64,000 nucleotides of DNA, taken from an uncultured Bacteroidales bacterium. GTDB lineage: Bacteria > Bacteroidota > Bacteroidia > Bacteroidales > UBA932. Below are positions 1-64,000 of this stretch, piece after piece; within the stretch, counting starts at the first letter, position 1; the number at the start of each line of letters is the position of its first letter. The notes beneath the pieces were generated by a model. It searched no databases, had not been told where the DNA came from, and was given only the letters and a program-made list of their open reading frames with translations. The DNA is taken from NCBI GenBank assembly GCA_946185205.1, contig CAMHIP010000001.1, positions 630-64,629 of the forward strand, written 5' to 3'. Position numbers and translations under genes: made by a program.

Positions 1-675
1 CTCCATCAGGGCGTCGTCAAACTCGGCGGCCTTCTCGATGAGGGCGGCGCGGGCCTCTTCGGCCTGGTCCTTGAACTCGGCGGGAATCTCGAGGTCCTCG
101 CGGGTGCCGTTGGCATCCTTGAAGTGGTAGTATTTCATCGTCAGGACATCCACGAAACCGTCGAAGGCGGTGCCGGGGTTGGTCGGGAACTGCACATAGA
201 CAGCCTTGCCGCCGATGGACTCCTTGATGGAGTTCTGGATGTTGTCCCAGTCGGCCTTCTCGCTGTCCAGCTGGTTGACGGCCACCACGAGGGGCAGTTT
301 CTTGCTGTCGGCCATGCGGAGGAAGTTCTCCGTGCCCACCTCGACGCCCTGTTGGGCGTTGATCACGAGCACGCCGCTCTCACACACCCTGAAGGCAGCA
401 TAGGCGCCGCCGATGAAATCGTCGGAACCCGGCGTGTCGATGAAGTTGATCTTGGCGTTCTGGAACTCGGCGTACAGCGGGGTCGCATAGATGGAGCGCT
501 GGTTGAGCTTTTCGAGTTCGTCGTTGTCCGAGAGGGTGTTCTTGTCTTCGACAGTGCCCCTGCGGTCGATCACCTTGCCCTCAAAGAGCATGGCTTCAGC
601 GAGCGTGGTCTTGCCGGACTTGGATGCACCGAGCAGGGCCACGTTGCGGATGTCTTTGGTAGAATAATCTTTCAT
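1..675 (-). CDS. fusA: Elongation factor G paralogue (EF-G2-like), 5' part; runs off the window start
   Basis: Manual translation MKDYSTKDIRNVALLGASKSGKTTLAEAMLFEGKVIDRRGTVE...INFIDTPGSDDF: G1 and DTPG motifs of a translational GTPase. Divergent G1 and NQLD (instead of NKMD) fit the EF-G2 type. Not in the ORF track because the stop is outside the window. Confidence 0.9.
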   Translation of the reverse strand, partial: MKDYSTKDIRNVALLGASKSGKTTLAEAMLFEGKVIDRRGTVEDKNTLSDNDELEKLNQRSIYATPLYAEFQNAKINFIDTPGSDDFIGGAYAAFRVCESGVLVINAQQGVEVGTENFLRMADSKKLPLVVAVNQLDSEKADWDNIQNSIKESIGGKAVYVQFPTNPGTAFDGFVDVLTMKYYHFKDANGTREDLEIPAEFKDQAEEARAALIEKAAEFDDALME

Positions 676-711
676 TTGTGCGTATGGTGTATTAATTATT
701 AGTCAAGTCCG

Positions 712-743
712 CAAATCTAATCATTTTTACGGCCATTCGCAAA
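712..743 (-). promoter_or_regulatory. Bacteroidota primary-sigma promoter for the EF-G paralogue
   Basis: Minus strand TTTG-N20-TAGATTTG matches the -33/-7 consensus TTTG-N19-21-TAnnTTTG. Confidence 0.7.
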
Positions 744-929
744 TCAATCTTCAAGCCCGCCCAACATAAAAGTCTCGCCGCCCACGCCGAGCTCCCGGAA
801 GACGGCTTCGTCGAGCTCGCCGGGCAGGACGCCCAGGCGGCGGCAGGCGGCAGGAAAATCAGGCATGTCCGGGTCCGTCTCCGTGAGGCGGACAAAGCGG
901 TCGAACAGGGTTTCTTCTCTACGGGTCAT
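744..929 (-). CDS. Small hypothetical protein (61 aa), possibly a single helix-turn-helix
   Basis: ATG at 929; GC-rich coding-like codons; DFPAACRRLGVLPGELDEAVFRELG resembles an HTH; divergent from the XRE gene. Confidence 0.5.
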   Translation of the reverse strand: MTRREETLFDRFVRLTETDPDMPDFPAACRRLGVLPGELDEAVFRELGVGGETFMLGGLED

Positions 930-1111
930 GGCGTTGTCGTTTTGTTGCCGCAAAAATGGCACACTGTCTCAAAAAAAACAACATGCGCCGGGGGTAAAAC
1001 CGGGGGTAAAACCCATTAAAAATACGATTTTTACACACTTGTCCGCAAAACACGGACAAGGTCCGCCTTTTTTGTTGCCGGAATCCCGGGGACAAGGTGT
1101 ATTTTTGGCAT

Positions 1112-1519
1112 GTGAAAGGGGACTTTTTCCATACCAACCTCCGCGCCGCACGCGAGCGCGCCGGACTCTCCCAGGCCGAGCTGGCCGAAGAAATCGGCGT
1201 GGCCCGGACCACCATCGTGTATCTGGAGAGCGGCAAGACGCAGCTCGTCAGCAAGACGGTCCCCCTGATCGCCGCCCGGCTGGGCCTGTCGGTCGAAGAA
1301 CTGCTCTGCGGCGTCCCGCAGGAGACGCTGATCCGGGGAGACGAGCAGGTCTGGCGGGAGCGGGAGCAGACCCTGAAAGAAGAATACGAGCGCAGGCTCT
1401 CCGCGCTGCAGGACAAGCTCGACACCGAGAAACGCATCAACAAGGTCCTGCAAGCCAATGTCGATTCACTGAACGCCTCGTACGAATATCTGCTCCAGCA
1501 GCTCCGCAAGGAGCAGTGA
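1112..1519 (+). CDS. XRE-family HTH transcriptional regulator with C-terminal coiled coil
   Basis: NLRAARERAGLSQAELAEEIGVARTTIVYLESGK is a classic HTH_3. Start uncertain: GTG 1112 just after a TATTTTTG box, versus 1097 in the track. Confidence 0.85.
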   Translation: MKGDFFHTNLRAARERAGLSQAELAEEIGVARTTIVYLESGKTQLVSKTVPLIAARLGLSVEELLCGVPQETLIRGDEQVWREREQTLKEEYERRLSALQDKLDTEKRINKVLQANVDSLNASYEYLLQQLRKEQ

Positions 1520-1544
1520 AAATTATTTATTATCTTTGTGCGAT

Positions 1545-2156
1545 ATGCACGAACCCCATCTTCTCGCGTGTCTCGAACCCGGACGGCTGGAAGCCGGATG
1601 CGACGAGGCAGGACGCGGCCCCCTCGCCGGCCCCGTCTATGCCGCCGCCGTCATCCTGCCCGCAGATTTCCGGCATCCGTTGCTGGACGATTCGAAGCGG
1701 ATGAGCGAGAAGGCGCGCGACGAGCTGCGCCCGATCATCGAGCGGGAGGCCGTCGCGTGGGCCGTGGAGGCCGTGCAGGCGGAGGAGATCGACCGCCTCA
1801 ACATCCTCGGCGCCTCGCTGGAAGGCATGCGGCGGGCGGTGCGGCGGCTGGGCGTGCGGCCGGATTTCCTGCTGATCGACGGCAACCGGTGGCTTCCCTT
1901 TGACGGCTACCCCTACCGGACCGTCGTGCACGGCGACGCCACCTACGCGAGCATCGCGGCGGCGTCCGTGCTTGCGAAGACCTGGCGCGACGAGAAGATG
2001 CGCGAACTCGCCCTGCAGTACCCCGACTACGGCTGGGACCACAATTTCGGCTACCCCACCCCGGAGCACATCGCCGCCATCAAGCGGCACGGCTACTGCC
2101 CGGAGCACCGCAGGTCCTTCCACCCCAAAGAATTGGAACCAAGTATATTCGGATAA
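1545..2156 (+). CDS. rnhB: Ribonuclease HII
   Basis: GCDEAGRGPLAGPV, DSKR, LIDGN, SIAAASVLAK and GYPT motifs. Confidence 0.95.
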   Translation: MHEPHLLACLEPGRLEAGCDEAGRGPLAGPVYAAAVILPADFRHPLLDDSKRMSEKARDELRPIIEREAVAWAVEAVQAEEIDRLNILGASLEGMRRAVRRLGVRPDFLLIDGNRWLPFDGYPYRTVVHGDATYASIAAASVLAKTWRDEKMRELALQYPDYGWDHNFGYPTPEHIAAIKRHGYCPEHRRSFHPKELEPSIFG

Positions 2157-4268
2157 ATGAAGAAAGTATTATTGACCGTTGCCACCGCCCTGCTGCTGAT
2201 GCCGGCCGCCCTGCGCGCCGACGAGGGAATGTGGCTCCTGCCGCTGCTCGAAAAGATGAACAGCGACGCCCTGCGCAACCTCGGCTCCCGCCTCACCCCG
2301 GAGCAGATCTACAGCGTCAACCACGCTTCCATCAAGGATGCCATCGTCCAGTTCGGCGGCGGCTGCACCGGCGAGATCATCTCGGGCAGCGGCCTGCTGG
2401 TGACCAACCACCACTGCGGCTACGGCAACATCCAGGCCCTTTCCTCCACGGAGCACAACTACCTGGAGGACGGCTATTTCGCCATGTCCCGCGAGGAGGA
2501 GCTGCCCTGCCCGGGCCTCACGGTCCGCTTCCTGCAGAGCATGACCGACGTGACGGACGATCTCGCCGCCGGCAAGAGCCGCCAGGAACTGATCGCCGCG
2601 GCCGAGCAGGCGAATCCGAACTGCCAGGTGCGCATCGTCAGCTTCTACAACGACAACGTCAACTACCTGATCGTCTCCAAGATCTACCGCGACGTCCGCT
2701 TCGTGGGCGCCCCGCCGGCATCGTCCGGCAAATTCGGCGGCGATACCGACAACTGGATGTGGCCGCGCCACACCTGCGACTTCTCCATGTTCCGCGTCTA
2801 TGCCGGGGCGGACAACGAGCCGGCCGACTACTCCCCCGACAATGTCCCGATGCGCCCGCGCCAGTTCCTGAACATCTCGCTCAAGGGCGTGCAGGAAGGC
2901 GATTTCGCCATGATCATGGGCTACCCGGGCAGCACGCAGCGCTTCCAGACCGCCGCGCAGCTTCAGGACATGCTGAACAACAATGACGTCCGCATCGCCG
3001 CCCGCGGCGTGCGCCAGGACGTCCTCTGGAAAGCCATGCGCGCCGACGAGAAAGTGGGCCTGCAGTATGCCAGCAAGTATTCCGGCTCCTCCAACGGCTG
3101 GAAGAAGTGGATCGGCGAGAAGGAAGCCTTCGAGGCCCTGGACATCATCGGCCGCGAGGAGCAGAAGGAGCGTGAGCTGAACGCCTGGATCGGCGCCGAC
3201 GCGGGCCGCAAGACCGCCTGGGGCAACGCCATTTCGCGCATTGCCGACAACGTGCAGCAGACGGCCGAAGCCAAATATGCCGGCACCCTGCTCACCGAGA
3301 CCCTGGGCCGCATCGAGATCCTCAACTTTGCCGCCACGCTCGCCAGCGTGCCCCGGATGATCACCCGGATGCGCGAGCAGAACCCCGACGCGCAGATCGA
3401 CGAAGAGGCGGTTTACAAGGAGCTGATGGACGCCATCCGCGAGGAGTACAAAGACTACGACGCCTCCGTGGACCGCGACGTGGCCATCGCCATGATCGAC
3501 CACTACAAGGCCCACGTCAACCCGGCCGACGCCGTGCTGATCAAAGGCAAGAGCATCCTCACGCAGGACACCCGCAAGCTGGTCGACAACATCTTCAAAA
3601 AGAGCATCTTCACCTCGGAGGAGAAACTTATGGCCAAGCCCGTCACCGAGAAAATGCTCGCCGCCGACCCGGCCGTCCAATTCGCCGATGCCGTGACGGC
3701 GGCCGCCCAGCCGCTCTCGCAGGCGCTTATGTCCGGCCGCCAGGACCTCGCCGACGCGTCCCGTGCCTACGGCGCCGCCCTGCTCAAATGGAACGAGGGC
3801 AAGCCCAGCTATCCCGACGCCAACAGCACCTGCCGCCTCACCTACGGCACCGTCAAGAGCTACGAGCCCAAGGACGGCGTACTTTATAAATACTACACGA
3901 CCCTCAAGGGCGTGATGGAGAAGGAAGACCCGGACAACTACGAGTTCCGCGTCCCGGCCAAGCTGAAGGAGATCTGGGAGAAGAAGGATTTCGGCCAGTA
4001 TGCCAACGAGAAGGGCGAGGTCGTGGCCTGCTTCCTGACCAACCTCGACATCACGGGCGGCAACTCCGGCAGCCCGGTGATGGACGCCGACGGCAACCTG
4101 ATCGGCCTGGCCTTCGACGGCAACTGGGAAGCGATGAGCAGCGACGTGATGTTCGAGCCCAACCTGCAGCGCTGCATCTGCGTGGACATCCGCTATGTCC
4201 TGCTGATGGTGGACAAGTTCGCCGGCGCCGGCTGGCTCCTGAATGAAATGAATCTTGTAAGAGAATAA
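2157..4268 (+). CDS. S46-family dipeptidyl peptidase (DPP7-like)
   Basis: Signal peptide then DEGMW, TNHHC, DNWMWPRH and catalytic TGGNSGSPV. AFDGNWE has Gly at the S1 position (DPP7 type) rather than Arg (DPP11 type). Confidence 0.92.
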   Translation: MKKVLLTVATALLLMPAALRADEGMWLLPLLEKMNSDALRNLGSRLTPEQIYSVNHASIKDAIVQFGGGCTGEIISGSGLLVTNHHCGYGNIQALSSTEHNYLEDGYFAMSREEELPCPGLTVRFLQSMTDVTDDLAAGKSRQELIAAAEQANPNCQVRIVSFYNDNVNYLIVSKIYRDVRFVGAPPASSGKFGGDTDNWMWPRHTCDFSMFRVYAGADNEPADYSPDNVPMRPRQFLNISLKGVQEGDFAMIMGYPGSTQRFQTAAQLQDMLNNNDVRIAARGVRQDVLWKAMRADEKVGLQYASKYSGSSNGWKKWIGEKEAFEALDIIGREEQKERELNAWIGADAGRKTAWGNAISRIADNVQQTAEAKYAGTLLTETLGRIEILNFAATLASVPRMITRMREQNPDAQIDEEAVYKELMDAIREEYKDYDASVDRDVAIAMIDHYKAHVNPADAVLIKGKSILTQDTRKLVDNIFKKSIFTSEEKLMAKPVTEKMLAADPAVQFADAVTAAAQPLSQALMSGRQDLADASRAYGAALLKWNEGKPSYPDANSTCRLTYGTVKSYEPKDGVLYKYYTTLKGVMEKEDPDNYEFRVPAKLKEIWEKKDFGQYANEKGEVVACFLTNLDITGGNSGSPVMDADGNLIGLAFDGNWEAMSSDVMFEPNLQRCICVDIRYVLLMVDKFAGAGWLLNEMNLVRE

Positions 4269-5338
4269 TGATCAGTAGAGAAGACATTCTGCAGGCCCTG
4301 CGGGAAGTGCACCATCCCGCCCGCCAGGACCGTGACATCGTGGAGCTCGGGATGGTCTCCGACGTGGAGATTTCGGAGGAAAAGGTCACCGTCACCCTCG
4401 GTTTCCCGAAACGGCGCGACCCCCTGACCGAATACCTCGTGGGCAGCGCCCGGGCGGCCCTCATCCGCCACCTTCCCGACTCCGTGGCATCGGAGGTCAA
4501 GGCCGTGGTGGTCGAGGAGGACAAGCCGAAGAAGAAGGGCCTCGCGCTCGGGCTGGAGCAGCTCGCCGAGGTCCGGCACATCGTCGGCATCGCCTCCGGC
4601 AAAGGCGGCGTCGGGAAATCCACCGTAGCCGTCAACCTCGCCTGCGCGCTCGCGCGGATGGGATACAAGGTCGGCCTGGCCGATGCGGACGTGTATGGTC
4701 CTTCCGTGCCCGTGATGACGGGGACGGAAGGCGCCGTGCCTGCCGCGGAGCCCGGCCCGGAGGAGGGTCAGGAGCTCATCCTTCCGCTGGAGAAATATGG
4801 CGTGAAGTGGATGTCCATCGGGTATTTCGCGGAGCGGGGCCAGGCCCTGATCTGGCGCGGTCCGATGGCCTGCAACGCCCTCAAACAGATGATCCTGCAG
4901 GTCAAGTGGGGGCCGCTCGACTTCCTGCTCATCGACATGCCCCCGGGCACGGGCGACATCCACATTTCGCTTGTGCAGGACATCCCGATGGAGGGTGCCG
5001 TGATCGTCACGACCCCGCAGACGGTGGCCCTGGCCGACGTGGAGAAGGGGGTCAACCTGTTCCGCAACGAGAATGTGAACCGGCCGATCTTCGGCCTGGT
5101 CGAGAATATGTCGTGGTTCACGCCGGAGGAGCATCCGGACGAGAAGTACTATATTTTCGGCCGCGACGGCGGCGCGCAGATGGCCCGCGGGCTGGGCATC
5201 GACCTGCTGGGGCGCATTCCGCTCGTGCAGGGCATCCGCGAGAGCGGCGATGCCGGCGAGCCGGTGGCCCTGGGCAGCCGTCCCGATTCTCTCGCTTTCC
5301 TCGAACTGGCCGGCAAGCTGGCCGAAAAGCTCGGCTAG
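4268..5338 (+). CDS. Mrp/NBP35 (ApbC) Fe-S cluster carrier ATPase
   Basis: SGKGGVGKST, DADVYGPS, WRGPM, DMPPGTGD, TTPQ and ENMS motifs. Confidence 0.93.
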   Translation: MISREDILQALREVHHPARQDRDIVELGMVSDVEISEEKVTVTLGFPKRRDPLTEYLVGSARAALIRHLPDSVASEVKAVVVEEDKPKKKGLALGLEQLAEVRHIVGIASGKGGVGKSTVAVNLACALARMGYKVGLADADVYGPSVPVMTGTEGAVPAAEPGPEEGQELILPLEKYGVKWMSIGYFAERGQALIWRGPMACNALKQMILQVKWGPLDFLLIDMPPGTGDIHISLVQDIPMEGAVIVTTPQTVALADVEKGVNLFRNENVNRPIFGLVENMSWFTPEEHPDEKYYIFGRDGGAQMARGLGIDLLGRIPLVQGIRESGDAGEPVALGSRPDSLAFLELAGKLAEKLG

Positions 5339-6226
5339 ATGGAGGTCCGCGCAAAAAAGGCTCTGGGACAGCATTTCCTGACCGACTTGTCCGTCGCTCA
5401 GAGAATTGTTGACGCCCTAACCCCCGGAGAGGGTACTGCCCCGCAGAACTTCGCTTCGCTCATCCCTCCCACGCCTGACGGCGCGGGCCCCTCCCGTTCA
5501 CGAAGCCACGGGCGGCCACGGTTCTGCGAGGCAGTACCCTCTCCGGGGGACGTCCGCAACGTGCTGGAAATCGGACCGGGAATGGGGGTGCTGACGCAGT
5601 ATCTGCTTCAGCGACAGGACATTGACCTGAAACTGGTGGAGCTGGACGGGGAGTCGGTGGACTATCTGCTGACCCACTTTCCGGGCATGCCGGGCCGCCT
5701 CTACCAGGCCGACTACCTGCGCCTTGACATCCACAAGCTCTTCCCGGGCCCCTACCGCGTCATCGGCAACTTCCCCTACAACATCTCCTCGCAGATCTTC
5801 TTCAAGATCCTGGACGACAAGGACCGCATCCCGGAAGTGGTCTGCATGATCCAGAAGGAAGTGGCGGAGCGCATCGCCGAGCAACCGGGCAGCAAGACCT
5901 ACGGCATCCTCTCGGTGCTGCTCCAGGCCTGGTACGACATCGAATACCTGTTCACCGTCGGCCCCGGCGCCTTCGCCCCGCCGCCCAAGGTGCAGTCCGC
6001 CGTGATCCGCCTGCGGCGCAATGGCCGCACGGAGCTCGGCTGCGACGAGAAGCTGTTCAAGACGGTGGTCAAGACCGCCTTCAACCAACGCCGCAAGACC
6101 CTGCGCAACGCCCTCAAACCCCTCCTCCCGGAGGGATTCGACGCCTCCGACCCGGTCTTCGACCTGCGCGCCGAGCGCCTTGGCGTCGAAGACTTCGTGG
6201 CGCTGACCCAATTGATTAACCCATAA
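5339..6226 (+). CDS. rsmA: 16S rRNA m6,2A dimethyltransferase with a 43-aa palindrome-derived insertion
   Basis: AKKALGQHFL, VLEIGPGMG, GNFPYNIS, QKEVAER, PPPKVQS and FNQRRK motifs. Confidence 0.95.
   Translation: MEVRAKKALGQHFLTDLSVAQRIVDALTPGEGTAPQNFASLIPPTPDGAGPSRSRSHGRPRFCEAVPSPGDVRNVLEIGPGMGVLTQYLLQRQDIDLKLVELDGESVDYLLTHFPGMPGRLYQADYLRLDIHKLFPGPYRVIGNFPYNISSQIFFKILDDKDRIPEVVCMIQKEVAERIAEQPGSKTYGILSVLLQAWYDIEYLFTVGPGAFAPPPKVQSAVIRLRRNGRTELGCDEKLFKTVVKTAFNQRRKTLRNALKPLLPEGFDASDPVFDLRAERLGVEDFVALTQLINP
5421..5549. repeat. 129-bp palindromic element inserted in frame in rsmA
   Basis: Arms CCCCCGGAGAGGGTACTGCCCCGCAGAAC (5421-5449) and GTTCTGCGAGGCAGTACCCTCTCCGGGGG (5521-5549) are 28/29 complementary; length equals 43 codons. 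Confidence 0.9.
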
Positions 6227-6239
6227 TAGTATCCATCCC

Positions 6240-7889
6240 ATGAAAAAATCCTTTCACCTCCTTCTGATGGCCGCTGCGGCCCTCTTCAGCGCCTGCAACG
6301 GCGGCTCCGGCAACGGCACCGCCGAGCTCGGCTACGACCCGGATGCCCAGCAACTCCTGATCGGCGAAGACATCGCCGTGGTCCGGACCACCTACGGCAC
6401 CGTCAAAGGTTTCATCTACCAGAATGTCAACACCTTCCTGGGCATTCCCTACGGTGATGACACCAGCGGCGAGAACCGTTTCATGCCCCCGAAACCCCCG
6501 AAGCCCTGGGAGGGCGTCCTGCCCACGGTCTGGTACCCGACCTCGGCCCCGCAGCGCCCCTACACCGAGGGGGCCACGCCCTACGCCCAGTTCCGCGACC
6601 GCTGGAACTATGACGGTTTCGGCGAAGACTGCCTCAAGCTCAATGTCTGGACACCCGGACTGGATGCCGCCAGGCGGCCTGTCCTCGTGTGGCTGCACGG
6701 CGGCGGCTTCTCGGCCGGCAACGGCGTGGAGCAGGACGGCTATATGGGCGGCAATTTCGCCCGGCGGCACGACGTGGTGTTCGTGTCCCTCAACCACCGA
6801 CTCAACAGCTTCGGTTTCAGCGATTTCGCCGCGGTCGGCGGGGAGAAGTACAAGCACTCCGGCAACGTCGGCATGCTCGACATCATCTTCGCCCTCCAGT
6901 GGGTACACGACAACATCGCGGCCTTCGGCGGCGATCCGGGAAACGTGACCATCATGGGCCAGAGCGGCGGCGGCTCGAAAGTGACCATCGCAGCGGCCAT
7001 GCCTGCCGCCAAGGGACTGGTCCACAAGGCCTTCGCCATGAGCGGCGGCTCCGTGGCCGCCGGCGACAAGGCCTATGCCGAAGGGCTGGGCGCGCAGATC
7101 CTCAAGACCGCCGGGCTCAAGCCTTCGCAGATCGACAAGCTGCAGCAGATGCCCTGGCCGGAGTATTTTGCCCTGGCGAACAAGGCGGCCGCCGAGTACA
7201 ACGCCTCCCTGCCTGCCGGACAGCGCTACCGGGGATTCAGCCCCGTGGCGGACGGCGTGGACATCCCCCTCGGCGACTTCTACACCTCCGGCCGCGACGA
7301 CGTCCCCTGCGTGCCGATGATGCTCTCCACGACCACCAACGAATTCGTCTCCGACCGCGATACGCCCGAGCAGGAGAAACTCACCCGGGAAGATATCGTG
7401 AAGATGATGGAGCGCAGCTACGGGGAAAAATCCGGCGCCATCTACGACGAATTCGACCGGATCTTCCCCGGCAACAGCCCCTTCGGCGTCTATTCCATCG
7501 TGAGTTCGTCCCGGCAGAACGTCATCCGCATCGCCAACAACAAGCTTGCGCAGGGCCAGCCGGTCTATCTGGCCTGGTTCAACTGGTATCCGCACATCTT
7601 CGACGGCCTGCCCCGGGCGTTCCACTGCCTGGACATCAGCTTCTGGTTCAACAACACGGACCTGATGTACTCCCACTCCGGCGGCGGCAAGGAGCCGCGC
7701 GACCTCGCCGACAAGATGGGCGACGCGCTGGAGGCCTTCATGCGCACCGGCGACCCCAATACCGGCAAGAAGGGCGGACTGCCCCACTGGCCCCGCTACA
7801 CGCAGGAAGAAGGCGCCACGATGATCCTGAACAATGTCTCCCGCGTGGAGAACGATCCGGACCGTGCGGCCCGCGCCCTGATGGAATAA
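6240..7889 (+). CDS. Type-B carboxylesterase lipoprotein
   Basis: Lipobox FSAC; FLGIPY, EDCLKLNVW, HGGG, FGGDPGNVTIMGQSGGG nucleophile elbow; AFHCLD. Confidence 0.9.
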   Translation: MKKSFHLLLMAAAALFSACNGGSGNGTAELGYDPDAQQLLIGEDIAVVRTTYGTVKGFIYQNVNTFLGIPYGDDTSGENRFMPPKPPKPWEGVLPTVWYPTSAPQRPYTEGATPYAQFRDRWNYDGFGEDCLKLNVWTPGLDAARRPVLVWLHGGGFSAGNGVEQDGYMGGNFARRHDVVFVSLNHRLNSFGFSDFAAVGGEKYKHSGNVGMLDIIFALQWVHDNIAAFGGDPGNVTIMGQSGGGSKVTIAAAMPAAKGLVHKAFAMSGGSVAAGDKAYAEGLGAQILKTAGLKPSQIDKLQQMPWPEYFALANKAAAEYNASLPAGQRYRGFSPVADGVDIPLGDFYTSGRDDVPCVPMMLSTTTNEFVSDRDTPEQEKLTREDIVKMMERSYGEKSGAIYDEFDRIFPGNSPFGVYSIVSSSRQNVIRIANNKLAQGQPVYLAWFNWYPHIFDGLPRAFHCLDISFWFNNTDLMYSHSGGGKEPRDLADKMGDALEAFMRTGDPNTGKKGGLPHWPRYTQEEGATMILNNVSRVENDPDRAARALME

Positions 7890-7891
7890 AC

Positions 7892-8530
7892 TCAGACGTC
7901 GAACCCCCCGAAATAATAAAAAGCGGGAGAAGCGAAAGCGAACAGCCCTGTCTCGTGAAAGAGGCAGGACAGTCGGATCATGCCCATTTCCACGGTCTTG
8001 GGGACCTTGACGAAATAAATGTCCTCATCGATCTCTTCCTCCTGGTAAACCGTGCATCCATATTGCCGGGCCAGCGCTTCCAGCTGGTTGAAGGTCGTGG
8101 TGGCATTCAGCTTCACTGCGAAATTGTCCGATGCAGCCAGGTAGTCATCGCCTGAGCCCAGCATATAGGACACGGACTCGACGCCGTCCATATCCCGGAA
8201 AGCATGGAATGTATTCCGGGAGATCCGTCCGCCCGACTGCAGGACGGCGAATGCCTCATCCCCGCTCCCATCAAACGTATTATCACCCCAGCCCATCCGG
8301 CTATGGTATGTCCAAGGGTGAAGGGACGGGGCACTCTCCAGAATCTGCTGTTTCCGGGCTTCCGGAAGTCCCTTCCGGAACTGGATGAACAGCATGTCCC
8401 GCCGCTCCGTGAGATAGATCTTCTCATTGAAATAGTAGTAGAACAAGCCGTTGTTTTCCAACTTGGAACATCCCGCTGCCAGAAGCAGCAGCGGGATGAC
8501 CAGCCCAATCAATGGAGTACGCAATCGCAT
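7892..8530 (-). CDS. Hypothetical lipoprotein resembling the N-terminal pro-region of Bacteroidota S8 proteases, without a catalytic domain
   Basis: Lipobox AAGC; FYYYFNEKIYL and FHETGLFAFASPAF segments; visibly lower GC than its neighbours. The resemblance is from memory. Confidence 0.65.
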   Translation of the reverse strand: MRLRTPLIGLVIPLLLLAAGCSKLENNGLFYYYFNEKIYLTERRDMLFIQFRKGLPEARKQQILESAPSLHPWTYHSRMGWGDNTFDGSGDEAFAVLQSGGRISRNTFHAFRDMDGVESVSYMLGSGDDYLAASDNFAVKLNATTTFNQLEALARQYGCTVYQEEEIDEDIYFVKVPKTVEMGMIRLSCLFHETGLFAFASPAFYYFGGFDV

Positions 8531-8609
8531 ATAAATATTATTCCTTTTCTTCCATAACGTCGTCGCTGTCCAAAAACTGCCCGCTTCCGTTTATAAAATA
8601 CGTTTGACC

Positions 8610-8695
8610 GTCGTCGAGGGTCCACCAGTTGGACCCTCAACGGCATTTTGGGGCTATTTTGCTGTCGAGGGTCCTTTGTCTGTACCCTCAACAGC
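8610..8695. repeat. Palindrome doublet A1 (51-bp period)
   Basis: GTCGAGGGTCC-accagtt-GGACCCTCAAC (8613-8641) and GTCGAGGGTCC-tttgtct-GTACCCTCAAC (8664-8692), linker containing ATTTTGGGGCTATTTT. The second unit encodes the YfhO C-terminus. Confidence 0.85.
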
Positions 8696-11149
8696 ATTTT
8701 TCTTCCGAAGGGACGGGAGGGCGGCGCCGAGGACGGCACCGAGCGCGGCGAGCAGCAGGAGGATGGAGGTGGCGCGGGAGATGGCCTCGCCCCGGCGGTA
8801 GGACGGCGGATCGAAGCGCATTACCAGGTCATGCTCGCCGGCCGGGACCTGCGCCGCGCGCAGCAGCGTGCCTTCCAGCTCGATCGGGATCACCTCGCCG
8901 GTGTCCGCTACGGTCAGGGTCCAGCCCACGGGATAATAGACTTCGCTGAAAATCAGCCGCGCAGCCTCGGGCGTGTTGTAGTGGTAGCGCAGCTCGTTGG
9001 GGGCGTAGGAGGTCAGGGTGACGCGGGGAGATTCGCCGGCGAATGACGAAGGAACATCGAACCAGGCGTTCCCCTTGGCGTAGGGATAGCGCAGCGGGGG
9101 CATCTCTCCGTCCAGGATGATGTACCGGCAGTTCATCTGCGCGAGCCCCGGAAGGTACGGCAGGGCGGCTTCGGCTTCTTCGACCGTCTTGGCCTCGCCG
9201 AGGGCTTTGGCGAGCTGGTTGATTTCGCCCGTGAGGGTGCTTTCGATAAATTCCTGATAACGTTGGAGTTTGGCGGGCGAATAGCCGCCGATGTTCTTGT
9301 GCCAGTAGGACGGGTGGGAGTCGTTGAAGATGTTGACCGTCAGGTCCAGGACGCGGAACGAAGGGTCCGTGTCGGAGAGGATCATCTCATCGACGGGGCG
9401 CTTGTTGAACTGGCTCTGGAAGGAGCGCGGGGAGACGAAGTCGCCCGCACCCAGGTAGCGCTTGCCCGCAAGGCCCAGGTCGAGCAGGATCAGGAAGGCG
9501 ATCAGCAGACTGGCCGTCAAGCGGCGTCCGCGACCCATCTCAGGCTGCGTAGCAAAGGTCTTCGGGGCGTTCTTCGGAACGGAAGTCCCCCACCACAGCA
9601 GCCCGAACGCCCCGCCGATCAGCGCCAGCGAGCGCAGCGCGTCCATCACCAGCAGGTGCCGCCGGTCGGCCGCGAGAGCATCCACGAGCACATCCGGCTG
9701 GCCGGCATCCACGCTCCCGCTGAAGGTCCCGGCGATGCCGGGGAACAGCACGCAGAGCAGGCAGAAGCCGCCGGTGATCGCTGCGGCGATCCAGCCCTTC
9801 TCCCGGAAGAGAGCGGCCGCGTCCGGCTGCTTCACGATGCGGTCCAGCACCAGAAAGCCCAGCATCGGCAGGGTGAACTGCAGCACCACCAGCGCCATCG
9901 AGACCGTCCGGAACTTGTTGTAGAGCGGCGCGACGGCGTAGAAGAATTTCGTGAACGCGAGGAAATGGCTGCCCAGGGCGAGCAGCACGGCGAGGATCGT
10001 CCCCGCAATGAGCCACCCCTTCTCCTTTCCCTTGAAGGCGAACAGGCCCAGCACGAAGAGGAAGATGGTGATGGCACCCATGTACATCGGCCCGGCCGTG
10101 AAGGGCTGCGGGCCCCAGTAGAGCGGAAGGCTCTTGGAGACTTCCTTCAGGTTGGGCTGCCCGGCCCGCTTGAGCAGGTCGTAGGTCTCGGAGTGTTTCG
10201 GGTTGACCGCCCCGGCGGAAGAGCCGCCGTTGAAGTTGGGAATCAGCAGGTTGGGCAGTTCCTCCCAGCCGTAGGACCAGGCCGTGGCGTAGTCGAGGTC
10301 GAGCCCTTTGGTGCCTGCGCCGCCTTCGGAAGCCGCCGTGCTGCCGCCTCGCATGGAGTAGGGGGTGTATTCCATCGTGGGGAGGAGCTTGGTGGCGTTG
10401 GTGGCGATGCCCGCGACGCCCAGGACCAGCAGCAGCGCCGAGGCGGTGAAGAAGCGGCCCCATTTCGTCATTCCCGGCCCGGCCGGGGCGTCTTTCCGGA
10501 AGAGGTCCACCACCAGCACGATCACGTAGATCAGGATCAGCAGCGCCAGGTAGTAGGTGATCTGGGGATGGTTGGCCTTGACCTGGAAACTCAGCGCCAG
10601 GCCGAACAGCGCCGCCCCGAGGACGGTGCCCGGCAACCAGGACTTCTTTTTGATTTGATTATAAGTGAAGATCAGCGCTGCGAGGACCCAGGGGAGGAAG
10701 GCGAGGGCCTGCATCTTGGTGTTGTGGCCGACCTGGATGATCTGCAGGTTGTAGGAGCAGAAGGTCACGGCAATGGCGCCGCCGACGGCGATGAGCGGAT
10801 GGATCCCCAGCGCGAGCATCAGCAGCCAGGCGCCCAGCAGCGAGAGGAACAGATACGTGGCCGGGCGGCGTCCCAGCAGCAGGAAATCATAGATTTTCTG
10901 CGTCCAGTCCCCTTTCGTGGAGGCGTGGATCGTGGCCGTCGGCATGCCGCCGAACATCGACTCGGTCCAGGCCGTCTGGTCGTCGGGGTGGGCGGCGTTC
11001 CACTCCATCATCTCGTGCGACATGCCCTGCCAGCCGGAGATGTCGCTCTGGTTGACGATCTTGCCGCTCAGCACCTGGGGCACATAAGCATAAGAAAGGG
11101 CGAGCAGGCCGACCACGATGGCGGCGTACAGGAGGATTTTCTTTTTCAT
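8654..11149 (-). CDS. YfhO-family polytopic membrane protein (GT-C-like)
   Basis: QSDI...WTESMFGGMP, GHNTK, HPQITYY, YWGPQPFTAGP, NKFR and GGYSPAKLQRYQ motifs; many TM segments. Confidence 0.88.
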   Translation of the reverse strand: MKKKILLYAAIVVGLLALSYAYVPQVLSGKIVNQSDISGWQGMSHEMMEWNAAHPDDQTAWTESMFGGMPTATIHASTKGDWTQKIYDFLLLGRRPATYLFLSLLGAWLLMLALGIHPLIAVGGAIAVTFCSYNLQIIQVGHNTKMQALAFLPWVLAALIFTYNQIKKKSWLPGTVLGAALFGLALSFQVKANHPQITYYLALLILIYVIVLVVDLFRKDAPAGPGMTKWGRFFTASALLLVLGVAGIATNATKLLPTMEYTPYSMRGGSTAASEGGAGTKGLDLDYATAWSYGWEELPNLLIPNFNGGSSAGAVNPKHSETYDLLKRAGQPNLKEVSKSLPLYWGPQPFTAGPMYMGAITIFLFVLGLFAFKGKEKGWLIAGTILAVLLALGSHFLAFTKFFYAVAPLYNKFRTVSMALVVLQFTLPMLGFLVLDRIVKQPDAAALFREKGWIAAAITGGFCLLCVLFPGIAGTFSGSVDAGQPDVLVDALAADRRHLLVMDALRSLALIGGAFGLLWWGTSVPKNAPKTFATQPEMGRGRRLTASLLIAFLILLDLGLAGKRYLGAGDFVSPRSFQSQFNKRPVDEMILSDTDPSFRVLDLTVNIFNDSHPSYWHKNIGGYSPAKLQRYQEFIESTLTGEINQLAKALGEAKTVEEAEAALPYLPGLAQMNCRYIILDGEMPPLRYPYAKGNAWFDVPSSFAGESPRVTLTSYAPNELRYHYNTPEAARLIFSEVYYPVGWTLTVADTGEVIPIELEGTLLRAAQVPAGEHDLVMRFDPPSYRRGEAISRATSILLLLAALGAVLGAALPSLRKKNAVEGTDKGPSTAK
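9029..9047 (-). repeat. Collapsed CGTC-type REP remnant inside yfhO
   Basis: Minus strand (C)GTCATTCGCCGGCGAATCT: the REP termini GTCAT...ATCT without the central loop. Confidence 0.5.
10467..10493 (+). repeat. Degenerate CGTC-type REP inside yfhO
   Basis: (C)GTCATTCCCGGCCCGGCCGGGGCGTCT; encodes DAPAGPGMT in a loop between TM helices. Confidence 0.55.
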
Positions 11150-12489
11150 GGAAGGATCTGGATCAGTTGCGCCGTGAGGGCGCGGCGGGTGTATTTCTCG
11201 ATGCCGGTCGTCTCCGGATGCGGCGCATCCAGGAAGGCCGTCAGTTCTTCTTTCTTGTCCCAGTCGAACATCTGTCCGGCCCCGGCGTCGCGCAGGATCT
11301 GCGCCGCGGCGCCGTCTTCCTGGCCGATACCGAGCACGGGACGCCGGGCGGCGAGGTATTCGAAGATCTTGCCGGGCAGGACCTTGGCGTATTCGGGCTC
11401 CTGCCGCAGGGGCAGCAACAGGATATCGGCGGCACGCTGCTCGCGCACCGTCTCGTCGTGGGGCAGGTAGCCGAGTTCGACGAGGTTGGCGCCCAGGCCG
11501 CGCCCGCGGATGGCGTCCGTGACGGCGCGGTCGACCTTGCCGGCGAGGCGGATCTGCAGACGCTCCCGGAAGGCGGGGTCGGCCCCGCAGCGCTCGGCGA
11601 GCGCATCCCAGAGGTTCAGGGGATTGCCGTCCGCGGCGAAGAGGCCGGTGTGGACGAGGCGGAAGAATGGGAGGTCGGGAGCGGCAGTGCCCCCGTGGAG
11701 CAGTTCTCCCGGACAGGGTCGGGCGTCAGCGGAGCGTAGCCCGATAGCGGAACGGGGGCAGCTGCCGCTCTGACCGGAATTCTCCGGGAAATCATCTTCG
11801 TCAAAGCCGTTCGTTATCAACACGACCGGCGTGCGCGTCTTGGCCCGGAAATCGGCGGCGACGGGCGGACTGACACTGACCACGGTATCGGCGGCGTCGA
11901 GCACCGCCTGCTCCAGGCGGCGGTGCCGCCGGTCCGCGGCGCGCGAGAGCCCGAGATGCTTGTAGTAGAACATCTCCGTCCACGGATCCCGGAAATCGGC
12001 AATCCAATGCAGCCCAAGGGCTTTTTTGAGGCCCAGGCCGATGAGGTGCACCGACTGCGGCGGACCCGTGGTCACGACGGCATCGACGGGATGCTCCTTC
12101 AGGTATTTCTTCAGATAGCGCACCGACGGGCGCACCCAGCCGATCCGCGGATCGGGGATGAAGCAGTTGCCCCGGATCCACAGCGAGAGGCGCTGTTTCC
12201 AGCTCTTCTTCTGCGCGTTGACGGGGTTGACCTCCTGCCCCGCCTTGCCGCCGGTCAGGCGGCGGTAGATCTCGTAGGGCTCGGTGATGTGCGTCTTGAT
12301 GACTTCCGCGCAGGCGGGGATGTCGGCGAGCAGGCTCTCGTCGCGCGCAAGTTGCTCGGGATTCTCCGGCGTGTAGATCACCGGCTGCCAGCCGTGCTCC
12401 GGCAGGTACTTGCTGAACTTTACCCAACGCTGGACCCCCGATCCGCCGGTCGGGGGCCAGTAGTAGGTGATGATCAGCAGCCGTTTCAC
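11146..12489 (-). CDS. Glycosyltransferase family 4 with a palindrome-derived insertion
   Basis: ITYYWPPTGGSGVQR, TTGPP, DFRDPW, NGFD and PGKIFEYL motifs. GTG start overlaps the upstream TGA. Confidence 0.9.
   Translation of the reverse strand: MKRLLIITYYWPPTGGSGVQRWVKFSKYLPEHGWQPVIYTPENPEQLARDESLLADIPACAEVIKTHITEPYEIYRRLTGGKAGQEVNPVNAQKKSWKQRLSLWIRGNCFIPDPRIGWVRPSVRYLKKYLKEHPVDAVVTTGPPQSVHLIGLGLKKALGLHWIADFRDPWTEMFYYKHLGLSRAADRRHRRLEQAVLDAADTVVSVSPPVAADFRAKTRTPVVLITNGFDEDDFPENSGQSGSCPRSAIGLRSADARPCPGELLHGGTAAPDLPFFRLVHTGLFAADGNPLNLWDALAERCGADPAFRERLQIRLAGKVDRAVTDAIRGRGLGANLVELGYLPHDETVREQRAADILLLPLRQEPEYAKVLPGKIFEYLAARRPVLGIGQEDGAAAQILRDAGAGQMFDWDKKEELTAFLDAPHPETTGIEKYTRRALTAQLIQILP
11673..11775. 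repeat. About 103-bp palindromic element inserted in frame in the GT4 gene
   Basis: Arms GGTCGGGAGCGGCAGTGCCCCCGT (11673-11696) and ACGGGGGCAGCTGCCGCTCTGACC (11752-11775); internal hairpin TCGGGC...GCCCGA. Confidence 0.8.
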
Positions 12490-13760
12490 CGCTTGTAACC
12501 TTCGATGTTGGCCTTGACGGTCTCCCAGTCGTAGTAGGGGCCCTGGACCGGCTTGAGGCCGCGCAGCAGACGCTCCTGCTCCTGGTAGAGGAACTTGACG
12601 AGCACGCGTCCGGCCTTGTTGCGGTAGAAGATCATCTGCAGGTTGCTGGCCATCGGGATGTTCCAGAATCCCAGCCAGTTGTTGCAGACATCCTTGACCT
12701 CCAGGCGGTCGCCCACGCCCTCGATGCCGAGGTAGCTGACCAGCGCCATCAGCGGATAGTCGTGGCCGAAGCGCAGGTCGGCGGCATATTTGCCCGTGGC
12801 GATGGCCTCGTCGGCCTTCGTCACGATGTCATCCACGGTGGGCTTCGCCATCGGGACGCGCTGCGCGCCCACGGCGGCGGAATTGCAATGGCCCAGGTAG
12901 AGGAAGAGGTTGTTCTGCGCCCAGCGGCGGTAGATCGCATCGAAGGGCAGGAAGCGGTAGAGGTCCTCCTCGATGTCGAAGTCCTCGGCCACGACGGCCG
13001 TGTTGAAGACCTTCTCCGTCAGGCGGCGGGGGCTGTCCACGAAGGTCAGCGCCTTGTCAACGTCGGTGAAGAGGCGGCTCAGCACGCCGAGCGTGTCGTC
13101 CGGCACCTGACGCATCCACTCAAAGCTCTCGCGCATCGCGTTGCCGGTCACCTGCTGCCAGCCCTCGGTCGGGTCGATGTATTTCATGAACTGCTCGCCC
13201 GTGTCCAGCCGGATGTTCAGCTCCTTGTCCTGGCGGATCAGCGAGTTGGTGAAGGCGTTCATGCTGATGATGCAGCGCTGCACCGTGCTCGCGTAGGCGC
13301 GGATATTTTTATGATTCTCAAAGACTTCCGGATAGCGGTGGTACATCCGCTCGGCCAGGGCCGCATGCTCGCGTGCGCCGCGCTGCGACAGGCGCCCGTC
13401 CATCCCGTCGTAGCTCTCCAGCACCTTGCGCGCCGCCACGCGCAGCGAATCGCCGCCGGGCGTGAGGATGCCCAGGCCCTTGCCCACCTCCAGGGTGCGG
13501 ATCAGGTCTTCGTAGTCCTTGCCGCCCCAGTTGGAGCGGGAACCGTGACGGCCGTAGTGGCTGATATAGAAGGGCGTGTAACCCTTCGGCGCCGGCGTGT
13601 CCTTCAGCTCGAAGAACTCATAGGAGTTGAGATTGTTGCCGGCGCGGGTCGGCTCGGCCTGCAGGGCGCGGACGGCCGCCTCGGAGCGCCAGGGCTGGGC
13701 AGAGGCCGCTGCGGAAAGGAGCGTCAGCAGGGCAGTCAGGATGAGGGATCTTGTCTTCAT
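12486..13760 (-). CDS. Histidine acid phosphatase (clade 2), secreted
   Basis: Signal peptide; HYGRHGSR and RFGHD catalytic motifs. Confidence 0.9.
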   Translation of the reverse strand: MKTRSLILTALLTLLSAAASAQPWRSEAAVRALQAEPTRAGNNLNSYEFFELKDTPAPKGYTPFYISHYGRHGSRSNWGGKDYEDLIRTLEVGKGLGILTPGGDSLRVAARKVLESYDGMDGRLSQRGAREHAALAERMYHRYPEVFENHKNIRAYASTVQRCIISMNAFTNSLIRQDKELNIRLDTGEQFMKYIDPTEGWQQVTGNAMRESFEWMRQVPDDTLGVLSRLFTDVDKALTFVDSPRRLTEKVFNTAVVAEDFDIEEDLYRFLPFDAIYRRWAQNNLFLYLGHCNSAAVGAQRVPMAKPTVDDIVTKADEAIATGKYAADLRFGHDYPLMALVSYLGIEGVGDRLEVKDVCNNWLGFWNIPMASNLQMIFYRNKAGRVLVKFLYQEQERLLRGLKPVQGPYYDWETVKANIEGYKR

Positions 13761-13820
13761 AAACAGTCAGAATGGTCTTATCTGACAAAGATAACGATTT
13801 CTTCAATCAAATGGAAGCCC

Positions 13821-13960
13821 GGCCTCGCGGAAGAGGCCAGATCGAGCGCTACGGGGGGCTCCAAGAAAGGGCCCTCCTCGCGCTCGACTGTTGCCTGTGC
13901 CATCACCCGAAATGTCCAACCTTAACTTTTGGGACGAAATCCATCACCCCAAATGTCCAC
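13821..13960. repeat. Cluster of hairpins and a 41-bp-period direct repeat
   Basis: TCGAGCGC...GCGCTCGA stem (13842-13887); CCATCACCC(G/C)AAATGTCCA at 13900-13918 and 13941-13959. Confidence 0.7.
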
Positions 13961-13966
13961 ATGACC

Positions 13967-14041
13967 CAAACTGTTGGTGGCGTCGGAAGTCACGTTGCCG
14001 TTGGCGTCACAGGAGGTGATGTCCTCGTACGAGGTGGTTCC
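13967..14041 (-). pseudogene. 25-codon RHS/YD-repeat fragment
   Basis: Translates GTTSYEDITSCDANGNVTSDATNSL (yDANGNvTSD motif); its last residues match the first residues of the RHS fragment starting at 15981. Confidence 0.6.
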
Positions 14042-14044
14042 CCT

Positions 14045-14130
14045 GTCGTTAAGGGTCCCGGGATTGGACCCTCAAAAGCATTTTGGGCCCTTTTTGCCGT
14101 TGAGGGTCCATCTGCTGGACCCTCAACAAC
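14045..14130. repeat. Palindrome doublet A2 (51-bp period), same family as 8610-8695
   Basis: GTTAAGGGTCC-cgggatt-GGACCCTCAAA (14048-14076) and GTTGAGGGTCC-atctgct-GGACCCTCAAC (14099-14127); linker ATTTTGGGCCCTTTTT. Confidence 0.85.
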
Positions 14131-14132
14131 AT

Positions 14133-14174
14133 CAGCGTCGCCCTTGATTGCAATTTGCTTCAGGGGCGACGCTG
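14133..14174. repeat. Inverted repeat (REP- or terminator-like)
   Basis: CAGCGTCGCCCTTGA-N12-TCAGGGGCGACGCTG. Confidence 0.7.
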
Positions 14175-14193
14175 GAAGAAGGATGTGTCCGGA

Positions 14194-14559
14194 CTATCCG
14201 GGGATCAGCCGGGTGGCTTCGGCGTTGTGGGAGACCCGGGCGAAGGGCTGGCGCCGGATGACGCGCAGCAGGGTCCGGTCGCGGGTGTCGCCGGGGGTGG
14301 CGACGCTGTCCAGCCAGTAGTAGGTATGGCCGGTGCGCTCGGCGAAGGCGTCAACCTCATAGATGACGAAGGGAAGCAGGTGAATCTCCGAGGTTGGGGA
14401 CAGCTTGACGCTGTCCGTCGGGAAGGCTCAGAGGTACTCCGTGACCCGGGCGTCCGGCCCGCTCTGGCGCTCCGCGAAGGTCACTACGCAGTAGTTGCCG
14501 GCGGAGGCGATGTTCCACTGGAGAGAAAGAATTAGATAGAAAACAAATGTATGTTTCAT
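14194..14559 (-). pseudogene. Secreted hypothetical protein interrupted by an in-frame TGA
   Basis: MKHTFVFYLILSLQWNIASA...VTEYL*(14428-14430)AFPTDSVK...RLIPG*. The same frame stays open for 77 more codons with host-like GC3. Confidence 0.55.
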
Positions 14560-14572
14560 AGTAGCTATAAGA

Positions 14573-14953
14573 CTATAAACATTTCTTCCAGAACAAGGTA
14601 GCTTGATAAACAAAATATGTCAAAATGAGAATACAACATACAGCAGTTGAATAAACACGATAATGTGAGGTAAAATGAACATTCCCAATCAAGCAATCGA
14701 TCACGATGAATACTAAAATACTTTTCCATATAAACACCCAGCATTGTCGTTGCAAATAGGTCATTCTCTCATATTGCATACTCTGTCTATCAAGGATAAA
14801 CCAGATAAAAAGAATGTCAATTGACCAAGAAGAAACTTCTATAACCCATGGATTTTCAAATATTGATGGGTAGAATAGACGAAAGCAACCTTTAAGGAAG
14901 TAAAACAGAACAAAACTATTAAATGGGAGAAGCGCTCTGAAATTTGGGCTCAT
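14573..14953 (-). CDS. Low-GC multi-TM protein, candidate immunity protein for the RHS C-terminal domain
   Basis: 126 aa with about 3-4 hydrophobic segments, AT-rich, directly downstream of the RHS C-terminus. Confidence 0.6.
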   Translation of the reverse strand: MSPNFRALLPFNSFVLFYFLKGCFRLFYPSIFENPWVIEVSSWSIDILFIWFILDRQSMQYERMTYLQRQCWVFIWKSILVFIVIDCLIGNVHFTSHYRVYSTAVCCILILTYFVYQATLFWKKCL

Positions 14954-15045
14954 AAAAAAGAGGATAACTTGTATTATTATCTAATATTAATTCCTCCTCG
15001 AAGTTAGTCTTATCCGATGGAGTTTCAAGGTCATTACTCTTTTCT

Positions 15046-15981
15046 CTATCTCCTGCGATCCATTTTTTTTATTTGTTCTTGGACAATGGGATGCTGATTA
15101 TCGAAGCAAAGAACAGTTGCGATAAAAAGGATTGCTGAGTATTTGTCCACTTTTGGAACGGGATCATTTGGATCCGGCAGATTATTATTCATGTTTTGCT
15201 GGTGTTTCAACATGATTTGTCGTGTCTCATCTTCAGAAAGCCGATCTTGTCTTCCTTGCCAACCCCCTTCGGGACTCCAATTCTTAAATCTAATATGACC
15301 ATCAGCGGATTTTTTCAAGATGATGCCCGTAGTTATGATGCCAAGACTGATGGCGGCAAAATCAAACGCGGCAGCGGCTGCCCCACCAAGGACAAATGGA
15401 TTCTTTCCCGAAGGATCCACAAATCGAATCGGATTATTACTACAATACGCATACGGACTCACGGCATAGTACTTCTCCGCCATCGGATCAATGGAGGTCC
15501 AGGCCGTGCGGTCGTAGAAGCGTGCACCGAAGTCACTGTAGGCAATGCCGAAGGCGTCCTGCTCCTCCTTTCCCGAGAAGCGCCAGCGGTTGTCCGAGAA
15601 CTGGGCCAGGCCGTTCGGATGGCGCGTCCCGAAAGGATAGTAGTCGTTCTGCTCGATGATGTTTCCGTTCGTCACGATGGCCCGCACGCTGCCCAGGTGG
15701 TCCGTGACATGGTAGTCCACCAGATAGGAACTGCCGCTCTTGCGGATGCGTCCTCCGCCGAAGGCCACGCTCTCCAGGGTCCTGGTCCCGTTGGCACCCC
15801 GGGCATACACAAAGGAGCCCACATAGTCCTTCCCGGCGCTGGCGGAGGTGTATGCCGCGGCTTTCGTCCCATCTGACAGGTATGTGTAGTTGGCTTTCAC
15901 GGTGCTTCCGGACTTGATCTGCGAAGGCAAGTTAAGCAAATTGCACGAGGATTGCAAGGAATTCGTGGCACCGGAGGTCAG
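15046..15981 (-). pseudogene. Orphan (5'-truncated) RHS repeat-associated core with a variable C-terminal domain
   Basis: NLLNLP, TDHLGSVR, DYYPFG, RFSGKE, DFGARFYD, DPMAEKYY and SPYAYCSNNPIRFVDPSG motifs; GC drops near 15460; no convincing start codon. Confidence 0.85.
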
Positions 15982-15986
15982 GCGGT

Positions 15987-16073
15987 GCGCGCCGCGTCCG
16001 TTTAGCACGGACGCAGCGGTCACTTTGGGCGGTTTTTTGCTCGCTGCGTCCGTCCGGCAGGGACGCAGCGTGC
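15987..16073. repeat. Palindrome doublet B (52-bp period): different stems, same linker as A1/A2
   Basis: CGCCGCGTCCG-tttagca-CGGACGCAGCG (15990-16018) and CGCTGCGTCCG-tccggca-GGGACGCAGCG (16042-16070); linker ACTTTGGGCGGTTTTTT. Confidence 0.85.
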
Positions 16074-16179
16074 AGTGAAGGACGGTGACCATTCCGCGGC
16101 GGATGTTTGACCGGAATGGAATGGTCGGGAAACGGGAGTTTTTGTTATTTTTGTACAGAATAACCAAACCACCACCGTT

Positions 16180-19100
16180 ATGCGAAAATTTCTCCTGTCC
16201 GCCGGTCTGTTGCTGACCGCCTGCGCCGCGCTTTCCGCCCAGCCGCTCATCAAGAGCTGGGAAGGGATCCAGCACGGCGATGTCCCCACCCTGGAGCAGA
16301 ACTATACCCTGCCGCCCGTCGAATACGCCAGCCACATCCTCTGGGGCTGGGAGGGCGCCATGGACGCCAAGATCATGAAGCAGGACCTGGACCTGATGCA
16401 GAGCGTGAACACGCGCATGATCAACATCGAGCCGGGCTATGATTTCCCTTATGAGTACCTCTCCGACGGCTGGTGGAAGATGGTCAAGATGGCCGTGGGC
16501 GAGGCGAAGAAGCGCGGGATGAAGGTCTGGCTCATCGACGACGCCAAGTACCCGAGCGGCTTCGCCGGAGGCAAGTTCTCCCGCGAGCGGCCCGACCTCA
16601 AGATGTGGGCCCTGATCCGCCTGGACGAGGCCTGGGAGGTCCCCGCAGGCGGGGAGTTCGCGGACCGGGAGGTGCCGCAGGGCGCCGTGAGCGCCGTGGC
16701 GGAATGCCCCGGACAGGCCAACCGCCAGCTGGAGATCCGGGACGGAAAACTCACGTTCAACGCGGGCGTCCACCCCTGGACCATCCATTTCGCGGGCTTC
16801 GCCCACAAGAGCGGCGACACCCGCTCGGTGAGCCATCCCACGCACGGCAAGGACACCTCCAACTTCCTGCACGACCACCTCAACCCGGCGGCCGTCGATC
16901 AGTTCATCGAATGGACCCACGCCGCTGCCGCCAAAGCCCTCGGCAAGGAGATGGGGCAGACCGTGATGGGCTTCCGCGGCGACGAGCCGGAATATATGTA
17001 CACCCCCTGGACCCCGAAGATGAAGGAGATCTTCATGGAGAAAAAGGGGTATGACCCCACCCCGTACTACGCCTCCTTCTTCTCCCCCACCCGCACCGAG
17101 CAGGAGAAGCGCGTGAAGGCGGATTACTTCGACGTGTGGTCGGAGCTGTTCGCGGACAACTTCTTCAAGCGCCAGGCCGACTGGCTGGGAGCGCGCGGGA
17201 TGGCGCACATCACCCACCTCAACAACGAGCACCAGATGCCCGTCAACATCGAGGCCAACGGCGATTTCTTCCGGGTGCTCAACCGCGTGCAGATCCCGGG
17301 CGTGGACGTGATCAGCAACCACGTGGCCCCCGGCGTGGACAACGATTTCCCGAAGCTGGCCTCGTCGGTGAGCCACGTCTATGGCAAGCCGCGCGCCTTC
17401 TCCGAGACGATGGGCGCCGTGCGGGGGGACCTGAAGACCAGCAAGCAGGTGCTGAACTACCAGTTCGTGCGCGGCATCAATTATTTCGAGTACAACTTCT
17501 GGAGCAGCAAGTCGCAGACGGCGGAGTCGCTCTCGAAGCGCCCGCACATGGCGGAGCTGACGGACTACATCAACCGCACTTCCTACCTCCTGTCGATGGG
17601 CACGCCGGGCGCGCGCGTGGCGATGTACTACCCCATCCGGAGCATGTGGCTGGGCAACAACCAGGTCTATTGGGACCTGTCGGAGCTCTCGCAGCTGCTC
17701 ATGATCCACCAGACGGACTTCGACTACGTGGATGACGACGCCTTCTGGGAGGCCCTGACGGTGGGCCCCGGCTATCTGGAGAACAAGAGCGGCCAGAAAT
17801 ACTACACGCTCATCATCCCGCCCGCAGACGTGATCTCAGAGCGGGCCTGGGCCGTGATCGAGGAGTTCGTCTCGCTGGGAGGCAAACTGCTCTTCTGGGG
17901 CAGCCGGCCCTCCTGGCTGGCGGGCCGCACTTTCACCGAGCTGAAACCCTTCCCCGACTGCCCGCAGGCCACCTACGAGCCGCTGCGCCGCTGGACGGAG
18001 CAGGTCCGCGCGGCCCTGCCCGAACCGGAACTGCGCATCCTCGCGGAGCGCCCGGAAGGCAGCTACCTGACGGGGCCGGAGTCGCCCTGGCGCGTACAGC
18101 CGCGGCCCGCGCCGCAGCGTCCGGCAGCCGCACAGCCCGCCCGGCAGAACCGCCCGGTGAATTCGCAGGCCTGGGTGACCATCGAGTCGTTCAAGCGCCA
18201 GATGGGCCTGACCGAGGTCATCATTCCCACCGACAGCATCCGTTACACGCACCGTACGCTGGATGACGGCGAACTCTATTTCCTCTTCAACGAAGGCGAA
18301 CGGAAGCAGACCTTCACGGTCGAATTCGACGCCACGGGCATCGTCCGGCAGTGGGACGGCTTCACCGGGAAGGTGCAGCATGTCCCGGCCCGCATCCAGG
18401 ACGGCAAGACCGTGCTGGAAGTGACCCTGGACGGCTACGACAGCGCCATCTTCACCATTTCCAAGGGACACGGGACCTACAACGTCCGCGATTTCGGCGC
18501 CACGGGCGACGGGCAGACGCCCGACACCAGGGCCCTGCAGGCCGCCGCGGATGCCGCCTACGCCGCGGGCGGCGGCACGGTGGTGATCCCGGCCGGCACC
18601 TACCTGTCCGGGGCGCTCTTCTTCAAGAACGGCGTCGATCTGGAGATCCGGGAAGGGGCCGTGCTGCGCTCCACCCTCGACTCCGACGACTTCCCGCAGA
18701 TCTCCACCCGCTTCGAGGGGATCGAGCACAATTTCCGCTGCGCGCTGCTCAACTTCGACCATTCGCGCGGCGTGCACGTCTATGGCGGCGGCCTGATCGA
18801 CGGGCGCGGCCAGGAATGGCGCGAGGTCCAGAACAAGGACGGCCACTGGGGCCGCCCGCGCATGCTCTGCTTCACCGACTGCCCCGGCGGGCACATCGAG
18901 CACCTGACGATGCTCAACCACGCCTCGTGGTGCCTGCACGTGCTCTACACCGACGGCTTCGAAATCAACGACCTGCATATCAGCGTGTCGTCCTATGTCC
19001 CGAGTTCCGACGGCGTGGACATCGACTCCTCGTCCAACATCTGGATGCACGACGTTTATACCAACGTCACGGACGACTGCCTGTCCATCAAGAGCGGCAA

Positions 19101-19677
19101 GAACGAAGACGGCCGCCGGGTGGCGCGCCCGAGCATGAACATCCTCGTGGAGCGCTGCAATTTCGACGGCGGCCACGGCGTGGCGATGGGCAGCGAGATC
19201 TCCGGCTGCATCCGGCACGTGGTCATCGACGACTGCGTCTGCGGCGAGGAGAACCGCGCCCCGGTGCGCTTCAAGAGCCAGCCCTCGCGCGGCGGCATCG
19301 TGGAGGACATCACCTTCAGCAACATGACGCTCAACGGCTGCGGGACCTTCATCGACGCCAACATGATCTGGCGGATGGTTGAAAATTATGAACCCTACAA
19401 CCCCCGCACCCGGCTGCGTGACCTCAAGGTCATCAACGTCAGCGGCAAGGTCAAGTCCGTGGGCAACATCTACGGCGACCCCGCGGCCCCGATCCCCGAA
19501 GGGACCTTCCATTTCGAAGGCTGCAAGCTCGAGGCCGAGCGCGGCCTGAGCCTCGCCAACGTGGAGCAGAAGGACTTCAGCGGCATCGACATCACCGTCC
19601 CCGAGGGCGTGGAGCCGATCCGCTACATCGAAGTCCAGTACGGCGGGCGCTCTTCCGGCTCGCCGGTGCAGCGCTAG
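16180..19677 (+). CDS. Bimodular GH106 (alpha-L-rhamnosidase-like) plus GH28 (polygalacturonase-family) glycoside hydrolase
   Basis: Signal peptide. N-terminal YLSDGWW, WLIDDAKYPSGFAGG, GDEP, IPGVD and KLASSVSHVYGK motifs. C-terminal VRDFGATGDG, SSDGVD, DDC, GHG and RFK beta-helix motifs. Confidence 0.82.
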   Translation: MRKFLLSAGLLLTACAALSAQPLIKSWEGIQHGDVPTLEQNYTLPPVEYASHILWGWEGAMDAKIMKQDLDLMQSVNTRMINIEPGYDFPYEYLSDGWWKMVKMAVGEAKKRGMKVWLIDDAKYPSGFAGGKFSRERPDLKMWALIRLDEAWEVPAGGEFADREVPQGAVSAVAECPGQANRQLEIRDGKLTFNAGVHPWTIHFAGFAHKSGDTRSVSHPTHGKDTSNFLHDHLNPAAVDQFIEWTHAAAAKALGKEMGQTVMGFRGDEPEYMYTPWTPKMKEIFMEKKGYDPTPYYASFFSPTRTEQEKRVKADYFDVWSELFADNFFKRQADWLGARGMAHITHLNNEHQMPVNIEANGDFFRVLNRVQIPGVDVISNHVAPGVDNDFPKLASSVSHVYGKPRAFSETMGAVRGDLKTSKQVLNYQFVRGINYFEYNFWSSKSQTAESLSKRPHMAELTDYINRTSYLLSMGTPGARVAMYYPIRSMWLGNNQVYWDLSELSQLLMIHQTDFDYVDDDAFWEALTVGPGYLENKSGQKYYTLIIPPADVISERAWAVIEEFVSLGGKLLFWGSRPSWLAGRTFTELKPFPDCPQATYEPLRRWTEQVRAALPEPELRILAERPEGSYLTGPESPWRVQPRPAPQRPAAAQPARQNRPVNSQAWVTIESFKRQMGLTEVIIPTDSIRYTHRTLDDGELYFLFNEGERKQTFTVEFDATGIVRQWDGFTGKVQHVPARIQDGKTVLEVTLDGYDSAIFTISKGHGTYNVRDFGATGDGQTPDTRALQAAADAAYAAGGGTVVIPAGTYLSGALFFKNGVDLEIREGAVLRSTLDSDDFPQISTRFEGIEHNFRCALLNFDHSRGVHVYGGGLIDGRGQEWREVQNKDGHWGRPRMLCFTDCPGGHIEHLTMLNHASWCLHVLYTDGFEINDLHISVSSYVPSSDGVDIDSSSNIWMHDVYTNVTDDCLSIKSGKNEDGRRVARPSMNILVERCNFDGGHGVAMGSEISGCIRHVVIDDCVCGEENRAPVRFKSQPSRGGIVEDITFSNMTLNGCGTFIDANMIWRMVENYEPYNPRTRLRDLKVINVSGKVKSVGNIYGDPAAPIPEGTFHFEGCKLEAERGLSLANVEQKDFSGIDITVPEGVEPIRYIEVQYGGRSSGSPVQR

Positions 19678-19753
19678 CGGGTTATCCGGGCGGGGCGTTG
19701 GATTGTGCGGGAGTTTTTCGTATCTTTGGGATTACACCTTTATCCTGAGCCTT

Positions 19754-21664
19754 ATGAAAAGATTTGCGACCCTACTCCTCGCCTGCGCGCTGGCACTTCC
19801 CCTCTGCCGGGCACAGCACATCAGCTACGGCAATTACCACCAGCTCCGGCAGCCCATCCCGATGATCCTCGACACGGACTTCGGCAGCTGCACGGACGAC
19901 CTGTTCTCGATCGTGATGCTCTACCACTACATCGAAGACGGGCTGGTGGACCTCAAAGGCGTGATCGTGGACCGGGAAGGCGACCGCAACGCCGTCCTGG
20001 TGGACGTGTTCAACCGCTTCTACGGGCATCCCGACATCCCCATCGCCCTGGAGCACAACGGCGTCAAGAATCCCTACGACTTCATCCCCTACAGCCGCCT
20101 CGTCGAGTTCAAGAATCCCGACGGGAGCTGGTTGTACCCCCGCGGCATCGATCCTTCCAAGCTCCCGGAGGGCTACAAATTCTACCGCAAGCTCCTCAGC
20201 GAAGCAGAGGACCACTCGGTCGTGGTGGTGGCCATCGGCATGATGACCTGCCTGCAGCAGCTCTTCGAGTCGGGTGCGGACGAATACTCCCAGCTCAGCG
20301 GCGTGGAGCTGTTCGGCCGGAAGGTCAAGTCGGTCTATGTGCAGGCCGGTCATTTCGACGGCAACGACAACCTCAGCGGCTACAACATGCGCACAGCCTC
20401 CGCGGCAGCGGCCGTCTTCTATGACAAGCTGCCCCGCAACGTGGACCTGGTCCTGTCGCCGACCAACGTGGGCGAGATGATGGACTATACCTCCGAGGAC
20501 ATCCTCTCGGACCTGTCCTATACCGACCTCAACCCGATCAAGACGGTCTATACCCAGTTTGACTGCGAGGTGGGCCAGCGGATGTGGGACACCAACTGCG
20601 TGGTCAACGCCGTGCTGGGCGACGGGGAATACAACCTCTCCCCGCGCGGCTGGGTCCGCTATGTGGACCGCGGCCAGGCCTCGGAGATGATCTTCACCCC
20701 CGACCCGGACGGCAACGCCCGCTACCACCTGCCCGGCGACAGCTATTTCGCGCAGGAGAAGGTGATGGACATCCGCCGTCACACGCGCATGGTGCCGCGG
20801 GCCTCGGCCTATTCCATCGAAGCGCCCCAGCCGCAGCTGACCGGCGAGGCGGCGGCACAGTGGGCCCGGGAGCGGCTGGAGCAGCTGACGGACAAGTACA
20901 TGGGCGCCGCCGCAGGCACCCTCGATCCCAACGAGGTGCGCTTCCTGTTCCGCCCGCTGGGCTACACGGGCACCAACGCCGCGGACTATCGCGAGGCGGA
21001 GCAGCTGGTCTATGACCACATCTTCGACAAGATGGCCGCACGGGCCCTGCGCGAAGGCAAGCGGGACCTGACCATCGTCATGGGCCCTCCAGCTTCCGGC
21101 AAGACGACGGCGGTCCGCCAGCTGGACCTCTCTGCCTCCGGACTCATCTGCGACGGCGTGCCGGCGGGCGAAGGAGCTCTGGCCGCCCTGATCCGCAAGG
21201 CCCGGGAGCTGGGACTGGACAAGATCACCGTCGTGCCGGTGTACAACGACATCCTCAGCTGCTTCCGGAACAGCCTGTCCATCGGCAGCGCGAGCAACCG
21301 CTACAGCGGTGTGGATCAGCTCATTGCGGCATACCGCGGCCAGGCGGGCCTGCTGACCGACCTGCGCCGGGAGTTCCCGGACGTCTCCGTCAAGCCGGTG
21401 GACTGCTCCCGCAACCAGGGGGTCCGCCCGGTCAGCTACGCCCAGGCGCTCAAATGGAAATACAACGTCGGCTCCGCCGACCTGAACAACGTACTCGCCG
21501 CACTGCTCAGCGCCGTGAACGACGGTGAGATCGGACTGGGAGCCCTGCGGGCCGCCGCAGGCAACCTGCTTTCCATCCCGGGACTCGACACCCGGGGACA
21601 GGCCCTCGCCGGACAGATCAACGCCCGCATCGACGAGAAGCTGCAGGTGTACGTGCAGCGATAA
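19754..21664 (+). CDS. Secreted nucleoside-hydrolase-family protein fused to a zeta-toxin-like P-loop domain
   Basis: Signal peptide; ILDTDFGSCTDD and RMWD motifs of the IU-NH fold; C-terminal LTIVMGPPASGKTT Walker A. Confidence 0.75.
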   Translation: MKRFATLLLACALALPLCRAQHISYGNYHQLRQPIPMILDTDFGSCTDDLFSIVMLYHYIEDGLVDLKGVIVDREGDRNAVLVDVFNRFYGHPDIPIALEHNGVKNPYDFIPYSRLVEFKNPDGSWLYPRGIDPSKLPEGYKFYRKLLSEAEDHSVVVVAIGMMTCLQQLFESGADEYSQLSGVELFGRKVKSVYVQAGHFDGNDNLSGYNMRTASAAAAVFYDKLPRNVDLVLSPTNVGEMMDYTSEDILSDLSYTDLNPIKTVYTQFDCEVGQRMWDTNCVVNAVLGDGEYNLSPRGWVRYVDRGQASEMIFTPDPDGNARYHLPGDSYFAQEKVMDIRRHTRMVPRASAYSIEAPQPQLTGEAAAQWARERLEQLTDKYMGAAAGTLDPNEVRFLFRPLGYTGTNAADYREAEQLVYDHIFDKMAARALREGKRDLTIVMGPPASGKTTAVRQLDLSASGLICDGVPAGEGALAALIRKARELGLDKITVVPVYNDILSCFRNSLSIGSASNRYSGVDQLIAAYRGQAGLLTDLRREFPDVSVKPVDCSRNQGVRPVSYAQALKWKYNVGSADLNNVLAALLSAVNDGEIGLGALRAAAGNLLSIPGLDTRGQALAGQINARIDEKLQVYVQR

Positions 21665-21739
21665 GCTCCGTCCGGCAGGCAGTTTTCTTTTACCATTATG
21701 AAGAAACTGATCCTGATCCTCGGCACCCTGTCGAAATAA

Positions 21740-24331
21740 TTATAGCCCCAGCTCCCCCTTCAGCGCACGCAGCAGGTCAAAGGCCTGCAGGGGCGTCATG
21801 TTGTTGAGGTCGGCCGCTTCGAGCTTGTCCTTGATGGAGGAAAGCGTGGGATCGTCGAGCTGGAAGAAGGACAGCTGCACGGAGCCGTCGTCCTCCATCG
21901 CCATGGCGCTGGCGTGCTTCTCGCGCCGTTCCAGGTCGCGCAGGGTCCGCTCCGCCGACTCGATGACCTCGCGCGGCATCCCGGCGAGCCGCGCCACGTG
22001 GATGCCGAAACTGTGCGCCACGCCGCCGGGCATCAGCTTGCGCAGGAAGATGACGTTCTTGCCTTCCTCCTTGACGGCGATGTGGTAATTCTTGACGCGG
22101 GGGTACTGCTCCTCCAGGTCGTTGAGCTCGTGGTAGTGCGTGGCGAAGAGGGTCTTGGCGCCCTTGCCGTTCTGGTGGATGTATTCCACGAGGGCGCGGG
22201 CGATGGACATGCCGTCGTAGGTGGAGGTTCCGCGCCCGATTTCGTCGAGCAGCACCAGCGAGCGGGCGCTGAGATTGTGCATGATCATCGCCGTCTCCAG
22301 CATCTCCACCATGAAGGTGGATTCGCCGCGGGAGATGTTGTCCGTCGCGCCGACGCGCGTGAAAATCTTGTCGAAATAGCCGATCTGCGCCTTCTCCGCC
22401 GGGACGAAGGAGCCGATCTGCGCCATCAGCACGATGAGGGCGGTCTGGCGCAGCAGGGCGGATTTGCCGGCCATGTTGGGGCCGGTCAGGATGATGATCT
22501 GCTCGCCCTTGCTGTCGAGGCGGATGTCGTTGGGGACGTATTCTTCGCCTGCGGGCATCAGGGTCTCGATGACGGGATGGCGGCCGGCGCGGATGTCCAG
22601 GACCGTGCCCTTGTCCATTTCGGGGCGGCAGTAGCCGCGGTCGAGCGCCTGCTGCGCGAAGCCCTGCAGCACGTCCAGGCGCGCGAGGATGCGGCAGTTC
22701 TCCTGGATGTCGCGGATGGCCTGCTGCACGTCGGAGACGAGCTGCCCGAACAGGCGGCTTTCGATCTCGTAGATGGAGGCCTCCGCGCCGAGGATCTTCT
22801 CTTCGTATTCTTTCAGCTCCGGCGTGATGTAGCGTTCGGCGGAGACCAGGGTCTGCTTGCGGATCCACTCCGGCGGGACCTTGTCGCGGAAGGTGTTGCG
22901 GACCTCGATGTAGTAGCCGAAGACGTTGTTGTAGCTGATCTTGAGCGAGGTGATGCCCGTGCGCTCGCTCTCGCGCTGCTGCATCTGCAGGAGGTAGTCC
23001 TTGCCGCCGCGGGAGATCCCGCGCAGCTCGTCCAGCTGTGCATCCACCCCGGCGGCGATCACGTCGCCCCGGCCGAGCATCGTGGCGTCTTCCGCCAGCG
23101 TGTCCGTGATGCGCGCGAGCAGTTTATCGGTGTTCCTGAGCCCTTTGATCAGCTTGTCCAGGGCGGCGCAGCCCGTGTCGGCGCAGAGCTCGCGGACCGG
23201 CGTCATCCGGGAGAGCGAGCGGCCCAGCTGGCGGACTTCCCGCGGGAAAATCTTGCCCGTGGCCGCCCGGGAAATGATGCGCTCCAGGTCGCCCACCTCG
23301 CTGAGGTTGTCCTGCAGCCCGCGCAGCAGTTCCTCGCGGTCGTGCAGCAGCTGGACCACGTCGTAGCGCGCCTCCAGCTCCTTGAGGTCCATCACCGGCA
23401 TCGCGAGCCACTGCCGAAGCAGGCGGGCGCCCATCGGCGTGCAGCAGCGGTCGATGGTGTCCACGAGGCTCACGCCCTCGCGCCCGGCGTTGCTCTGGAA
23501 GATCTCCAGGTTGCGGAAGGTGAACTTGTCCATCCAGACGAACTTCTCCTCGTCGATGCGCCCGATCGAGCAGATGTTGCCGAGGCCCGCGTGCTGCGTC
23601 TGCTCCAGATAGACCAGCAGGGCGCCGGCCGAGCAGATGGCGAGTGGGAAGCCGTCGATGGCGAATCCCTTGAGACTCTGTACCTTGAGCTGCTTGCAAA
23701 GGCGCTCCACCGCGGCGTCCTGCACGAAAGCCCACTCGTCGAGGCCCGTGGCGTAGAAGTCGCCGTATTTCTCTTTGACGGCGCGCAGCAGCTCGCGCTG
23801 GACCACCAGCTCGCGCGGCTGCAGGGAGCTCAGCAGCGTCCCGATGTAGTCGATGCTGCCCTGCGCCACCTGGAACGTGCCCGTGGATACGTCCAGGAAG
23901 GCGGCGCCGCAGCTCTGCCCCTCGAAGGTCAGGCCGGCGAGGTAGTTGTGCTCCTTCTGGTCGAGCATCCCTTCGCCGAAGGCGATGCCCGGCGTGAGGA
24001 TCTCCGTGACGCCGCGCTTGACGAGCTTGTTCTTCACGAGGGCCGGGTCCTCCAGCTGGTCGCAGATCGCGACCTTGTAGCCGCCGCGCACGAGTTTCTG
24101 CAGATAACCCTCAATGGCATGGTGCGGGAAGCCGGCCATCGGCGTGTCTCCCTTGTCGCCGTTGGAGCGGCGCGTGAGCACGAGACCGAGCACCTTGCTC
24201 ACGAGCACGGCGTCGTCGGAATAGGTCTCATAGAAATCCCCGACGCGGTACAGGAGCACCGCCTCGGGGTGTTGGGCCTTGATGCTGAAATACTGCTTCA
24301 GCATCGGAGTATCTTCGCCTTTCTTTGCCAT
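21740..24331 (-). CDS. mutS: DNA mismatch repair protein MutS
   Basis: TPMLKQY, GDFYE, GPNMAGKS, STFMVEM, DEIGRGT and FATHYHEL motifs. Confidence 0.97.
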   Translation of the reverse strand: MAKKGEDTPMLKQYFSIKAQHPEAVLLYRVGDFYETYSDDAVLVSKVLGLVLTRRSNGDKGDTPMAGFPHHAIEGYLQKLVRGGYKVAICDQLEDPALVKNKLVKRGVTEILTPGIAFGEGMLDQKEHNYLAGLTFEGQSCGAAFLDVSTGTFQVAQGSIDYIGTLLSSLQPRELVVQRELLRAVKEKYGDFYATGLDEWAFVQDAAVERLCKQLKVQSLKGFAIDGFPLAICSAGALLVYLEQTQHAGLGNICSIGRIDEEKFVWMDKFTFRNLEIFQSNAGREGVSLVDTIDRCCTPMGARLLRQWLAMPVMDLKELEARYDVVQLLHDREELLRGLQDNLSEVGDLERIISRAATGKIFPREVRQLGRSLSRMTPVRELCADTGCAALDKLIKGLRNTDKLLARITDTLAEDATMLGRGDVIAAGVDAQLDELRGISRGGKDYLLQMQQRESERTGITSLKISYNNVFGYYIEVRNTFRDKVPPEWIRKQTLVSAERYITPELKEYEEKILGAEASIYEIESRLFGQLVSDVQQAIRDIQENCRILARLDVLQGFAQQALDRGYCRPEMDKGTVLDIRAGRHPVIETLMPAGEEYVPNDIRLDSKGEQIIILTGPNMAGKSALLRQTALIVLMAQIGSFVPAEKAQIGYFDKIFTRVGATDNISRGESTFMVEMLETAMIMHNLSARSLVLLDEIGRGTSTYDGMSIARALVEYIHQNGKGAKTLFATHYHELNDLEEQYPRVKNYHIAVKEEGKNVIFLRKLMPGGVAHSFGIHVARLAGMPREVIESAERTLRDLERREKHASAMAMEDDGSVQLSFFQLDDPTLSSIKDKLEAADLNNMTPLQAFDLLRALKGELGL

Positions 24332-24373
24332 GTCTGAATATCTGCGGTAAAAGACAAAGGTACGATTTTTCGG

Positions 24374-24469
24374 CGACACCTCGCCCGCTTTGTCCACGAA
24401 AAACGGGCAACCCCCGGCGATCTGGCAGGGGGTTGCCCGAAAAAACCGGCTTATCCGGGCGAGGTGTCG
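24374..24469. terminator. Nested double inverted repeat; inner hairpin is a probable intrinsic terminator of the serpin operon
   Basis: Outer arms CGACACCTCGCCCG/CGGGCGAGGTGTCG; inner arms CGGGCAACCCCC/GGGGGTTGCCCG followed by a T5 tract on the minus strand. Confidence 0.7.
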
Positions 24470-24475
24470 GCCCCG

Positions 24476-25714
24476 TTATTCCGACAGGGTGCCGAGCAGG
24501 AGGATCGTGCCGGAGGTGGTCTCCCGGATGGTGTAGGCAAAGGGGTGGTTCACATCGACCGTGACTTTGGGGTAGGTCACGGGACCAGCTGAACCATCTA
24601 AGAAACCGACCACCGTGACGGCCGCGAACTCCGTGCCTTTCTCCGTGACGTCGATCTTCACTTTCTGCTGGATCAGGTTGATGAAGAGCGGCTGCTCGCT
24701 GATGCCGGAGAAATCGGCCTTAAACGTTTCGAACGGCAGGGTCAGCCCCTGGGTTTTCAGCGCCGGGATCAACGCATCCTCCGTCGAGTAATCCGTGGAC
24801 CATTTCGGCAGGTGCAGCGTCACCTCCGTGGGCAACAGGGCGTAGTTGACGGCTCCCGACTCCACCTGCGGCAGGATCTCCGCAAGGGTCTTGCCCTCCT
24901 TCGGAAGGATGATGTCCATCTGGTAGGCACCGTTGCCGTAGGGGGCACGGACCAGTTCGAAATCTCCGAAATCCCCGTAGGCCAGCTGCCGGTCCTTAAC
25001 ATAGAGATAGTCTTTCTTGACCTTGGTCCCGGAGGCCGCCGTAAAATTCCGGTCTTTCTCGATGTCCCAGGTCAGGGCCCAGGGCGCCTTGAAGAGCAGG
25101 GCGTTGATCAGCATCAGGGCGGTGTCGGGATCAAGTTCGGCGAGCATCTGCGGAATCTTGCCCTCGGTCTTGTCGGAGCACCACTTATTGATCTGCTCCA
25201 GCGTGGCGGGCAGGGTAAAATCTACCTCGTAGGCCTCGGCGTCGAAATAATCCTTCAGCAGGGAGGAATAGGCGGAGCGCAGCCTGAGGTTCTTATTTAC
25301 CCAGAAAGAATTGGAACTGGTGAACTGCACGCTCTCGTCCGCCTTCACCAGGCCTTCGATCATCTTCTGATAGTAGGCGCCGACTTCCTCCTTGGTCGCG
25401 GCGTCCCAGCCGATCACGTCGGCAAACTGCTTCCAGGTCTCTCCTTCCGCGCCTTCGGCGGCCATCGCCAGGGCGAGCGACAGGCTCAGCGGGGAGAAGG
25501 CGACATCGCCCGCCGTCCCGCCTCCGTAGAGCAGGCGGAAGGTATTGATGCCGAAATCGTTGGAGGCGTTGCGGACGCTTTCTTCGCTCTTGGTCAGCTG
25601 AATGGGAACGATGGGCTTGAGGTCGCTGCCGCGCAGGTTGTCCTCACGGTCGATTTTGCTGCAGGCCGGGCTCAGCAGGAGCACGGTGCAAAGAAGGATA
25701 AAGCTTTTATTCAT
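24476..25714 (-). CDS. Serpin-family protease inhibitor (lipoprotein)
   Basis: FSPLS, INKWCSDKTEGKI, LINALLFKAPW, hinge/RCL EKGTEFAAVT and VNHPF motifs; SPAC lipobox. Confidence 0.93.
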   Translation of the reverse strand: MNKSFILLCTVLLLSPACSKIDREDNLRGSDLKPIVPIQLTKSEESVRNASNDFGINTFRLLYGGGTAGDVAFSPLSLSLALAMAAEGAEGETWKQFADVIGWDAATKEEVGAYYQKMIEGLVKADESVQFTSSNSFWVNKNLRLRSAYSSLLKDYFDAEAYEVDFTLPATLEQINKWCSDKTEGKIPQMLAELDPDTALMLINALLFKAPWALTWDIEKDRNFTAASGTKVKKDYLYVKDRQLAYGDFGDFELVRAPYGNGAYQMDIILPKEGKTLAEILPQVESGAVNYALLPTEVTLHLPKWSTDYSTEDALIPALKTQGLTLPFETFKADFSGISEQPLFINLIQQKVKIDVTEKGTEFAAVTVVGFLDGSAGPVTYPKVTVDVNHPFAYTIRETTSGTILLLGTLSE

Positions 25715-25718
25715 GATT

Positions 25719-26561
25719 TTAGAGGAAACTGGTTTCAACGGTAATGGCGGTATCGGCGGGGAGTTTGTCCACCAGGACGGCTCGCGTCCAGAATCTTAAC
25801 GCCGTGGCCATACTGTCGATGCGGCAGACGCTCACGGTACGGCGGCCGGTGCTGCCATCCGCCGAGAAGGTCAGGTCGAAGGGGTCGTTCATATACATTT
25901 CCATGCCGGCGACCAGCAACAGGGTCTTCTTGCTCCAGTCAACCGGTACGGCGTTTTCCCCCGCATACAGGGCCTGCAGTTCCGTCTGGCTGTCGATCCG
26001 CCGGATCCACGCATGATTGCCTCTCGCTTCCTCCGGCTTCCATTCGGCAACGGCCCCTCTCCAGGCGGAAACGGACGGTACGCCCAGATTCTCCGCCAGC
26101 CAGAGCACGTAATTGTCGGCCTTGTCATCCTTTTTGTACAGCTCCCGCCAGCTCATGCCCTGCAATTCACCGGTCAGGATGCGGCCGTTGGCATCGCCGT
26201 TGAGCCCGTTCACAAACAGGTACAGCCATTCCGGCTGCCCGTTGACCTGGACATTCGGCAGGATGGCAAAGACCCAGGTCGGGACCTCGGTGATTCCTGC
26301 CAGCACCGGCTCGGCTTCGCCGTCCCGTTTACAGTAGAGTTTCGTCTGAGCCGGAAGCAGCTCCATACTCACCAGGACGCCGCGGTGAAGGAAGCGGTCC
26401 AGGAGGGGTTGGATCTGCTTTTGGGCTGCCTGGACCGTAATCGGGGTCGCGGTCGGAATCGGATCTGACGCGTTTGAAGTCAGGTCCGGCATGGACAGTT
26501 TGCCACATCCGGCCGACAGGCAAAGTGCGGCAAGGAGAAAGGAAAAGGTAAGGTGTTTCAT
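25719..26561 (-). CDS. Hypothetical two-domain lipoprotein; C-terminal domain PrcB-like
   Basis: SAGC lipobox; IDSQTELQALY...VDWSKKTLLL...ATAL..W..AVLVDKL resembles protease-complex PrcB C-terminal domains (from memory). Confidence 0.6.
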   Translation of the reverse strand: MKHLTFSFLLAALCLSAGCGKLSMPDLTSNASDPIPTATPITVQAAQKQIQPLLDRFLHRGVLVSMELLPAQTKLYCKRDGEAEPVLAGITEVPTWVFAILPNVQVNGQPEWLYLFVNGLNGDANGRILTGELQGMSWRELYKKDDKADNYVLWLAENLGVPSVSAWRGAVAEWKPEEARGNHAWIRRIDSQTELQALYAGENAVPVDWSKKTLLLVAGMEMYMNDPFDLTFSADGSTGRRTVSVCRIDSMATALRFWTRAVLVDKLPADTAITVETSFL

Positions 26562-26572
26562 GATTCGATCAT

Positions 26573-28051
26573 TTATCTCGCGGATGATTTCAGGTCGAAG
26601 GACAGGCCGGCGCGCAAGGAGAACAGCGGCCGGTCATCCCAGTTGGTGATGTAGGAACTTCGGTTGAGGTAATATCCGAGCGAGGGGCTCAGGTAGATCC
26701 TCACGCCGCGCAGCAGACGGAAATCGACACCCGCCTGAAGGTTGGCGGAGAACAGCACCGGCTCGGGCTGCATTTCCGTGCCCGTGACATGGATGCATTT
26801 TTCGGCCAGCAGGCCGCCGCCGACATAGAAGCGCAAGCGGTTGTCGGGATTGATGTAGCCGTGCAGTTCGACAGGAATGCCCAGGTAATGGAGCGCGGCA
26901 CCTTGCCAGGTCACTTCCGTCGGTTGCTGGCCGGGTTCCGCATTCGTGCTCACCCGGGCACCGGATCGCTGGGTATAGGCCAGGCCGGCGCTCAGCGTCA
27001 GGCGGCGGGTCATCGGAAGGGCGGCGGAGACACCGAAACTCACTGGCAGGACCGGGGTGTCCGTCCCGCTGTAGCGGGTGTTCGCAGAAGACTGTACCGG
27101 ATGGCCCAGGGTTTGGGTGACTGAATTGTACTGGAATTGGGTATTCGGGTCATTGGAATCCCACGAAACGATGGCTCCGTCGTAGTCCGGGTATATGATG
27201 ACGCCGCCCCCGGACAATGAGGCATCGCTGGCGTACATGATTCCTCCGTTGGTAAAGGATGGGGTCAGGGCACCGGCGCCGCCCGAAGACCCCACCTGCA
27301 GACGCAGGCTGACCGGGCCGCGGCGGGCTTTTTTCTGCTTATCGGGTTCGTCCGGGAGGTCTTGCAGCGCTGCCTCGGCGAGGGTGCCGGGTCCGCCGGC
27401 GGACAGGTCGGTGGAAGCCTGCGCGGTGGCGGAGGCGGGGAGGTTTTGGGCGGCGGATGCGTCGGTCCTTCCCGTCTCTACGGCGTCATTCCCGCCCCGG
27501 GCGGAAGGGGCAGTCTGGTCCGGGGACGGATTGGCCGGTCCTTCTTTTCCGTTATCGGTCGCGGTCTGATGGGAGGACGGGGCCGCAGGATTTCCGTTAT
27601 CGGAATCCGCCCGTTTTGAGGACGGGGTGGCCGTTTTTCCTGTTCCGTTATTAAAAACGGGCGTTTTTGAGGACGGCGCCTGGGAGGACGCGACGGAGGC
27701 GTCGGCCGCTGCAGGGGCAGGGTCGGAGGCTGCTGCGGGGGCGGAGTTGGCGGCGGGTGCCGGGTCCGAAGCCGGGACCGTCGTCGCGGGGACCTCCTGC
27801 ACCAGCAGGCCGGGAGCAGGGGTTTTCGCCGGACGGAGCAGCAGGACGGCGGCCAGGACGGCGGCGACCCCGGCCAGGGCCCAGGGCCACAGGGCTGCTG
27901 CCGTCGGCCAGGAAATACCGCCCTTTCCCGGGATTTCCGGGTCGACCCCGGCCGCCCAGCCGTCCTCCAGCGGCAGCCGGGCGTCCTGCAAGCGGTCCCG
28001 CAGGGCGTCGGTCCAATCGTGTTGTTTATTTTTCTTCATCATCATGTCCAT
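26573..28051 (-). CDS. Putative trans-envelope anti-sigma factor: N-terminal cytoplasmic helix, TM, low-complexity linker, C-terminal OM beta-barrel
   Basis: DWTDALRDRL N-terminus, hydrophobic WALAGVAAVLAAVLLL, Pro/Ala/Ser linker, barrel strands HYLGIPV and FSLRAGLSF; overlaps the ECF sigma stop. Confidence 0.75.
   Translation of the reverse strand: MDMMMKKNKQHDWTDALRDRLQDARLPLEDGWAAGVDPEIPGKGGISWPTAAALWPWALAGVAAVLAAVLLLRPAKTPAPGLLVQEVPATTVPASDPAPAANSAPAAASDPAPAAADASVASSQAPSSKTPVFNNGTGKTATPSSKRADSDNGNPAAPSSHQTATDNGKEGPANPSPDQTAPSARGGNDAVETGRTDASAAQNLPASATAQASTDLSAGGPGTLAEAALQDLPDEPDKQKKARRGPVSLRLQVGSSGGAGALTPSFTNGGIMYASDASLSGGGVIIYPDYDGAIVSWDSNDPNTQFQYNSVTQTLGHPVQSSANTRYSGTDTPVLPVSFGVSAALPMTRRLTLSAGLAYTQRSGARVSTNAEPGQQPTEVTWQGAALHYLGIPVELHGYINPDNRLRFYVGGGLLAEKCIHVTGTEMQPEPVLFSANLQAGVDFRLLRGVRIYLSPSLGYYLNRSSYITNWDDRPLFSLRAGLSFDLKSSAR
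27549..27676. repeat. In-frame array of three 32-bp quasi-palindromes in the anti-sigma linker
   Basis: CCGTTAT...GAGGACGG units at 27549, 27594 and 27645 (periods 45 and 51), encoding PSSxxxxxD/NNG. Confidence 0.7.
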
Positions 28052-28619
28052 ATTTTGCCGTGATCATGGCGGCCAGCCGGCGCCTTGCTTTGAAGTATTG
28101 GGTCTGGGAGGTCTTCTCCGTAATGCCGAGCAACTGCGCGATCTCCCGGTGTGTGTATCCGTCGAGGCAGAAGAGGTTGAACACCGTCCGGTAGCCCTCC
28201 GGCAGGGATGCGATCAGCTCGATCAGCTCCTCTACGGGGATTTGCCGCAGGCGGTCCGGATCGACCGGCGGTTCTTCCGGCCCCGGCTCGTGTGCGCCGT
28301 ACCGGACGCCTTCTTCGTCATCCCGGACCTGATCCGGGATCTCCAGGAAATGTCTCCCTCGCCTCAACTCGTCCACCGTCAGGTGCACCGCGATCTGACA
28401 GAGCCAGGCCCCGAGCGAACCCGCCCGCCGCGGACGGAATCGGTCCAGGGACTCCCAGGCCTTCAGGAATGTATCGTGCACCAGGTCACGGGCCCGGTCG
28501 GCATCCCGGATATAGCGCCGACACACGGCCAGCACACGCCCCGCATAGGTTTCGTACATTTCCTGTCTGGCGCCTGGCTCCCCGGCTCTGCAGCGCCGGA
28601 CCAGGCTCTTTTCATCCAT
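28026..28619 (-). CDS. ECF-type RNA polymerase sigma factor
   Basis: Region 2 (ARDLVHDTFLKAW, GAWL) and region 4 (LPEGYRTVFNL, HREIAQLLGI). Confidence 0.92.
   Translation of the reverse strand: MDEKSLVRRCRAGEPGARQEMYETYAGRVLAVCRRYIRDADRARDLVHDTFLKAWESLDRFRPRRAGSLGAWLCQIAVHLTVDELRRGRHFLEIPDQVRDDEEGVRYGAHEPGPEEPPVDPDRLRQIPVEELIELIASLPEGYRTVFNLFCLDGYTHREIAQLLGITEKTSQTQYFKARRRLAAMITAKYGHDDEEK
28317..28342 (+). repeat. CGTC-type REP in frame within the ECF sigma gene
   Basis: (C)GTCATCCCGGACCTGATCCGGGATCT encodes EIPDQVRDD; 23/26 identical to the intergenic copy at 31645-31670. Confidence 0.85.
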
Positions 28620-28915
28620 CAACTCACGCACTTTGAAGAATCTTCACCAAGATAACGAGAATCTTCGGAAAAACTGCCCGGATGCCTGCACATATTTTCT
28701 GCACGCCCCTCTCCGCCCGGCGAAGGATGGGGGCAACGGGGAGGGCTGGGGGGCTCTCGCCCTGGCGTGACATGGAAACGTTTGATTACTAGTCTTTTGT
28801 CCCGAAAAGGGGTACCGAAAAAATGGCCCCCTGTTTGAATTAAGTTATTACTATACAAAATGTTGCAAGTCACGGCCAGCTGGGCGCCACCGCACCCCGG
28901 CATAGGAGGGAGGGG

Positions 28916-30280
28916 TCAGGCCAGGAAGTTGGTGAGGAAGATCACCACGATGGCGACCGGGGCGATGTAGCGCAGCAGGAACCAGAAGGCGTCGAAGACG
29001 GCGCAGTTGAAGCGGGCCGTGCCGCCGGAGGTGAACTCGCTCCGCACGGTGGCGCGGTCCATCTTCCAGCCGACAAAGAGCACGAAGAGCAGTCCGCCGA
29101 AGGTCATCAGGAAGTTGGAGGTCAGCATGTCGCAGAAACTGAAGATCGACAGGCCGAAGAGCTGCACCTCCGCGAGCGGGCCGAAAGACAGGGAGCAGAG
29201 CGCCCCGAGGATCCAGCATCCCAGGAAAATCAGCACCGTGGCCTTGTGCCGCGACAGGCCCCGCTGCTCCACCAGATAGGCCACGCCCACCTCGTACATC
29301 GAAATCGCCGAGGTAAACGCCGCGAACACGATGGTCACGAAGAACAGCACCGCCACGACGGCGCTGACCCAGGGCACCGCGGCGCCCATCTTGGCGAAAA
29401 TATAGGGCAGCGTCTCGAAGACCAGCCCGGGCCCGGCCCCCGGCTCGATCCCGGCGGCAAACACCGCCGGCATGATGGCGAAGCCCGCAATCAGGGCGAA
29501 CAGGAGGTCGAATCCCACCGTGCCCAGCCCGGTCACCAGGATGTTCTCATCCCGCCGGATATACGACGCATAGGTCAGGATGGTCCCGACGCCCAGCGAG
29601 AGCGAGAAGAAGCTCTGCCCCATCGCAGCCGCTACGGCGGACGGGGTGATCTTGCTGAAATCCGGCTTCAGCAGATAGTCCGCCCCCGCGCGGGCGCCCG
29701 GCAGCGAGAGCGAATAGAACATGATGACCACGATCAGCACGAACAGCAGCGGCATCGTGATCTTGTTGAAGCGCTCGATCCCCGACTTCACGCCCGCCGA
29801 CACGATCCCGGCACAGCCCAGCAGGAAGAGCGTATGGCAGAGCAGCGGCACCCACGGCTCGGCCACAAAGCGCCCGAAAGCCGACGAGACCGCCCCGATG
29901 TCGGAGGCGTGGAACCCCGTGGTCACGGCCTGCCACAGATAGCCGACGGACCAGCCGCCCACGACGCTGTAGTAGGACAGGATGATGAGCGGGGAGATGA
30001 CCGTCAGCAGGCCCAGCCACTTCCACTTCGTGCCGGGCGCCAGCTGCTCCATGGCGCCGAAGGTCCCGGCATGCGTGCGGTGTCCGATAATGGCCTCGGC
30101 CAGGAAAATGGGCAGCGACAGCAGCAGGCAGCACAGCAGGTAGATGACGATGAACGCCGCACCGCCCATCTGGCCCACCATATAGGGGAAGCGCCAGATG
30201 TTGCCCAGCCCGATGGCGGAGCCCGCCAGGGCCAGGATGGCGGCGGACCGGCCGCCGAAATGCTCCCGTTTCGCAGCCAT
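28916..30280 (-). CDS. Sodium-dependent transporter (NSS/SNF family)
   Basis: GSAIGLGNIWRFPY, YYSVVGGW and QSFFSLSLG motifs. Confidence 0.93.
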   Translation of the reverse strand: MAAKREHFGGRSAAILALAGSAIGLGNIWRFPYMVGQMGGAAFIVIYLLCCLLLSLPIFLAEAIIGHRTHAGTFGAMEQLAPGTKWKWLGLLTVISPLIILSYYSVVGGWSVGYLWQAVTTGFHASDIGAVSSAFGRFVAEPWVPLLCHTLFLLGCAGIVSAGVKSGIERFNKITMPLLFVLIVVIMFYSLSLPGARAGADYLLKPDFSKITPSAVAAAMGQSFFSLSLGVGTILTYASYIRRDENILVTGLGTVGFDLLFALIAGFAIMPAVFAAGIEPGAGPGLVFETLPYIFAKMGAAVPWVSAVVAVLFFVTIVFAAFTSAISMYEVGVAYLVEQRGLSRHKATVLIFLGCWILGALCSLSFGPLAEVQLFGLSIFSFCDMLTSNFLMTFGGLLFVLFVGWKMDRATVRSEFTSGGTARFNCAVFDAFWFLLRYIAPVAIVVIFLTNFLA

Positions 30281-30283
30281 GTC

Positions 30284-31621
30284 CTACAGGATGAAATTGG
30301 TGAAGAAGATGATGACGACCGCGATCGGCGCCACCCACTTGATCAGGAAATAGACCAGCGGGAAGATGCGGCCGTTGGCCGGACAATGGCCCCGGCTCGT
30401 GAACTCGTCGAGCGGGACGCGCCTGGGCAGGACGAAGCCGACGAACAGCACCGCGAGCAGCGCCATCAGCAGGAGCAGGATGTTGGAGCAGAGCCAGTCC
30501 AGGAAATCAAAGACCGGGGACGACAGCGAACACAGCACGCCGAGCGAACCGCAGGCCAGGAAAAGCGCCCAGCAGGCTCCCCGGCGGGTCATGTGGACGC
30601 GCTCGACCAGGAAGGCCACGCCCACTTCGATCAGCGAGATGCAGGAAGTCATGGCGGCCACGATGATGGCCAGGAAGAAAAGGATCGAGGCCACGGCGCT
30701 GATCACGGGCAGTTCCACGCCCATCTTGGCAAAGACGAACGGGATGCTCTGGAAGATCAGGCCCGGTCCCGCGCCCGGCTCGATCCCGGCGGCGAACACC
30801 GCCGGCATGATGGCGAAGCCGGCCAGGATGGCGAACAGCAGGTCGGACAGGGCCGTGCCCGCGCTGGTGGCCACGATGTTCTCCTTCCGGCTCACATAGG
30901 AGCCGTAGGTGATGATGCAGCCCATCCCGAGCGAGAGCGAATAGAAACTCTGTCCGAGCGCATAGGCGAAGGTGCGCGGCGTGAGCTGGCTCCAGTCGGG
31001 ATACAGCAGGTAGCGCACCCCCTCCCCCGCACCCGGAAGACTGATCGAATAGGTCAGGATCACCAGGATCAGCGCGAAGAGGACGGGGAGCGTGATCTTG
31101 CTGAATTTCTCGATGCCGGACTTCACGCCTCCGGCCACCACGAGCACGGAGACGCCCAGGAAGGCGAGGTGCGTCAGGACCGGTGCCCACGGCGAGGAGA
31201 CGAACGTGCCGAACAGGTCGCTGACCGACTCCGGCGGAGTGCGCATGAAGGTCAGGGTGCAGGATTTGAAGAAATAATCCAGGGACCAGCCGCCGATCAC
31301 GCTGTAGTAGGAAGCGATCAGCAGGGGGATCAGGATGGACAGGTAGCCGACGCCCTTCCAGAAAGGATGCTGCCGGGACAGGCGGGCGAAGGCGTCCAGC
31401 GCGTTGGTGTGGCTCCTGCGCCCGATCATCACCTCGGCGATGAAGACGGGCAGGGATACCAGCAGCGTGCACACGACATAAATGATCACGAATACGGCGC
31501 CGCCGTGCTCCCCCACCATGTAGGGGAAGCGCCAAATGTTACCCAGGCCGATGGCTGAGCCCGCCATGGCCAGGATGACGGCCAGGCGGCCGCCGAAATT
31601 TTCGCGGTTCTGTGTTGCCAT
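30284..31621 (-). CDS. Sodium-dependent transporter (NSS/SNF family), tandem paralogue
   Basis: GSAIGLGNIWRFPY and QSFYSLSLG motifs. Confidence 0.93.
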   Translation of the reverse strand: MATQNRENFGGRLAVILAMAGSAIGLGNIWRFPYMVGEHGGAVFVIIYVVCTLLVSLPVFIAEVMIGRRSHTNALDAFARLSRQHPFWKGVGYLSILIPLLIASYYSVIGGWSLDYFFKSCTLTFMRTPPESVSDLFGTFVSSPWAPVLTHLAFLGVSVLVVAGGVKSGIEKFSKITLPVLFALILVILTYSISLPGAGEGVRYLLYPDWSQLTPRTFAYALGQSFYSLSLGMGCIITYGSYVSRKENIVATSAGTALSDLLFAILAGFAIMPAVFAAGIEPGAGPGLIFQSIPFVFAKMGVELPVISAVASILFFLAIIVAAMTSCISLIEVGVAFLVERVHMTRRGACWALFLACGSLGVLCSLSSPVFDFLDWLCSNILLLLMALLAVLFVGFVLPRRVPLDEFTSRGHCPANGRIFPLVYFLIKWVAPIAVVIIFFTNFIL

Positions 31622-31644
31622 AATACCACTACCAACTTACAGTC

Positions 31645-31670
31645 AGATTCCGGATCAAGTCCGGAATGAC
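31645..31670 (-). repeat. Intergenic CGTC-type REP
   Basis: Minus strand GTCATTCCGGACTTGATCCGGAATCT. Confidence 0.85.
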
Positions 31671-31690
31671 AACGGAGGGAACCGGAATCC

Positions 31691-32179
31691 CTACCGCTTC
31701 ACATAGGTCACGAACTCGTATTCGAGTCCGGAGGCCTCGTCCCGCAGGAGGGGCGACCGGGCCTCAACGGCCCAAATATCGGAATTTATTTCCGGAAAAA
31801 AAGCATCCGCGTCCGGAATTGTCGTGTGAATGTGCGTGATAAACAGGCGGTCCATCGTGTCGATGACGGCCCGATAGACGGACGCGCCGCCGATCACGAA
31901 CACCCGCGGCGCCGTGCCCGCCGCCTCGTAGGCCTCCTCCATCGAACCCACGCAGGTGGCTCCCGGGATGGGAGCGGCACTGCGCGTGAGCACGATATTG
32001 GTCCGGCCGGGCAGCGGCCGGCCGATGGAGGCGAAGGTGGTCCGGCCCATGATCACGGGACAGCCCATCGTGACCCGCTTGAAATACCGCAGGTCGCCCG
32101 GCAGGTGCCAGGGCATCTGTCCGCCCCGGCCGATGGCGCCGTTGTCCGACACCGCCACGATGAGGTTCTTCTCCATCAT
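31691..32179 (-). CDS. folA: Dihydrofolate reductase
   Basis: [37 protein letters not shown] and DAFFP motifs. ATG overlaps the thyA TGA. Confidence 0.95.
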
Positions 32180-32970
32180 ACGGCTACGGGTGCCTTGATC
32201 GCCGGCCAGGGGTCGTAGCCCTCCAGGGTGAAGTCTTCGTAGGTGAAGTCGAAGACGCTCTTCACCTCCGGGTTGAGCTTCATCACCGGCAGGGGGCGCG
32301 GGGTGCGGGACAGCTGCTCGCGCACCTGGTCGAAATGGTTGAGGTAGATGTGCGTGTCGCCCGTGGTATGGATGAATTCCCCGGGCTGCAGGCCGCAGCT
32401 CTGGGCGATCATCATCGTCAGGAGGGCGTAGGAGGCGATGTTGAAGGGCACGCCGAGGAAGGTGTCCGCGCTGCGCTGGTAGAGCTGGCAGGAGAGCCGC
32501 CCGTCCGCCACGTAGAACTGGAACAGGCAGTGGCACGGGGGCAGGGCCATCCGGTCCACCTCGCCGGGATTCCACGCCGTCACGATCATGCGGCGGGAAT
32601 CCGGGTTGCGGCGGATGGTGTCGATCACCTGCGAGAGCTGGTCGATGCTGCGCCCGTCGGGGGCGGGCCAGTTGCGCCACTGGTGGCCATAGACGGGGCC
32701 CAGGTCGCCGTTCTCGTCGGCCCACTCGTCCCAGATGGTGACTTTGTGGTCCTGGAGGTACTTGACGTTGGTGTCGCCGGCAATGAACCAGAGGAGCTCG
32801 TAGATGATGGACTTGAGGTGCACCTTCTTGGTGGTCAGCAGGGGGAATCCTTCCGCGAGGTCAAAGCGCATCTGGTGGCCGAAGATGCTCTTCGTCCCCA
32901 CCCCGGTGCGGTCGTGCTTGACCACGCCCCGGTCCATGATTTCCTGCAGAAGGTCGAGATACTGCTTCAT
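32176..32970 (-). CDS. thyA: Thymidylate synthase
   Basis: DRTGVGT, GPVYG, MALPPCH and [14 protein letters not shown] motifs. Confidence 0.97.
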
Positions 32971-34016
32971 TACTTCCTGACGCCGAAGGCGAAAATGATG
33001 GCTTCGTGGAAGGTCTTGCCCGGCTCCAGGACCGTGGTCGGGTAGGCCGGCCGGTTGGGGCTGTCGGGGAAGTGCTGGCACTCCAGGGCCACGGCGTCAT
33101 AGTCGTGATACACGCGGCCGCGCTTGCCCTGCGGGCAGCCGTTCAGCCAGTTGCCCGTATAGACCTGGATGCCCGGCTGGGTGGTGAAGATCTTGAGCGA
33201 ACGGCCGCTGCGGTTGGACCACAGCTCGGCCGCCTCCTGGAGCTGGCCCTTGCGGTAGCCGTCGATCACCCAGCAGGCGTCGTAGCCCTTGCCGTAGTTC
33301 AGGGCCGGGAAATCCTTCTTGATGTCGCGCCCGAGGGTCTTGGCGTTGAGGAAGTCCATCGGGGTGCCGGCCACGGGCTCCGGCTCGCCCAGCGGGATGA
33401 GGGTGGAGTCGGTCGGAAGGTATTCCGAGCAGTTGAGCTTGAGGAAATGCTGCAGGGCGGAACCCTTGCCGTTGAGGTTGAAGTAGGCGTGGTTGGTCAG
33501 GTTGATGACCGTGCGGGCGTCGGACTTGGCGCTGAAGGTGAGCCGGAGCTCGTTCTCCTCGCTCCACTCATAGCGCGCCACCACGACCACGCTGCCGGGA
33601 TAGCCCATCTCGCCGTCGGCGGAGACATATTTGAACTCCACGCCGCCCTTGTGCTTGCGGGATTCCCAAACCTGGTTCTGGAAGCCCTGGGGGCCGCCGT
33701 GCAGGTGGTTGGGGCCGTTGTTGACGGGCAGGGTGTAGGCCTTGCCGTCCAGGGAGAACTTCCCGTTCGCGATGCGGTTGGCGAAGCGTCCCGGGCACTT
33801 GCCTGCGCAGGGACCGTCGCCGAAATAGCTCTCCGCCTTGCCATAACCGAGCACGACATCGGCGAGCTTGCCGTCCCGGTCGGGGACGTTGACGCCCACG
33901 ATGGCGGCTCCGACGCTGCCCAGCACCACGGAGGCGCCGCTCGCATTGGTCATGGTGTACTTGTAGATGGCCTTGCCATCGGGGGTCCTGCCCCAAAGTT
34001 TTCTGTTGATCGCCAT
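32970..34016 (-). CDS. galM: Aldose 1-epimerase
   Basis: [27 protein letters not shown] and ALECQ motifs. Confidence 0.92.
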
Positions 34017-34020
34017 AATG

Positions 34021-34998
34021 TTATTGATTTTGAGTGTTTTGCAGATAAGAGACGACCCGCTCCACGGGGGCGTCTTTCAGCACGATCCGCTTCTCGCCGT
34101 CCAGCAGCCAGAGCGAGGGAATCGCGCGGATGTTGTAGAGTCGGTCGGAGCGGATGATCCCGTCGGGGTCGTAGCCGCAGAGCCAGTTGCGCGGGTAGTT
34201 GGGTTCGTAGGCGCGCCAGGCGTCGAGGTCCTCGTCGATATAGACGTTGACGACCGCAAAGGCTCCGCGTGCGATCATCCCGTCTATGCCGGGCACCGCC
34301 TCCAGGGTCTCGATGATCTCCCGGCAGGCGTGGCAGCCGGGGTTGCTGAAGAAGAGCAGGACGGTCCCCGCGCGGACATCGTGCAGGCGGCGCGTGCGGC
34401 CGCGGGCGTCCGTGAAGCGGAAGTCCGGGGCCACGGAGCCGGTCTGCGCCAGGGCGCACATCACCCGCTGGTACTCATAGCCCGGGCGGGCTTCCTCGCG
34501 GGTGAAGGGAGAATCCGCAAGCCCGTCAACGTAAGGAAGATACAGGTCTTCGTCCCGGACCGGGGAATTGGGATCGTAGAGGTAGCGGGTCACGATCTGT
34601 TCCATCAGCAGGAAGACCTGCGAGGCCGTGTCGGCGGCCTGCCGGGCTTCCACCTGGTCGAAGAAGTGCCGCATCTTCCGCTGCGCCTGCGGGAGCGGGA
34701 TCTGGCGGAGCAGTTCGGCATAGGTGGCCACCTGCTGCTCCACGTCGCCATGCGGAACGCCCAGCACGGCGCCCGTGTCGCAGGGTCCGTCGCCGGCCAG
34801 GAAGCGGTCCCAGAAATGGTCCAGGAACCAGTCCCGGCGCTCATCCGGGTCGGTATAGACCGCCGGGATCTCGGGATACGGGAACGGCCGCAGCTGCCTT
34901 TCGGCGGCCGCCTGCGGCTTTCCGGCGCCGCCCGGACGGCAGGCCGGCAGCAGCAGCGCCGCCAGCAGCAGAGGCAATATGAGACTCCTGATTTTCAT
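34021..34998 (-). CDS. DUF5106-like lipoprotein with C-terminal thioredoxin (CxxC) domain
   Basis: LPAC lipobox; HFWD, YLYDPNSP, APDF and NPGCHAC motifs. Confidence 0.8.
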   Translation of the reverse strand: MKIRSLILPLLLAALLLPACRPGGAGKPQAAAERQLRPFPYPEIPAVYTDPDERRDWFLDHFWDRFLAGDGPCDTGAVLGVPHGDVEQQVATYAELLRQIPLPQAQRKMRHFFDQVEARQAADTASQVFLLMEQIVTRYLYDPNSPVRDEDLYLPYVDGLADSPFTREEARPGYEYQRVMCALAQTGSVAPDFRFTDARGRTRRLHDVRAGTVLLFFSNPGCHACREIIETLEAVPGIDGMIARGAFAVVNVYIDEDLDAWRAYEPNYPRNWLCGYDPDGIIRSDRLYNIRAIPSLWLLDGEKRIVLKDAPVERVVSYLQNTQNQ

Positions 34999-35074
34999 CC
35001 AAACTATAAAGATAGGAAAAAACGTCCAAATAGCAGTCTTGGGAATCCTGTTTATTAGTATTATTTTTGCACCG

Positions 35075-37999
35075 ATGCTCGGTAAACGGCTCATATCGCT
35101 GCTGGCGGCCCTGTGCGCCGCCCTGCCCGCCGCCGCCCAATTCTATACGATGGGGGCGGACCCGGGCGGCCTGCGCTGGAATTATGTCGAGACTCCGACC
35201 TACCGGGTGATCTATCCGCGCGGGCTGGATTCGCTCGGGCGCGCCTACGCCGTGGCGCTGGAGCAGGCGGCCGGCCCCGTCGGGGCAAGCATCGGCATCC
35301 GGCCCAACGAGGCCTACCGCAGCAGGATGCCGGTGGTGCTGCACAGCCATACGGCCTATGCCAACGGACAGGTGACCTGGACGCCGCGGCGGCTGGAGCT
35401 GCTCACCACGCCGGACGCCGTCCCCTCCGAGGCGTCCACCTGGATCCGGCAGCTGTCCCTCCACGAGTCCCGCCACGTGGCGCAGATGCAGCCGGGCGCC
35501 GCGAAGCCTTTCCGCTGGCTGAATGTCCTCTCCGGGCAGCTGTGGCCGGGCGCGGTCGCGGCCCTCTACGGCGGACCGGCCTTCTTCGAGGGCGACGCCG
35601 TGGTGGCGGAGACGGCGCTGACCCGGGCCGGACGGGGCCGGACGGCCGATTTCCTGGAATACTACCGCGTGAGTTTCGCCGCAGGCGATTTCCGCGACTA
35701 TTGGCGCTGGCGCTACGGCTCCCAGCGCTACTACACGCCCGACTACTACCGCGCCGGGTACCTCGCCGTCGGCGGCATCCGGGCGCACTACGGCGTGCCG
35801 GACCTGTCGGCGCGCTTCTACCGGCGGGTGGCGGACCACGGCGGCGTGGCCTTCCTCAACTGGGACAAGACGGTGCGCGAAGCCACCGGGAAGTCTTTCC
35901 GCGAGGCCTTCGCCGAAGTCAGCGACACCCTGCAGGCGCAGTGGGCGGCGGACGAGGCGGCGCGCGGGCCGTTCCTCCCGACGGAAGCCGTCACGGGCGT
36001 GCCGCGCCGTTTCACCGAATACACGGGGCTCGAAGCGCTGGGTGACGACCTGTACGCCATCCGCAGCGGGATCACGCAACCTGCCCGGCTGGTCCGCATC
36101 GCAGCGGACGGGCGGCAGACGCCGCTCACGCTGCTGGGCAGTTCCGTCTCCGCACCGATGTACAACAGCGCCACCGGGCGGCTCTATTGGAGTGAAATCG
36201 TCCGGGACGCCCGCTGGCCGCTCCGTTCCTGGTCCGTCATCCGCGCCGGCGACGGACGGCACACCGAAAAGCTGACCCGCAGGACACGCTACTACAACCC
36301 GGCCCCGGCCCCGGCCCCGGACGCGCCCGTGCTCGCCGTCACGGAGTATCCCGTGGAAGGGACCAGCCGCGTGGTCCTGATCAGCGCGGAAGACGGCACG
36401 GTGCAGCAGGCCTGGGACGCCCCGTCCGGGATGCAGGTCCTGGAGACGGCCTGGGTCGGCGGAGACCTGTATATCAACGCCATCACGGAAGAGGGCTACG
36501 GGCTCTACCGCATGCCGGACTTCCGGACCGTCCTCGCACCCCGTCCCGTCAAGATGGCGGACTTGTGGTCGGATGACGGGGAACGGCTCTATTTCACCAG
36601 CGACCTCAGCGGGGTCAACGAACTCTACGCCCTCACGCCGGAAGACGGCTCCGTGGAGCGGCTGACCACGACACGCTTCGGCGGATCGGACTTTGTAATC
36701 GCACGCGACACGCTGTTTTTCAGCGCTTTGCAGCCCGAAGGCCGGCTGATCCGGAAAGTCGCCCTGTCCGCCCTGCACCCGGAGCCGGCCGATTTCTCAC
36801 GGCTGCCGGAATACCCCTTTGCGGAGGCGCTTTCCGCCGGCGAGCCGGCCGTCCCGGACACGGCCGCCGAGGTGGAGGTGAGCGCTCCGCAGCCCTACCG
36901 CAAGCTTGCGCACCTGTTCCATTTCCACTCCTGGCTGCCGGTCTATTTCAAGTATGACGCCGTGGACGCCCTGTCGATGGACACCATCCTCAACGACGCC
37001 GGACTGGGCGTCTCGGGCTTCTGGCAGAACGACCTGGGCACGGGCTACGGCTTCGCCGGCTACCACGCCGGCTGGGACGGCGAACGCTGGCGGCATTCGC
37101 TGCACGGGCAGGTCACCTACACGGGGCTCTATCCCGTCATCGAGGCCTCCGTGGATTTCGGCGACCGCGATGCGCTGTCGTATCGTCTGGAGAAAAGCGA
37201 AGACGGCAAGACCGTCTCGCTGAAAAGCGCGGCGACCGGCGCCCCTTCCCTGTCGGGTTCGATCCAGACCTACATCCCCTGGGTCTTCTCGTCCGGCGGC
37301 TGGCTGCGCGGCCTCGTGCCCACGGCCACGCTCATCTTCACCAACGACCGCTTCCAGGACGGGCGTCCGATGCACCGCGCAACCCTGAGCCTGCGCGGCT
37401 ACACGATGCAGCAGACACCCCCTTCGCGGGTCTATCCGCGCCTGGGTATCGGTGCCGAAGCGGGTTACAGCTTCCGCTGGATCCCGGGCCTGATCGCCCC
37501 TGCGGGCTACGCTTATCTCTATGGCTATCTGCCCGGTCTGCACGAGACGCACGGGCTGCGCTGGAGCGTGCTCGGCGCCCGCCGCTTCGACGGACTGTTC
37601 AGCGAATCCTTCGCCATCGTGACGCCGCGGGGCTTCGCGCCGGCCGTCACGCGGGCCCTCGCTTCCTATGAGACGCAGGTCAAGGCCGCCCTGGACTACA
37701 AACTGCCGCTCATCCCGGTCGACCGTGCCCTGCTGGGCCCCGTCGCCTATCTGCGCAATTTCGAACTGACCCTGCACGGAGACTACGCCTCCTTCAGCAG
37801 TAAGGGACAGGCGGGTGCGCTTTTCAGCGCCGGTGCGGACCTGACCGCCGTGCTGGGCAACCTCCTCTGGATCCCCTATCCCACCCGCATCGGCGTGTCG
37901 TACAACTACAACGGGGGCCCGTCCTTTGCGGAACTCGCCGCAAAGGGGCTCCCGATGGACAGGCACAGTTTCTCGCTGATTTTCAGCGTGGAAATGTAG
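35075..37999 (+). CDS. Large outer-membrane protein: HExxH zincin-like domain, beta-propeller and probable beta-barrel
   Basis: Signal peptide; LHESRHVAQ...FFEGDA; propeller-like repeats (FTSDLSGVNELY); amphipathic C-terminal strands. Confidence 0.7.
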   Translation: MLGKRLISLLAALCAALPAAAQFYTMGADPGGLRWNYVETPTYRVIYPRGLDSLGRAYAVALEQAAGPVGASIGIRPNEAYRSRMPVVLHSHTAYANGQVTWTPRRLELLTTPDAVPSEASTWIRQLSLHESRHVAQMQPGAAKPFRWLNVLSGQLWPGAVAALYGGPAFFEGDAVVAETALTRAGRGRTADFLEYYRVSFAAGDFRDYWRWRYGSQRYYTPDYYRAGYLAVGGIRAHYGVPDLSARFYRRVADHGGVAFLNWDKTVREATGKSFREAFAEVSDTLQAQWAADEAARGPFLPTEAVTGVPRRFTEYTGLEALGDDLYAIRSGITQPARLVRIAADGRQTPLTLLGSSVSAPMYNSATGRLYWSEIVRDARWPLRSWSVIRAGDGRHTEKLTRRTRYYNPAPAPAPDAPVLAVTEYPVEGTSRVVLISAEDGTVQQAWDAPSGMQVLETAWVGGDLYINAITEEGYGLYRMPDFRTVLAPRPVKMADLWSDDGERLYFTSDLSGVNELYALTPEDGSVERLTTTRFGGSDFVIARDTLFFSALQPEGRLIRKVALSALHPEPADFSRLPEYPFAEALSAGEPAVPDTAAEVEVSAPQPYRKLAHLFHFHSWLPVYFKYDAVDALSMDTILNDAGLGVSGFWQNDLGTGYGFAGYHAGWDGERWRHSLHGQVTYTGLYPVIEASVDFGDRDALSYRLEKSEDGKTVSLKSAATGAPSLSGSIQTYIPWVFSSGGWLRGLVPTATLIFTNDRFQDGRPMHRATLSLRGYTMQQTPPSRVYPRLGIGAEAGYSFRWIPGLIAPAGYAYLYGYLPGLHETHGLRWSVLGARRFDGLFSESFAIVTPRGFAPAVTRALASYETQVKAALDYKLPLIPVDRALLGPVAYLRNFELTLHGDYASFSSKGQAGALFSAGADLTAVLGNLLWIPYPTRIGVSYNYNGGPSFAELAAKGLPMDRHSFSLIFSVEM

Positions 38000-38002
38000 G
38001 AT

Positions 38003-39208
38003 TTAGTAGAACAGGCTCCGGTCGATGCCGCGGCCCATCACCTCATAGCCCTTGGCATTGAGGTGCAGCCAGTCGTTCTCGAAGAGATAGGCCGGGTCCA
38101 GCTTGTCGGGATCCTGCGGATCGGCAACCATGGCGGCGAAGTCGATCACGCCGTCGAAGACGCCGCTCTCCCGGATCCAGGCGTTGAGCGCCTGCCGGCC
38201 CTTCTCGTGCTCGCCGGTCCCGTCGCGGTCGTAGAAACTGCCCTTGGCGGGCGTGACCGTGGCGCCGAACACCTTGATGCCGCGCTCGTGGGCCTTCTGC
38301 ACGATCTCCGTCCAGACCTGCCGGATCTCGTCGGCCGTCTGCAGGCCGTCCGCCTTGCCGCCCAGGTCGTTGGTCCCTTCGAAGAGGATGATGTATTTGA
38401 CGCCGGGATGGCCGAAGAGGTCGCGCTCATAGCGGCTGCGGCCCGTGGGACCCAGGCCGCCGCGCAGGATGCAGTTGCCGCCGAGACCGAAGTTGAGCAC
38501 GGCGATGTGGTCGGTCCTGGGATCTTCCAGCAGCGAACGGGAGAGCTGGTCGGTCCAGCGGTCCTGCCCGTCGGTGGTGGTGCCGCGGCCGTCCGTGATC
38601 GAGTCGCCCAGCACGGCGACGGCCGCGCCCGGCCGGCGGCGCGGGACCACGTCGATGGAACTGATGGTGTACCAGTGCGCCGTCTTCGCGGCCGGCGCGG
38701 AGAAGTCCTGCGTGTCGCCCACGGCGATATAGGAGGTGGTCCGGGAGCCGGGATGGCTGGTCAGCGGCATCGGGGCGACCGCCCCGTAGTGGATGGTAAT
38801 GGCCAGGTTCTCCCGGTCGGCCAGTTTGAACTTGACCGGGTCGGAGACCGCTTCGCCGCCCGCGGCCATCGTGACGCCGCGCTGGCCGCCGAAGGTCAGC
38901 TCCACGCTGCTGCCGGGGACAATCTCCGGGCTGGCGCCCGGTGTCTGTGCGCGGGCGATCTCGACGCCGAGGATCTCGGTCGGCGTCTCGTTGAAAAGGT
39001 TGGACAGGTGCAGGCGCAGCTGCGAGCCGCCGACGGACACCTGGACGATCTGGCGGAAGGAGTTGCCGGCCAGACCGGGCTCCGGCGGGAGGTTGTGCGG
39101 TTCGGCGACCTGCAGGGCGGTGGCCCAGGTGGCCACCCAGTCGGGGGTTTTGGCGCAGGCGGCCAGCAAGGTGGCGGCGAGGGCGAGGGGGAGGAGGATG
39201 CGTCTCAT
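38003..39208 (-). CDS. SGNH/GDSL esterase lipoprotein (probable acetyl esterase)
   Basis: LGDSITDG, GTND and DWLH motifs; LAAC lipobox. Confidence 0.88.
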   Translation of the reverse strand: MRRILLPLALAATLLAACAKTPDWVATWATALQVAEPHNLPPEPGLAGNSFRQIVQVSVGGSQLRLHLSNLFNETPTEILGVEIARAQTPGASPEIVPGSSVELTFGGQRGVTMAAGGEAVSDPVKFKLADRENLAITIHYGAVAPMPLTSHPGSRTTSYIAVGDTQDFSAPAAKTAHWYTISSIDVVPRRRPGAAVAVLGDSITDGRGTTTDGQDRWTDQLSRSLLEDPRTDHIAVLNFGLGGNCILRGGLGPTGRSRYERDLFGHPGVKYIILFEGTNDLGGKADGLQTADEIRQVWTEIVQKAHERGIKVFGATVTPAKGSFYDRDGTGEHEKGRQALNAWIRESGVFDGVIDFAAMVADPQDPDKLDPAYLFENDWLHLNAKGYEVMGRGIDRSLFY

Positions 39209-39211
39209 AGG

Positions 39212-41236
39212 TTATTGGGGGCGGCGGAAACGGGGTTGGATGATGACGGGGCGGTGCTGGTCGTCGTGGACCGGCATGCCCAGACGGTCGGAGCGAATCT
39301 GGCGGTGGATCAGCGAGTCGATCGGGGTGTCCAGCGGGCGGACGTCCGCGGGGAGCGGGCGCTGCGAGAGGGTCTGGAAATAGCCCACGCAGGCGTCGCG
39401 CCACCATTCCGCGTCGTGTTTCTGGATGTCCAGCTTCGTGGTGACTTCGTCGAACAGCGCCGGCGCCACGTAGGGCTGCAGGCCGGCCCAGGTCCGCTGG
39501 AAGTCCTCCACCTGCCGGACGCCGCGGTCGTAGTGCAGGCAGATTTCCTCCCACATCGTGCGGCCGGACTTCAGTTTGTAGTCCCACGGCACGTGGTGGA
39601 ACCACAGGATGAGATTCTCCGGGCAGGAGGCAAGGTCGTTGAACGTCGAGGCCAGCGGCTCGTTGTACTGGTGGGCGTTGTCCGAGCCGGTCTGCGTGCG
39701 GTCGAAGCCGATCCCTTCGGCGTCGGCCTGGTGGTAGTACGGGGGCTGCCAGTCCGGACGGGGCGGCGTGCGGTCCCAGGGCATCGGGCCGTAGTGCGTG
39801 CCTCCGAAGAGGTGGTGCAGGCCCAGCGGCATCTCGTAGTCCACCACCGCCTCGCGGGAGGCCATCAGGATGCCGCGCACGGGCGTAACGAATTTGGCGT
39901 CAAACGCTTTCGCGGACATACCCTCCGGCTTGAGGAAGGTCTGGCGTATCCATTCGTCGGCGATCTGCTCCGCGCCGAGGGTCGGGTCCCAGGCCAGGCG
40001 GCCGAAGGCGTACCAGTTGGCCTGCGCGAAGACATAGCCGCAGAAATTGGGGTCCTGTCCCGTGTTGGCCACGCCGGCCACGGCCATGATGGTCTTGGAG
40101 ACAGGCGTGCCGGGGCCGTCACGGTAGGTATCGGATTTCAGGCATTCCTCCCACATCGTGCCCAGGTAGGCGAGGTGGTTGGAGAAGCCGAGGTACTCCT
40201 GCGTGACCTGGAACTCCATCATCATCTGCGTGTTGCGCATCCGGCCGAAGAGCGGGCTGAAGGGCTCTCGCGGCTGGAAATCGACGGGACCGTTCTTGAT
40301 CTGCACGATCACGTTGTCCGCGAATTTGCCGTCGAGCGGCACGAACTCCTCCACGGCCTGGTTGGCCCGGTCGGGGCTGGTGGGGCTATAGACGAAGGCG
40401 CGCCACATCACGATGCCGCCGTAGGGAGCGAGGGCTTCGCCCAGCATATTGGCGCCGTCGGCGTGGGTGCGGCCGTAGTCCTGCGGACCGGCCTGGCCTT
40501 CGGAGTTGGCCTTGACCAGGAAGCCGCCGAAGTCGGGGATGGCGGCGTAGATCTCGGCCGCCTTGGCCTTCCACCAGGCCCGGACCTTCGGGTCCAGGGG
40601 GTCGCCGCTCTTCAGGCCGCTCAGGGCGATGGGCGAGGTCCACTTGATGGAGATATAGGTCCTGATGCCGTATTCGCGCAGGATGGCGGCGATCTTCGCC
40701 ACGCGGGCGATGTGCTCCGCATCGAGGATCAACGGGTTGGAATTGACGTTGTTGAGGACGGCGCCGTTGAGGCCCACGGAGGCGCAGAGCTCGCCGTAGC
40801 GGCGGATGCGCTCCTCCGGGATGTCGGGGCTGGTCCATTCCCACATCGAGAGCCCGGCATAGCCGCGCTCCACGGTGTCGTCGAGGTTGTCCCAGTGGTT
40901 GAGCAGGCGCAGGTCATAGGCCGGGGCCTGCTGCACGTCCATGCCGGGACCGGCCTGTCCGAGCACCTCGGCGCGCTGCAGGGCATAGACGCCATAGCGC
41001 AGGCCGGCCTCGGAGCCGGCGTCGATGCGGCGCTGGGCGCCCTCGTCATAGATATGGAATCCCTCGGCGGGCAGGGCCGGGTCGATGCGGGTCTGCACCG
41101 ACGCGAGGACTTCGGCGTAAGGGCGGCCGGCGGCCAGCCAGAGATCGGAGCCGTCCTGCGCCGCAGGGACGGGACGGCTGCAGGCGGACAGCAGCGCCGC
41201 GCCGGCAAGAAGGGTCAGGAAAAGGGTTTTCCGCAT
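39212..41236 (-). CDS. GH67 alpha-glucuronidase
   Basis: NHWDNLD, VERGYAG, VKANSEGQ, KNGPVDFQPREP and TQEYLG motifs. Confidence 0.93.
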   Translation of the reverse strand: MRKTLFLTLLAGAALLSACSRPVPAAQDGSDLWLAAGRPYAEVLASVQTRIDPALPAEGFHIYDEGAQRRIDAGSEAGLRYGVYALQRAEVLGQAGPGMDVQQAPAYDLRLLNHWDNLDDTVERGYAGLSMWEWTSPDIPEERIRRYGELCASVGLNGAVLNNVNSNPLILDAEHIARVAKIAAILREYGIRTYISIKWTSPIALSGLKSGDPLDPKVRAWWKAKAAEIYAAIPDFGGFLVKANSEGQAGPQDYGRTHADGANMLGEALAPYGGIVMWRAFVYSPTSPDRANQAVEEFVPLDGKFADNVIVQIKNGPVDFQPREPFSPLFGRMRNTQMMMEFQVTQEYLGFSNHLAYLGTMWEECLKSDTYRDGPGTPVSKTIMAVAGVANTGQDPNFCGYVFAQANWYAFGRLAWDPTLGAEQIADEWIRQTFLKPEGMSAKAFDAKFVTPVRGILMASREAVVDYEMPLGLHHLFGGTHYGPMPWDRTPPRPDWQPPYYHQADAEGIGFDRTQTGSDNAHQYNEPLASTFNDLASCPENLILWFHHVPWDYKLKSGRTMWEEICLHYDRGVRQVEDFQRTWAGLQPYVAPALFDEVTTKLDIQKHDAEWWRDACVGYFQTLSQRPLPADVRPLDTPIDSLIHRQIRSDRLGMPVHDDQHRPVIIQPRFRRPQ

Positions 41237-41335
41237 AAGATCTGTGGTTTTGTACTTTGTACAAAGATAACGATTTCCCGGCATCTGCCGCCCGGCGATG
41301 TACCATTTCCTTTTGATTTCGGGTCAAGGAAAGCG

Positions 41336-41365
41336 GAACAGGCATCCCTCACGGGGTGCCTGTTC
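41336..41365 (-). terminator. Stem-loop between susD and GH67
   Basis: GAACAGGCATCCC-tcac-GGGGTGCCTGTTC. Confidence 0.65.
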
Positions 41366-41396
41366 TTTTCCAACCAACTTGTTTATTGTTTAACCA

Positions 41397-43331
41397 TTAT
41401 TCCGTGGGGTAGCCGGGGTTCTGGTAGGCGGCTTTCTCGGAGTCGGTCATGTCCATGCCGTTGAGCTGGCTCTGCGGGATGGGCCGGAGGTACATGTAGT
41501 CCTCGATGGTGCGGGTGAAGGTCTCCGGCTTGTGGGCACCCCAGAAGGCGCCGCTGATGGTGTAGGTGCCGGCGCGCTCTTTCCAGGTCTGGGTGCGCAC
41601 CAGGTCGAACCAGCGGAATCCTTCGCCATAGAGTTCGCGCATGCGCTCGTCCAGGATGTAGTCCAGGGTGATGGTCGCGGGCGTGGAGGCCTCCAGGTCG
41701 GCGCTGAAGTCGGCGTTGTAGGCGGCGCGCTCGCTGTTCTTCCAGGTCCACACACCGGCGCGGCGGCGCAGCACGAGCAGGTTCTGGCGGGCCTTGTCGT
41801 TCTGGCCCAGCTTGAAGGCGGCTTCGGCGGCCACGAGATAGAACTCGGAGAATTTCAGCACGTTGTAGGGACGGGTGCTGCCGGCGTTCGGCGAGCCGAG
41901 CTGGGTCGCGTGGTCGTAGTCGGTGCGGTAGCAGCCGAGTTTCCACAGGGCCGGATAGGCGATGCGGCTGATGCCGTTGAGGTCGAAGACGTAGTCTGCG
42001 CGGCCCGGGACGGTGCCGGCGCCGACGTTCGCGCCGTCGGTGTTGCTCTGCTTGTCGGGATAGACGATGTCGTCAAGCACCTCGGGGATGAAGGAGAGCA
42101 CGCGGCCGCCCTTGGGAATGGTCATGCCGTTGGCGCCGGGGGCGCTGGCGGCCTGGTTGCCGGCCTTCTCCCAGTTGCCGTAGTAGGCGGTGGTGAAGGT
42201 GCCCTCGAAGCGGGAGTCCTTGGTGATGTCCTGGCTGGTGAAGATCTTGATGGCCTCATGGGTCGGAGCCATACGGGTCCAGGGGCGTCCAATCTCCTGG
42301 CAGGCCTCGCGCTGGACGGCGCCGATGCCGCCGAGGTTGATCGTGCCGTGGTTCCAGTTCATCATCCAGCCGGCGAAGTTGTCCGGGGCTCCGCCGCCGC
42401 CGTAGCTCAGGCTGCCGCCGTTGTACTGCTCGCTCTTCTCGGTATGGTCCGCCCAGAGGAGGATCTCCTTGTTGCGGTCGTTCTGCGCGAGGCTGACTTC
42501 GCGGAAGGTCTGCATCAGGCCGTAGGGGCCCGGATTGGCGATCGCGGTCTCACAGACGGACAGGGACTGCTGGAAGTACCAGGCAGCGTCATGGCCGCCC
42601 AGATCTTTGCGGTCGGCAGCCGGGTAGGTCGGGATGTTTTTGGGGTTCTCCAGCCACCAGCCGAAGGTCAGGTAGGCCTTGGCCAGCGCGAGCCGGGCCA
42701 CGTTTTTGGTCACGCCGCCGACCACGCGCGGATGGTCGGGCAGGTTGTTCACCGCCGCTTCCAGGTCGGAAAAAACGGCCTTGTAAACCTCGGGAACGGT
42801 GTTGCGCACGGAGGTGCGGACCGGCGTGCTGTTGAAGGCGAGTTCGCCGGAGCCCAGGTCGAGGGGCACGCCGCCGAAGGTCTGGACGAGCTGGAAGTAG
42901 TACCAGCCGCGGAAGAACCTGGCTTCTGCGATCAGCGCCTCGGACAGGCCGACGGACTCGGCGTTCTCGATGATGCCGCTGGCGGTGTTGATGTAGGGGA
43001 ACACCGTGTTCCAGAGCACGTCGGAACGGGAGGAAGAGGCGTTGAGGTTGCCGACGCCGGACAGGTCGGCGTCCTTGAAGTTGCCGTCGGCGGACTGGCC
43101 GTAGGTGGCTTCGTCCGTGCCGGTGGTGTTGATGTTGTAGTAGTAGGCCTGGCCGTAGAAATAACGGAGCGAAGCGTACAGGGCCGTCAGACCGCCTTCC
43201 ACACCGGCTTCCGTCTGGAAGAAGCCCGGCTCGAAGAAAGTACGGGGCTGCTCGTCAAGCACCTTGGTGCAGGAAGCCGCAAGCGTGGCGGCAGCGGCGA
43301 GCGCGGCGAGGATGTATGTCAATTTTTTCAT
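41397..43331 (-). CDS. SusD/RagB-family lipoprotein
   Basis: AASC lipobox; EARFFRG, ILDERMRELYGEGFRWFDLVR and QNPGY motifs. Confidence 0.93.
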   Translation of the reverse strand: MKKLTYILAALAAAATLAASCTKVLDEQPRTFFEPGFFQTEAGVEGGLTALYASLRYFYGQAYYYNINTTGTDEATYGQSADGNFKDADLSGVGNLNASSSRSDVLWNTVFPYINTASGIIENAESVGLSEALIAEARFFRGWYYFQLVQTFGGVPLDLGSGELAFNSTPVRTSVRNTVPEVYKAVFSDLEAAVNNLPDHPRVVGGVTKNVARLALAKAYLTFGWWLENPKNIPTYPAADRKDLGGHDAAWYFQQSLSVCETAIANPGPYGLMQTFREVSLAQNDRNKEILLWADHTEKSEQYNGGSLSYGGGGAPDNFAGWMMNWNHGTINLGGIGAVQREACQEIGRPWTRMAPTHEAIKIFTSQDITKDSRFEGTFTTAYYGNWEKAGNQAASAPGANGMTIPKGGRVLSFIPEVLDDIVYPDKQSNTDGANVGAGTVPGRADYVFDLNGISRIAYPALWKLGCYRTDYDHATQLGSPNAGSTRPYNVLKFSEFYLVAAEAAFKLGQNDKARQNLLVLRRRAGVWTWKNSERAAYNADFSADLEASTPATITLDYILDERMRELYGEGFRWFDLVRTQTWKERAGTYTISGAFWGAHKPETFTRTIEDYMYLRPIPQSQLNGMDMTDSEKAAYQNPGYPTE

Positions 43332-43343
43332 ATCCGTATCCGA

Positions 43344-46300
43344 TTAGAAGGTGAGATTGATACCGAAGATGTAGTTGCGGGTGTTCGGCGTGTTGGTGCC
43401 GACGACCTTCTGGCGATAGAGGTAGCCTGCGGAAGCCTGGAAGCTGCCGTCGTTGCCGCGGGCGTTGGGCTCGGGATCGAGGCCGGTCTCGCTGTGGAAC
43501 CGGGAGAAGAGCACGAAGGGGTTCTGGGCGGTGGCATAGACGCGGAGGCGGTCGATGCCGGCGCGCTTGAGCGCGGGGATCTTGTCGAAGTTGTAGCCGA
43601 GCGTGATCGTGCCGATCTTCAGGAAGGAGCCGTTGAAGTAGGCCAGGGTGGAGCCGTAGAGCGGGTTGTCGTTGCTGTTGAGTCCGCCCGGACGCGGGTA
43701 GTGGGCACCCGTGTTGTTCTCGGTCCAGTAGTCCACCTTGATCTGGCCGCGGCGGCCGGTCAGCATGTTGAGATAGCCGCTGGAGCCGTGGAGGGTGGAG
43801 ATGAGGATGCCGCCGGCCTGGAAGTTGCCCAGGACGGTGAGGTCCCAGTTGCGGAACTGGAGACGGGTGTTGAAGCCGCCGAGGAACTTGGGATCGGCGT
43901 TGATGGGCACCTGGTCGTTGGTGTCGATGGCGCGCACGGGCAGGCCGTCTTTGTATTCACCGTGATACTTGACCTTGATGTCGCCCGGCGCGGCGCCCGG
44001 CTGGAGGATGTTCATCAGCGTCTCCTCGCCCTTCTGCCAGAGGCCGTCATACTCGTAGTCGTAGAGGCAGTTGATCGGCATGCCGACGAACCAGCGATTG
44101 CCGCGGTCCTCGGTCTGGCCGGATGCCAGGGAGACGAGTTTGTTGCGGTTGGCGTAGATGTTCAGGCCGAGATCCCACTTCCAGTCGCGGGTGTCGATGA
44201 TCGTGCCGTTGAGGGACAGTTCGATACCGCGGTTCTGCGTGCTGCCGATGTTGGCGGTGTAGGAGCCCACGCCGGAGGTGGCGGGCAGGTTGAGGCCGAG
44301 CAGGATGTCGTGCGTGCTCTGGGCATAGTACTCGAAGGTACCGGTCAGGCGGCCGGAGAAGAAACCGAAGTCGAGACCGGCGTTCCAGGTATTGGAGTAC
44401 TCCCAGCCGAGGTCGGAGTTGGGCAGCGTGGACACGAAGTAGCCCGTGGCGTAGGTGTCGCCGAAGTTGTAGGGACGGGTGCCCAGCGAGCCGAGGGTCT
44501 GGTAGGGGTTGATGGCCTGGTTGGAGGTCTCACCGTAGCCGACGCGGAGCTTGAGTTCGTCCAGCCAGCCGCGGGCGCCCTCCATGAAGGGCTCGTTGTG
44601 GATGTTCCAGCCCACGGAGACGGCCGGATAGGTGTGCCACTGATGGCCCTTGGCCAGACGCGAGGAGGCGTCGGAGCGGACCGCGGCGGAGATCATGTAT
44701 TTGTCTGCGTAGCTGTACATGACGCGGGCCATGTAGGAGATCAGGCCGGCCTGCCAGTAGTTGGCGGCGTTGGGGCTCACGGTGATGTCCTCGGCGAGGG
44801 CCTGGCCGATGTTGTAGTAGAGGAACTGCTCGTTGGGGATGTTGCGGGCCGACATGCCGTTCTGCTCATAAGTGGTCTGCTCGGCGGAATACATCGCCAC
44901 GACATTCAGATGATGCTTCTCGGCAAAGGTGCGGTCGTAGGAGAGCAGGCTCTCGAGGGTCCAGTTGACCGTCTGGTTCTGGCTGGTGCTGGCGCTGTTG
45001 GGGTTGGCGACATTGAAACTGTTGACGCCCTTGCCGGTGAAACTGCCGCTCTTGTTGGTGCGGAAGTTGGCGCCGACGGTCTGCTTGAAGGAAAGGCCTT
45101 CGACCCAGGGGGCCTTCAGCTCGATGTAGCCCGTGTTGTAGGAGCCGAAGCCGCGGTTCTCGTTGACCCAGCGGTCGGCGTATTCCTCGATGTTCTTGCG
45201 GGTCGGGATCCACACGTCGTCCAACGGCATGCTGGCGCGCACCAGGGAGGTGCCGTCGGCGGCCGTCGGCTTGAGGATCGGGGACAGCTGCAGGATGCCG
45301 TACAGGCCCAGCTGGTTGCCGTGGGAGGTATTGTAGTTGGTGTTGGTCGAGAAGCCGATCTTGAGCCAGTCGGTCAGGTTCTGGTCCAGGCTGCCGCTCA
45401 GGGAGATGCGGTCGTAGTCCTGCGTGGGGACGACGGCTTCATCCTTATAATAGGCGGCGCTGAAGCGGTAGCTGCCCTTCATCGTGCCGCCCACGACGCT
45501 CAGTTCGTGGTTGCGGACGATGCCCGTGCGGTAGAAGAGGCTCTGCCAGTCGGTATTGACACCTTCTTCCTCGTAGCCGACCTTGTTGGTGTACTTGCCG
45601 GCGAAATTGCGCATCGCGGTGTACTCGGCGCCGTTCATCATCGGGTACTTGATGGCGTTCTTGAAGCCGATGTAGTTGTTGAAGGTCACCTTCGGGGCCT
45701 GTCCGGACACACCCTTGTAGGTGGTGATCAGGATGACGCCGTTGGCGCCGCGGGAGCCGTAGATGGCCGTGGAGGAGGCATCCTTGAGGATGTCCATGCT
45801 CTTGATGTCGCCCGTGGCGATGTCGGAGAGCGAGCCCATGAACGGCACGCCGTCCAGCACGATGAGCGGATCGTTGGAGGCCGACAGGGAACGGTCGCCG
45901 CGGATGCGGATCTCAAGGCTCGCGCCCGGACGGGAGTTGGTCTGGGACATCTGCACGCCGGCCACACGGCCGTTGAGCGAACGGGAGAAGTCGCCGGCGG
46001 CCACTTCGCGGAGGTTGTCGCCGCCCATCGAAGCGATGGAACCGGTCACGTCCTGACGGCGCGCGGTACCATAGCCGATGACGACGATGGCGTCCAGGGC
46101 CTGGGCGTCGTCGGTCAGGACGATGTCAATCTTGGAACGCCCCTGCACGGGTACGCGCTGGGTCGTATAACCCATGCACGAGATCTCGAGCGTGCCGGAA
46201 GGGCTGACCTGGAGAGAATAAGTCCCGTCGACGCCGGTGACGGCGCCGACCGTAGAATTCAAGACCATCACGGCTGCGCCGATGACCGTCTCTCCGCTCT

Positions 46301-46406
46301 GGTCCGTGACCGTGCCGCTGACCGTGATGTTCTGCGCGTGGGCGAAGAACGGGGCCGTGAGGCAAAGGGCCGCGAGTGCGAGCGCTTTCTGGAGGTTTAA
46401 TTTCAT
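43344..46406 (-). CDS. SusC/RagA TonB-dependent transporter
   Basis: VVIGYG, LKDASSTAIYGSRGANGVILIT, C-terminal GINLTF. Confidence 0.95.
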   Translation of the reverse strand: MKLNLQKALALAALCLTAPFFAHAQNITVSGTVTDQSGETVIGAAVMVLNSTVGAVTGVDGTYSLQVSPSGTLEISCMGYTTQRVPVQGRSKIDIVLTDDAQALDAIVVIGYGTARRQDVTGSIASMGGDNLREVAAGDFSRSLNGRVAGVQMSQTNSRPGASLEIRIRGDRSLSASNDPLIVLDGVPFMGSLSDIATGDIKSMDILKDASSTAIYGSRGANGVILITTYKGVSGQAPKVTFNNYIGFKNAIKYPMMNGAEYTAMRNFAGKYTNKVGYEEEGVNTDWQSLFYRTGIVRNHELSVVGGTMKGSYRFSAAYYKDEAVVPTQDYDRISLSGSLDQNLTDWLKIGFSTNTNYNTSHGNQLGLYGILQLSPILKPTAADGTSLVRASMPLDDVWIPTRKNIEEYADRWVNENRGFGSYNTGYIELKAPWVEGLSFKQTVGANFRTNKSGSFTGKGVNSFNVANPNSASTSQNQTVNWTLESLLSYDRTFAEKHHLNVVAMYSAEQTTYEQNGMSARNIPNEQFLYYNIGQALAEDITVSPNAANYWQAGLISYMARVMYSYADKYMISAAVRSDASSRLAKGHQWHTYPAVSVGWNIHNEPFMEGARGWLDELKLRVGYGETSNQAINPYQTLGSLGTRPYNFGDTYATGYFVSTLPNSDLGWEYSNTWNAGLDFGFFSGRLTGTFEYYAQSTHDILLGLNLPATSGVGSYTANIGSTQNRGIELSLNGTIIDTRDWKWDLGLNIYANRNKLVSLASGQTEDRGNRWFVGMPINCLYDYEYDGLWQKGEETLMNILQPGAAPGDIKVKYHGEYKDGLPVRAIDTNDQVPINADPKFLGGFNTRLQFRNWDLTVLGNFQAGGILISTLHGSSGYLNMLTGRRGQIKVDYWTENNTGAHYPRPGGLNSNDNPLYGSTLAYFNGSFLKIGTITLGYNFDKIPALKRAGIDRLRVYATAQNPFVLFSRFHSETGLDPEPNARGNDGSFQASAGYLYRQKVVGTNTPNTRNYIFGINLTF

Positions 46407-46570
46407 AAAGGAATAAGGTTTATTAGTGGATTTGTGTCAAAGTCTCGTTGCAAAAGTAGAGGAAATACGCATTCACTATTTTCGATTTTAAAACACACTC
46501 TGTCAACATTGACCCCTTTCCTTGGTTTGAAAAAGGCTTTTTGTATTTTTGTACCAAAACGCGATTAAAA

Positions 46571-49500
46571 ATGAAAATCCACTCGATCCTCTTGTCCTGC
46601 CTGTTGACAGCCAGCGCAATAAACGTCTCCGCGCAGACGGCCCGTCTCTATACGCCGGAGAACGGGCTGCCGAACACCCAGGTCAATCAGGTCTGCCAGG
46701 ACCGGAGCGGCGTCATCTGGATCTGCACCGAAGGCGGCCTGGTCCGCTTCGACGGAATGGCCTTCGAGACCTTCCGCCACGACCGGGAGAATCCCAACGC
46801 CATCACCAGCGATTCCGTCAACGACCTGCTGGAAGACAGCACCGGCGCGCGCTGGGTCGCCACGGCCCGCGGACTGGATCTTTTCGACGCAGACTACAAC
46901 ACCTTCCGCCGCTTCGACCTGCAGGACGCCCGCCGGCCGGAATCCAACCAATATATAAGCCGCATCCTGGAGGTCCCAGGCCGCACCGCCGGCAGCCGGA
47001 TATTCGTAGGCACGGGCGGCAACGGAATCTTCGTCATCGACACGGGCACCCGGGAACTGCTGAACGAGAAACGGGAGCGGCTTCTCGAAAGCCTGCCGAC
47101 CGAATACATCCACGACCTGTTCCTGGATGCGGACCGGCACCTGTGGGTGATCCCGGAAGGAGCGGAGCCGCTGGCCATTCTCGACGCGGACACGCTGGAG
47201 CCGGACGAGGGCATCTCGGTCGAACCGGCGCTGGCTGCGCGGGGCGGACGCCTGCGCATTTCGGCCCTGGCCGAAGACCCCGTAAGCCACAACCTCCTGA
47301 TCGGCAGCGCTTCCGACGGCCTGCTCGTGTATGAAAGCGCCTCGCGGACCCTGCGGAAGGCGCGCGGCCGGGGAGCAGGCGCCGTGTCTGCGGCGGCCAT
47401 CCTTTTCGACCCGCAGAGCGGGACGGCCGATGCGCGCAGTTTCCTGCTGGGCGACGAGAACGGCGGCCTGCTCCGCTTCGACATCCGCACGGAGACGGTC
47501 TCCGCCGGATCCCTGCCCGCCATCCGGCAGGACGTCAGCGGCTGGAAGGTCAACTCGTTCATGACCGACAACCAGGGCAACGTCTGGATGGGCCTCTACC
47601 AGACCGGCGTGGCCGTGGCGCCGACCTCCATGTTCGGATTCGGCTACGTGGGCTTCAGCAGCCGGAACCTTCCCGGCGAGAACAGCGCCTGCGTCATGTC
47701 GCTCTACGATGACGGCTCCCGTCTCTGGGCCGGTACGGACGGCGCCGGACTGTTCTGCCGCGAGGGTGAGAACGTCCGCAACTACACGCGGGACAATTCC
47801 GGCCTGGACAACAACGCCGTCATGGCCGTGACGGGCGACAGGCACGGCACCATCTGGATCGGGACCTACCTCGGCGGCCTCTTTTATATGGATGCCGGCT
47901 CGGGCATACGGCCTTTCCCCGACGCCGCGGGCATCGGGGTGGAACGCATCCGCTCGCTGGCCTGCGACCCGGAGCGGGACCTGGTCTATGTGGGCACCTA
48001 CGGGGCGGGGCTCGCCATCGTCGATGCGGCTTCCCGCAAGGTCATCGGCAACGTGGTGAACGAAGACAGCCGCTGGATCAGCGCCCTGCATGTGGACAGC
48101 CGCGGACTGCTCTGGGTCGGCACCTACAACGGCCCCAAGCGCTACGACCCCGCATCGCGGCAGCTGGTGTCGTTCAGCATCCTGCCCGACGGCGACCCGC
48201 TGCGTATCTACGCCATCTGCAGCGAACCGGACGGCACGCTCTGGTTCGGGACCGGCGAAGGCGTCTTCCGGGTCGATGCCGGCGGCGCGGTCAGGCAGTT
48301 TACCGAGCGGGAAGGATTGGCCGGCAACGTGGTCCGGGACATCCTCCGCGCTCCGGACGGGGACATCTGGATCTCGACGGCCAGCGGCCTGTCACGCCTG
48401 CGGCCCGGGAGCGGCCGGATCACCAGCTACCATGCCGCCGACGGCCTCCAGGGCAATGAATTCCGCTCCGGTGCGGCGTGCGTGTCCCCTTCCGGGAGAC
48501 TCTGGTTCGGCGGCACGTCCGGCGCTTCTTCCATCTCGCCCGCCCTGATGGACGGCAGCGCGCACAAGGTGCCCCAGGTCTCGCTCTCGCGCCTGACGCT
48601 GCTGGACCGGGAGATCAGCTACGACCCGGCCCTGAACGGCAACAATCTGATTGACAAGCACATTTCGCGCGCCACCCGCATCTCCCTGCCGACGCAGTCC
48701 GACCTGTTCTCGCTGGAATTCTCCGTGCCCGAATACACCAATCCGCAGCGCATCGTCTATGCCTACCGCCTGCGGGGCTACGACGACGGCTGGAAAACCG
48801 CGCCCGCGCGCCTGCGCATGGCTACCTATACCAACGTCCCGCCCGGGCGCTACGACTTCGAGGTCCGCGCCTATTTCGAAGGGGCGCCCGAAGACTACAC
48901 GGAGCGGAGCGTGGAACTGCGCGTGGCCGCACCGTGGTTCCGGACGGGCGGCGCCTATGTCTTCTATCTTATCCTGCTCTCCGCCCTGGCCATGCTGCTC
49001 GTCAATACGGTGAAGCGCCGGCGCAAACGGGCCCAGGAACAGGAAGAAGCCGAACTGAAGGAACTCCGGCTGGGACTGTTCACCAACCTCACCCACGAGA
49101 TCCGCACGCCGCTCAACCTCGTGATGGGCCCGCTGGGCTCGCTGCGGGAGGCCGAACAGGACCCCGCCCGCAAGGACACCTACAACCTGATGTACCGCAA
49201 CTGCCTGCGTATCAACCGCATCGTCAACCAGGTCATGGACCTTCGCAAGATCGACGCAGGGCAGATGCCGATGCATTTCCGGCAGACGGACCTCATTTAT
49301 TTCATCAAGGACATCATGCAGTCCTTCGCGAACCTGGCCCGGACCCGGCGGATCGACTTCCGCCTGGAGTCGGCCAGGGAAGAGGAGATCGTGTGGATCG
49401 ACCAGGGCAATTTCGACAAGATCATCTACAACATCCTGTCCAACGCGTTCAAACACACGCCGGAAGACGGACGCATCCTGGTCAGCGTGTCTGCCCCGAA

Positions 49501-50686
49501 AGACAACGGAGGCACGCTGCGCGCCGACATACGGCAGTACTTGCAGGTACGCATTTTCAACTCGGGCAGCCGGGTCGACGAGGCCGACATGACCCGCATC
49601 TTCGACCGCTTCGTGCAGGTGAACCCGCATGACGCCCTGTCGGGATCGGGCGTCGGGCTCAACCTGTCCAAGATGCTGGTGGACCTGCACCACGGACAGA
49701 TCAGCGTGGACAACGAGGTGGACGGCGTGGCGTTCGACGTGCTCCTCCCCGTCGGCAAGGAACACCTGACGGAAACGGAGCTCTCCGAGACTTCCCGTCA
49801 TAAAGACCTGTATGTCAAGCAACAGAAGGACAGCCACGAAGACCTGACCTATGCCGCGGAAGCCGGAAACGCGGGGCGCGCGGTCAAGGTCAGGAAGAAC
49901 CTGGTCGTGGTCGAGGACGACGACGACACCCGGGAGTACCTGAAATCGCTGCTGCGCGGGCGCTACAACGTGACGGCCTGCGCCGACGCCAAGGAGGCCT
50001 GGCCAGTCGTGGAGGCGCAGGTGCCGGACGCCGTGGTCACGGACCTGGTGATGCCGGGCATGAGCGGCAGCGAATTCTGCCGGCAGATCCGCCAGCATCC
50101 CGACACCCGGCACGTCCCGGTGATCATCCTGACGGGAGAAAACAGCGAGCACGAGGAGCAGGTGGCCACCGAGAGCGGCGCCGACAAGTTCCTCTCCAAG
50201 CCCATTTCGGTCGAGCTGCTGATGAGCAGCATCTCCCAGGTGATTTCGGCCCGGGAGGCCGTCAAGGACAAATACGGCATCGCGCTGGACTACGATTATT
50301 CGGGCATCAAGATCGGCTCCGCCGACGAGCGGCTGCTCCACCGCATCGTGGAGAGCATCAGCGCCCACCTGGACGATCCCGCCTTCGACGTGGCGGTGCT
50401 CTGCGCGGACGTCGGCATCAGCCGGGTGCACCTCAACCGCAAGCTCAAGGCCTTCGGCAAGGATTCGCCGGGCGCGCTGATCAAGAGTTTCCGCATGAAA
50501 CAGGCGGCGCACCTGCTCGCCGACAGCCAGGCCAACGTGTCGGAAGTGGCCTACCGGGTGGGCTTCTCCTCGCACTCCTATTTCTCCAGCTCGTTCAAGG
50601 ACTATTTCGGCATGACGCCCCGCGAATTCGTGGCGCGGTTCCAGGAGAATCCGGAAGATGAGGTGTTGAAAAAAATGCTCGAATAG
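46571..50686 (+). CDS. Hybrid two-component system (propeller sensor, Y_Y_Y, HK, REC, AraC)
   Basis: YTNVPPGRY, THEIRTPL, NILSNAFK, GSGVGL, TDLVMP and VSEVAYRVGF motifs. Confidence 0.95.
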   Translation: MKIHSILLSCLLTASAINVSAQTARLYTPENGLPNTQVNQVCQDRSGVIWICTEGGLVRFDGMAFETFRHDRENPNAITSDSVNDLLEDSTGARWVATARGLDLFDADYNTFRRFDLQDARRPESNQYISRILEVPGRTAGSRIFVGTGGNGIFVIDTGTRELLNEKRERLLESLPTEYIHDLFLDADRHLWVIPEGAEPLAILDADTLEPDEGISVEPALAARGGRLRISALAEDPVSHNLLIGSASDGLLVYESASRTLRKARGRGAGAVSAAAILFDPQSGTADARSFLLGDENGGLLRFDIRTETVSAGSLPAIRQDVSGWKVNSFMTDNQGNVWMGLYQTGVAVAPTSMFGFGYVGFSSRNLPGENSACVMSLYDDGSRLWAGTDGAGLFCREGENVRNYTRDNSGLDNNAVMAVTGDRHGTIWIGTYLGGLFYMDAGSGIRPFPDAAGIGVERIRSLACDPERDLVYVGTYGAGLAIVDAASRKVIGNVVNEDSRWISALHVDSRGLLWVGTYNGPKRYDPASRQLVSFSILPDGDPLRIYAICSEPDGTLWFGTGEGVFRVDAGGAVRQFTEREGLAGNVVRDILRAPDGDIWISTASGLSRLRPGSGRITSYHAADGLQGNEFRSGAACVSPSGRLWFGGTSGASSISPALMDGSAHKVPQVSLSRLTLLDREISYDPALNGNNLIDKHISRATRISLPTQSDLFSLEFSVPEYTNPQRIVYAYRLRGYDDGWKTAPARLRMATYTNVPPGRYDFEVRAYFEGAPEDYTERSVELRVAAPWFRTGGAYVFYLILLSALAMLLVNTVKRRRKRAQEQEEAELKELRLGLFTNLTHEIRTPLNLVMGPLGSLREAEQDPARKDTYNLMYRNCLRINRIVNQVMDLRKIDAGQMPMHFRQTDLIYFIKDIMQSFANLARTRRIDFRLESAREEEIVWIDQGNFDKIIYNILSNAFKHTPEDGRILVSVSAPKDNGGTLRADIRQYLQVRIFNSGSRVDEADMTRIFDRFVQVNPHDALSGSGVGLNLSKMLVDLHHGQISVDNEVDGVAFDVLLPVGKEHLTETELSETSRHKDLYVKQQKDSHEDLTYAAEAGNAGRAVKVRKNLVVVEDDDDTREYLKSLLRGRYNVTACADAKEAWPVVEAQVPDAVVTDLVMPGMSGSEFCRQIRQHPDTRHVPVIILTGENSEHEEQVATESGADKFLSKPISVELLMSSISQVISAREAVKDKYGIALDYDYSGIKIGSADERLLHRIVESISAHLDDPAFDVAVLCADVGISRVHLNRKLKAFGKDSPGALIKSFRMKQAAHLLADSQANVSEVAYRVGFSSHSYFSSSFKDYFGMTPREFVARFQENPEDEVLKKMLE

Positions 50687-50701
50687 CGGGCCGATTCCGA
50701 C

Positions 50702-50769
50702 AATGGTACATTTTCGACAAGGATTGGTTCCAAAATAGTACATCCGCCCTGTCAAAATTGTTACTTTTG
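50702..50769 (+). promoter_or_regulatory. GH115 promoter with putative HTCS-binding direct repeats
   Basis: AATGGTACAT (50702), ATTGGTTCCA (50723), AATAGTACAT (50734), then -7 box TACTTTTG (50762). AATGGTACAT also lies upstream of GH67 on the minus strand (41298-41307). Confidence 0.55.
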
Positions 50770-50798
50770 CCGCAGACGTACTGCAAAACACCTTTCCT

Positions 50799-53339
50799 AT
50801 GGACGCAAAGTCGAGATTCTTCCTCTGCCTGGCAGCGGCGCTGCTGCTCTCCCTCCCGTCCGGAGCCAAGGACTTTCCGGGCATCACCGAAGCAAGGACG
50901 GCGCCGGGACGCTTTCCCCTGATCGAGCGCGGCATCCCCGCCGCCGTGGTCACGGACCCGTCCGACGCCAAGGGCATCCAGATCGCCGCGGCAACCCTGC
51001 GGGACGATTTCGCCCGCGTATGCGGCACCCAGGCCCCTGCGCAGGGGCGGCGGGCCATCCTGGCCGGAAGCATGGACAGCCCCATGATCCGGGAGCTCGC
51101 CGCACAGGGACGGATCGACCCGGCTCCCCTGAAAGGGCAGTACGAGAGTTATTTCATTTCCACCCTGGGCCGGACGGTGCCGGGCTACGACGAGGTATTG
51201 GTCATCGTGGGAGCGGACATGCGCGGCACCATCTACGGCCTGTATGAGATCTCCGAGCAGATCGGCGTCTCCCCCTGGTACGACTGGGCGGACGTGCCCG
51301 TGCGGAAGCAGACGGAGCTCTCGCTCGCGGCAGGCACCTACACCGCGCCGCAGCCCGCCGTCCGCTACCGGGGCATTTTCCTCAACGACGAGGCGCCCTG
51401 CCTGACTTCCTGGGTCAAGAACACCTACGGGACCTCCTACGGCGACCACCGTTTCTATGCGCGCGTATTCGAGCTGCTGCTGCGCCTGCGCGCCAATTTC
51501 ATGTGGCCGGCCATGTGGGACTGGGCCTTCTACGCCGATGATCCGGACAACAGCCGCACGGCCGCCGAGATGGGCATCATCATGGGGACCTCGCACCACG
51601 AACCGATGGCGCGCAACCACCAGGAATGGGCCCGCCGGCGCGGCGCGGACGGTCCGTGGGACTACACGGCCAACCGCAAGGTCCTGGACAAATTCTTCAC
51701 GGAAGGCGTCCAGCGCGCCCGCGACACCGAAGACCTGATCACCATCGGCATGCGGGGCGACGGCGACGCGGCGCTCGGCAAGGAGGGGCAGGAGGCGCAG
51801 TACATCGACCTGCTGGAAGGCATCATCAAGCGCCAGCGCCAGATCATCCGCAAGGTCACGGGGAAGCCCGCCGAGCAGCGCCCGCAGGTCTGGGCGCTCT
51901 ACAAGGAAGTCCAGCAGTACTACGACCTGGGCCTGCGCGTGCCCGACGACGTGACCATCCTGCTGAGCGACGACAACTGGGGCGACGTGCGCAAGCTGCC
52001 CACCGCCGCGGAACGCTCGCGCAAGGGCGGCTGGGGCATCTACTACCATGTGGATTACGTGGGCGCCCCGCGCAACTCCAAGTGGCTCAACGTCACGCCG
52101 ATCCAGAACATGTGGGAGCAGCTGCAGCTGACGTACGCCTACGGCGTGGACCGGCTCTGGGTGCTCAATGTCGGCGACCTCAAGCCGATGGAATATCCGA
52201 TCGACCTCTTCCTCGCCATGGCCCGCCGTCCGGAGGCATTCACGGCAGAGAACCTGCCGGATCACACGCGCGCCTTCTGCGCGGCAGCATTCGGCGAGGA
52301 CCAGGCCGGCGAAGCGGCCCGCATTCTCGATCTGTATTGCAAGTACAGCGGCCGCACCACGGCCGAAATGATGGACCGGACGACCTACGACCTCGCTTCC
52401 GGGGAGTTCCGCCGCGTGCGCGACGATTTCGCCCGCCTGGAAGCCGAGGCGCTGCGGCAGTTCATTTCCCTCCCCGGGGAGGCGCAGGACGCCTACCGGC
52501 AGCTGATCCTCTTCCCGGTGCAGGCCCTGTCCAACCTCTATGAGATGTACTACGCGCAGGCGATGAACCACGACCGCTACGCCAAGGGCGACCCGGACGC
52601 GGACCGCTGGGCGGACGAGGTGGAGCGCTGCTTCGCGCGCGACGCCTTCCTGATGGAGCAGTACAACAAGGAGATGTCCGGCGGCAAGTGGGACGGGATG
52701 ATGACGCAGAAGCACATCGGCTATTTCTCCTGGAACGACAATTTCCCCGCCGACCGCCTGCCGGAGGTCAAGCGCCTCGGTGCCGTGGCGCCCGGCGGCT
52801 TCTCCTTCGCGGCGGACCCGCGCGGCTATACCGCCATCGAGGCGGAGCACTGGGCCGGCGCGCAGGAGGCGGACGGGACGCGCTGGACGGTCATCCCCGG
52901 CATGGGACGCACGCGCAGCGGCGTGGCGCTGATGCCCTACACGGCAGCCGCCGAAGGAGCGGCGCTCCGCTACCGGGTACAGCTGCCCGCGGACGTCGAG
53001 CGCGTCCGGGTGCACGTGGTCACCAAATCCACCCTCGCCTTCAACAACAGCGGCCACCGCTACGAGGTGTCGCTCGGCGGCGCATCGCAGGTGCAGCATT
53101 TCAACGCCCGGCTCAACGAGGACCCGCAGAACATCTACTCCGTGTATTATCCCACCGTCGCCCGCCGCGTCGTGGAAGCCGTCTCAGAGCTGCCCGCGCA
53201 GGCCGGCTGGACGGAGCTGGTGCTGCGCCCGCTGGATCCCGGCATCGTCTTTGAAAAAATCGTGGTGGACTACGGCGGCTACACGCCCCAGTTCCTGTTC
53301 GGGGAGGAATCCCCCGCCGTGCGTGCGGCCGCTGAATGA
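50799..53339 (+). CDS. GH115 alpha-(4-O-methyl)glucuronidase
   Basis: GVSPWY, YRGIFLNDE, WPAMW, GTSHHEPM, GMRGDGD, YKEV, SDDNWG and NVGDLKP motifs. Confidence 0.93.
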   Translation: MDAKSRFFLCLAAALLLSLPSGAKDFPGITEARTAPGRFPLIERGIPAAVVTDPSDAKGIQIAAATLRDDFARVCGTQAPAQGRRAILAGSMDSPMIRELAAQGRIDPAPLKGQYESYFISTLGRTVPGYDEVLVIVGADMRGTIYGLYEISEQIGVSPWYDWADVPVRKQTELSLAAGTYTAPQPAVRYRGIFLNDEAPCLTSWVKNTYGTSYGDHRFYARVFELLLRLRANFMWPAMWDWAFYADDPDNSRTAAEMGIIMGTSHHEPMARNHQEWARRRGADGPWDYTANRKVLDKFFTEGVQRARDTEDLITIGMRGDGDAALGKEGQEAQYIDLLEGIIKRQRQIIRKVTGKPAEQRPQVWALYKEVQQYYDLGLRVPDDVTILLSDDNWGDVRKLPTAAERSRKGGWGIYYHVDYVGAPRNSKWLNVTPIQNMWEQLQLTYAYGVDRLWVLNVGDLKPMEYPIDLFLAMARRPEAFTAENLPDHTRAFCAAAFGEDQAGEAARILDLYCKYSGRTTAEMMDRTTYDLASGEFRRVRDDFARLEAEALRQFISLPGEAQDAYRQLILFPVQALSNLYEMYYAQAMNHDRYAKGDPDADRWADEVERCFARDAFLMEQYNKEMSGGKWDGMMTQKHIGYFSWNDNFPADRLPEVKRLGAVAPGGFSFAADPRGYTAIEAEHWAGAQEADGTRWTVIPGMGRTRSGVALMPYTAAAEGAALRYRVQLPADVERVRVHVVTKSTLAFNNSGHRYEVSLGGASQVQHFNARLNEDPQNIYSVYYPTVARRVVEAVSELPAQAGWTELVLRPLDPGIVFEKIVVDYGGYTPQFLFGEESPAVRAAAE

Positions 53340-53433
53340 TTCTTGCCATCTTTTGAACCAATCCCGGCAGAAAGCGGCGGCGAATCGCAGTATTTTTGTT
53401 AGACTTGGACAATAACAGATAAAACCATAACCT

Positions 53434-54849
53434 ATGGCGAACAACGCAACAGAAGCCAAAGGCTTCTACAAACTGAGCTGGATGCAGCGCATCGGATTCG
53501 GCGCCGGCGACATGGCGCAGAACCTCATCTACCAGACCATCAGCATCTGGCTGCTTTTCTTCTACACCAACGTCTATGGCCTCAACCCGGCCGCCGCCGC
53601 CACGATGTTCCTGGTCGTCCGCCTCGTGGACGTGCTCTGGGATCCCGTGGTGGGCACCATCGTGGACAAGGGCAATCCCAAGTGGGGCAAATACCGCTCC
53701 TGGCTCGTCCTCGGCGGCATTCCGCTGGTCGGACTCGCCATCCTGTGCTTCTGGAACGGCTTCAGCGGCTCGCTCCTCTACGCCTACATCACCTACGTGG
53801 GCATGTCGATGTGCTACACCCTGGTCAATGTCCCCTACGGCGCGCTGAACGCTTCGCTGACCCGCGACACGGAAGAAATCACGATCCTGACCTCCACCCG
53901 CATGTTCATGGCCAACCTCGGCGCCCTGTGCGTCAAGTCCCTGCCCATCATCATCGCCATCTTCGCCCCGAAGGTGAACGGCGTGGCCGTCTATAACACG
54001 CCCGACGCCGCCGGCGCCTGGTTCATCACGATGACCATCTTCGCGCTCGCGGGCCTCGCGCTGCTCATCTTCTGCTTCTCGCAGTGCAAGGAAAAGGTCG
54101 TCATGGACCAGAAGGAGGCCGCCAACGTGAAGGTGAGCGACCTGTGGATGGAGTTCGTGCGCAACAAGCCGCTCCGCGTGCTGGCCTTCTTCTTCATCAC
54201 CGCCTTCGCGATGATGAGCGTGAGCAACGCCGCCGACTCCTATTTCATGACCTACAACGTGGGCGCCACCCCGCTGCTGACCACGCTCTTCATGTGGCTC
54301 GGCACCATCCCGGCCTTCATCTTCATGCCGCTCGTGCCCGCCATCAAGCGCAAGATCGGCAAGAAGGGCATGTTCTTCCTCTTCCTGGGCGTGGCGATCG
54401 TCGGCATGGCGATGATGTACACCTTCGTGTCCATCCCCGCCACCAAGAGCAACTTCGTGCTGCTGTGCATCGCCCAGTTCGTCAAGAGCACCGGCATCAT
54501 CACGGCCACCGGCTACATGTGGGCCCTCGTCCCGGAGGTCATCGCCTTCGGCGAATACACTTCCGGCAAGCGCATCGCGGGCATCGTCAACGCCCTGACC
54601 GGCATCTTCTTCAAGGCCGGCATGGCGCTCGGCGGCGTGGTCCCGGGGCTCGTGCTCGCCTGGGTCGGCTTCAAGGCCGACGCCGCCCAGCAGACCCCGC
54701 TCGCCGAGCAGGGCATCCTCTGGCTCGTGTGCGTGATCCCGGCCATCCTGCTGCTGCTCGCCATCTTCATCATCAGCAAGTATGAGCTCAGCGACGAGAA
54801 GATGGACGAGATCAACCACGCCATCGAGGCGCGCCACCTCGCAGAATAA
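53434..54849 (+). CDS. MFS glycoside-pentoside-hexuronide:cation symporter (xyloside uptake)
   Basis: About 12 TM; GDMAQN, DPVVG..D, WGKYRSW and NVPYGAL motifs. Confidence 0.9.
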   Translation: MANNATEAKGFYKLSWMQRIGFGAGDMAQNLIYQTISIWLLFFYTNVYGLNPAAAATMFLVVRLVDVLWDPVVGTIVDKGNPKWGKYRSWLVLGGIPLVGLAILCFWNGFSGSLLYAYITYVGMSMCYTLVNVPYGALNASLTRDTEEITILTSTRMFMANLGALCVKSLPIIIAIFAPKVNGVAVYNTPDAAGAWFITMTIFALAGLALLIFCFSQCKEKVVMDQKEAANVKVSDLWMEFVRNKPLRVLAFFFITAFAMMSVSNAADSYFMTYNVGATPLLTTLFMWLGTIPAFIFMPLVPAIKRKIGKKGMFFLFLGVAIVGMAMMYTFVSIPATKSNFVLLCIAQFVKSTGIITATGYMWALVPEVIAFGEYTSGKRIAGIVNALTGIFFKAGMALGGVVPGLVLAWVGFKADAAQQTPLAEQGILWLVCVIPAILLLLAIFIISKYELSDEKMDEINHAIEARHLAE

Positions 54850-54867
54850 CCCTCCAACCACATAACC

Positions 54868-55863
54868 ATGGCAAAGAAAGTTCAGAAACGCTATCTCCTC
54901 CCTGCCGACTACATGGCCGACCCGTCCGTGCACGTGTTTGACGGCAAGATCTACATCTATCCTTCCCATGACTGGGAGTCCGCCGCGCCGGACGACGACT
55001 TCGGCAGCGAATACGACATGAAGGACTACCACGTCCTCACCATCGAGGGCGACGACCCGATGACCTCCCCCGTCGTGGACCACGGCGTCGCGCTGGACAT
55101 CAAGGATGTCCCGTGGGCGCGCCGCCAGCTCTGGGACAACGAGGTGGTGAAGGGCCGCGACGGCAAGTACTACATGTACTTCCCGGCCAAGGACAAGACC
55201 GACATCTTCCGGGCGGGCGTCGCCGTGAGCGACTCCCCCACCGGCCCGTTCAAGGCGATGCCGGACCCCATCCGCGGCAGCTATTCCATCGACTACGCCA
55301 TCCTGCACGACGATGACGACGAGTACTACATGTACTTCGGCGGCATCTGGGGCGGACAGCTCCAGCGCTACGAGGACAACCTCGCCAAGGACTGCGGCAC
55401 CTCCTACCCGGCCGACGGCCAGCCCGCCATCCCGGCCCGCGTGGTGAAGCTCTCCAAGGACATGCTCCAGTTCGGCGAGGACCCGAAGCCGGTCGTCCTC
55501 CTGGACGAGGACGGCACGCCGATCAAGGTCGAGGACAACGAGCGCCGCTTCTTCGAGGCCAGCTGGATGCACAAATACAACGGCAAGTACTACTTCAGCT
55601 ACTCCACCGGCGACACGCACAAACTCTGCTACGCCATCGGAGACAACCCGTACGGCCCGTTCACATACAAAGGCGTCATCCTGACCCCGGTCTGCGGCTG
55701 GACCACCCACCACTCCATCGTGGAATTCGGCGGCAAATGGTGGCTCTTCCACCACGACAGCGTCCCTTCCAAGGGCATCAACCGCCTCCGCAGCCTCAAG
55801 GTCTGCGAACTGACCTACCGCCCCGACGGCACCATCGAGACCATCGAGGGACTCGATGACTAA
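54868..55863 (+). CDS. GH43 (subfamily 1-like) cytoplasmic beta-xylosidase/arabinofuranosidase
   Basis: MADPS, YPSHD, GSYSID, FFEAS and WTTHHS motifs; no signal peptide. Confidence 0.9.
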   Translation: MAKKVQKRYLLPADYMADPSVHVFDGKIYIYPSHDWESAAPDDDFGSEYDMKDYHVLTIEGDDPMTSPVVDHGVALDIKDVPWARRQLWDNEVVKGRDGKYYMYFPAKDKTDIFRAGVAVSDSPTGPFKAMPDPIRGSYSIDYAILHDDDDEYYMYFGGIWGGQLQRYEDNLAKDCGTSYPADGQPAIPARVVKLSKDMLQFGEDPKPVVLLDEDGTPIKVEDNERRFFEASWMHKYNGKYYFSYSTGDTHKLCYAIGDNPYGPFTYKGVILTPVCGWTTHHSIVEFGGKWWLFHHDSVPSKGINRLRSLKVCELTYRPDGTIETIEGLDD

Positions 55864-55885
55864 ACAATAAACTGTACTGAAACCG

Positions 55886-55916
55886 AACCGGGGCCCGCGC
55901 GATGCGGGCCCCGGTT
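55886..55916. terminator. Hairpin between convergent genes
   Basis: AACCGGGGCCCGC-gcgat-GCGGGCCCCGGTT. Confidence 0.75.
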
Positions 55917-55945
55917 GCATTTTGTCCGGCCGTAAGGCAGAGAGG

Positions 55946-56497
55946 CTACATCATCGCGATGAGCTCGTCGTTGCTGTAGGCGTCGGCGCCGTAGCAGGTC
56001 TTCAGGTAGGCCAGGCCGCCCTGGTAGTCCTCTTCCGTGAAGGAATTGGTCGCTTCCTTGGCGACGACCACGTCGTAGCCGAGGCAGTAGGCGTCGGCGG
56101 AGGTGTGGCGGCAGCACATGTGCGTGTGGAGGCCGGTGATGATGACGGTCTTGACGCCGAGCTCCTTCAGCAGGATGTCCAGGTCGGTCTGGAAGAATCC
56201 GCTGTAGCGGCGCTTGGGCACCACGTAATCGCAGGCCTGCGGGGTGAGCTCCGGCACGACCTCGGCACCGGGCGTGCCCTTGATGGCATGGTCGCCCCAG
56301 ATCTGCAGTTCGCGGTCGATGCCCGGGAGGTGGCAGTCGTTGCAATAGACGACGGGAACGCCCTTTTCGCGGGCGGCAGCCAGCAGGCGGGCGGTAGCGG
56401 GGAGGATGGCCACGGCGCGGTCGCAGCCGATGGAGCCGGTCACGAAGTCGTTGAGCATGTCAACGACCAGGATGGCGGGATGATTCAACTTTTCCAT
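55946..56497 (-). CDS. Isochorismatase-family cysteine hydrolase
   Basis: VVDMLNDF, KRRYSGF and GLHTHMCC (Asp-Lys-Cys triad). Confidence 0.88.
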   Translation of the reverse strand: MEKLNHPAILVVDMLNDFVTGSIGCDRAVAILPATARLLAAAREKGVPVVYCNDCHLPGIDRELQIWGDHAIKGTPGAEVVPELTPQACDYVVPKRRYSGFFQTDLDILLKELGVKTVIITGLHTHMCCRHTSADAYCLGYDVVVAKEATNSFTEEDYQGGLAYLKTCYGADAYSNDELIAMM

Positions 56498-56549
56498 TAT
56501 GCGAGTGTGTTTTGTTGGTTTCCAACTTCCAAATATACGGATTATTTCG

Positions 56550-56828
56550 TTATTTCCGCCGGTCGATCACTTTCCAGAGCCAGTACATCAGCGCGCCCCA
56601 GGCGAGGAAGAGCACCACATAGACCCAGTAGGGCAGCTGCGCCTGGTAGCTGTCCCAGTTGAGCCGGTGCTCGTAGTCCGGAATGTCGGCATAGTAGTAG
56701 GCGCCGGCGCCGAAGTCGAGTTCCGGGTTGAGTCCGATCCGGTGGACCATGATATAGACGGCAGCAGCCAGGATGGCGCCTCCCACCAAGAGGAGGGCGA
56801 TCCCGGCTGCCTTCGGTCTTTTACCCAT
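56550..56828 (-). CDS. Small two-TM hypothetical membrane protein
   Basis: Two hydrophobic helices flanking DFGAGAYYYADIP; co-oriented in the operon. Confidence 0.7.
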   Translation of the reverse strand: MGKRPKAAGIALLLVGGAILAAAVYIMVHRIGLNPELDFGAGAYYYADIPDYEHRLNWDSYQAQLPYWVYVVLFLAWGALMYWLWKVIDRRK

Positions 56829-56834
56829 TTCCGC

Positions 56835-58187
56835 TTAGGAGAGGTGCGGGATCGGGAAGAGTACGCCGCTGAGCAGCAGCCACACGGCGAAGAAGGTCAG
56901 GGCGATGTTGAAGGTCTGCCCCACCAGGTAGAGCCAGAGCGGCTTGCCGCCCTGCATCTGCTTCACCAGATCCTTGAAGTTGGTGTCCAGGCCGATGCTG
57001 ACGAAGGCCAGCACGAAAGCCCAGTTCTTATACTGGTCGAGCACGCCGTTGATGGCCTTGACCTGGTCGGCGCCGGCGAGCGGCTGGATGACGAAGGAGG
57101 CCACGAGCGAGGCCACGAAGAAGCCGATGATGAATTTCGGGAAACGGGTCCAGATCTCGCCGGCGCCCACCTTCTGGCCGTCTTTCTTGTTTACGCTCGT
57201 CGCGAAGAAGAGCGCCACGAAGAAGGCGATGAAGCCGATGAGGATGTTCTGGATCATCTTGACGAGCACGGCGGCCTGTTCGGCCTCGCCGCCCAGCACG
57301 CTGCCGGCCACGGCCACGGCGCCGGTGCTGTCCACCGTGCCGCCGATGAGCGCGCCGCCCATGATCGGGGACATCCCCGTCCAGCGGATGATGATGGGCT
57401 CGAGGGCCATCATCAGGACCGTGAAGATGATGGAGATGGAGATGGTCATCGTGAGGTCATCCTTCTTGCAGCTGGAGGCCGCGCCCGTGGCGATGGCGGC
57501 GGAGGTGCCGCACACGCTCGTGGCGGAAGCCATCGTGATGACGAGCGGCTTGTTGTCCATCTTGAGCACGCGCGTGCCGAACCACCACATGAACAGGATC
57601 ACGATCGGGGTCACGATCCAGGCGATGCCCAGGCCGTAGAGGCCGAACTTCGCGATGTTGGAGAAGAGCACGGAGAAACCCATGATCACCAGGCCGGTCT
57701 TGATATAGAATTCGGTCCGGACGGCAGGCCTGAGCCATTTCGGCGTGCCGACCGTGTTGGACACCAGCATGCCCACGATGAGTGCCCAGAAGGCCCACTC
57801 GAGATAGCGGTTGAGCGTGAACTCGGCGCTGATCAGGCGCACAATCACGGACAGGGCGAAGACGACCAGGAAAGCCGGGACGAACTTCTTGACCTTTTCG
57901 CCGGTCAGCGCGGCTCCGACGGTGAAGAGCACGCCGAGCACGAGCACCGTGCGGAGCATCTTGCCCCAGAAGGCGCCGGAGGCGAGCTGCTGTCCCAGCG
58001 GGATGACCTTGGCCATCTGGGCGTCGGTGAGCGACTCGCCCCAGGTCCAGGTCTTGAACGTCAATGCGGAGAAATCGAAGGCCTTGGTCAGCACGGCCAC
58101 CATGCCGATGGCGATCACGATGAAACCGATCCAGACGGCGAGCCAGTCCTCGGTCTTCCAGAGCTTGGAGATATTCTTATTAGCCAT
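56835..58187 (-). CDS. YeiH/putative sulfate exporter family transporter
   Basis: EFYIKTGLV, SVCGTSAAIA and GGTVDSTG motifs; many TMs. Confidence 0.85.
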   Translation of the reverse strand: MANKNISKLWKTEDWLAVWIGFIVIAIGMVAVLTKAFDFSALTFKTWTWGESLTDAQMAKVIPLGQQLASGAFWGKMLRTVLVLGVLFTVGAALTGEKVKKFVPAFLVVFALSVIVRLISAEFTLNRYLEWAFWALIVGMLVSNTVGTPKWLRPAVRTEFYIKTGLVIMGFSVLFSNIAKFGLYGLGIAWIVTPIVILFMWWFGTRVLKMDNKPLVITMASATSVCGTSAAIATGAASSCKKDDLTMTISISIIFTVLMMALEPIIIRWTGMSPIMGGALIGGTVDSTGAVAVAGSVLGGEAEQAAVLVKMIQNILIGFIAFFVALFFATSVNKKDGQKVGAGEIWTRFPKFIIGFFVASLVASFVIQPLAGADQVKAINGVLDQYKNWAFVLAFVSIGLDTNFKDLVKQMQGGKPLWLYLVGQTFNIALTFFAVWLLLSGVLFPIPHLS

Positions 58188-58267
58188 TTCTAACAGGTTT
58201 TGGTACAAATCCAGCCTGCAAATATAAGGATTATTTCTAACTTTGTCTTGACAAACATGTTGCACCT

Positions 58268-59437
58268 ATGGAGAAAACCTGGAGATGGTTCGGTCCCGCC
58301 GACAAAGTGACCTTGGAGATGATGCGCCAGATCGGCGTGGAAGGGGTGGTGACCGCCCTGCATCAATATGCCCCCGGACAACTGTGGCCCGAGGAGGAGA
58401 TCCGCGCGACGCAGCGGCGCATCGAAGCCGCCGGGATGCGCTGGTCCGTGGTGGAGAGCCTGCCCGTCAGCGAGCAGATCAAGTACGCCGGACCGGAGCG
58501 GGACGCGCTGATCGACACGTACATACAGAGTCTGGAGAACCTCGGCCGCTGCGGCATCCATACCGTCTGCTACAACTTCATGCCCGTGATCGACTGGGTG
58601 CGCACCGACCTGGAGCGCCCGATGCCGGACGGCACGCTGTCGCTGTATTTCGACTACGTCCGCTTCGCCTGGTTCGACATCAAGATCCTCGCGCGCGAAG
58701 GCGCGGAAAAGGACTTTCCGCCGGAGGTGGTCGAAAAGGTGGAGGCGCTGGACCGCTCGGCGACGCCGGCCGACCGCGCGCAGATCATCGACACGATCAT
58801 CACCAAGACGCAGGGCTTCATCAACGGCCCGCTGGGCGGGGGCGGCTCCCCCGTGGAGAAATTCCGCGCCCTGATGACGCCGTACAAGGGCATGACCAAG
58901 GCGCAGCTGCGCGAGAACCTGCGCTATTTCCTGGACGCCGTGATGCCGGTCTGCCGGCAATGGGACCTCCGCATGTGCATCCATCCCGACGATCCGCCCA
59001 TGCCGGTCTTCGGCATGCCCCGCCTGTGCTGCAGCGCAGAGGACATCCGCTGGATCCTGGGTGCGGTAGATGACTTCCACAACGGACTCACCTTCTGCGC
59101 CGGCTCCCTCTCCTCGGGGGCGCACAACGACGTGGTAGCCATGGCACGCGAGTTCGCCCCGCGCACGCATTTCGTGCACCTGCGCTCCTGCGACGTGCTG
59201 CCGGGCGGCGACTTCGTCGAAGCGCCGCACACCGCCGGACGGGCGGACCTGGTGGAGCTGGTGCGCATCTTCGAGCGCGAAGGACGGGACCTGCCCATGC
59301 GCGTCGATCACGGCAAGACGATGCTCGGTGACGAGCGTCTCGGCTACAACCCCGGCTACTCCTTCCACGGCCGCATGCTGGCCCTGGGGCAGGTGGAGGG
59401 CATGATGGCCGCGGTCCGCAGCGAACAAAAAGCCTAA
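58268..59437 (+). CDS. uxuA: Mannonate dehydratase
   Basis: WRWFG, WSVVES, CYNFMPVIDW.RT, IHPDDPP, HLR and MRVDHG motifs. Confidence 0.95.
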   Translation: MEKTWRWFGPADKVTLEMMRQIGVEGVVTALHQYAPGQLWPEEEIRATQRRIEAAGMRWSVVESLPVSEQIKYAGPERDALIDTYIQSLENLGRCGIHTVCYNFMPVIDWVRTDLERPMPDGTLSLYFDYVRFAWFDIKILAREGAEKDFPPEVVEKVEALDRSATPADRAQIIDTIITKTQGFINGPLGGGGSPVEKFRALMTPYKGMTKAQLRENLRYFLDAVMPVCRQWDLRMCIHPDDPPMPVFGMPRLCCSAEDIRWILGAVDDFHNGLTFCAGSLSSGAHNDVVAMAREFAPRTHFVHLRSCDVLPGGDFVEAPHTAGRADLVELVRIFEREGRDLPMRVDHGKTMLGDERLGYNPGYSFHGRMLALGQVEGMMAAVRSEQKA

Positions 59438-60015
59438 CGGAAATACTGTCCGAGCCAGGCCTGGTCGATGACGGCGAGGCCCTGTACGGAGGCCCGGATC
59501 CGGGGATTGCGCCGCAGGATGCCGGCGCAATCTTCATATACATTGAACCCCACGGCGACGAGCTCCATCTGCCCCTTCTCCGGATAGGTGAAGGTCATCT
59601 CGCCGTCGGCGCCGTCCGTGCCCACGAACTTGAGCGGGACGTCTTTCTTCAGTTCCTGGCAGGTCACGAACTTGCACAGTTCGAGCGTGAGATCGTCCAG
59701 GCCGGCGTCGAAAATCTTGATCTTCTCGACGAGCTCGCCCACGCTGCGCACCTGGCGGCCGACGTAGCCCTCGGGCACGCCGTCTGCCTTGAGCGGCGTC
59801 TCCGAGAGGACCAGCATCAGATGCTCGGACGGGTCGTGGTACAGGAAGGGAAAGGTCAGCAGATTGGCGGTGCCGCAATGGGGGCAGGTCCACGTGAACA
59901 GCTCCCCGCTGCGCACCTTTTCTTTCAACTCCGGAGACGCGACGGCATTGACGCTCTGGGGCAGGTCCAGGCGGTGCTCCGCGCCGCAACGGCTACAGTG
60001 GGGACGGTATTCCAT
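59434..60015 (-). CDS. CpXC-domain protein
   Basis: CSRCG...CPHCG, LYHDP and ELVEKIKIFDAGLDD motifs. Confidence 0.8.
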   Translation of the reverse strand: MEYRPHCSRCGAEHRLDLPQSVNAVASPELKEKVRSGELFTWTCPHCGTANLLTFPFLYHDPSEHLMLVLSETPLKADGVPEGYVGRQVRSVGELVEKIKIFDAGLDDLTLELCKFVTCQELKKDVPLKFVGTDGADGEMTFTYPEKGQMELVAVGFNVYEDCAGILRRNPRIRASVQGLAVIDQAWLGQYFR

Positions 60016-60043
60016 GAATTAAAATAATTTTCAAATCGGAAAT

Positions 60044-60059
60044 TGTTTCCCGTGGAACA
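60044..60059. promoter_or_regulatory. parS-like ParB-binding site
   Basis: TGTTTCCCGTGGAACA, one mismatch to TGTTTCACGTGGAACA, in an AT-rich intergenic region. Confidence 0.65.
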
Positions 60060-60086
60060 ATTTGCAACTTACTTATTATAAGTTAT

Positions 60087-61190
60087 TTAGACGTTGAAAA
60101 GGAAGTGCATGATGTCGCCGTCCTGGACGACGTACTCCTTGCCTTCGATCCCCATCTTGCCGGCGGCGCGCACGGCGGCTTCCGTCTTGTACTGCACGAA
60201 ATCGTCGTACTTGATCACCTCGGCGCGGATGAAGCCCTTCTCGAAATCGGAGTGGATGACGCCCGCGGCCTTGGGCGCCTTGTCGCCCTTGTGGATCGTC
60301 CAGGCGCGGCATTCGTCGGCACCGGCCGTAAAGAAGGTCTGCAGGCCGAGCAGATGGTAGGCGCCCTGGATGAGGCGGACCACGCCGGACTCGTGCAGGC
60401 CCATCTCCTCGAGGAACATCTGGCGGTCCTCATAGGAGTCCATCTCGGCAATCTCGGCTTCGGTGCGGGCGGAGATCACCAGGATCTCGGCGTGCTCGTC
60501 CTTGACCGCTTCCCGGACGGCCTCCACGTAGGCGTTGCCGCTCACGGCGGAGGCGTCATCGACATTGCAGACGTACATCACCGGCTTGTTGGTCAGCAGG
60601 AAAAGGTCGTGCGCCAGGACCGCTTCTTCGTCGTTGAGCAGGGCGACGCTCCGGCAGGATTTTCCCTGCTCGAGGGCTTCCTTATAGCGCAGGAGCAGCG
60701 CCAGCAGCTTTTTCGCTTCTTTGTCTCCTCCGGTCGTGGCCTGCTTCTGGACCTTGGCGATGCGGGCGTTCACCGTCTCCAGGTCCTTGATCTGGAGCTC
60801 CAGATCGACGACCTCCTTGTCGCGCACCGGATCCACGGAGCCGTCGACGTGGACGACGTTGCCGTCGTCGAAGCAGCGGAGCACGTGCAGGATGGCGTCG
60901 CACTCGCGGATGTTGGCGAGGAACTGGTTGCCGAGCCCTTCACCGCGGCTGGCGCCCCGCACCAGGCCGGCGATATCCACGATATCGACCGTGGCCGGGA
61001 TCGTGCGCTGGGGCTTGCAGATATCGGACAGCACCTCCAGGCGCTTGTCGGGGACATTGGTGGAGCCGAGGTTCGGCTCGATGGTGCAGAACGGGAAATT
61101 GGCGCTCTGGGCGCCTCCTACGCTGACGCAGTTGAAGAGGGTGGATTTGCCGACGTTCGGGAGGCCGACGATTCCGCATTTCAGGGACAT
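60087..61190 (-). CDS. ychF: Redox-regulated ATPase YchF
   Basis: GIVGLPNVGKST, NFPFCTIEPN, DIAGLV, GEGLGN and GFIRAEV motifs. Confidence 0.97.
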   Translation of the reverse strand: MSLKCGIVGLPNVGKSTLFNCVSVGGAQSANFPFCTIEPNLGSTNVPDKRLEVLSDICKPQRTIPATVDIVDIAGLVRGASRGEGLGNQFLANIRECDAILHVLRCFDDGNVVHVDGSVDPVRDKEVVDLELQIKDLETVNARIAKVQKQATTGGDKEAKKLLALLLRYKEALEQGKSCRSVALLNDEEAVLAHDLFLLTNKPVMYVCNVDDASAVSGNAYVEAVREAVKDEHAEILVISARTEAEIAEMDSYEDRQMFLEEMGLHESGVVRLIQGAYHLLGLQTFFTAGADECRAWTIHKGDKAPKAAGVIHSDFEKGFIRAEVIKYDDFVQYKTEAAVRAAGKMGIEGKEYVVQDGDIMHFLFNV

Positions 61191-61243
61191 ATTCTTTCTG
61201 TTTTGGTGGTGCAAATGTACGCAAAAATCGCCATATTCGCGGT

Positions 61244-62110
61244 ATGAAACGGACTATGATTATACTCACCCTCCTGCTCGGATGCTCTGTCCGGGCTTTT
61301 TCCCAGGCGGAACCCGGATTTCCGACGGATTCTTTGCTGGTGGTCTTCTGGAATGTGGAGAATTTCTTCGACTACCGCTCGGACAGCAAGCCGCAGTACT
61401 GGACCAAAGGGCGCTTCCATGCCAAATGCGACGCCGTGGCGAAGACCCTGCTGCGCATCGCCGACCGCTACGGACGGCTGCCCGACGCCGTCGGCTTCGC
61501 GGAGGTGGAGAACGCTTTCGTTCTCAGGCAGTTGGTGAACACGACGGCGCTGCGCAAACTGGACTACCGCATCGTGCACTACGACTCCCCCGACCACCGC
61601 GGCATCGACTGCGCGCTGCTCTGCCGCCGGAGTACGCTCCCGCTGCGCGCGAGCGCGCCGAAACACGTCCCGGACAGCGCCGGCGGCATCCTCGCGACCC
61701 GGGACATCCTGCTCGCCGAGTTCGACAGCCTGGCCATCCTGGTGAACCACCATCCCTCGCAGCTGGGCGGCAAGTCCGACCGGCGCGAGCTGGCCCGGTC
61801 GCGGCTGCGGGCGCTGACGGACTCGCTGCGGGCGGCCGGGCAGCGGCGCGTGCTGGCGGTGGGGGATTTCAATGAGGATGTGTGGCATACAGGCGGAGGG
61901 ACGCTGAAGTACAACGGCCGCTGGGAGAAGATTGACGGAATGTTTGCCGAAGGCTTCTCCGGGGTGCGGGAGGTGATCTTCGCCGACCCCGTGCTGCTGG
62001 AGCCGGATGCGGCCTTCGGCGGGCAGAAACCGCGCCGCACCTTCGTCGGCCCCCGCTACCGGGGCGGGGTCAGCGACCACCTGCCTGTTGTCATTGTCGT
62101 TTATTTTTGA
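61244..62110 (+). CDS. Endonuclease/exonuclease/phosphatase-family protein, secreted
   Basis: WNVENFFD, AEVEN, RGID, GDFN and SDHLPV motifs. Confidence 0.88.
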   Translation: MKRTMIILTLLLGCSVRAFSQAEPGFPTDSLLVVFWNVENFFDYRSDSKPQYWTKGRFHAKCDAVAKTLLRIADRYGRLPDAVGFAEVENAFVLRQLVNTTALRKLDYRIVHYDSPDHRGIDCALLCRRSTLPLRASAPKHVPDSAGGILATRDILLAEFDSLAILVNHHPSQLGGKSDRRELARSRLRALTDSLRAAGQRRVLAVGDFNEDVWHTGGGTLKYNGRWEKIDGMFAEGFSGVREVIFADPVLLEPDAAFGGQKPRRTFVGPRYRGGVSDHLPVVIVVYF

Positions 62111-62149
62111 TACATTTGTGATTGCGACAATTTTTAACACCACATAAAC

Positions 62150-63298
62150 ATGGACATGCAGACCAAGATTCACGAGAAATTCCTCGCTACCTACGGCGAA
62201 GGCGGCACCCTCTACGCTGCTGCGGGCCGTATCAACCTCATCGGAGAACACACCGATTACAACGGCGGTTACGTCTTCCCCGGCGCCATCGACAAAGGCA
62301 TCGTCGCGGAGATCAAGCCCAACGGCACCGACCGCGTCCACCTGCACTCGATGGACTACGACGCCACCACCTCCTTCGGCCTGAACGAAGAAGACAAGCC
62401 CGAAGAGGCCTGGGCGCGCTACGTCTTCGGCGTCTGCCGCGAGACCATCAAGCGCGGCGGCAAGGTCGAGGGCTTCGACGCCGTCTTCGCAGGCGATGTG
62501 CCCCTCGGCGCGGGACTCTCCTCCTCCGCGGCCCTCGAGAGCTGCTTCGCCTTCGCACTCAACGACCTCTTCCAGAACAACATCGACAAGTTCGAGCTCG
62601 CCAAGATCGGCCAGAGCACGGAGCACAACTACTGCGGGGTCAACTGCGGCATCATGGACCAGTTCGCCTCCTGCTTCGGCAAGGCCGGCAGCCTCATCCG
62701 CCTCAACTGCAAGACCCTGGAATACAAGTATTTCCCCTTCGACCCGAAGGGCTACAAGCTCGTCCTGGTCGATTCCTGCGTGAAGCATGAGCTGGCCTCC
62801 TCGGCCTACAACTTCCGCCGCCAGAGCTGCGAGCGCGCCGCCGCCGCCATCAAGAAGAACCACCCCGAGATCGACTTCCTGTCCGACTGCAAGCGCGTCT
62901 GGCTGGACGAGGTGCGCGACGAGATCTCCGGCGAGGACTTCATCCGCGCGGAGTATGTGATCGGCGAGGTGCAGCGCGTGCTGGACGTCTGCGACGCCCT
63001 GGAGCGCAAGGACTATGAGACCGTGGGCGAGATGATGTACCAGACCCACTTCGGCCTGAGCAAGCTCTATGAGGTGAGCTGCGAGGAGCTGGACTTCCTC
63101 AACAAGCTGGCCCGCCGGATCGGTGTGACCGGTTCCCGCGTGATGGGCGGCGGCTTCGGCGGCTGCACCATCAACCTGGTCAAGGACGAGCTCTACCTGC
63201 CGTTCGTCGCCGCCGCCAAGGCGGAGTTCACCCTCAAGTTCGGCCACGCCCCGAAGATCTACGACGTCGTCATCTCCGACGGCGCCCGGAAACTCTAG
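62150..63298 (+). CDS. galK: Galactokinase
   Basis: GRINLIGEHTDYN, GAGLSSSAA, CGIMDQ and GGGFGG motifs. Confidence 0.95.
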   Translation: MDMQTKIHEKFLATYGEGGTLYAAAGRINLIGEHTDYNGGYVFPGAIDKGIVAEIKPNGTDRVHLHSMDYDATTSFGLNEEDKPEEAWARYVFGVCRETIKRGGKVEGFDAVFAGDVPLGAGLSSSAALESCFAFALNDLFQNNIDKFELAKIGQSTEHNYCGVNCGIMDQFASCFGKAGSLIRLNCKTLEYKYFPFDPKGYKLVLVDSCVKHELASSAYNFRRQSCERAAAAIKKNHPEIDFLSDCKRVWLDEVRDEISGEDFIRAEYVIGEVQRVLDVCDALERKDYETVGEMMYQTHFGLSKLYEVSCEELDFLNKLARRIGVTGSRVMGGGFGGCTINLVKDELYLPFVAAAKAEFTLKFGHAPKIYDVVISDGARKL

Positions 63299-63332
63299 GC
63301 CCCCTTTCGGGACCGGATCCGAAACCGCTTGA

Positions 63333-63380
63333 TGCTGCCGGTGTCCCTCCCTTGGGGACACCGGCAGCACTTTTCGTTTT
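63333..63380 (+). terminator. Intrinsic terminator after galK
   Basis: TGCTGCCGGTGTCCC...GGGACACCGGCAGCA followed by CTTTTCGTTTT. Confidence 0.75.
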
Positions 63381-63385
63381 GCAGA

Positions 63386-64000
63386 TCAGAAATCGAACCA
63401 GAGACGGATGTGATACCCCTCGTCTCCCTTGTTCATCTTGACGGAGGCGGTGCCGCCGTCCGTGCCCTGGGAGTTGACGGCCGGGATGTCCAGCAGGAAG
63501 GAAATGTCCCCCGCAGGGAAGGCGGGCCAGGAGTTGCCCCGGCCTTCCTTGTCGCGCGGCTCTTCGGGCGTGAGCACGCGCAGGAACAGGCCGTCCGTCT
63601 CGCTATAGACGGTCACCGGACCCTCTTCCGTGAGCAGCGAAGCCCAGTAGAGGCCGGCGTGGTAGCCTTTGAATTCGGGATAGACCAGCGGCTCGTAGTA
63701 TTCGCCGGTCACGGTATTGTTCTTCGCTTTCTCCCAGATACCCAGGTTCGTCCCCTTGAGGCGGTTCTTCCAGACGCGGTAGGGTCCCTGACCCAGGTAG
63801 CGCAGGCCGGTGAGCGTCTCTTCGGGGAAGTCGAACGAGAAGCCGAGGTTCGTCACGTCGCGGTCCAGGTAGCTTCCCTTGAACTGATTGTCCGTCCGGT
63901 AGTTGAGGATCAGCGCATCCAGGCCCAGCCGTCCGTCCGGCGTCATCTTCCAGAGGAGGGTGTCGGCGGCGCCGTCATATTTGAGGGCCAGCACGGCCGT
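63386..64000 (-). CDS. C-terminal part of a GH2 beta-galactosidase-like protein; runs off the window end
   Basis: YLGQGPYRVWKNR and YPEFKGYH motifs of the beta-galactosidase small-chain-like domain. Confidence 0.7.
   Translation of the reverse strand, partial: TAVLALKYDGAADTLLWKMTPDGRLGLDALILNYRTDNQFKGSYLDRDVTNLGFSFDFPEETLTGLRYLGQGPYRVWKNRLKGTNLGIWEKAKNNTVTGEYYEPLVYPEFKGYHAGLYWASLLTEEGPVTVYSETDGLFLRVLTPEEPRDKEGRGNSWPAFPAGDISFLLDIPAVNSQGTDGGTASVKMNKGDEGYHIRLWFDF

Follow-up and report, generated by a model that had tools for sequence, protein, structure and literature searches.

The hairpin doublets described here are probably non-autonomous REP/BIME-like repeats, and their likely cognate enzymes are RAYT-like (Y1, HUH) single-stranded DNA transposases encoded elsewhere in the same genome. 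They came to light in a window of 64,000 nt, by which we mean the whole stretch of DNA analysed, from the genome of an uncultured ruminant-gut Bacteroidales (G000; 2.06 Mb in contigs, given below as C numbers). The doublets belong to a repeat family dispersed through intergenic DNA. A RAYT-like gene of the same genome is bracketed by two of them, gene and repeat co-occur across the genus, and close species differ in the presence or absence of doublets and by an inversion bounded by them. Taken together, these results fit best with a REP/RAYT-type system of unusual design, which lacks a GTAG tag and has asymmetric doublets and a long enzyme. This reading explains a conspicuous repeat family of abundant uncultured ruminant-gut Bacteroidales and extends the REP/RAYT idea to a GTAG-less design built from oriented two-hairpin units.

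Structure of the doublets in the window

The initial annotation of the window reported three doublets in the same orientation, and this was borne out (Table 1). Each consists of two hairpins repeated with a period of 51–52 bp and separated by a T-rich linker, CA(T/C)TTT-N4-6-TTTTTGC; the period and the linker, both noted previously, were confirmed in all three copies. The chance expectation of the doublet core pattern in the window is 0. The arms had been described as ∼11–14 bp long around a 7-nt variable loop. The loops do differ in every copy; the arms are 14–15 bp long, and family-A loops measure 7 nt, family-B loops 9 nt. In alignments only one strand of the linker is T-rich, which makes the doublet an oriented unit.

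Folded as single-stranded DNA, the three doublets gave z values of −4.8 to −5.5 relative to shuffles, and the folds were two separate hairpins rather than one long hairpin. The arms of doublet 3 differ from those of doublets 1 and 2, while the geometry, the linker and the GTCC/GGAC stem top are retained. The earlier suggestion that structure is what is conserved is backed by strong covariation of both stems in an alignment of 15 sequences: both sides have changed in 20 of 30 stem pairs, and 84% of the cells are paired, compared with 30–43% when the partner is slid. Mismatches in the stems show no strand bias (G:T 39, A:C 49), as expected of a DNA-level palindrome rather than of RNA.

Table 1. 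Coordinates of the doublets and neighbouring features in the window
Feature	Position	Strand	Description
Doublet 1 (family A)	8610–8696	+	Covariance model R1 85.5 bits; hairpin 1 8610–8644 (loop 8624–8630); linker 8645–8659; hairpin 2 8660–8696 (loop 8675–8681)
Variable block	13795–16100		Absent from G014; GC 0.514
Doublet 2 (family A)	14044–14131	+	Covariance model R1 81.6 bits; hairpin 1 14044–14080; linker 14081–14094; hairpin 2 14095–14131
Candidate immunity gene	14573–14953	−	126-aa hydrophobic ORF downstream of the RHS module; GC 0.336; no Pfam match
Orphan RHS C-terminal module	15046–15985	−	Core end with ...DPSGK boundary, then low-GC tail
Doublet 3 (family B)	15986–16074	+	Arms CTGCGTCC/GGACGCAG, 9-nt loops; covariance model R1 75.3 bits; hairpin 1 15986–16022; linker 16023–16037; hairpin 2 16038–16074
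Solo hairpin (family C)	63333–63382	+	Arms TGCTGCCGGTGTCC, then linker-like CACTTTTCGTTTTGC; second hairpin absent; fold z −7.0

The window also holds a fourth member, a solo family-C hairpin that the first reading overlooked and that lies between convergent genes in the raw sequence. The ‘related inverted unit’ reported at 13900–13960 has fallen away: it reached at best −1.3 bits to the covariance model with filters off, its fold gave a z of −0.03 against shuffles, and it lies in the ORF of a very small RHS remnant.

Dispersal of the repeats and comparison with the closest relative

Scanning G000 with nhmmer and the covariance model R1, as had been proposed, recovered ∼17 loci in four arm families. 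Common to all four are a TGC...GTCC-loop-GGAC...GCA hairpin and a CATTTT..TTTTTGC linker; families C and D share the 9-nt loop of family B. The GT[AG]G guide tetranucleotide is absent from the 5′ hairpin foot in the alignments, the stem foot being TGC...GCA instead. The loci are intergenic with a sole exception, doublet 1, which overlaps the final ∼15 codons and the stop (8654–8656) of a minus-strand YfhO-like ORF. Approximately 12 of the roughly 17 lie beside housekeeping genes (those for EF-G, QueH, an ABC ATPase, Omp85, LpxL and a 2-hydroxyacid dehydrogenase). Judged by the refuting outcome named in the initial annotation, the repeats are REP-type, though of atypical design.

In the closest relative, G014, doublets are missing from three sites (window-8610, C79 and C16) at which the gene order is conserved. 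The flanks are 85–91% identical between the two genomes, and the empty site of doublet 1 measures 20 nt in G014 versus 115 nt in G000; the final ∼20 nt of the empty-site flanks are too diverged to fix the insertion boundaries or the target site. In place of the C79 and C16 doublets, G014 has another, different strong hairpin.

Some rearrangements between close species likewise fall at doublets. A 2.3-kb segment with a RAYT-like gene is inverted in G014 relative to G000 and is bounded in G014 by inverted doublets. Doublet 3 forms the right border of a 2.4-kb indel: the gap between the histidine phosphatase and GH genes is 142 nt in G014:C49 versus 2468 nt in G000, and a contig from a related organism (run X8) also skips 13682–16245. 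Contigs from four ruminant-gut studies bridge the three window doublets and show no excised form, with the proviso that contigs cannot reveal rare variants. In practical terms, assemblies break at the doublets, which also flag hotspots of indels and inversions between close species. As a separate matter, orthology of the G000 and G014 RAYT-like genes was considered and not borne out, the genes being 46–60% identical though their flanks are 82–89% identical.

The variable block provides the context for two of the doublets and lies outside the repeat family. It contains the RHS remnant, doublet 2 (which abuts that remnant), the low-GC immunity-like gene, the RHS orphan module and doublet 3, which has the orphan's 5′ end on one side and a GH106/GH28 gene promoter on the other. 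Two adjacencies reported in the initial annotation hold: the orphan, said to start within 10 nt of a doublet, starts ∼2 nt from doublet 3, and a doublet lies ∼80 nt upstream of a lipoprotein gene (7892–8530) of lower GC (0.548, against 0.635 for the window). The neighbour of the lipoprotein gene is doublet 1. The doublets had also been read as borders of RHS fragments; the stretch 8654–13760 is not RHS and encodes a YfhO-like protein, a GT4 glycosyltransferase and a histidine phosphatase.

A tblastn search with the RHS fragment found one other RHS orphan in the genome (C58:7705–7908), which has the same core start position, is 88% identical at the nucleotide level and has no doublet. The lipoprotein gene is present in G014 at 91% identity where the doublet site is empty, and is therefore not cargo. 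These two observations, together with the housekeeping neighbours, argue against the proposal that the doublets shuffle RHS toxin modules and lipoprotein genes. The adjacency to RHS and lipoprotein genes is best explained by insertion into permissive, variable intergenic DNA rather than by dedicated RHS shuffling, and our results do not suggest a new way in which RHS toxins diversify.

RAYT-like genes and their link to the repeats

A Y1/HUH gene flanked by the same motif, for which a search had been suggested, is present at G000:C111:2820–3680. It encodes a RAYT-like protein of 286 aa with an SNHxH (HUH) and an AYxxxN (Tyr) motif, both invariant in 11 homologues; the usual Pro of the Tyr motif is missing in many members. 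Scores against the NCBIfam model NF047646 (REP-associated tyrosine transposase) were 32–41 bits (E 1e-7 to 2e-10, model positions 10–145 of 146), compared with an equivalog cut-off of 80 bits, which indicates a distant relative and not an equivalog. Pfam Y1_Tnp scored 17–24 bits, around its cut-off of 23. The AF2 model of the C111 protein (pLDDT 85.8) gave as its top PDB structural match 4ER8, the E. coli RAYT bound to a REP hairpin, followed by the ISDra2 and IS608 TnpA structures. The C-terminal domain of the C111-type enzyme is helical. Atlas look-alikes of the C-terminal half carry HTH_23, HTH_28 or Bac_DnaA_C, weak leads with family-bearing matches ≤0.88, and PDB sequence searches with the whole protein and with a C-terminal profile gave nothing usable. 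A likely role is assigned to a large protein family labelled ‘hypothetical’ in databases.

The C111 gene is bracketed by two family-A doublets in direct orientation, which lie within a 133-nt repeat. Across the genus, 20 of 32 homologue loci have flanking repeats of 30–255 nt, at least 70 nt long in 17 of them; closer homologues have flanking two-hairpin doublets with the same linker and arms of their own, mostly in direct orientation on the coding strand. Strong R1 matches (best E ≤ 1e-5) occurred in 13 of the 14 genomes with a close homologue (E < 1e-60) versus 3 of 46 others (best E ≤ 1e-8), counts that are not phylogenetically independent. Within G000, a specific paralogue is tied only to family A (C111) and to family B (C143/C117). 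The C21 and C19 paralogues have only decayed doublets alongside, and families C and D have no assigned paralogue. There may be roughly one divergent RAYT-like paralogue per arm family.

We infer a mechanism in which the RAYT-like enzyme would bind hairpins extruded on single-stranded DNA, recognizing the GTCC/GGAC stem top, the TGC/GCA stem foot and/or the T-rich linker, and would cut and rejoin nearby. Now and then a doublet would be copied to an intergenic site where hairpins are tolerated or already exist. After insertion, these ∼90-bp repeats could serve as substrates for inversions and deletions.

Competing readings and known systems

In a more active reading, RAYT-like enzymes would use the doublets as true recombination sites, cutting in the T-rich linker and driving local inversions and deletions; modules nearby, the RHS orphan block among them, would be captured or lost in this way. 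We consider this unlikely. If true, the doublets would not be passive repeats but part of a site-specific rearrangement system based on an HUH enzyme, and REP-like repeats would be linked to a long, HTH-bearing RAYT subclass reported in the literature without any.

It is also rather improbable that the doublet–gene–doublet units are autonomous insertion sequences of the IS200/IS605 type, with end hairpins on the same strand, and that solo doublets are their MITE-like (PATE-like) derivatives or excision joints. The mostly direct flanking doublets resemble IS200/IS605 ends, and ISDra2 and IS608 TnpA are among the fold matches. Against this, near-identical copies of the gene are absent: the paralogues within G000 are 26–58% identical, the closest homologue in another species reaches 59%, and the gene at the syntenic locus in G014 is 46% identical over 52 comparable residues. 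The NCBIfam IS200 model gave 13–17 bits (cut-off 55), well below the values for the RAYT model, the Tyr motif is Y-x3-N (class 2) rather than Y-x3-Q, and the flanking genes examined include no tnpB partner.

Transcription terminators or RNA-stabilizing hairpins selected by the host and repeated by happenstance would fit the T run after hairpin 1, the many copies just downstream of genes and the other strong hairpins of G014 at the C79 and C16 sites. We regard this as very unlikely. In a tally from the flanking-gene scans, the T-rich strand had the direction expected of an intrinsic terminator for the preceding gene at about half of the sites (about 3 to 3). Doublet 3 lies between divergent genes, in a promoter region. 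The lack of strand bias in the stems and the association with RAYT-like genes also argue against terminators, and an Rfam scan of 7500–17000 at E ≤ 1 returned chance-level matches only. The doublets may have a secondary terminator effect.

The initial annotation had suggested an undescribed system, tyrosine-recombinase or integron-like, for which the 14-7-14 palindromes would be double-stranded core sites and which would exchange RHS modules and lipoprotein genes as cassettes. This reading has the clustering of three loci within 7.5 kb (P about 0.014 under random placement), the indel with RHS orphans bordered by doublet 3 and the direct repeats around RAYT-like genes, as around an integrated circle, in its favour, but is largely refuted already and extremely improbable: the spacer differs between families (7 versus 9 nt), which fits hairpin recognition and not a fixed double-stranded crossover, the doublets either side of the RHS module come from different arm families, Pfam scans found no integrase among the flanking genes examined, and the C58 orphan, the G014 lipoprotein gene and the housekeeping neighbours count against it as above.

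The REP/RAYT-type reading finds its closest known system in the REPtron, the combination of a RAYT (TnpA-REP) with REP/BIME (REPIN) repeats, as in E. coli YafM (PDB 4ER8) and Pseudomonas RAYT-REPIN (Quentin et al. 2018, PMC6006769; Di Nocera et al. 2013, PMC3733652; Bertels et al. 2017, PMC5581495). As there, the repeats are short, dispersed extragenic palindromes, often paired and with variable loops; the Y1/HUH gene does not itself duplicate and has its own repeats on either side; a single genome carries several repeat families together with several diverged paralogues of the enzyme; and gene and repeat co-occur across species. The differences lie in the missing 5′ GT[AG]G tag, with TGC/GCA at the stem foot and GTCC/GGAC at the stem top, and in the pairing: whereas a REPIN is an inverted pair that folds as a single long hairpin, each doublet forms two hairpins with an oriented T-rich linker between them. 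Head-to-tail-like REP pairs, the kind the doublets resemble, are rare according to Di Nocera et al. (PMC3733652). In addition, the RAYT-like gene is usually bracketed by direct rather than inverted copies, the copy number is low (about 2–15 per genome, with ∼17 loci in G000, against hundreds for classical REPs), and the enzyme is long, with a helical C-terminal domain and a Y-x3-N-(C/S/P) motif.

Compared by description, the C111-type enzyme resembles TnpA-Y1 subclass 2.1 (Bertels group 1) in its NHVH motif, its length and possibly an HTH-like C-terminal extension; that subclass was reported to have no REP-like sequences (Quentin et al. 2018, PMC6006769), whereas clear REP-like repeats accompany the C111-type enzyme. 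Subclass 2.6 (group 5), again by description, shares the Bacteroidetes host and ‘atypical secondary structures’ flanking the gene; its proteins average 179 aa with a YIH[QN]NP motif (PMC6006769), unlike the C111 protein with its 286 aa and AYxxxN motif.

With IS200/IS605 elements and their PATE/MITE derivatives the system shares a Y1 HUH enzyme whose gene is flanked on either side by subterminal hairpins on the same strand; it differs in having no identical multi-copy elements and no tnpB, in its class 2 Tyr motif and in its better fit to the RAYT profile. Tyrosine-recombinase core sites and integron attC sites differ from the doublets, which have no fixed spacer (9 nt in families B, C and D, but 7 nt in A). 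The BIME-1/RIP elements of E. coli combine two REPs with a conserved protein-binding linker. The doublets have in common with these elements two hairpins and a conserved linker of fixed length; their linker is formed by two phased T tracts, and their hairpins are not in the Y/Z inverted arrangement.

Hairpin doublets in the window and across the genome

The initial annotation had described three doublets in the same orientation, each with two hairpins of 51–52-bp period joined by a T-rich linker, and had proposed that structure rather than arm sequence was conserved. All three were found, together with a fourth family member absent from its list, a solo hairpin with linker (see table). In all three doublets the hairpin arms are 14–15 bp, the centre-to-centre distance is 51–52 bp and the linker reads CA(T/C)TTT, then 4–6 mostly G/C bases, then TTTTTGC. 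As described, the loop sequence differs in each copy; its length is 7 nt only in family A and is 9 nt in family B. The chance expectation of the doublet core pattern in the window is 0, and when folded as single-stranded DNA each doublet forms two hairpins (z −4.8 to −5.5 against shuffles). A supposed inverted relative at 13900–13960 was rejected; it gave no covariance-model match with filters off, folds no better than shuffles and sits in the frame of a small RHS remnant.

Features of the window and their positions
Feature	Position	Strand or orientation	Description
Doublet 1	8610–8696	same as doublets 2 and 3	family A, two hairpins
Doublet 2	14044–14131	same as doublets 1 and 3	family A, two hairpins
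Doublet 3	15986–16074	same as doublets 1 and 2	family B, two hairpins
Solo hairpin	63333–63382		with linker
Block	~13795–16100		RHS remnant, doublet 2, immunity-like gene, RHS orphan, doublet 3
RHS remnant	near 13922–14040	minus	~35 codons
126-aa ORF	14155–14535	plus	GC 0.654, inside otherwise low-GC variable block
Low-GC ORF	14573–14953	minus	after RHS orphan module
RHS orphan	15046–15985	minus	C-terminal module

The genome holding the window (G000; 2.06 Mb, 157 contigs, 62% GC, 78% complete) is that of an uncultured ruminant-gut Bacteroidales, judging from how homologous proteins are named and from the public runs in which the sequence occurs. Using nhmmer, a structural scan and R1, a covariance model, we located ∼17 loci of the repeat family in it. 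These sort into four arm families, A (GAGGGTCC), B (CTGCGTCC), C (CCGGTGTCC) and D (TCAATGTCC), which share a TGC stem foot, a GTCC/GGAC stem top and the T-rich linker. Across an alignment of 15 sequences, 84% of cells were paired, compared to 30–43% with the partner slid, and 20 of the 30 stem pairs had changed on both sides. The stems thus covary, and the proposal that structure is kept across differing arms holds. Stem mismatches of the G:T and A:C types were equally common (39 and 49), and therefore the stem symmetry is held at the DNA level and not in one RNA strand. The loops are unconstrained. In two copies on contig C111 (2610–2646 and 3723–3759), with identical flanks upstream, the first-hairpin loops are exact reverse complements (ACGCCCG and CGGGCGT), which suggests occasional inversion of the loop within the hairpin.

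A RAYT-like gene bracketed by doublets

The window encodes no cognate enzyme, as had been noted, the RAYT-like paralogues all being on other contigs. A search for a Y1/HUH gene flanked by the doublet motif, which the initial annotation had suggested, was positive. A lower-GC gene at C111:2820–3680 (286 aa) is bracketed by two family-A doublets in direct orientation, each contained in a 133-nt repeat; a third doublet, inverted, is 2 kb off. The N-terminal 130 residues of the protein match NCBIfam NF047646, the REP-associated tyrosine transposase (model positions 10–145 of 146, E 1e-7, and down to 2e-10 for homologues), with family scores that are well under the equivalog cut-off and, for Pfam Y1_Tnp, around threshold. 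SNHxH and AYxxxN motifs are invariant in 11 homologues. In the PDB, the AlphaFold model (pLDDT 85.8) is closest to 4ER8, in which the E. coli REP-associated transposase is complexed with a REP hairpin; ISDra2, IS608 and IS200 TnpA come next. The C-terminal 150 residues are modelled as a helical domain, whose HTH-type look-alikes are only a lead. Paralogues with 26–58% identity are found in the same genome on C21, C19 (truncated), C143 (cut by the contig end) and C40.

Flanking repeats of 30–255 nt were present at 20 of 32 homologue loci of the genus, and were at least 70 nt at 17. Where the homologue is at least 38% identical, the flanks are two-hairpin doublets with the same linker and arms of their own. 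R1 was also compared with 60 other species of the genus. Of the 14 genomes encoding a close homologue (E < 1e-60), 13 gave strong matches (best E ≤ 1e-5); of the remaining 46, 3 gave matches at best E ≤ 1e-8, and in one of these 3 a close homologue is truncated by a contig end. As the genomes are related, this contrast is descriptive rather than a formal test. In another relative (G021:C7), a RAYT-like gene lies between arrays of four and three hairpins (1273–1456 and 2914–3047), which have a 52-bp period and a different linker that is not T-rich.

Doublet sites in related genomes

In the closest relative, G014 (85–91% flank identity), the doublet 1 site is 20 nt rather than 115 nt, with the lipoprotein and YfhO-like genes both present and adjacent. 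In the window, doublet 1 takes the place of the original stop region, so that the last ∼15 codons of the minus-strand YfhO-like ORF, like its stop, come from the doublet (8654–8700); in the relative that lacks the doublet, the ORF ends in ...LRRR and a stop. The locus in relative G044 orthologous to 8590–8704 (C128, ∼455–495) contains one GTCC-N7-GGAC hairpin, with arms of an additional type, on the downstream side of the YfhO-like gene. The block at ∼13795–16100, with doublet 3 at its right edge, is wholly absent from G014, where the gap from histidine phosphatase to GH106/GH28 is 142 nt, and is also skipped by a related organism's contig in one public run.

At two further sites, C79:4010–4220 and C16:3700–3880, gene order is kept and G014 has unrelated strong hairpins, long and near-perfect (C42 and C4), in place of the doublets. 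In more distant relatives the C79 spacer is nearly absent. Hairpin elements appear to be swapped at the C79 and C16 spots, or hairpins may themselves serve as targets for insertion. Also on C16, at ∼4200–4360 in or beside the QueH gene, a segment of 45–65 nt recurs at many positions of G014 and G044 (85–98% identity), and the Pfam QueH match falls into two separate stretches. The segment could belong to a further dispersed repeat family that has inserted into or next to a gene, in the manner of the in-frame hairpins reported in rsmA and GT4 by the initial annotation.

The family-B locus on G014:C56 has the order Omp85-like gene, doublet (+), RAYT-like gene, gene X, doublet (−), and from C143 to C117 of G000 the 2.3-kb inter-doublet segment is in the opposite orientation. 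The syntenic RAYT-like genes (C143:3265–3420 and C56:3668–4513) are 46% identical over the 52 available residues, compared to 82–89% DNA identity for the flanking genes, indicating either very fast evolution or replacement in place. Doublets thus coincide with rearrangement breakpoints, at this inversion and at the right edge of the absent block. Taken together, the G014 comparisons identify doublets as lineage-specific occupants of intergenic DNA. Within this species the three window doublets are fixed in place, as seen in contigs from four ruminant-gut studies.

Terminators, cassettes and REP/RAYT systems

Termination is unlikely to be the main role of the doublets, since their orientation relative to the upstream gene is about evenly split and the genes on either side of doublet 3 are divergent; they may still affect transcription secondarily. 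The proposal that tyrosine-recombinase or integron-like sites shuffle RHS and lipoprotein genes as cassettes fails: the spacer length is not constant (7 versus 9 nt), the RHS module's two neighbouring doublets are of different arm families, the flanking genes that were examined include no integrase, and the lipoprotein gene, present in G014 beside an empty doublet site, is older than doublet 1.

The stretch 8654–13760 is not RHS; its products are a YfhO-like membrane protein, a GT4 glycosyltransferase and a histidine phosphatase, and RHS material is limited to the minus strand elsewhere. The RHS orphans at 15755–15958 and C58:7705–7908 share a core start (NLLNLP.QIKSGSTVKANYTYL; 88% DNA identity) followed by unrelated low-GC tails. 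The C58 orphan, the only other one in the assembly, has no doublet beside it, and a query with the RHS orphan found no full-length rhs gene in this 78%-complete assembly. The 126-aa ORF, which has no Pfam match, may be a remnant of another gene. Most doublet neighbours are housekeeping genes (EF-G, a peptidase/ATP-grasp protein, QueH, an ABC ATPase, Omp85-like, LpxL, 2-hydroxyacid dehydrogenase and DUF1015). Three loci inside 7.5 kb would be unusual under random placement (P about 0.014); the simplest account is that doublets hopped locally into a decaying, variable RHS region or are tolerated there.

The anatomy and the comparisons fit a REP/RAYT-type system, in which non-autonomous hairpin repeats would owe their spread and maintenance to a domesticated-looking Y1/HUH enzyme that would bind, cleave and copy single-stranded hairpins, with several divergent enzyme/repeat pairs presumably coexisting in one genome. 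REPtrons show such a pattern, with hairpin repeats, a Y1/HUH enzyme and several pairs per genome (PMC6006769, PMC3733652, PMC5581495). In contrast to canonical REPs, the doublets have no GT[AG]G tag, their copy number is low and the gene-bracketing copies are mostly direct; whereas a REPIN is an inverted pair, a doublet consists of two hairpins joined by a T-rich linker that has an orientation. The enzyme also differs from canonical ones in its greater length, its Y-x3-N-(C/S/P) motif and its additional C-terminal domain. For the long subclass 2.1, REP-like sequences were not reported by Quentin et al., who, for the Bacteroidetes subclass 2.6, described nothing beyond 'atypical secondary structures' (PMC6006769).
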